From contig JADGIF010000012.1 in assembly GCA_018985225.1 (NCBI GenBank), positions 1 to 32,000 on the forward strand: a DNA stretch of 32,000 bases. The letters are read 5' to 3'. The translations under genes and the position numbers were made by a program. This DNA comes from Amoeboradix gromovi X-113 (taxonomy: Eukaryota; Fungi; Sanchytriomycota). This document shows positions 1-32,000 of this stretch, in pieces (position 1 is the first letter of the stretch; each line of letters starts with the position of its first letter). The notes beneath the pieces are model-generated. The model saw only the letters and a program-made list of their open reading frames with translations, did no database searches and had not been told where the DNA came from.

Positions 1-2
1 TC

Positions 3-98
3 TCCCCAAGTTGTCTACACTTGAGAAGTGTGGGGTTTGAAATCTTCATGATTTTCGAATTCCTCACATTTAACGTAGGCGATCAAGTCAAAGTGTAA
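3..98 (+). CDS. possible 3' end of a gene entering from the left edge (SPSCLHLRSVGFEIFMIFEFLTFNVGDQVKV*)
   Basis: Open frame from the window edge to TAA 96-98, converging on the REP-like gene 16 nt away. No recognisable motif. Confidence 0.25.
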   Translation, partial: SPSCLHLRSVGFEIFMIFEFLTFNVGDQVKV

Positions 99-114
99 TT
101 GGATGTCACATTTA

Positions 115-1128
115 TTAAATAACATTAACGATCTTTTCTATGCCTAGCTCAACCAATAATTTCGCAAGTAGACACTCAGCAACATCTAAATATTCGTCTG
201 ATAAGCCAACAACAGAGACTATTGCAGGTAAAATGAAAATTCTAGGATTATTAGATTCCCACTCCATAACATCCAAAGAAGATATTTCGTCAGAAAAAGA
301 CTCTAAACAGCTTTTATTGGAAGAAATAAGGTGATTTATGCCATTTACAATGTTTCCATACACTCTACTGCCATCAATGTTCTTAACAAAAACACTAGCG
401 GTAGAGTCAGTAGCAACTTTTGAAATATACCAAGTCTTTTTAGTGGCTAAAGCTTCAACATTATTGAAGTACTTTAAAAAAGAAATATGCGATGGGTTAA
501 CAACTAATATTTGTGATGAAAACTTACAAAACTGGGAGGTAATGACAAATTCGTTATCAATATATTCCACGTTAGTCATTTTAGCATTCATAACTTGGAT
601 GCCACCATGAACTGCAGCTTTTCTGGAGAAAAGTTGGCAGAGCTCTTGCTCTAAGTTGAATTCGCAAAGTAAATACGGTGATTTGCTTTGATATATAGCA
701 GCTTTCTCAAGAGCAGACTTATTGAAATTTAAATATGGATCTTTTAGAGTATCTAATAACAATTGCAAATGTTGAGGAAGCTGAAAATCGATCGGCACAT
801 CATTAATAAATGATTCTATAGACCTCATTATAAGTCTCTTCTCTTTCAAGTTGAATCCGGAATTGAACACTTGTTGCTTGTTTATAGGCATGAGGATGTT
901 ATCAATTTCTAATCCGTTACTAATCATCATTGAAATATCATCCTGTAATTTATGCTGTAACAAAAAATGAATCCATTTAGAATCGCAATGAAGAGCAACC
1001 GGTCGCTTTTCCAAGTAATCCGTTTCGTTTGTTAGCATTGCAGTACTAACATTGTTTTTCTGCAAAGCTAGTGCGATCAATGCATTATCCAGTTCTATCC
1101 CGAGTAGCGCAATATTAACACGTTCCAT
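115..1128 (-). CDS. reduced Rab escort protein / Rab-GDI family protein (337 aa)
   Basis: N-terminal NIALLGIELDNALIALAL resembles the GDI/REP dinucleotide-fold start. SPYLLCEFNLEQELCQLFSRKAAVHGG matches the family motif SP(F/Y)L.P.YG.GELPQ.F.R..AV.GG. Confidence 0.75.
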   Translation of the reverse strand: MERVNIALLGIELDNALIALALQKNNVSTAMLTNETDYLEKRPVALHCDSKWIHFLLQHKLQDDISMMISNGLEIDNILMPINKQQVFNSGFNLKEKRLIMRSIESFINDVPIDFQLPQHLQLLLDTLKDPYLNFNKSALEKAAIYQSKSPYLLCEFNLEQELCQLFSRKAAVHGGIQVMNAKMTNVEYIDNEFVITSQFCKFSSQILVVNPSHISFLKYFNNVEALATKKTWYISKVATDSTASVFVKNIDGSRVYGNIVNGINHLISSNKSCLESFSDEISSLDVMEWESNNPRIFILPAIVSVVGLSDEYLDVAECLLAKLLVELGIEKIVNVI

Positions 1129-1205
1129 ACTGATTACGCAATCATGTGAGTTTGGGAGGAGTTCTAAGACGAAGTGAATCAGCGGAGTGACGAATGAGAA
1201 TTACA

Positions 1206-1324
1206 ATTGGGCATTGATTGGCCCATATGGCAAAATTCAAATCGAAAACATGCGATTATTGGACAATGACGATGACGTCATTCTCCTCACCGATATCTGA
1301 TGTGATAATCAATTGCTATAAAAA
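1206..1324. promoter_or_regulatory. putative bidirectional promoter: reverse CCAAT boxes, CRE palindrome, TATA-like box
   Basis: Three ATTGG between about 1207 and 1262, ATGACGTCAT at 1272-1281 and TATAAAA at about 1317, lying between divergent ATGs at 1128 and 1340. Confidence 0.5.
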
Positions 1325-1339
1325 GAATCGGGCTCCTAA

Positions 1340-1762
1340 ATGGAGATCAGCATAATGGTGGCAAATATTATAGCTCAACAAACATATTACGTCCCGACCA
1401 TGAAGTCAACTGGACTCAACGTGATGCAGTTAGTAAGCCAATACTGCTACTTGGATCCATCTTTAATGCACACTGTTCTTACTTATTGCCCAACTGAAGT
1501 AATACTACTTGGCTTGTATTACATGCATTACACTTTGAGCTCATCGAACCATTTTTTGGTTTGTCTAATATTGGCAACCAAGTTTTTGGATGACTACGCG
1601 ATGTCACTCAAGTCGTGGTCAGAGCTTACGCAGATACCACTAAACATATTAAGACAATTTGAACTAACAGTGCTACAGGATTTGAGCTATTGTTTGCATG
1701 TAACTAATGACTTTGATTATTTTTGTCAAAGTATTTCTGCATTTTACACATATTCGCAATAG
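1340..1762 (+). CDS. Pho80/Pcl (U-type) cyclin, minimal cyclin-box protein
   Basis: LLGLYYM...FLVCLILATKFLDD..MSLKSWSELTQIPLNILRQFELTVLQDLSYCLHV is the Pcl/Pho80 cyclin-box signature. Confidence 0.85.
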   Translation: MEISIMVANIIAQQTYYVPTMKSTGLNVMQLVSQYCYLDPSLMHTVLTYCPTEVILLGLYYMHYTLSSSNHFLVCLILATKFLDDYAMSLKSWSELTQIPLNILRQFELTVLQDLSYCLHVTNDFDYFCQSISAFYTYSQ

Positions 1763-1771
1763 GCCATTTCC

Positions 1772-4225
1772 ATGGAAGAGGATTTTAACCTAAATCCAAT
1801 TTTTAGCAAAGATGAATTACTCCAATTGAACACTGTCCTGGTTCTGCTTCCAACAAATGATGAAATTAAGCAAAAAATAAAACTGTTTATTGATAATTTG
1901 CTCCAAAGAGAAGCTTTTTTGTCTCAAAAAGTCTTTAATCTGCTGGAAAGTGCTGCTGCAAATGCCTTTGCAGAAAACAACATGGACTCAGCGGACTTGC
2001 AACGCAAGAATATAAAGTATCAAGCAGATTTGAACAAAGCTTGGAAACTATTGGAAATTGCACATGAAAGGGAGATAGAGCAGAACAATCATATAACAGA
2101 TCTTACTGCAAAACTAGACAGTGTTCATGCGAATGGCACAGATTTGCAGTTGCTAACGTTTTCTCAGGAAAATAAGGAATTGAAACTTGAAAGAAATGAT
2201 TTCTCTGAACAAGCTCGTCAGCTTTCAGAGGAAAAGTCTGAATTGACACAGAAGCTGTCGAAACTTGAAGAAACTATTCAAATCTCTACAGCGAATTCTT
2301 CGCAAAAAGAGAATGACTTTTCAGACGTTAGAAAAGCACTTAACCAAGTAGAATATGACCTTAATACAAGAGATACCGAATTGTCAAACTGTAAAATGCA
2401 ATCTGATTATAAGGATGTTGAGCTAAAAAATCGAAATGAGCAGCTTGGTTGCTTTAAAGATGAAGTAAAAAAAATTGAAAAGATTCTCGAAGACGAAAGA
2501 AGATTAAGAGACGTTAGTATTAAGGAATTAGAGATCTCTGCCAACACTATTAAAAAATTAGAATCACAAGTTAAAGCATTAAAGAAGGAAAAGTGTGAAG
2601 TTGAGAGTAAATTCAAAATTACGGAATTTGAAATGAAGACTCAAGAGAAGGAGTATGAACAGATTACTGCGGAAAAACAGGCTACTGATAGAATTAAAGA
2701 AAGTTTAACTAGAAAGATTCAGCATTTTGAGGCTAAACGAATGGAAATGAAACTTCAGTTGGATGCCAGAGAAGCTCAACTACTTAACGTGGAGAGACAA
2801 GCATTGGCATTGAAGGATGAAATGGTCTCGACAAAAGATGATAACTTGGTGCTAGCTAACTCAAATGCAAAGTTGAAAGTGACAAATATTGATTTGCAGG
2901 ACAAATTGAATAATTTGCAAGCTGTCATCCGAAAATTTGAACTAGATATCTCTAACCAAAAGAAGTCTTCTAAGACTTTCCAGGAAGAAGCTATCAAAAT
3001 GAGATTGCTAATCGAAGAATTTGAACAAAAACAAGACGATTATGAAATCAAAATGACTGGGAAAGAAAAGCAGCTGATGTCATTAAACGAGGATGTTCAT
3101 AAGCTGAAAAGTGAGTTGTGGGAGCAAGCACAAAAGACTGGTGAATTTAAGCGAAAACTGATGAATCAACAAAACTTGTACGAACAAGCTAGAAGTGATA
3201 GGAACAGATACGCAAAAGATGTAATGGATACCAGTGCTGAATTGAAGGACTCTCGAATCAAATTTGAATCTTACAATCACCAAATAAACCAGTTGGAGCA
3301 ACAGGTTCAGTTTAAAAGTGAGTCTTCTACTAAGGATCATTTTTCTTATTTAAAAGTTGTTAAGGAAAAAGAGAATTTAGTTCTAGAGATGGACCAGTTA
3401 ACTAGACAATACAAAACGTTAAAAGCAAAAATAGATGAGTTAAAATCAGAAAACCATTTGATAAATCAAACCTCGGCTGATTATTTTGCCGAGATTCAAC
3501 ACTTAACTAGTAAACTAAGTGATTCGGTGCATCGATCGGAATTACAGCAGCAGAACTTTAAAGAAAAATCAGAGCAAATTCTAAAGTACTCTGCTCACAT
3601 CGAGAGTTTAGAAATCCAGAATAATTCAACAGCTCAACTTGTAATCAAGAGTGACCTGGCTTTTAAGTTGTTGAAGGAAGAATTAAAAGGCAGCAAAAAG
3701 AAAATAAGGTCAATGGAACTACATGGAATGAACACAACAAAGCTACAGCAGGAAATACAAGAGTTGCAAAGGACTATCCTGAATGAGCAGTTGCGCAACA
3801 AGGCATTAGAGGAAGAGATGGAAAGGCCACAGAACTTACACAGATGGAGATCAATTCAAGCAGTAGATCCTGACAAGTTTCTGCTAATGGAAAAGGTGGC
3901 TGATTTGCAAAGAAGAACAATTAAAAAGGATGATGAGATATTAATCAAGACAGAAGAGAATGATAGATTGAGCAAGCTGAACGTTGATTTGAAAAAAGTC
4001 TTGTCAAAAGCACCACCGCCTGAGATTGCAAGCAATTTGGAGTTATTGAAATCAGTAGTTCAAAAAAAAACGGACGAGATTCACGCACTGGAATCAGAAA
4101 TTAAAATGTATAGAGATGACTTAAGTTTAAAAGACGCGGGGATTGAAGAGCTGAAGCTAAATATCACAGAATTAAAAACGAGATATTTAGTAATGAAGAG
4201 AAAAGTCAGAAGAGGATATAATTGA
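1772..4225 (+). CDS. CFAP58: cilia- and flagella-associated protein 58 (CCDC147), long coiled coil
   Basis: Coiled coil with the family motifs QQNLYEQARSDRNRYAK and KALEEEMERPQNLHRWR...DP...KVADLQRR. Confidence 0.85.
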   Translation: MEEDFNLNPIFSKDELLQLNTVLVLLPTNDEIKQKIKLFIDNLLQREAFLSQKVFNLLESAAANAFAENNMDSADLQRKNIKYQADLNKAWKLLEIAHEREIEQNNHITDLTAKLDSVHANGTDLQLLTFSQENKELKLERNDFSEQARQLSEEKSELTQKLSKLEETIQISTANSSQKENDFSDVRKALNQVEYDLNTRDTELSNCKMQSDYKDVELKNRNEQLGCFKDEVKKIEKILEDERRLRDVSIKELEISANTIKKLESQVKALKKEKCEVESKFKITEFEMKTQEKEYEQITAEKQATDRIKESLTRKIQHFEAKRMEMKLQLDAREAQLLNVERQALALKDEMVSTKDDNLVLANSNAKLKVTNIDLQDKLNNLQAVIRKFELDISNQKKSSKTFQEEAIKMRLLIEEFEQKQDDYEIKMTGKEKQLMSLNEDVHKLKSELWEQAQKTGEFKRKLMNQQNLYEQARSDRNRYAKDVMDTSAELKDSRIKFESYNHQINQLEQQVQFKSESSTKDHFSYLKVVKEKENLVLEMDQLTRQYKTLKAKIDELKSENHLINQTSADYFAEIQHLTSKLSDSVHRSELQQQNFKEKSEQILKYSAHIESLEIQNNSTAQLVIKSDLAFKLLKEELKGSKKKIRSMELHGMNTTKLQQEIQELQRTILNEQLRNKALEEEMERPQNLHRWRSIQAVDPDKFLLMEKVADLQRRTIKKDDEILIKTEENDRLSKLNVDLKKVLSKAPPPEIASNLELLKSVVQKKTDEIHALESEIKMYRDDLSLKDAGIEELKLNITELKTRYLVMKRKVRRGYN

Positions 4226-4551
4226 ATAAATCATTAATCGTGATTGCGTGAATTTTATCATTCGAGTATACCAACTTCTTTCTCTGATTGTACAAAAACT
4301 TGATGTTCTTTTTCGTTCTTGGCAAATGTCTACAAATCGCCACAGCCGGAAAATTTCAAATCTCATCAGACTGTTTCAATGGATTGCTGGTAGTACTTTT
4401 ATCCACCGAGTTCCCGGAAGTGTAATAAAACTATAAGCCGAGTATTCTTCACAGAATGTCTGCCAAGGAAATATAATCGACCCTTTTGACAGTAATAGTG
4501 TTTCCCTGATTTGGCAATTGCTATAAAATTAATTTGAGTTTTTTATGTAGT
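4214..4551 (+). mobile_element. decayed internally deleted IS607/Fanzor2-type element, copy 1
   Basis: 4214-4360 is about 88% identical (about 18 differences in about 148 nt) to the reverse complement of 5773-5920, and homology starts at GG. The left-end motif GAATAAATCATT and the GCAAATG start context (ATG 4326) are shared with copy 4. Decayed HTH-like peptide ..QWIAG..IHRVPGS. GTTTCCCTG...TTTATGTAG (4500-4550) resembles the right end of copy 3; this right end is the weakest part. Confidence 0.7.
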
Positions 4552-4576
4552 GTTCACAAATCACGATAAAAATAGT

Positions 4577-4596
4577 GATTGGTTGGCTCTGATTGG
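4577..4596 (+). promoter_or_regulatory. tandem reverse CCAAT boxes upstream of the SNARE gene
   Basis: GATTGG at 4577 and 4591, about 50-65 nt before ATG 4644. The same motif occurs before other genes in the window. Confidence 0.45.
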
Positions 4597-4643
4597 CTAC
4601 AATCACTAGGAAAGTAATTAAAATGCAGTGAGCACCTTTTCTT

Positions 4644-5393
4644 ATGACCAAAGGAACGAGTAGTAGACATTCTCAACGTGCAAGTAGTAAAATCTCAGAC
4701 AAATCTCGTTCTCATCGGCCAGCCAGTGAAAAAGACGAGATTGAGTTTATGAAAGACAGGATTAATGTTACAAAAGAGAAGAGCTTAGACTCGTCCAGAA
4801 GTACGCGAAGAAGATTAGAGGAGAGTGAGAGAATGGCTGCGTTAAACATGTCTAATATAAGTGATCAAAACGACAAACTAACACATATTGAGCATAACAT
4901 GAATATTGCTGATCTACACACAGACAAAGCAATCAATAAAACAGAGCGACTTGAGCAATTGAACAAAAATTTTATAACTTCAGCGGCAAATCCTCTGAAA
5001 TATTATCACAACGCAAAGCACAATAGCAGAAACAAAAAACATGATGCGAAAGAAAAAGAACTAAAAGGTGCAGAAATCCAAAGTCCAAGTTCTACATTGA
5101 GAGATAAAAGAGAGCAAATTTACAACTCTTCTGGAGATAGGAATAAAAGTAGTTCGGGCAGACGCGGCCGTCAGCAGTTGCTAGATGGTGAAGAACACTG
5201 CCCAATTGAAAGAGAAATTGACGAAAATGTCGAATTTATGAGTGGGTCCATAAGCAGACTTAAGCAGATGGCACTAGCTGTAAATGAAGAGGTATCATCT
5301 CAGAATCAACGTATTAAGAACATCAGCTCTGCTTCTGATTCTGTACAGAGTAAAACAGTAAGAACGGAAAGGAAATTAAAGAAATTTTCTTAG
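4644..5393 (+). CDS. SEC9: Sec9/SNAP-25-family Qbc-SNARE
   Basis: Two SNARE heptad domains (SLDSSRSTRRRLEESE...DQNDKLTHIE and IEREIDENVEFMSGSISRLKQMALAVNEEVSSQNQRI) and no transmembrane segment. Confidence 0.85.
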   Translation: MTKGTSSRHSQRASSKISDKSRSHRPASEKDEIEFMKDRINVTKEKSLDSSRSTRRRLEESERMAALNMSNISDQNDKLTHIEHNMNIADLHTDKAINKTERLEQLNKNFITSAANPLKYYHNAKHNSRNKKHDAKEKELKGAEIQSPSSTLRDKREQIYNSSGDRNKSSSGRRGRQQLLDGEEHCPIEREIDENVEFMSGSISRLKQMALAVNEEVSSQNQRIKNISSASDSVQSKTVRTERKLKKFS

Positions 5394-5420
5394 TTAAAAT
5401 AAAAATATTTAAGGTCAAGT

Positions 5421-5920
5421 GTTAGTTAAAGGTCTTGGTTTCCTAATAGTAAAGAATTTCCACAAAGAGTGTAATATTGCTCTGTTTTGCCTGTAACTGA
5501 AAGTAACTGTGCCCACTGCCATATGGTCTCATCTCTTGCGTTTAATAATTCGGCGCCTGGGACGCCTTAAACAATCGCAGCTTCTTTTTCAAAATCATCT
5601 TGCTGTTTATTAGGTCAGACTCTCGCACATACGATTATCTCTTGAGGAATTTGTAGAAATATCAAAAAACTCATAAATGCCTTGTAAATGGAATGTATCT
5701 ATTTAACGATGTGGATGAATGTCGAACAGTTCATTTAAAAGAGCATCCTAGACTGCTTGCCGGTGTTTTGAAATGTAAAATATTCCGGCTGTGGCGATCT
5801 GCGGACATTTGCCAAGAACGAAAAAAGAACATCAAGTTTTTACACAATCAGAGAATGAAGTGGGTATACTCCAACGATAGAATTCACGCAATCACGACTG
5901 TGATTTATTCAATTGTATCC
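5421..5920 (-). mobile_element. decayed internally deleted IS607/Fanzor2-type element, copy 2
   Basis: Minus-strand order: GG left end (5920), ATG 5808, serine-recombinase motif (5641-5582), GAC CAT ATG GCA = DHMA of Fanzor RuvC-III (5528-5517), then right end CTCTTTGTGGAAATTCTT...GGAAACCAAGACCTTT aligning with copies 3 and 4. Confidence 0.85.
5545..5808 (-). pseudogene. tnpA: IS607-type serine recombinase (TnpA) pseudogene fragment
   Basis: Reads EIIVCARV*PNKQQDDFEKE...PGAELL versus the family consensus YARVSS.KQKDDLERQ...P..EII. TGT, TGA (5615-5617) and CCT are each one substitution from TAT (Y), TCA (catalytic S) and TCT (S). Confidence 0.8.
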
Positions 5921-6354
5921 CCGAACCATACCAGTATAAGTACGTAATCAGTTATTGAAAACTATGAAGACCTCATAGCCATAATTTATGAATGGCAGAC
6001 TGAAAGTAAAAGCAGGTCACAAAATTCAATGTTGACGCTAAGTTTTCGGATGTTCGAAAGCCATTAAAGACTTTCCAGTAGCGAAGTACCCAAGTCCTTC
6101 GAAGAACTACATCAAAAAATCACGGCAAGCACCAGCAAGTTCAAGAAAGGTGAAGATTGTGCGTAGAATCACGCTAGGAAGACTTGGCTACAAAATTGAA
6201 GTTTTATGGAAGAGATATAGCCAACAGCGAATATAAATAAGATCGTGCACGATAAATAAGTGGTCTTTATGCTAAACCGAATTTGCCTTTTCGAGATATT
6301 TATTTTAGCTATTATTCATAGAGTATATCCTCTGTTTCTTAATTGTGGCGAATG

Positions 6355-6364
6355 ATTGGCCAAT
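6355..6364. promoter_or_regulatory. palindromic double CCAAT box ATTGGCCAAT
   Basis: Located 38 nt upstream of the YEATS2 ATG. Confidence 0.45.
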
Positions 6365-6401
6365 GCCAAAAAATTGCAAACGCGAAGCCCCAAACAAATA
6401 A

Positions 6402-7951
6402 ATGGACCAAAGTACATACATTCTACCAGACCCGCTGGGTCGTCTTCGGAGAGTCGTAGATCAGGAATTTAATCTGGAAACTCTTTTGATTCATAAGGAT
6501 CTCTTTGAATTGAATCAGTTGGAAGATAGGGTTCAATATTTGCTGGACGAATCTTCTAAGCCCAACGCATCACCTATCAGCGTTGTAACCCATTCTCCAA
6601 CTATAAATAATAGAAGGCCTAGTAGTGCAGTTATTTTCCAGGATACTAATGGGAAATACTTGTTGTTGTCTTGCAATATATGCGCTAGAACCAACTTCAC
6701 GGATGTCCAAGGACTAATCAACCATTGTAGATCTGCCCATAGCATAACTATAAGCACTACTAGGCAAGCCATTTCTGAATGTGCTAATGTGTTAGACTTT
6801 GTTCCAGAGGGCGCTGAAGTCCATCAACTGCAATTTGCTACAACGCTACCAAGCAACTCGAATAATGAATCTAGAGTTCAGTCTCCTCAGCAAGCAGATG
6901 ATGGTAGAATGAAGCGTGGTGCTATAGAGCTACCAAGTCTAAAATTAAAAATTGCAAACACATCGTTATTTTTTATCAAAAAGAAGATTCTTATTGGTAA
7001 CATTAATCAGTTTATAACACCTGACAAACGAGCGCTAAACTATGAAAAGTGTGCTTATAGGTGGCTTATTTATGTCAAAACAAAGCATCCTGTGGATATT
7101 ACAACTTTTGTAAAAAAAGTCAGATTCTTTTTACATGGGACTTATAAACCAAATGAAGTAGTAGACATCAATAGACCACCTTTTTATATCACTAGATTAG
7201 GATGGGGTGAGTTTATAGCCAGGATTCAGATCTATTTTCATGATAGCAGGAATCAGCCGATTGACATTCCTTATCATTTGAAGTTAGACCAGCAAACTAC
7301 TGGTAAAGAGTTATTGGGGGATGAAAGGCAATACGAACTGCACCTGGATCAAAATACTGTATTTAATGACCCTGTACCCTTTAAAGGTAGCGACAAAGTA
7401 AATCAAGTCCTTAGCAGTGAAGCGATAGCTCAAATTATGGATAGTCCTGTTCTATCCTCTCCCGTGGCAGTAATACCCAATCAATCCAATTGCTTTGCAT
7501 GCGGTGGTCATTGCAATTGCACGGTTCCAACTCATTTATATCCAGCTGTAGCAGAAGAATTTCAATATCTAGATGCCAAGACTACCCAGTTGCTAAGAAA
7601 CACTAGCAACGTTGTACCAAGCAACTCTATCCGTACACCAACCGTCGTAGTGGATCTAAATGAAATTAAAGATATAGCCATGAGAATGACCTCTAATTCA
7701 ATACACGATGGAGCGATTGTACTATTAGCAGCTGTAATTTCATACTAATTTAGGCAACTAAACTATTTGTAAATAATTTGATATCCAATGTACTTTTGCA
7801 TGCCAAGAATAATGTAATAACAACTTTAATGATTCCTCCTGCTATAAAGAACATTGAATCTTATGATTTCTTATCAACAAAATCATTATATCTCCCAACA
7901 CCGCCTCAAAAGGATAAGGAAAAGAAGGCTGACATAATGGATTTAACTTAA
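6402..7951 (+). CDS. YEATS2: YEATS2-like protein (Ahc1-type C2H2 finger + YEATS + C-terminal histone fold); join(6402..7733,7754..7951)
   Basis: YEATS domain FVKKVRFFLHGTYKPNEVV..PPFYITRLGWGEF with YEATS2-type flanks (KKILIGN..ITPDKR; HLKLD..TG.ELLG.E). Finger CNIC..FTDVQGLINHCRSAH. Splicing adds ATKLFVNNLI...AIKNIESYDFL, a histone-fold-like end. Confidence 0.9.
7734..7753 (+). other. 20-nt spliceosomal intron GTAATTTCATACTAATTTAG
   Basis: GT-AG ends, branch site TACTAAT, phase 0. Removal deletes a stop and adds a 65-aa conserved-looking C-terminus. Confidence 0.85.
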
Positions 7952-7967
7952 TAATAAATTATTTACT

Positions 7968-8077
7968 CCTGACATAAATTCTTGCTTTCCTGTAATATCA
8001 AGAACTTTCACAGGGAAACCGGAAGCCTCAGTCAATCAGTTTAAGCAGCTGCTTACTCTTTAACTACCCATGGGTAG
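7968..8077 (-). ncRNA. putative Fanzor omegaRNA scaffold (right end of copy 3)
   Basis: Non-coding, directly after the RuvC-III remnant. Stems CTACCC/GGGTAG, AGTA/TGCT, GACTG/CGGTT and AAGTTCTTG/CAAGAATTT; the AGTA/TGCT and GACTG/CGGTT stems covary with copy 4. Expression unknown. Confidence 0.55.
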
Positions 8078-8342
8078 GAATAGATACGTTTGCTTAATCA
8101 GCAGTATATTCCAGCAATATGGTCTCTTTATACCTTTAAATGACATTTTGTAGATGGGTATGACTTCAAGATGCTTTTTATACTTGACCGCGTACTACAC
8201 GTTTGTTTAGTAAACACTTTGCTAATTTCAGTCATTAACCCTAACAATAAAAGAGAAACGAGCATGTATTCATTCAGAGAACATTAAAGAGCAGGGCAAT
8301 TTGAGAAATAGAATTCATATAGTCACGGCAAATGATTTATTC
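7968..8342 (-). mobile_element. decayed internally deleted IS607/Fanzor2-type element, copy 3
   Basis: Left end GAATAAATCATTTGCCGTGA (from 8342). Remnant from 8235 reads MTEISKVFTKQTCST...STKCHLKV*RDHIAG, homologous to copy 4 (FTSKICTR...CTKCHLKIDRDHMAA). Right end aligns without gaps to copy 4 (64/102 nt) and ends in AGG. Confidence 0.85.
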
Positions 8343-8344
8343 GA

Positions 8345-11300
8345 TCAAAATCGGTTACCTTGTTGCACAATCTTTAGTATACTCTTTAAACATTTAAACA
8401 GCATTACCCTTGTGTCTTTTGGAATCTCTATCTCTTGGTACTCCAAGATGTTTATTATCGTTGACATTAATCCAGTCATCTGCGTTAGCAATCCAGGTTT
8501 CTTGGATTTAATCCAATACCCTTTGCAATTTACTACGTATTCCAATACTATCATAATTCCTTGTGTTGTTGTTCTACGTTAGTATTTGTTTACTCTTTTA
8601 CTGGGATTGTTCTATTGTCTATCAACTCCAAATAGTACTGCTTGCATTGCTCTATCACTCTATTTAGAAGCCTATCATGTAATAGAGTCATTTGCTCATC
8701 TGTTAGTAAACTGGTTGTAAACAAAAACAGACTTTTTAGTGCTTCCAACTCTATCATGTCTTTACTTTGCTCTATGTCCCCGTTGTTGTATTTTAATCCT
8801 ATTGATTTGTAAAATGCTTCTTTATCTTCTCCCTTGTCTTTATCATTAGTTATTAAATAATCCAGTCCTATCATCCATTCTCCAATAATTGATCCGCTTA
8901 AATACCCATCAAGTACCAATGATTTAACATGGCTGCTCAGGGTATTTATATGCTGGCAATCGATTATATCGTCTGCTATTTGCAATACCATATATTCCTT
9001 ATACTTGTCAGGCAGTTTAGGCTCACTTTGAATGTATTTGTGGAACGATTTTAGCGTCATTTGCCATATGATTCCAATAGGTAACTTTTTAGAGGATTTT
9101 TCTCTTGTTATCGTTGCCAAGCTGTCCACAAATGCCATAAATCCTTCCAAGGCTACCTTCCATCTGCTTATACTGTTCATATATATCTTCATGATTTCCT
9201 TGTAATCCACAACTACCTCCATATCCGCAGTGTATTTAGTGTCCAATATCATTCCAATAATATCAAAGTAAGTTTCAATGATTTTTATGATATCAGGACT
9301 TGTCATTATCTTGTCTATTTTATTGTTAACTACTTTTATTAGCAGTTCTGTTATTAAACTTCCATTTCCTGCACTTATACTATCATTTTTGCTGTCTACC
9401 AGGACATACATCATCTCCAGCCACGGGATCATTTGGTGATCCATCCCGTATATAAAATGCATCCCTATCAATCGCTGTAGCGGCAACAGCTTGTTTAATT
9501 CCTTGCTGTATCCAACAACTATGTCGTTTAGATTGTTTGTGTTCACGCCAAATTCCCTTTTCAACATTAAATCGTGGTCCAATGCATATTTGTATATAGT
9601 GATTACTTTTGCAGCTATTTTGCTACTGTGGTCATTGCTACCAGGTTGCTTGTCTATATTATATACTGAGTATAACAATAGTTCCAGATAATATGTCAAT
9701 GCTTCTTGATTCTGATTTTCTAGCTCAATATTCAGGAGCTCTCTTACGTTACTAGTGCAAAACATACTGGTTATATTTCTGTCTTGTGCACTGTTGTTTC
9801 CCATGTCCATAATTAATATAATCCAGTATTTCAACAGTTGTACAAACACATCATTGTCTGCTGTATATCCCACAATCTTACAAATTACTTTGTTGTAGAA
9901 TTCATACACGAGTGGTATCCACTCATTACAATTGTCATTCCTTATTCCCAATATACCCTTGCCCGCAATTAATTCTCCGATAAACTTTAGCAAATTCTCT
10001 ATGCAAACTATTTGCACATCTACACAGTCTGCTTGCCATGTGGATTTAATCAATTCATCGTTCACTACTCCGAGTGCTGGTGGAACTGTAAAATCGTTGC
10101 TGAACACTCCTTCAAGTAGTTGCGCCAGAATATTTATATATTCGCTAAACGTAGATGCGCTAAATACAGATTCAAATTGCCTGCTAAATATCTTGATTGT
10201 GGTTTGTATGGATCCTACGCAAGTAGCCTTGTGTTTGATTAACGACTGTCGGCAAAGTGATTCTAATATCTTGAATTTGCACATGGAGAGCGAGGCAGAA
10301 GCATCCACCGCAGTGTCTGTAGTGCCTGTCAGCCTGTTCAAATGATCCATCAAATTCCAGTACCACGTAGTAGCCATATATGCAATGTTAGATTGCTTAT
10401 TACTTGCAAATCGCTCTATTACCTGTAACCATTTTAATATCAGGTTTGTTGTTGTCAGATTATCCAGATATTCATTATCAACCATACTTGCAAACTCAAA
10501 TAGCAGGGTGCTTGGATCTAGTACACTAGTGGTGCTTATAATAAAGCTGAACAGCTTACTATCAGTAATCTTGATTAACTGATTAAAAAGGGTTATGAAA
10601 TGGTTTTGAATATTCATGGGATTTTCTGACAGCACTTTCTTGTATCCATCAATGTAAGCATCAATGATTTCGCTGTTGTGATTTTCAACATTGTAACACT
10701 CGAACAAGAATAGATGAGTATAGACAGTAAATACAGACTGAAATACATCCAAATCAGTCATCAAAGCCATATTCTCACTAGAAAGCTTGATTAGTTTATT
10801 GATGTTACCATTTGGCTTTCTGTATTCAATTAACAGATAAGCAATCAATAAATCGGTAGAAAGAGTGACAAATAAGGTGTCAAACTGGGCAATTACAGTA
10901 TCCAGATAGTTTGGATGGATATAAAGCGCAAAAAGCGCGTTTGTGAGTAATCTGATAATCGATGAGGAACTTGTAAAGAGTAATGATGGTTTGATATCCA
11001 AATTAAATGATTTGGAGTGATTAATAGCATCCATGTATATCTGGCTTACCGGCTGGTTGTATTGACTGTTAATAATAGATTCCAAATGGTTGTTGCTGCT
11101 TATAACAGTGGCTATATTATCATTTGGACTATTTAAAGCACTGTTATAAGGGCTATTAATTGTGCTAGTAGGGCGACTTAATACACTGCTAGGACGAGTA
11201 TTAGTGGGAATGCATGCACAGATATTACTGCTTGTTAATAAAATCAGTTTATAAATGTTTTCATGATTGGGAACTACGGCGTGTATTAGTAGCAACGCCA

Positions 11301-12771
11301 TTGATAGATTAATTAGATCTCCAGTGTTAGCAATAGTGTTAGGAAAGATATCCATTATTAGCGCATCTGAATTAGTAATCGATTTGACTTTGAATAAGTA
11401 CTCATAATACATTTTAATTATATCAGTATATAATGGACACTGGTTATTATTAATCGTTAAAAGAGACTTGTAGTACTCGAGATAATCACTGTAAACTGGC
11501 AAAAGCATGGCAGAGTTGAAAGATTCAGGCAATTTGTCGAGTATACGTATAGAGATGGTAATCATATAATGCATGGGCAGTTCAGGTACATTATTGTCTG
11601 CTAAGTGGTCGATGTATAGCTGCTTGCTAGGTATTAGACTAAACTGATCATGACCGTAATTGGAAACAAAGGCATTAATTAGTTTAAAGCATAAACTACA
11701 ACAAGAGCCAACAACGTTTAGGGTAAATGACTCAGATATAAGATCGTAAAGACTGGCTATTAGTGGGGTATTGCAAACCAATTTATAGATTGCCTCAAGA
11801 GATAAAGAAGCTAAAATAACTGAGGAATCTAAAGATATAGTTTTGAATAGCATAGACAGTAATAATTCAGATTCAGTCTTTAATGTATCATGAAAAGAAG
11901 TAATCAGCTGAACGACAAGTAAAAGCGTACGAATAGCAATCGGATAAGGACACATTTCTTTTACCGAGTCACCAAACAACTGGATTATGGTTTTGCTAAA
12001 TGTAGCCAACAATTTAGTAAAATGTAAATTGTGAAGTTTCACCGAACAGTTAGTAAATATCAATTTGGTTATTTCTAGACCTAGCGACCGGGGTATCGGA
12101 GTTAAATATTTTAAATTGTATTCTACGTTTCCTACAATGTACATGACATCTTCCAGTACATCGTATGCTGTATTATCAGGGCACTTTTCAACAAAATTGG
12201 CAACAATTTGACGATAGGTGGCCCAGGCACTAGAAGTGACTAGTGAATCAATTTTCATAGACACTGGTATGTTCCATGATTCATCGCTAGGATGCTTAAA
12301 AGAAGCATTCAGATTTATCTGAAGCAGTTTATGCATTAGCACACATATCTGATGCATTGCAGCTGGAGACAACTCAAGTGCATAGAGATCAGAGCACGGC
12401 AGAGCAACCTGCACTAGTTTTAATTGCATTTCTTGCAAAAGATTGGCCTGTGAGCTGAAGAAACCACCGACATCCGCGCGCAAACAGTTGTGAAGCCAGA
12501 TGATGCATTCCTCCGCTAGTGCTACTTCAATTAATTTATAAGATATCATTCTTAGCAGAATAGTGAGTGCTAATATATTGGTTTTCGGCTGATTGAGTTG
12601 GAAAGTCTTTTGAAGTACAGCTTTCGCAGAAGATAGATTTTTTTGTTCTTGTCGTAATTCATAGACACATTGCTCTGCCGCTTCCTTAATATCCAGAAGC
12701 CTCCTTTTCTTAGCTTCATTCGACAAACTGGCTAAGTCTTGCTGTAAAAGGGTAGAACTTGCTAATGACAT
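8345..12771 (-). CDS. MON2: Mon2 (Sec7-related HEAT/DCB endosome-Golgi scaffold); complement(join(8345..8573,8594..12771))
   Basis: N-terminus LLQQDLASLSNEAKKRRLLDIKEAAE is the Mon2 signature, followed by a long helical solenoid. First ATG is 12771. A 20-nt intron joins it in frame to ORF 8345..8554. Confidence 0.8.
8574..8593 (-). other. 20-nt spliceosomal intron GTAAACAAATACTAACGTAG
   Basis: GT-AG ends, perfect TACTAAC branch site, phase 2. Restores the frame (..PVKE-TTTQGIMIVLEY..). Confidence 0.85.
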
Positions 12772-12915
12772 GAAAAAGTATTTGAGCTTCTGTTTCAACT
12801 TTTAATACAGAAAACTGAAAATACAAAATGTAATACTACTGCCCAAATAAGCAACAGAAAGAGCTCTTATAATGGCAGGTATGGAACGCTATTCTGTAAA
12901 TTGCTTCATATAATA

Positions 12916-13803
12916 ATGCTTCACCAAAATGTAGGTCACTTTCTGATGCAACAAGTTGCGAAACATTTTTTTGACATCTGGAACACATTGCAGCCAAATG
13001 ACAAACTCAGTGAGTTGCATGTAGGTACACCGGCAGCTCAGTTGAGGCCTGATCTGCAAGAACTTTACACATACTTTATAAGGCAGCTGGAATCAAATGA
13101 AGAGATTACAGTGCTTGATTTAGAACATTTGCAAGGCAAGCAGGCTGCTTTTAAACAGAAGCTGATTGATGAGGAAAATAGTTACCTTGAAGTAAAAAAA
13201 TCTCACGAAGGTATTCTATTTGAGCTAGGAATAGAGATGGAGAGTATTCAAGCGGAGATGAAAAGCTCAATTTTTAAGGAAAAAGCCTACCAAGAAAACA
13301 CAAAAGTTATACTGCAGTTGTGCAGCAATGAACTAGAAAATTTCAAAACTCAGTTTGACGCAAGTAGCAGTTTAAAAATCATAGAAGCGACTAAATTATA
13401 TAAGGAACTCACCTTGGCAAATGAAGCTCAAATGCAAGAATGGATTGAAAAAAGACAGCGCATTCAAAAGGAAATAAAAGAGTGGGAGTCCAGGTATATG
13501 ACTGAGACAGATCTTAATTCATCAAATATCTTCTTGTTGAAATCGCAGTTGTTGCAGCTGAATGAAGATTATGATAAGCTGAATGCAAATCTCTCAGAAA
13601 TCACACCAGTATATGATAAAATTTTGTTTGATAAAGATGAGCAAGGTAAAATTGATTTTCAGGAGAGGCTATTATATTTATCACAGACAATCGCGGCTAA
13701 ACGAATACAGTCCACATGGAAACAATATAAGTCCCGTAAAACAGCAAACGCAAAGCCAAAATCGTCCAAAAAAGCTAAAAAAGGAACAAAGAAAAGCAAA
13801 TAG
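12916..13803 (+). CDS. DRC10: dynein regulatory complex subunit 10-like (IQCD); start uncertain
   Basis: Coiled coil, IKEWESRY motif, IQ motif AAKRIQSTWKQYKSRK and a Lys-rich tail. First in-frame ATG is 12916; alternatives are 12946 or a spliced ATG at 12872. Confidence 0.65.
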   Translation: MLHQNVGHFLMQQVAKHFFDIWNTLQPNDKLSELHVGTPAAQLRPDLQELYTYFIRQLESNEEITVLDLEHLQGKQAAFKQKLIDEENSYLEVKKSHEGILFELGIEMESIQAEMKSSIFKEKAYQENTKVILQLCSNELENFKTQFDASSSLKIIEATKLYKELTLANEAQMQEWIEKRQRIQKEIKEWESRYMTETDLNSSNIFLLKSQLLQLNEDYDKLNANLSEITPVYDKILFDKDEQGKIDFQERLLYLSQTIAAKRIQSTWKQYKSRKTANAKPKSSKKAKKGTKKSK

Positions 13804-13893
13804 TATTTAGCTATCTAATAAACTATTTTTAACTTAAACTTTGGGCTAAATCTTTTTATTTATTTTGCGTTACTATGTGCAGGCCAGTGAAAA

Positions 13894-15648
13894 ATGAATT
13901 TGCTGAAAAAAATTAAACTGGGCTTGGATAGAATGAAGGACAGAGTGATGGAAATGATGAACTGCAGAAAGACCAGGGTTGAAGAAGAAGGGATAATTTC
14001 AAAGAAAGAATGCATTTCGCATGGTGCCGCAGTTGATGCATTTGCTGGTGACTGCAGGCCTGTTTTTGCTAGAATATCACCCAAGAATCCCAAGCTTATC
14101 ATGAAGTCCACAAACAATAGATGGAAAACTAAGCGCGTTACTGAAGGCTCGACTCTAACTGAGTTCAGCACTTACATAATTGCCGATTATGAGTTGAAAA
14201 AGGATCGCAACTCTGTATCCAGATCATCACCTTACAAAAACGCCAATGCTGCAGAATCTACCAAGTTTGGGGCCATTGGAATCTCGATAGAGCCTGAGAA
14301 ACATGAAAATGATACAGAATTGCATTTTTCTCTAGTCAATACATCAATAGTGGACAATAATAAGAGCTTTGAAGTTAGATCATTGGATCCTGGTGTTACC
14401 AACGAGAAAGTTTCAGGGCTCTTAAACATATCAGACCACTCTGAAAACATAGTACTTGCATATGACAATCACTACTTCAGAAAAGTTGACTCCCGGAATT
14501 TGGCGTGTGAGGAGACGATTCTGCATAACTCAGTTGTAAATTGCTTGTTTTTGAGCAAGCAGTCAGAATCCATGGACTCGCTAGTTGAAAAGTACTTGCA
14601 TATGGGATACAAAGAGAGCATTAAAAGCTTTTGTTTTACTGTACCTATAGAAATGGAGAGATTCAGTTCCACAAAACTTCTATTTCCATGTGCTACTAAT
14701 AAAAGTGCCATTTCTGATTCCTTCCCATTTTGTAGAGAAAATACAGAGATGGTTGAGTCAAATGATATAAATAAGCAAGAACCAGTAGAAATGCCGAAAG
14801 GTTTTGGTTTCTCAACTATTTCTAATACACACTCAGCATTTCCACCTTTGTTGAAAAAAATGAACAGTAATGAAGAGTTTAAATTTAGCAAAGAGCAACT
14901 AGCTGATGAATTATTCCTGCCTGCACTAGTTCACCCAGGAAACAAGGCGGTGCACAAAAAGAATTGGGGTGATGATCTTGGCGAGAGTATCTTAAGGTGC
15001 CCCAATAATAATGAAAAAAGTAGGGTCTTAGAGAATTTGAAAGGTGAAAATTGTGATTTATTGAATCTTAATGAGGTAAAATCGGAAGATAGCTTGGGGT
15101 ACGTGCTGGACGCGGAAGGGTTATCTATAGAGATCGAACCACGTTCTGAACTTGAACCAAACGCTTCAAACAAAATTTGCTGCCAGCCTGTAAAACAATA
15201 TGTGAGATCAGCATTACGTTATAGCATATTTGTCAATAGCGACCGCGCCAGAGAGGAAGAAATTTGTCCGAAAGTTGAAGTTCGATCATTAAAAATATCA
15301 AAATTCAATTTACCCCCACTGCGGACCAGAAACGAGTTCTTTGAAAGTGGATCCAAAGGCAGCACCATAAAAGAGCCCCATAGATTGGAAAACTCTTCCC
15401 ATACCGATAGAGCACCAGAGTTCTTTCCCTTGCATCTTTATAATTACACTGCAGTCAAAACCAAGTATACTGATATGGGGCTGTTGCAAAACTGTCTCTT
15501 AAATGCATTTTGTCTCCAAATGGAATCACACAAGCTAGATGAAGACAACCTGGCCCTTCGAGGAATTTGTTTCCGAAATCTCGCATATAGTCTGATGGTA
15601 ATGGAAGAAGAGTCTACTCCTCTAGTTATGGACGACTATTATACTTGA
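13894..15648 (+). CDS. hypothetical protein (584 aa, S/E/K/N-rich, no recognised domain)
   Basis: 1.75-kb uninterrupted ORF in AT-rich DNA with an AAAATG start context. Confidence 0.7.
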   Translation: MNLLKKIKLGLDRMKDRVMEMMNCRKTRVEEEGIISKKECISHGAAVDAFAGDCRPVFARISPKNPKLIMKSTNNRWKTKRVTEGSTLTEFSTYIIADYELKKDRNSVSRSSPYKNANAAESTKFGAIGISIEPEKHENDTELHFSLVNTSIVDNNKSFEVRSLDPGVTNEKVSGLLNISDHSENIVLAYDNHYFRKVDSRNLACEETILHNSVVNCLFLSKQSESMDSLVEKYLHMGYKESIKSFCFTVPIEMERFSSTKLLFPCATNKSAISDSFPFCRENTEMVESNDINKQEPVEMPKGFGFSTISNTHSAFPPLLKKMNSNEEFKFSKEQLADELFLPALVHPGNKAVHKKNWGDDLGESILRCPNNNEKSRVLENLKGENCDLLNLNEVKSEDSLGYVLDAEGLSIEIEPRSELEPNASNKICCQPVKQYVRSALRYSIFVNSDRAREEEICPKVEVRSLKISKFNLPPLRTRNEFFESGSKGSTIKEPHRLENSSHTDRAPEFFPLHLYNYTAVKTKYTDMGLLQNCLLNAFCLQMESHKLDEDNLALRGICFRNLAYSLMVMEEESTPLVMDDYYT

Positions 15649-16541
15649 AATAGGTTTAGTCAAATTTCAATGAGAAATGGTCCACAAACTGGAAAACCCC
15701 ACTAATCAAATGTATTGCGTACAAATGTCCTATATTATATCATTTGCGCTTTTGGCGGCAGCTCGTTGTTACCGATCCTCTACTTTCAGTCTAACCTCAA
15801 GAGCAAGCAAATCAGGGTCCTTGTATCAACTGCATACACTAGTTTCCTGCTCTGGATACCGCAGTGGTCTGTTGGTGTGCGTCTACAGTTTTTGTGACCG
15901 TAATAAATCATATTTTACCAATTTGTTTTAGCATGCTGTATAGATCCCATGCACCCACAATCTGAGCTACGTCATTTTAGTATCATACTGTACAAGATCC
16001 AAGATCGTAGCGAGTGCATCTATTTTCACAGGCTTTCTGAAGTTGCACTCCAGGCCAATTAAGCAGCATATCTATCAGCATTTGTGTCTGTTGTTTTAGT
16101 GCTGCGTGTGACATCTTGGTCTATGACGAACGCTGAATTTGATACCTCTGTAAACCCACCTCCATGTTGTTTGCAAAATCCTGTAAAACAACGGCAATGA
16201 TGCCATAAATTGGCCAACTATTGGTTACTCAGACATTCAGCTGAACACATGCACTCATCTAGCTCCCCTTTCCAAACTGGACATATTGAGGGAACAAAAA
16301 GTCACCCACAGACTCGGCTTTACCATCGGGACTGGTTGCATCGTTTCTTTCATAATTAGGCTTTAGTTCTCCTGAACATTTTGTTTTCTTGACACTCTTA
16401 GTTGAATTATTTGTGGTGATTAAGTTGGTATAGGTTAAATAACTGAGAATGTGGTTGACGAAACAAGGGTTGACATAGGTCTGCCTCATGTGTGACCAAC
16501 AGGGATGAATTACTTAGATTCAGAAGATTTATGCCATTGCT

Positions 16542-16666
16542 CCTCGCTAAAAGTCCTGATTTCCGAGAAAATCGAGAATTTCCACAGAGAATCTAGCAAA
16601 GCTAGATGCTCCGTTACAGTGGCTGGTCACTCTTGCAATACCCTGAGGCGGGGTTGAATAAGGGTA
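16542..16666 (-). ncRNA. putative Fanzor omegaRNA scaffold (right end of copy 4)
   Basis: Stems TACCCT/AGGGTA, AGTG/CACT and ACGGAG-C-ATCTAGC-TTT-GCTAGAT-T-CTCTGT (16614-16584). Position matches known TnpB/Fanzor omegaRNA loci. Confidence 0.6.
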
Positions 16667-16669
16667 CAT

Positions 16670-16988
16670 ATACCTGATGTATATGTTCCTTGCTGCCATA
16701 TGATCTCTATCTATCTTCAAATGACACTTTGTACAGGTTCAGGTTTCTAAATTAGTTTTCTTTAGAGTGGCATACCTTGTACATATCTTACTAGTAAATG
16801 CATCATTATATTCAACCATCGTCTTTCCTCTTTGTTTGCACTTGAACTTCAAGCGTTCTTTGAATAAATTGTGCAGATATCTTATAGGCATTGAAAGACA
16901 ACTAATTTTCCCATGTTTGCACCAGTTCCTCAACGTTGATGAATGTATGCTGTGCCTGCTAGTTATTTCTTTAGAATTGATTTACCAT
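16670..16988 (-). pseudogene. deletion fusion of TnpA N-terminal HTH and Fanzor2/TnpB C-terminus
   Basis: One frame reads INSKEITSRHSIHSSTLRNWCKHGKISCLSMP (MerR-like HTH of IS607 TnpA) then YLHNLFKERLKFKCKQRGKTMVEYNDAFTSKICTRY...LET*TCTKCHLKIDRDHMAARNIY (H..FK.RL..K, E.(Y/F)TSK.C, CxxC and DRD..AARNI motifs of Fanzor2). Confidence 0.9.
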
Positions 16989-17364
16989 TTGCGAAAAGGA
17001 AGAATATCGAGTGTTTAAGGTATTAGAAAAATCTGGAAAAGTCTTGAAATTATACAAAAATGCATACAAATTCGCGATAAATGATTTATTCAAGAAAACA
17101 ATCGAGCTGTACTCAAATAAAAAGGATCTTCTATAATCCCCGTAATTGATCTAAAATGAGTCTCTTAGGGCCCCAATAGTGAGAAAGTCTTGCATGTACA
17201 TATTTGGAATAGATCTCTATTTTTATCATAAGATGTTCATGTAATTTTCTGGAACTTACAGTTTATGAGATTTGAAGGCATTTACCTTTATATGGTATCT
17301 TTTTACAGTTTCTTAATGGTCATTTGTATTGGTATCACCAAATGATACTGACGTACGAAACAAG

Positions 17365-18417
17365 ATGTATTTTTACTTATCATTTCTAAACAACCTGCAA
17401 ATGCTATACCATGGATCGTTTAAAGAAATGAATGTATATTCCTCAATTCATAACTATGCAGAGTGGCCTGGTATTTCAGTCAGTGATGCTCAAGTTTTTG
17501 TGGTAGATAACAGTTTAATGGAACTACAGCATTTATTAATCAAAGTACAGACATGGTATAACGCCAATGCAAACATATATAGCTCTCCTACTACGACTGA
17601 CCTTTTTTCTTTCGACCAATTAAAAGACGTTGCAATAGTCTCAATTCCAAATTTATCCATAAAATCAACATGTATTGCCGATGTGTTCCTTAAATACAAT
17701 ACAATGGATATTATTCCCATTACTTTCAAACCTGTCAAAAGTTTTGAATCAAAAAACAAACCACTATCAGCTGACTTAAATTATTTTTGGCAAGTTAATA
17801 ACATCGTTCAAAATGCCTTATTTCTGACAAGAGAATCTCTTGATTCTTCAATTAACAGACTTCCTATGACCAGCGAACAATTTATAATTAAAAAGATTCA
17901 GAAATTCTGTAATATTGAGCTTATACCTATCTCCATTTACGAGAACAATGTTGTTTGCAAGATAAATTCTAAAAATCCCACTTCTCTTATTTCCACTTCG
18001 TTCAACAATCATCATTCTTTCGCTAATCGTTCATTCAAGTCTGAAAGTGCAGGTGCTATTGCAGGTTTATTTGACCTAATCCGATTTTTCAAGCTTCACC
18101 GCAGTGACTCCAAAGTGGCGTTTGTATTTTTCTCTTCTGAATCCTTGGGCCACAAAGGCTCTAAGCATTTCTTTGATCTCTATCCCATATCTGATTTCAC
18201 CCATCATGTGCATTTGAATCATTTGTTTAATTTGTTTTATTGGCAGTACACTGATTCCATACAGCTTAACTTTTACAACCGCTTTATTCCTACTGTAGTA
18301 TCAAACATAGACTCAAGTTCTCCCGATTTAGGTATTTTATCAATGAATATAAACCATAGTGTCATATCTTCAAATCTTGACGCTGTTGTGCACGCCATTA
18401 ACCAATTTAGCAAATAG
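17365..18417 (+). CDS. nicastrin-like / M28-fold protein, short and lacking a transmembrane anchor
   Basis: SESAGAIAGL...KVAFVFFSSESLGHKGSKHF resembles the nicastrin GAES...VMFVFF.GE.F.YIGS motif. First ATG is 17365 with a short hydrophobic N-terminus. Confidence 0.55.
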   Translation: MYFYLSFLNNLQMLYHGSFKEMNVYSSIHNYAEWPGISVSDAQVFVVDNSLMELQHLLIKVQTWYNANANIYSSPTTTDLFSFDQLKDVAIVSIPNLSIKSTCIADVFLKYNTMDIIPITFKPVKSFESKNKPLSADLNYFWQVNNIVQNALFLTRESLDSSINRLPMTSEQFIIKKIQKFCNIELIPISIYENNVVCKINSKNPTSLISTSFNNHHSFANRSFKSESAGAIAGLFDLIRFFKLHRSDSKVAFVFFSSESLGHKGSKHFFDLYPISDFTHHVHLNHLFNLFYWQYTDSIQLNFYNRFIPTVVSNIDSSSPDLGILSMNINHSVISSNLDAVVHAINQFSK

Positions 18418-18530
18418 TAAAATTTATAAAACAGTGACCATTTGAATCTTCCAATGTAAAAATGACTTAGTCTAACGTTTACAGAAGTGTCTCATATCCC
18501 ATTACCTGGTTGTATTGCAAAACAGTTGTA

Positions 18531-18856
18531 CTATTGATACTCTTCTATCATTCGGACATTATATGGCTCCAATAATGGTTCATTATATTTGTATCCTCTT
18601 TGAATAGTTTGAGCATTGTAACTTCTTAGGCGCCATTTTTGCGGTCCAGAAGATATGTGAATGACTCTCTTTGATTTCTTTCTTTTGTTCATCGTTGGGA
18701 AAATGTTCAAATGCATTTCTTTTTAGTAAATATCAGATCCAACTTGATGCCAAGTTTGCACAAATTCACGTGGACCCTTGCTAATGTGGTAGATTCTATT
18801 AAATAATTTATTACTTTTAGTCTTAACAGAGCTTTTGTTTCAGTGCTTGACCACAT
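18531..18856 (-). pseudogene. possible frameshifted Myb/SANT-like (trihelix) gene remnant
   Basis: MWSSTETKALLRLK / TWHQVGS / FTKKKCI / F.TMNKRKK are spread over two frames and follow the trihelix pattern W..ET..LL...W..(I/V)...C... Confidence 0.3.
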
Positions 18857-18878
18857 TTTAAATTTAATCTCTCATTTA

Positions 18879-21800
18879 TTAATTTTCATCAAACTGGAAC
18901 CTGCTTGCATCATGCTGTATCCTGTTAATTAGATGGCACACATCATTCTGTATTATGTCTCTGCACAATTCGTCATACTCATCTGTAAGCAGAGTTAATG
19001 GCTTACCTCTGATCAATCCTTCATCTCTCTCTTTGTTTATGTTAACATATGGCGCAAATTTAGTGTAATACTTGTTTCCCAAGAACAACGCTATCTTGCA
19101 TTGCTTAATCAGCAGGTACGCACCGTACAAGTAACTGCATTCCTTGGAATGGACCAGTGGTTCATAGTATCTATTTACGGCGTCTACGCAGCATTGACCC
19201 TAAATTAATATCAAATACCTGAAAACATGTTATTGTTCCGCATATTAAACACAGTGCCGGTTGACTAGGAACTTTATTGCAATTTCTACACCTTAAGTCC
19301 ATTACAAAAAAATCTTCATATTTATGTGGTAGCTTGGTCAAAGCAGGTTTGATTAGCTTACTGCTGTTCCATTTCATGTTAAACATCATAAATAACTCAT
19401 CCTGCTTGTTCACAAAACTACTGTTAACATCAATGGTGCTAAGTCCCATAATTATCGTCAAATATATTCGAGTACATGTCAGATAATGCAATTGCTCTTG
19501 CTCTGGTAGCAACTGTATTCTGGACTTGCAATAATCAAATATACTGGTATTGTTTAATCTGCATTCATCCAGCATAATTGGCATGTCATTGTAAAATTGA
19601 TCCTCGCTTTTGGTACTTGTCATTGCGGTGCTCCAATACCATCTAATAAATTGAAAGAAGTGGCTATAAAACTGTTGATTCCTGCTGCTGATTGATCCTA
19701 GCATTTCTAATTCTAATATGGTGCCATAGAGTATCATTTCAAACTCTACATTCATTGGATTGTACGCTTTGCTCAATGCTTGTTGTAATAAAATCAAATG
19801 GTTCAGGTGAATATCTGCTGGTTCTACTAACTGCAAAGCATCAATGTCTTGTTTAATTACCTCCTCTACACTATTGAAGTTGCTGCTCATGCTGCAAGGT
19901 ATAGTGGATACGGAATGGTTGAATGTACCTTTTCCAATGATTGGAACGTAGCAATTACTTAAGCTTCTGCATATCGGACAGGTTATACATAGTTTATTGC
20001 TTAAATCATTGCTAGACAAAGTAGAACCGGCTTTTACGCTGTTGTAAAGGCTCTTTAAACTAGTGCATCTGAAGTGGACTACATGGCATCCACTGATTTG
20101 AAATATTGTATTTCGATTGACCAAATGTTTATTAATACTCAAAAACGACAAATAACCATAATCCTCACCAGCGCATGATTGCTTACAATAGCAGCATTCC
20201 TCGGATGTGGCATTAAATGATGAATATGCTTGTTTGTTGAATAATTGCATGTATGGGCTAGGTAAATCAAAACTAGCTACGGACTCCTCGTCATCTAGCA
20301 TACCCATCTCTTCCATGTATGCATTCATCGCTAACAACTGCGTCTGTTTTATTTTATTTAATAAGTTAGACTGCAATTGTAAACTTGCACTACTAATGGT
20401 ACTCGCGTTAATGGTAGGGACTGAGTAGTCTCTGTTGAATCTAGTATTAATAGCGTTGATCATAAATGCAGCACGGTGTATGTTAGATGCATTTGCAGAT
20501 GATTTGTAAGCATCAATACATTTGTCAATAATAGTAGGATTACTAGTGATTATACTTATTTGTAAAAGCATGTCATTGGAAATAAACGTATCGACTCCAA
20601 GTTGCAGCGAGTACAACCTTAGGAGTGTATCGTTTGTGATATGGGCAGTCGTGGTTGGCATTTGATATTTTATTTTATTATTATTAATTATATCACTCAT
20701 ATTGCTAGAGTTATAAAAGTAATGATACGGGTTTATAGAAGCATCCGTAATAAAGTACTCTATCCCTTTATAAGTGTGCTTGGAATGAATCGAAGGAATG
20801 TCTAGGTCATAATCCATTTGCTCAAAATAATCATCTAATTCACTCTTTAAATGGGGCTTAACTGCTAGCATATGGTGTATGAACTCATTGGTAATATTCT
20901 TTAGGGGTGTCAGCAGAACTAACACAAAATGGAGTATGTTAGAAGCTAATAGTTTGTTGTCGTTTATAGGACCAATAAGACTAAAGTACATATCAAATAC
21001 GTTATAACGCTTGTAGTAATGTTGTAAAAGCTGCAGATCGCTGGTATAAAGACTACCCAGCTTAGATCTATTTAGTTTCATCAGCGATTGTTCATAAAAT
21101 GGTATTTGACCATTTCTCAACCACATCAAACTAATCAGCTGGTCGTGATAGACCTGGTTAGCAATTAAACCATGTAATACAGTGTTATGTGGATCAATAG
21201 ATGGGTTGAACGGCATGTATTGATTTAACTGAGCAATGGGACTGGCTGTAGGTTTTAACTGATTAAACAGCTCCGGATATCGACTAACTAAAGGGCTGAG
21301 TAATCTAAATAAAGTTGTATGTATTGAAGCGCCATTCAAATGTGTTTTGGGTGATTGCAAATGGTGGACAGCATTTAAGATCAATGATAATGTGTAGTCG
21401 ATGTTATCATCTGTGACAACTAAAAGCAGTTCTTGCATTAGTATATTCATGTTTAATGCCAAATTAAATGCCCATCTCCATGATTTAGATTCAAATTGTA
21501 TATGTTGATTTATATATCTTAGTTGATGATCCATTCCATGTACTAAGGTACTGAGTACGATGAACGATCGCAATACATTGTCTTCGTTATTCTGTATTCT
21601 GGTTTGAATGTTCTTTCGTAGGTCATTCGTATTTATAAAGAATAACAAGTCGTGGGTTAACTTCATGTATATACTGTTGCTAATGCCCTGCTTGTTAACA
21701 TCTATTATAGGAAGAGTTATAGAATGTACGTCTGACTTGACAGTGTTACTAAATGGCTGCTTTTGGTTGAATAGGATTGATTTAATCAGCATTTCACAAA

Positions 21801-22956
21801 ACATGAAAGAACAATTAAACATGGACTCTAATGCTAGCGCGATAGAGGGAACAGTTAGAATTTGCACTCCGATTTCATTCAAAGTGTCATACGGCTCTCT
21901 TTCTTTGAATAAAACATCCCATAAGATCAAAGGATATAACTTGAAATATTGAATGGCAAATGTATCTCTACGATTTGTTATAGGCACTTGGAGTTTATAG
22001 TTACTTATATTGTTGAATTTACCAATTATTCTGTCATCTATTACTTCTGTGAGAGTATTAGTAAAGCAGAATGATTTCATAATTAACTCATTCAATAACT
22101 TACGGAACTTCTTCCAGGTTTTGCGGTGATAATACATAACATAATCTATACGGTAGTGGCAGAATGACTTGGACTTGAGATCTGGCAGCAAATCAAGAAC
22201 CGAATCTGGAAGTTGATAACAAGTGGGAGTTAATCTACCCTTATACACACCATTAAATGTAGAATCGTCTTCGCCGTCGCTGTCCTGGTCTACTATTCTT
22301 AATAGTCTGCTAATTCTGCCAGAGAACGTAGATGGATTAACTAAAGCAGGGGAATCTACAGCAACTTTGTTCGAGTGATCTAGAGCTGGAGTAGGATGGT
22401 ATAAGGGGTCTAATTGGACATACCTAAGATCAGGATCAATATTGTCTAATCGAGTGTGCCATGCCTTCAATAGTTCCTGACAAAGTATCATTTCCATGAT
22501 ATTCTGTAAGTCATTAGGTCTATTATACTCGCCCAAGACCAGATCATACACGAACTCCATTAGTTCATAAGCTTTTGTCTGTTGATGAATAAATGACTCT
22601 TGCAAGACAATAACATGCAAACCTATGGTTTTGATTTTATTAGCTATTTCGATACACTCTGATTTCTTTCCCGTAAATATGATATCCATGCCGTTGTTAT
22701 CAATATTGTTCGCAATTCGGAATCCACGCTCTTCACTCTCACCTAATGCACTTGATACAGTGTTGATAACCTGGTCATAATTATGTATTTCATCATTATA
22801 CAGAATACTGCAATAAACACCGTCATCTTCGGTTGTTTCTATAATGCTGGTATCAAATGGCATATGATGGAACGTGTCAATAAAAAAATCAAAGACATTG
22901 GCAATAACCACTCGTAATTGATCTTGTTGTGACTTCATGAGAACATCATGCGACAT
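18879..22956 (-). CDS. UBR1: UBR1/UBR2-like N-recognin E3 ligase lacking the UBR box; complement(join(18879..19199,19219..22956))
   Basis: ClpS domain ILYNDEIHNYDQVI; VQILTVPS; QLRYINQHIQFE..W; WLRNG; split RING (CCYC...GCHVVHFRC...CPICRSLSN); CLICG; second exon APYV...ERDEGLIRGKPLTL. Confidence 0.9.
19200..19218 (-). other. 19-nt spliceosomal intron GTATTTGATATTAATTTAG
   Basis: GT-AG ends, branch-like TATTAAT, phase 0. Joins ..GTITCFQ to GQCC..HSKEC.. and the conserved UBR1 C-terminus. Confidence 0.85.
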
Positions 22957-23172
22957 GGAGAATCGGAAGAAAATCCTTGTTTAACGCAGAGAAATCAAAT
23001 TATTAAGCCAACAGCAATATCATCTCTTTCTTCTGAACGGTCAACTAAAACGGGTTGCTAAACTAAAAATCCTTTAAAAATTTCATTTGCCATGAAGCAG
23101 AGAAAATAGGAAAAGTACATTCAATTAAAATTAACACTGCTATGAAAAAATACCTTCAAGTTGTCTTTCCCC
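22957..23172 (-). mobile_element. probable highly decayed copy 5 of the IS607/Fanzor2 element
   Basis: Colinear on one strand: GGGG..ACAACTTGAA left-end-like; TTCATGGCAAATG (12/13 to copy 1); AAAGAGATGATATTGCTG (16/18 to the copy 3 RuvC-III region); TTCTCTG...GATTTTCT right-end-like. Confidence 0.5.
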
Positions 23173-23280
23173 TTCAGCTCACACCATTTGGGTTGGAAAG
23201 CATAATGACATTCTCGAGGGAGTGGAAGATCTAATCTATAATGAGATGTTTTTGCGGTCTAAAGAAGGAGAGATTAGTAT

Positions 23281-25232
23281 TTACTGTTTTAAGCCCAAAT
23301 GCTTTAAAAAAGCCTCGCTATTAGGTTCTCTCTTTAAAAACTTCTTAATTAGTTCCATTGGTTCAACACTTCCTCCAGGTCTAAGAATCATATCACGATA
23401 CGTCTTACCCACACTCATATCATTAAACTCTGAGTATATATCAGATGCGTATACCAGTGACCACATATACCCATAATATGCCTATATTAGTATTGAATTA
23501 CACTTTGATAGCCTCCCATGATGTGGTTGAATGTAGATTGACCATTGGTTCCAGGGTGGTTTGGCAACAGAGTAATCTCTTCCCTTAGCTTTGAATACAA
23601 TGCACCTGTATCTTTTACAACTGAGCTACTGGAATGCAGAGTCATATCATATGTAGCAAAGAATATTTGGCGTAAGTTGAACAACGACGCATTCACGTTT
23701 CTAGCTTTAACTATCTGGGTTATTAAAGAGTCTGGCAACGGTTCATTAGTAGCCAAGTGTTTACTCAGTTTGGTCAAGACATTTGGCTGATAAATGAAGT
23801 TTTCTAGCATTTGCGAAGGGCATTCTACAAAATCCCAAGCAGTATTAGTACCTTGCTGATCACTGTATTTGGTAACACTGCATAATACATGGAACACGTG
23901 TCCCAGTTCATGAGCAAGTGTCACCACTTCGTCATGTTTTAGTAAGCTGGGCTCTGTCTTAGTAGGCTTTGTAAAATTGGCAACCAGAGCGGCTAAAGAT
24001 GGCTGATATTTGTCACCAACTAAGCATGCGGGTTGCAATTGGAAACAAGCAGCGTGGCTATATTTGTTATCTCGTGGATAGAGGTCAACGTAAAAATGAC
24101 CATAGAGTTCATCTGTAGACGCATCATTAACCTTATATACCAAGACGTCAGGGTGCCATGTTTCTCCATTGGTTTGCACAATGCTCAAGTCAAATAAATC
24201 AGCATAAAACTGCAACAATTGTTTTAATACATGTTGCACAGGAAAATACTGCTGAATCTCGGTCTCATTCACTTGATACTCATTGATTTTCAGCATGTTG
24301 TGATAGTATCTAAAGTCCCATGGCTGCAATTTACCTTGTTTTAATGATTCTAATTTCTTCAAATCTATTTTACCATACGGTAGCAGTTGAGATTTCAAAT
24401 CGTTCAGGAATGACCACACAGTCTCAGGATTCTTTGCCATTCTGTCTTGCAACTGCAAATTAGAAAATGTTGGATATCCTAGCAGTTTAGCCAACTCTAA
24501 CCTTTTTGCCACAGCTGTCTCTAAACGAGGAATATTGTCCAAACAACGACTATTGTAGACTAAATCAAGTCTCTTTCGTGTGTTTTCATTGCTACATTGA
24601 TCAAACACAGGAATCACATCAGGATATTTCATTGATAAAATATATTTGCCATCATTTTTCTCTAATCGATTTAAGTAAGACTCTGACATGCCTTGCAGCT
24701 CTTCTGCAGTAAATTCAATTGTAGTTTTGTCATCGGCAACAGACTTTGAGAACTCAAGTGATAAAGTTTGTAATTCCTGTTTTAAATCCTTGACTTTGGC
24801 CCTTAATTCATCACTCAACAACAGACCGTTATTGACGAAATCGCGATGTAGATCAGTAAACAGTTTGAATTCATTCTCAGGCACTTTTTCATCTTTCGCA
24901 AATACCGGTTCAAGAATTTTGTTAACGTGTTGAAAAAGAGACTTATTTTGATATACATTCAGATTGTACTTTTGAAGGGTCTCTTGAGCATTCCTACTCT
25001 CTAAGCGAACACCTTCGTCGGTGGAAACATGCTGACCGAATGTCACTTTACTCTGTAATGCATGAAGTTCGTTATTACTTAAAAACCATTGACGAAGAGA
25101 GTTTACATTAGGTTCAGATTTCAAAAACCTATCAGTAATAGCATCAGACTTGGCAATGAATAATTTGGTCAATGCTGGTATTTCAGTCGAAGATGGCAAC
25201 GAAAACATCCTTCTAATCAGCAGAAACGACAT
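23281..25232 (-). CDS. peptidase family M3A (thimet oligopeptidase/neurolysin/saccharolysin); complement(join(23281..23481,23502..25232))
   Basis: DLYPRDNKYSHAA, zinc motif HELGHVFH, DFVECPSQMLEN. Spliced GGYQSAYYGYMWS and C-terminal ILRPGGS...FLKREPNSEAFL. Confidence 0.95.
23482..23501 (-). other. 20-nt spliceosomal intron GTAATTCAATACTAATATAG
   Basis: Removal recreates the conserved GGY..(A/G)YYGY.WS motif. Branch site TACTAAT. Confidence 0.93.
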
Positions 25233-25300
25233 GGGGTATTTATATGGGATTTTCTACGACGTAATATGTGGCATATTTTTGCAACATGATACTAATAAGA

Positions 25301-25386
25301 CTTTAATTAAGCTCTTCCGGTAGCAGCAACCTTTTCCGTTCCCTAGAATCACCCTTACGCTTCCGGTTTGACAAGCTTAATTAAAG
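25301..25386. repeat. 86-bp unit with perfect 13-bp terminal inverted repeats and an internal CTTCCGGT direct repeat
   Basis: CTTTAATTAAGCT (25301-25313) pairs with AGCTTAATTAAAG (25374-25386). CTTCCGGT occurs at 25314 and 25360. Confidence 0.7.
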
Positions 25387-25397
25387 GTAAATTGAAT

Positions 25398-26813
25398 TTA
25401 TTGAGTCAATCTATAGTTTTTTCGTTTGCATATAGGACAACTGGCGAAACCAGACTTGTCACGATCCCAAAGATTCAAGCATCCTCTATGGAACGGTCCA
25501 TGCTGACATAATGTCATTTCCAGTTTCAGAGGCTCTATTTTGTCATAGCATATTAAACACTCTTTTTCGTTGGCATGCTTAAATCTTTCTACACATTTGT
25601 GACTGCTTTCCAAAGTTTTAACCACTTGATTTGTTATGGAAGAATCTAAGCTGTTTGCCGCTAACACTGCCAATTCCAGTTCGCAATATGTTAGTGCTAG
25701 CCGTAGTAGCTCCTTGGCTTCGACTTGTAACGTAAATGGGTTCCCATCATTAATCTTACTGTTGGCCTCTATAATTAACCGCGTCTTTCTATCCTTAATA
25801 TCCAGCATCATCATGAACCACTTGAGCTGGCTATATGGAATTTTGTCATCATTTAATTTCTTTTTAATAATTTCAGCGGCATTCTGATCGTTAAGCAACT
25901 TGAACACGATAGCGATTCCATCTTTGTCGTCATCTAAAAACGGTCTTTTTATGCAGTTCTCATTAAGAAGCAAGTCATTATTTTTGAATGCTATTTTACC
26001 AAGATAATACAGCAACTGAACATCATCTATGGTAGCTTGATCTCTCATATATAGGTACCATTTAGGCTTTCCTCTTATATGCAGAAACAGTTTATCAAAA
26101 TTGAAATTGAGTCTGCCGTTCAAATTGAGGTGCATTCTGTTTTCCTGAAGATCCTCCAACGTTATTATTTCCTGTAGTTTATATATAACAAGCTGGGAAT
26201 GAATGTACACAACCGAAGATAGATAAAGCCAATGTGAGATGTCGCTATGCGATTCAATCAAATTGTTGCACATGTCTGCAGTAGAACTTTGATGCACAAC
26301 TTCATAGGTGCAGAAGGAATAGATAACGAAAGTTTTAAATGACAGATGCTTAGGGTCTACTGTATTTTTCAACTTGTCTAAATAAGCGTCCAGTTTGATA
26401 TGTACATAGAGGTTAAAATGGCTTTCGAAATGAAAATACCGACTGCACAAATGCACAAACGGCCATAGAATAGATAGCAGTTCAAACTTGTCTTCACACG
26501 TTGATATTCGCTTGATAAAACTTTCTATGGTATAATCCGATCTTAATTTCGGTGACTCCAAAAACTTACCCACATGAATCGGCTCAATAATTGAGTTGGA
26601 CAATTTCGCGCAGTTGGTATGCTGAATTTTTGTAGTTGAATCAACAATTTCAACATAGTTTGGACAGTTTAGAAGCGCGTTATCACAGGTATTAACGTAA
26701 TAAACGAATTCTTCGAAGTTGGATTCTTTCAACTGGTAGAGCGGTTCAAAAACTAAATTCACGTCATCTGTAATGGGACACAGACTGTAAGCAGTAAACA
26801 AAAGAAGAATCAT
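25398..26813 (-). CDS. RING-H2 protein with a signal-peptide-like N-terminus
   Basis: C-terminal CLIC...CQHGPFHRGC..W...CPIC. N-terminus MILLLFTAYSLC. No clear internal transmembrane helix. Confidence 0.8.
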   Translation of the reverse strand: MILLLFTAYSLCPITDDVNLVFEPLYQLKESNFEEFVYYVNTCDNALLNCPNYVEIVDSTTKIQHTNCAKLSNSIIEPIHVGKFLESPKLRSDYTIESFIKRISTCEDKFELLSILWPFVHLCSRYFHFESHFNLYVHIKLDAYLDKLKNTVDPKHLSFKTFVIYSFCTYEVVHQSSTADMCNNLIESHSDISHWLYLSSVVYIHSQLVIYKLQEIITLEDLQENRMHLNLNGRLNFNFDKLFLHIRGKPKWYLYMRDQATIDDVQLLYYLGKIAFKNNDLLLNENCIKRPFLDDDKDGIAIVFKLLNDQNAAEIIKKKLNDDKIPYSQLKWFMMMLDIKDRKTRLIIEANSKINDGNPFTLQVEAKELLRLALTYCELELAVLAANSLDSSITNQVVKTLESSHKCVERFKHANEKECLICYDKIEPLKLEMTLCQHGPFHRGCLNLWDRDKSGFASCPICKRKNYRLTQ

Positions 26814-26942
26814 GTATAGCGAGACTGCTCAAAGACAATTTGCCAATTTAAATTACAAACTATCCAATTTATCCAATAAACATCGCCGCTTTTTGACAAG
26901 CCGGAGATTGCAAAAACGACTGACAAATTAACAATGCCTCAA

Positions 26943-27272
26943 CATGCGATAGCCAAGTGGAGGTGTCCTGTACTTATAATCTTTCCTTGCCCAAAGAACC
27001 ATTACCATATTTTCTCTTCTTTACCATTCTGGTCGTTCACAATTGCTAACTAGACTTTCTATGAATTTAACAAAGATTAGCTAGAATTAAATCTCGATAT
27101 AATAAATAGAGAGGATGTGCCACTTCCTGTCTAACACGGTGTCCTGGAATGCCTATTTAAGCTGTTGCAATAATTGTAACAGCTCGCTCTTGAGAAGTAA
27201 AAGAAGTTTTGACAAAGATTATTGCAGCAACCGGTGCCATGTTCAAATCTACATGATAGTACGATTTACTTA
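26943..27272 (-). mobile_element. possible decayed copy 6 (left end plus TnpA HTH trace)
   Basis: TAAGTAAATCGTACTATCATG resembles the left end. 26993-26943 gives WA/GKI/KYRTPPLGYRM across frameshifts, similar to TnpA W..GKI...RTP.G.R. Confidence 0.35.
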
Positions 27273-30200
27273 TAGCCTTTTGATCTCCTGCTCTAGTTCT
27301 ATATACATTTTCATACTATTACCTGGTGTTCTCAGCTTTATGCTTTCATATTGTTCTTTTAATGAGATGTATCTTTGTTTTTTTCCCGTCATTTCTATTT
27401 TGTCCATTATTCCCACTAGCCCATTCCCCAGCACACTGTTCACATCTGCATTACATTTCAACACGAACTCGAGCAAATCCAATGATGCTACTATTACACT
27501 TTCTGCACTGCTCTTTAGTATAGTGCTAGTTCCATACCACAGCGAATATTCGAATTTTAATATATCATCGAAAATTGTTGAATCTGATGATAACACATGT
27601 GCTTGTATAAAACTAGTCAATTTGAAGAGCAAAATTAATTGCTTTAGTAGCTCCTGCTTATAGCCCTCAGACTCCCCGCTGTTAAATGCTTCCAGCACCA
27701 TTTTGCACAGTTCCAAATGTTGCTTACTGATATCCCGGATGAAATGGAAAGAATGGCTTTTGAATCCACTATACAGCAGTACTATCACTGCTTTCAGCAC
27801 ACGCATAGTTGATATCCTACTAAGCAATATTGATGAATTATTTATTTTTATTCTGGTAGCCAAGTATCCTATTTCCATAAAATGCGGGTGTCCGCTATCG
27901 AATGCGTTCTCCATTGTTTCTTCAATGTTTACGCTAATCGACATTGTATCAGCTAACTCATCCAAATACTTCATCAACAATTTACTGTATGCCCTGTTCT
28001 GTGTGTTTTTGTTAAGTTTTGATTTAAATATTGTAGTAACTGTAAATTCGAATAGATCTATATCTACATCCTTTAAAATATCAAAGAACCCAATCACATT
28101 CGCATTTGCGTCATCAAAGCAACACAAAAACGAGTCCAAGTTGAATCTTAAATTCTCTAATAACAGCGCACTGCAATATCCGTGTTGCTTAATCAGATAT
28201 CCTATACTCATTAGAAAGTATCCTGCACAGGTGCTATTTATTCTTCTGACGCTTGATTTCTTAAGTATTTCATCAACTATTCTTGTTAACTCTAGCGGAT
28301 GCTGCTGGCTGTATTGGCTCAGGGTGCTGACTTTTATGAAGGATTGAAAGTGTTCTCCTACATCAACCAAGCTGTCTATTCCATAAATTAAAAGTCTGTT
28401 GTAGAAATCTATCCTTAGCTCCTCCCAATTTAATGACTCATTCAGCAATTCCCACCTTTGCTTATTGCTGGCAATAATCTCTATATAATCAATCAGTTTG
28501 CTATCTTCAGATAGCCAAGTATATAAGTTGGATCTCATGATATCCCGTTGCAATACAAAGCAGAGTAGTATGCACGCTTGTTTAGCCAAATGGTCCTTGC
28601 TGTTTACTTTAAATCTGTCCATGCAACTATACAAGGTGTTTAACAGTTTATGAACTCCAGCTAAAAGCTCATCTTGTTGTTCAATCATGTATTGAATAAC
28701 AAACAGGATGTATTCGCAGTTCTCACCATCTACATTCCTAATGGCATCACACGCATCAATAAGTGAGTCAAAGAGCTGGGGTAACAAATCCTTGCATTCT
28801 GATGCGTTATAATATAATCCCACATACAGGGCAGTTAGCCACTGCTTTAGTTGGAACACTCTGGATGTGTTGATACCCGTGCTATGGTAAGCAACCAAAC
28901 AGGTATTTACTGCTTTAATAAGCAACAAACATAAGTCAATTTGTAAAAGTCTTAGTTTGCTAGTAACAATACATTTAGAATGCAATATTCTAACAATACT
29001 GTGTAGTATAGGAACGCAGTTTATGATGGAAAGCGGGCCCTGTTTAATAGCACCGTCTTTGATTACGCTGTCTAGATAACCCAAGTGAATAGATACGCTG
29101 TGCCTTATCATCAGTATTTCGTAATCTGATAAATTAGTCGAGGGATGGATGCAGGTGCAAGCAAGTAGTTCAATAACAAGGCTAGTCAAGCTGGTATTCT
29201 TTTCGACACTTACAATGTCCAGCAGCTTCGTGACACTAAACAACTTCATTTTAAATGACTTCATCAGGTGCAACAAAGCATTGCAAGTGGGAACTAACAA
29301 AGACTTGGCGACAACAGTGAAAATATTGTCCAATGAAGTTACCATATTGAATTTCAATTCCAATATTATTCTACCCGCGTGTCTAATAACAGGGTCGTCG
29401 TGGACTATAGACTTATAACAATATAGCAGACATCTAGTCATAATTAAAGTGTAGTCAGTGATGTAGATGTACGCGTCCATAAAATATGATATTTTGTTCA
29501 AATTACACAACCAGTCCTTTGTATTGTGAGGAAAATCCATAAGGAATATACTTGATTGATCCATTGCCAGTAGATTTGCTATTATTTTAGAATAGTCATA
29601 ATCGCTTTTCAACTTGTCGAAATCTAAATGATTCCACGCATGATTCAATATGGAGTGTAAGAGTTGAGAGGAGTTGCCGGAGTTGCTAGCAATTATCCTC
29701 GCCAGTAGGCAGAGGGCATCAGGAAGCAGCGTTTCTTGATTCGTAAAGTATTTGACTATGTACCCTACCAATTGATTAAATGATAGCAAAGCTGGTTTCC
29801 TAGATTTGCTGCTGTTTGGAGCAGTTGATAATTCAGTAGAGCAACCAAGTAGGGTAGCAAATATCTTCGCGTATATAATTTGAAATTCCAAGTCATTTCT
29901 ACTAGCTGTCAACCATTCTAATACGGGTTGGATTCTATTAAAATCAACCTGGTCCGCTACCCTAAAGTTTAGCAGGACTAATTGGCCCAGTATTAGTGTA
30001 TGGCTACTGTTTAGTATTCTAGTCATTAATGATATCCATGTGGTGGACGTATTCACGCGATATTTGAAAAGGATTATATTCAGCTGAGCAGTTAATTCAG
30101 GATCCTTGTTGACGGCTTGAAGTACTTCACCCAGAAGTCGTTTACCATGGTCATGCAAGACATAGATAAATTGGATTTTAGGGTTCTGCACAGCATTTAA

Positions 30201-31835
30201 GAATTTGCAACAGTCAAACGACGTCTTAGTTTGCAAATGATAAACTACCTGTTGAATGGTAGTCACACTTTGTGATGATACTGGAGAAAGTGGCATTTCA
30301 GGAGTAGGTGGCAATTCTACATTACTCGGGATTAAGTTACGATGTTTATGAATAAAATGATAAAACTCGTCATGGTATTCATTGCTAGTCGAATTTTTGA
30401 ACCAGTTCAGTAGCAAAGCCAAGAATTGATTAAATATTCTGTCTGATTTAAATGCTCGAAAATGACATCGGTTTCTAATCAACCACCACCCAACAGTAAG
30501 GGTAGAAGGATTATTAGTAGCGATATTTTTATCAATAGCATTAATCAGCAATTCGTCAAGGTAATCAAAAGTTGTAAATACTGGAATTTCCAGTGGTATT
30601 ATATCATCCACTACTGTAATGAAAGAAGATACTATTAATAAATCAATTACGTGTTGCTGTACAACTGTTCTCTTAATGTCCTTGAAGAAATACATCACTT
30701 TGTTTACAGATACACTTGACTGCTCAAAGTATGTCCTGCTAATAGCGTGGTACAGGGGATATACATTGTTGTAGTCGCTGAAATAGAGTTTCTTTGTGCT
30801 TGATTCTAACCCACCGTGGTCTTTAATACCCTTTCTTAGTAAAACCAAACATTCTGGAAGCTCATTGCTTTTGTGCAATAGAATATACTGTAGTACAAGA
30901 AGGTCTATTATAAGCATCCTCTCATTGTCATGGTATGACTCCTTGTTGTTTAACAACTTGGAGTAAACCCGATCAAAAGAGTCTAAATCAGTTATGTTGG
31001 ATCTACTTTTATCATCATAAATACAGTTTAGATGATAAGTTCCATGTAAAGATGCATACGCAGTAAACCCCCATATTATAGTATTACATATGACACATCT
31101 ACAAGCGCTATACATTGCAACTAGATGAAATTGCTGCTTCCTAGGAGTTGTGAGTGCATTGCGCTGTATTACATGATATTCCAAATTCATAACATTTGCA
31201 TATTCGTTCAAGTTATCCAATAACTCGTCAATCAATATGGATTTACGAAAATGGAAGTAGTGAGTCGATTCCGGTTGAATAACCTTTGAAATAAACAAAT
31301 CGCAGGCGCTAGATCTTACCATATCAGACTCATTGGTCATGCACTGAAGCAGTTTTAATGTACCGTCATACGTCAACAGTTTATCTACGATTCTATCTCT
31401 AAGTATCAAAAGGTCAAAATCATCAGATTTCTGATATATAAGCATCACGGTTAACAGTTCTTCAACATGGAACTGCCAATATTCTTGTTTTTGATGTAAA
31501 ACAGTCATCAGTTTAACATGCAACCGTTTATTCATTAAGCTAAAACATTTTGTATATAAACCTATGAGATCTCCTGGTAGAAACAAGCTGAGATCTAAGA
31601 TAATGGAATGAAGGTGAAATGGAGGATGGGCAGGACTAGGATCGGAATCGTCTATATGTATTACCAGGGTCTTTGCTATAGCTTCCATGATTCTGTCATT
31701 TTCAATGAAGCCTTCCATGTATACATCCAGTACTTTTCTAAACAAAACTGTAATTTCATAAATGTTGGAATCGATAGTTTCTTTTATTATGCGATTTACA
31801 ATGGATGACAAGTATTTTATTTTGTTACTGTTCAT
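27270..31835 (-). CDS. large alpha-helical solenoid protein (1521 aa) with a degenerate C1-like zinc finger
   Basis: 4.5-kb ORF, Leu/Ile-rich helical repeats. HLVAMYSACRCVICNTIIWG...YHLNC resembles a C1 domain missing one Cys pair. Confidence 0.7.
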   Translation of the reverse strand: MNSNKIKYLSSIVNRIIKETIDSNIYEITVLFRKVLDVYMEGFIENDRIMEAIAKTLVIHIDDSDPSPAHPPFHLHSIILDLSLFLPGDLIGLYTKCFSLMNKRLHVKLMTVLHQKQEYWQFHVEELLTVMLIYQKSDDFDLLILRDRIVDKLLTYDGTLKLLQCMTNESDMVRSSACDLFISKVIQPESTHYFHFRKSILIDELLDNLNEYANVMNLEYHVIQRNALTTPRKQQFHLVAMYSACRCVICNTIIWGFTAYASLHGTYHLNCIYDDKSRSNITDLDSFDRVYSKLLNNKESYHDNERMLIIDLLVLQYILLHKSNELPECLVLLRKGIKDHGGLESSTKKLYFSDYNNVYPLYHAISRTYFEQSSVSVNKVMYFFKDIKRTVVQQHVIDLLIVSSFITVVDDIIPLEIPVFTTFDYLDELLINAIDKNIATNNPSTLTVGWWLIRNRCHFRAFKSDRIFNQFLALLLNWFKNSTSNEYHDEFYHFIHKHRNLIPSNVELPPTPEMPLSPVSSQSVTTIQQVVYHLQTKTSFDCCKFLNAVQNPKIQFIYVLHDHGKRLLGEVLQAVNKDPELTAQLNIILFKYRVNTSTTWISLMTRILNSSHTLILGQLVLLNFRVADQVDFNRIQPVLEWLTASRNDLEFQIIYAKIFATLLGCSTELSTAPNSSKSRKPALLSFNQLVGYIVKYFTNQETLLPDALCLLARIIASNSGNSSQLLHSILNHAWNHLDFDKLKSDYDYSKIIANLLAMDQSSIFLMDFPHNTKDWLCNLNKISYFMDAYIYITDYTLIMTRCLLYCYKSIVHDDPVIRHAGRIILELKFNMVTSLDNIFTVVAKSLLVPTCNALLHLMKSFKMKLFSVTKLLDIVSVEKNTSLTSLVIELLACTCIHPSTNLSDYEILMIRHSVSIHLGYLDSVIKDGAIKQGPLSIINCVPILHSIVRILHSKCIVTSKLRLLQIDLCLLLIKAVNTCLVAYHSTGINTSRVFQLKQWLTALYVGLYYNASECKDLLPQLFDSLIDACDAIRNVDGENCEYILFVIQYMIEQQDELLAGVHKLLNTLYSCMDRFKVNSKDHLAKQACILLCFVLQRDIMRSNLYTWLSEDSKLIDYIEIIASNKQRWELLNESLNWEELRIDFYNRLLIYGIDSLVDVGEHFQSFIKVSTLSQYSQQHPLELTRIVDEILKKSSVRRINSTCAGYFLMSIGYLIKQHGYCSALLLENLRFNLDSFLCCFDDANANVIGFFDILKDVDIDLFEFTVTTIFKSKLNKNTQNRAYSKLLMKYLDELADTMSISVNIEETMENAFDSGHPHFMEIGYLATRIKINNSSILLSRISTMRVLKAVIVLLYSGFKSHSFHFIRDISKQHLELCKMVLEAFNSGESEGYKQELLKQLILLFKLTSFIQAHVLSSDSTIFDDILKFEYSLWYGTSTILKSSAESVIVASLDLLEFVLKCNADVNSVLGNGLVGIMDKIEMTGKKQRYISLKEQYESIKLRTPGNSMKMYIELEQEIKRL

Positions 31836-31873
31836 GTTTTGAAAAATTAAAGTTTAAAAGAATTAAATTTACT

Positions 31874-31999
31874 CTAGGTATGGTCTTTATAGTTTATAGG
31901 TATTCCGAGGGACTCCAGTATGTTTCTATGTTCAGTTTTTAGTATATGTAGTTCGTATTGCCATGATGTTTCTTTATTGGGATTAAATGCAGAAAATAC
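31874..31999 (-). CDS. probable 3' end of a gene entering from the right edge (..VFSAFNPNKETSWQYELHILKTEHRNILESLGIPINYKDHT*)
   Basis: Frame open from the window edge to TAG at 31876-31874, 38 nt before the next ATG. Confidence 0.35.
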   Translation of the reverse strand, partial: VFSAFNPNKETSWQYELHILKTEHRNILESLGIPINYKDHT

Positions 32000-32000
32000 A

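Follow-up and report, generated by a model that had tools for sequence, protein, structure and literature searches.

Four short insertions in a 32,000-nucleotide stretch of the genome of the algal-parasitic sanchytrid fungus Amoeboradix gromovi (contig JADGIF010000012.1; hereafter the window) are in all likelihood fossils of a lineage-specific burst of an IS607-type element encoding TnpA and Fanzor2, which are now decaying neutrally, their omegaRNA regions included. The dense, unannotated and non-autonomous IS607/Fanzor2 family proposed by the first-pass annotation is borne out by profile matches, intact relatives that carry tnpA together with Fanzor2, the position of the fragments in a tree, and the dozens of sister fragments that A. 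gromovi contains; Rfam has no match for this family. The A. gromovi genome has been presented as a case of reduction in a paper that does not mention transposons, and the copies record how a cellular eukaryote was invaded, at unusual density, by a serine-recombinase element of prokaryotic type carrying Fanzor2, an invasion not described before.

Left and right ends of the copies

The motif GAATAAATCA has four exact matches in the window, at 4224 on the forward strand (copy 1) and at 5910, 8342 and 17091 on the reverse strand (copies 2, 3 and 4), which amounts to about one left end per 8 kb, whereas 0.24 matches are expected per shuffled window and the maximum in 300 shuffles was two. The ~140-190 nt behind the motif are homologous between the copies (four pairs tested, each equalled by 0 of 300 shuffles), and the left ends of copies 1 and 2 are 88% identical across 153 nt. 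The proposal of four copies with a common left end thus holds on both the exact sites and the homology behind them. The longer motif first described, GAATAAATCA..CG.GA with a gap of 1-4 nt, matches copy 2 only, and its GAATAAATCA part is present in all four copies. No fifth copy was detected in the 32-kb window by HMM or nhmmer. Among the repeats listed, no terminal inverted repeat links both ends of any copy, and the ends appear unrelated on inspection.

The right ends had also been described as homologous, which stands for copies 2, 3 and 4 (copies 4 and 3, 0/300 shuffles; copies 4 and 2, 0/300; copies 3 and 2, 2/300), and AGGAG is invariant at five right ends. It fails for copy 1, for which 33-52% of shuffles align as well to the right ends of copies 2, 3 and 4 and nhmmer gives no right-end match. 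The statement that the family keeps both ends and the omegaRNA region is fully true of copies 3 and 4 only, and not of copies 1 and 2.

Coding remnants of TnpA and Fanzor2

When the remnant peptides were checked against TnpA and Fanzor profiles, matches were found for copies 2, 3 and 4, and the domains originally read in each of these copies were recovered as remnants. The two parts of the IS607 TnpA architecture, an N-terminal HTH and a serine-recombinase catalytic domain, survive in different copies, and copies 2 and 4 keep, on one strand, a left end followed by the tnpA remnant, the Fanzor remnant and the right end.

Copy 4 is a 569-bp deletion derivative on the reverse strand, with corrected boundaries at 16540-17108, which extends from a putative AG core (17107-17108) to a terminal AG (16540-16541) and has its left-end motif at 17082-17091. 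The tnpA start and N-terminal HTH occupy 16880-16988 (reverse strand; ATG 16986-16988, HTH 16880-16981); the HTH scores 15.4 bits on the TnpA HMM (0/200 shuffles) and is 51% identical to the TnpA of the intact relative L003 (E 1e-12), and a ~25-nt deletion has put the ATG out of frame. Junction J1 of a ~1.3-kb internal deletion lies at 16865-16873 (reverse strand), followed by the Fanzor2 C-terminus at 16547-16864 (reverse strand; stop codon 16547-16549), which comprises the Zn finger, RuvC-III and a tail overlapping the omegaRNA and is confirmed by PF07282 (E 2.8e-5 and 1.9e-4). It carries an E to D change at the alternative RuvC-II site, a C to Y change in the Zn finger and an internal stop at 16739-16741. 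A decayed omegaRNA scaffold is predicted at 16540-16655 (reverse strand), with hairpin 1 at 16641-16652 and its loop pairing with 16542-16546. Judged by its sequence, copy 4 is a TnpA HTH joined to a Fanzor2 Zn-finger/RuvC-III tail, derived from a ~1.9-kb tnpA+Fanzor2 element.

Decay has gone further in copies 2 and 3. Copy 3 (corrected boundaries 7966-~8359, reverse strand) is a diverged deletion derivative with its left-end motif at 8333-8342 and a right end that stops in AGGAG at 7966. Its Zn-finger/RuvC-III remnant (8110-8235, reverse strand; 28.8 bits, 0/200 shuffles) contains a stop codon and has lost cysteines and the alternative catalytic glutamate. Copy 2 (corrected boundaries ~5419-5927, reverse strand; left-end motif 5901-5910) is a deletion derivative of the same subfamily as copy 1, and profiles detect in it a stop-containing remnant of the serine-recombinase catalytic motif of TnpA (5573-5647, reverse strand; 7.4-10.1 bits, 0/200 and 0/300 shuffles). 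This is followed by a frameshifted, DRDHMA-like RuvC-III motif (5514-5533, reverse strand) and then by a ~70-nt deletion, which leaves the omegaRNA region without the pseudoknot hairpin loop; the last ~6 nt of the right end are unmatched, being either decayed or lost.

Copy 1 is a left-end-only remnant at 4207-4390 on the forward strand, recognized by motif, homology and family register: its homology with copy 2 begins at 4214, and the register predicts an AG core near 4208-4209, so that its start is given as ~4207/4214. It shows no coding remnant by TnpA or Fanzor profiles. The adjoining DNA at 4391-4551, earlier assigned to copy 1, has no significant right-end or TnpA/Fanzor match, and a right end or TnpA remnant that seemed suggestive there by eye does not rise above shuffles.

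Host genes that end within the copies

The genes flanking the copies are eukaryotic (CFAP58, YEATS and a MON2-like gene), and contamination as the source of the copies is ruled out because they sit in one contig among such genes. The CFAP58 ORF (1772-4225) ends in a TGA at 4223-4225 (forward strand) that overlaps an AATAAA hexamer and belongs to the left end of copy 1. Similarly, the predicted TGA of the MON2-like gene (8345-8347, reverse strand) falls inside the left end of copy 3, at the close of a predicted last exon (8573-8345) that follows a 20-nt GT-AG intron (8574-8593). The exons of this gene model were searched one by one, and no solved relative was available for comparison of the MON2 C-terminus. 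The AT-rich left end therefore supplies the host stop codon and an adjacent AATAAA in two of the four copies, and insertions in this gene-dense genome may have survived only where they fell into a short intergenic gap or into the final codons of a gene. A further reading, which is possible but doubtful, is that the left end, with multi-frame stops by an AATAAA like those at host gene ends, served as a portable gene terminator. Last-codon insertions would then have let the element reach hundreds to ~1000 copies in the reduced 10.5-Mb genome, and many host genes would have had their C-termini and 3' UTRs rewritten and would now depend on its ends.

Intact relatives and the core dinucleotide

Intact loci with overlapping tnpA and Fanzor2 were found in L003 and L083/L089, and the TnpA of L003 scores 170 bits on NF033518 (cut-off 110). 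The nearest intact relative comes from a pond metagenome and shares 66% amino acid identity with a sister fragment, and at the DNA level an intact relative is 64% identical to copy 4 over 236 nt. In a tree of 125 columns, the A. gromovi fragments nest with intact relatives (support 99/94 and 100/99), among eukaryotic and viral IS607 nucleases and apart from cyanobacterial pro-Fanzors. L083/L089 and L003 are candidate Fanzor2 systems themselves, with a predicted scaffold and a probable CAG-like TAM.

A GG core, given in the first-pass annotation as typical of IS607 elements, does not hold as a rule for this family. AG occurs at matching register in copy 4, the loose ends of other contigs and L083/L084, and copy 4 and L083 each have it at either end; the predicted left core reads GG in copies 2 and 3 and a shifted AG in copy 1, with no empty site seen. 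AG is the probable core dinucleotide of this family.

Sister ORFs and probable mobilization in trans

The predicted proteome of A. gromovi contains at least 54 short, annotated sister ORFs of 99-166 aa, known as proteins only and not as DNA, which means that dozens of annotated A. gromovi 'proteins' are element debris. Thirteen of them carry junction J1 of copy 4, and at least three further junction types occur. Since a deletion junction is common to 13 sisters, the deleted form itself must have been mobilized, and shared junctions of this kind provide direct evidence, at the sequence level, for the mobilization of non-autonomous copies by IS607 TnpA in a fungal nucleus.

The following course of events would account for the copies. 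A ~1.9-kb element coding for the serine recombinase TnpA and for Fanzor2 probably arrived by horizontal transfer, and internal deletions gave rise to short derivatives that retained both ends. Intact TnpA acting in trans would have excised and re-inserted these derivatives by a 2-bp crossover, probably at AG, and right-end RNA of the copies could have guided Fanzor2 to empty sites for as long as intact Fanzor2 lasted. A few deletion forms would have been amplified in the manner of MITEs, non-autonomous derivatives in which few deletion forms multiply in trans far past the autonomous parent and whose ends can be exapted as gene termini. Unlike MITEs, the A. gromovi copies have no inverted repeats and involve a serine recombinase instead of a DDE transposase. 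The autonomous element would by now be absent or unassembled.

Neutral decay of the protein fragments

In 35 sister ORFs, key residues are changed at 42 of 420 positions (10%) and other residues at 134 of 1529 (8.8%; p 0.44), all key residues are retained in only nine ORFs, and Zn cysteines are altered in 23 of 140 cases; 123 of 174 derived states are singletons. The alternative RuvC-II glutamate, located six residues before the first CxxC of the Zn finger, is present in 34 of the 35 and also in P0376, and is mutated in copies 3 and 4. The RuvC-III aspartate is constant in 35/35 and the terminal 16 codons have changed slightly less (5.7%, p 0.04), in rows that had been picked by the RuvC-III motif. 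The DPG motif of RuvC-I is deleted from all A. gromovi fragments seen, and the nearest intact relatives carry it.

The matches listed for the predicted proteome of this fragmented assembly include no full-length Fanzor or TnpA of A. gromovi. The assembly derives from amplified sporangia and consists of 1167 contigs (PMC8371127), and because it is amplified and fragmented, an intact repeated or bacterial-looking copy could have been collapsed or removed. It is conceivable, though unlikely, that the family still transposes at a low rate, its intact master collapsed in or filtered from an assembly that was also decontaminated, and that the copies form the older part of an ongoing invasion; some sister ORFs differ from the majority by only ~5%, and 22 lie in or near >90% clusters. 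However, at >=80% identity copies 1-3 have no near-identical counterparts beyond ~45-nt patches in the contigs of the whole run, the changes in the sister ORFs are private and star-like, and the longest fragment among the ~54 ORFs measures 166 aa. Searches of viral and metagenome contigs with sister-family peptides returned no loci, and phage records gave distant TnpB matches only. A related sanchytrid contig (L002, 19.6 kb, non-syntenic) has no copy and offers too little DNA for dating the invasion.

Domestication, or a regulatory role, of the short protein that fuses HTH to Zn-finger/RuvC-III or of the C-terminal ORFs of ~125 aa is scarcely credible, given the altered Zn cysteines, key sites that mutate as fast as others, and the internal stop and disconnected start codon of copy 4, even though copy 4 and several sisters have an in-frame junction, ~54 ORFs are annotated and a comparable fusion occurs on an unrelated contig (P0138).

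State of the omegaRNA

The scaffold pseudoknot, which an IS607 TnpB needs (PMC10711439), has all five pairs in three intact relatives, compensatory changes included; four of five pairs are left in copy 4 and two of five in copy 3, and the loop is deleted in copy 2. Folding z-scores are -3.2 (L001), -3.2 (L083) and -1.4 (L003) in the intact relatives, and range from -1.3 to +1.5 in the window copies. In the sister ORFs the omegaRNA tail has changed by 7.4% and the protein core by 9.0% (p 0.20).

These data bear on the suggestion that the copies are living, dispersed omegaRNA loci serving an intact Fanzor2 elsewhere in the genome, with the right end under selection. Copies 3 and 4 do retain a full-length scaffold region ending in AGGAG, the hairpins of copy 4 are recognizable, the terminal codons of the sister ORFs are a little more conserved, a master copy may be hidden by the assembly, and ORF-less ghost omegaRNAs of Spizellomyces function with their Fanzor1 (PMC10432273). 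Nevertheless, such a guide-RNA reservoir is not supported and appears very unlikely: no intact Fanzor is found among the proteome matches listed, the tail is not significantly better conserved than the core, each of the three copies with a right end has a damaged pseudoknot (a single mismatch in copy 4), excess folding is missing from the window copies, copy 1 has no right end, and the retained part usually holds 100 or more codons of protein remnant that are useless to a guide. Any trans-mobilized element would be expected to keep its right end. Whether ghost omegaRNA loci persist after loss of the nuclease is a question that this genome puts to a natural test, and the present answer is no.

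Relation to known systems

ORF-less ghost loci and the idea of a guide repertoire have already been published, with 134 Fanzor ghosts in Spizellomyces punctatus and others in Naegleria lovaniensis and Mercenaria mercenaria (Fz2) (PMC10432273); A. gromovi, a sanchytrid, is not named in the Fanzor supplements searched. Like these ghosts, the A. gromovi copies include ORF-less or broken forms with both ends and the omegaRNA region. In S. punctatus the ghosts possess inverted repeats, their omegaRNAs are strongly conserved and 19 partner genes are intact (PMC10432273), whereas the copies of A. gromovi are IS607-type, keep protein remnants and have damaged scaffolds and no detected partner.

A close likeness is also found in the IS607-like Fanzor2 elements known from eukaryotes and from giant viruses (ACa-1/-2, ISvMimi_1/2 and the ApmFNuc locus; PMC3627910, PMC10530073), which have the same tnpA with an N-terminal HTH overlapping Fanzor2, the glutamate six residues before the Zn finger, the DPG motif shared with the intact relatives, and a right-end RNA overlapping the end of the ORF, without terminal inverted repeats. 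A. gromovi differs in showing deleted and decayed copies only, a probable AG core as opposed to GG, and a high density. With prokaryotic IS607 and pro-Fanzor elements (IS607, IS1535, ISXfa1; PMC6188088, PMC10711439) the family would share the 2-bp crossover without target duplication, and it has the same pseudoknot, in which the loop of hairpin 1 pairs with the final bases of the scaffold; unlike them, its copies are nuclear, lie among intron-containing genes and belong to a clade separate from the cyanobacterial pro-Fanzors.

Identity of the elements

The first-pass annotation had placed four short repeats in an IS607/Fanzor2 family, and this assignment is supported. Copy 4 (16540-17108, minus strand) encodes an IS607 TnpA HTH fused to a Fanzor/TnpB C-terminus, and the peptide's closest relatives are entries for Amoeboradix gromovi from EukProt. 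Intact relatives are found in metagenomes, including contig L003, where a TnpA above the NF033518 cut-off overlaps a 604-aa nuclease; at L003:3146-4967 the gene caller missed the 240-aa tnpA ORF, nearly all of which sits, in a different frame, within the Fanzor ORF that was called. Furthermore, an intact ~1.9-kb tnpA+Fanzor2 element is present in the pond metagenome contigs L083 (100-1988), L084 and L089, where it is seen with two different left flanks. Its nuclease is 66% identical to one of the sister fragments, short A. gromovi ORFs homologous to the Fanzor2 C-terminus of copy 4, and copy 4 lacks ~1.3 kb relative to L083. The nuclease bears the Fanzor fingerprint described in PMC10711439: the alternative glutamate is found in 34 of 35 sister ORFs and DPG in the intact relatives. 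A tree built from 77 C-terminal regions places the A. gromovi rows in a single group that nests with the proteins P0376, P0135 and P0141 (100/99) and lies apart from cyanobacterial pro-Fanzors; with 125 columns only and a midpoint root, it cannot name a donor. By gene content L003 and L001, another contig with an intact relative, look virus-like, which hints at a viral vector for the element.

IS607-like elements carrying Fanzor2 (PMC3627910), ORF-less ghost loci including Fz2 ghosts, with guide activity and a guide-repertoire hypothesis (PMC10432273), and stand-alone fRNA copies as well as genomes with as many as 122 Fanzor copies (PMC10530073) have already been published. The A. gromovi family is notable for its density, its amplified deletion forms and its stop-codon capture.

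Ends and core of the copies

The 10-mer GAATAAATCA occurs four times in the window (0.24 expected), and the 140-190 nt that follow it are homologous in the copy pairs tested, which bears out the shared left end reported for all four copies. The homologous right ends were confirmed in part: those of copies 2 (~5419-5927, minus strand), 3 (7966-~8359, minus strand) and 4 are homologous to each other, whereas in copy 1 (~4207-4390, plus strand) no right end and no coding remnant rises above chance, which makes it a left-end fragment. Together the four pieces occupy ~5% of the window. When a sequencing run's contigs were aligned to 4000-8600, the copy 1 left end from 4219 was common to six other contigs and parts of copy 3 to further ones, in both cases over only ~40 nt at >=80%, which indicates a dispersed and diverged family.

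GG is the insertion site of IS607 (PMC6188088), and the first-pass annotation likewise gave GG as the core of IS607 elements. The right ends of copies 3 and 4 and of three intact relatives all carry AGGAG. On the left side, copy 4 has CAG, its AG lying 17-16 nt ahead of the motif, as do loose ends belonging to other contigs; for the L083 element, two contigs part immediately before CAG. From these ends we infer that the core of the A. gromovi family is probably AG rather than GG; against this, copies 2 and 3 do have GG at the predicted left-core register and the AG of copy 1 is shifted by one base.

Amplification of deletion forms

In the top 120 of 189 profile-search hits there were 41 short clusters (102-166 aa) with A. 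gromovi-style names and no full-length A. gromovi Fanzor. With three more and ten more cluster members from other searches the short ORFs total ~54 (22 confirmed by accession). Because the profile search covers those top hits, and the count covers copies that have kept a long open frame, the true number is larger; we estimate hundreds of copies genome-wide. The internal-deletion junction of copy 4 recurs in 13 sister ORFs, alongside three or more further junction types, which argues that deleted forms were amplified after deletion. For such amplification a copy needs both of its ends and a transposase supplied in trans, and this alone explains the retention of the right ends. A TnpA profile that included the A. 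gromovi HTH gave 861 hits, and the top 120 contained no intact A. gromovi TnpA. In addition, an unrelated metagenomic contig (L004:263-685) carries an in-frame TnpA-HTH::Fanzor C-terminus fusion of 140 aa (P0138), so this deletion type arises independently.

The omegaRNA region

The retained right-end region is an omegaRNA that is now decaying. In the intact relatives, all 5/5 pairs form between the first-hairpin loop and the bases that precede the terminal AG, compensatory changes included, and in a pairing test on five sequences only, 90% of cells were paired (6/500 shuffles; slid controls, 28-55%). This pseudoknot was found necessary for an IS607 TnpB (PMC10711439), and the one predicted for the L083/L084/L089 element is perfect. 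Copy 4 has kept 4/5 pseudoknot pairs and copy 3 2/5, and copy 2 has lost the hairpin. Folding z-scores are -3.2 for L001 and L083, -1.4 for L003 and -1.3 to +1.5 for the window copies; it is these damaged pseudoknots and the weak folding that indicate decay.

Selection was gauged from change rates that are amino-acid proxies for DNA change, with the majority sequence of a 124-aa fragment as a reference for counting only. The rate is 10.0% at catalytic and Zn-finger residues versus 8.8% elsewhere (p 0.44), and all key residues are kept in 9/35 sister ORFs. For the omegaRNA-encoding tail it is 7.4%, compared with 9.0% for the core (p 0.20); over the final 16 codons it is 5.7% (p 0.04), a value biased by row selection. 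The proposal that the copies form a reservoir of guide RNAs is unsupported, given the damaged pseudoknots, the weak folding, a tail that is not better conserved and no intact Fanzor among the A. gromovi matches listed; with an incomplete assembly it is unlikely rather than refuted.

Element ends and host genes

The left end of copy 1 contains the stop codon of CFAP58 (4223-4225). The protein ends 6 residues past its conserved coiled coil, at a point after which most solved orthologues continue for ~40 more. Similarly, the MON2-like gene is predicted to stop at 8345-8347, inside the left end of copy 3, in a last exon that follows a 20-nt intron; the frame was read locally across that intron and the exons were searched one by one. 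Copy 2 is directed away from a putative start codon at 5992 and copy 4 from one at 17156, and AATAAA-like words also adjoin host stops in the window. Survival of harmless insertions would account for stops in left ends without targeting; systematic exaptation of element ends as gene termini is a possible, more novel reading.

The MON2-like intron (8574-8593, minus strand) is GT-AG with a CTAAC branch site, and such micro-introns seemingly occur in other window genes too. A probable small multi-exon gene with no visible long ORF (5992-6260, plus strand) starts ~65 nt from the copy 2 left end. A 584-aa ORF without a Pfam match (13894-15648, plus strand) forms, with 15650-16500, a slightly higher-GC stretch (40-42%) adjoining the copy 4 right end.

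Host genome

The A. gromovi genome paper, which gives assembly sizes of 48.7 Mb raw and 10.5 Mb cleaned, makes no mention of repeats or transposons (PMC8371127), and two Fanzor surveys do not list A. gromovi in their supplements. The window has a GC content of 36% and is densely packed with genes, the eukaryotic ones including those for CFAP58, YEATS, peptidase M3 and a MON2-like protein. Sanchytrium tribonematis is the nearest named relative of the M3 peptidase (60%). The element was not found in 19.6 kb of L002, a sanchytrid-like metagenomic ENA contig (32 kb), whose M3 peptidase is 71% identical to that of the window, closer than Sanchytrium. Zoospores of A. gromovi bear a non-motile pseudocilium; flagellar-type genes retained in the window are CFAP58 (1772-4225), which is short at its C-terminus, and, by inspection, an IQ-motif coiled-coil protein (12901-13803).
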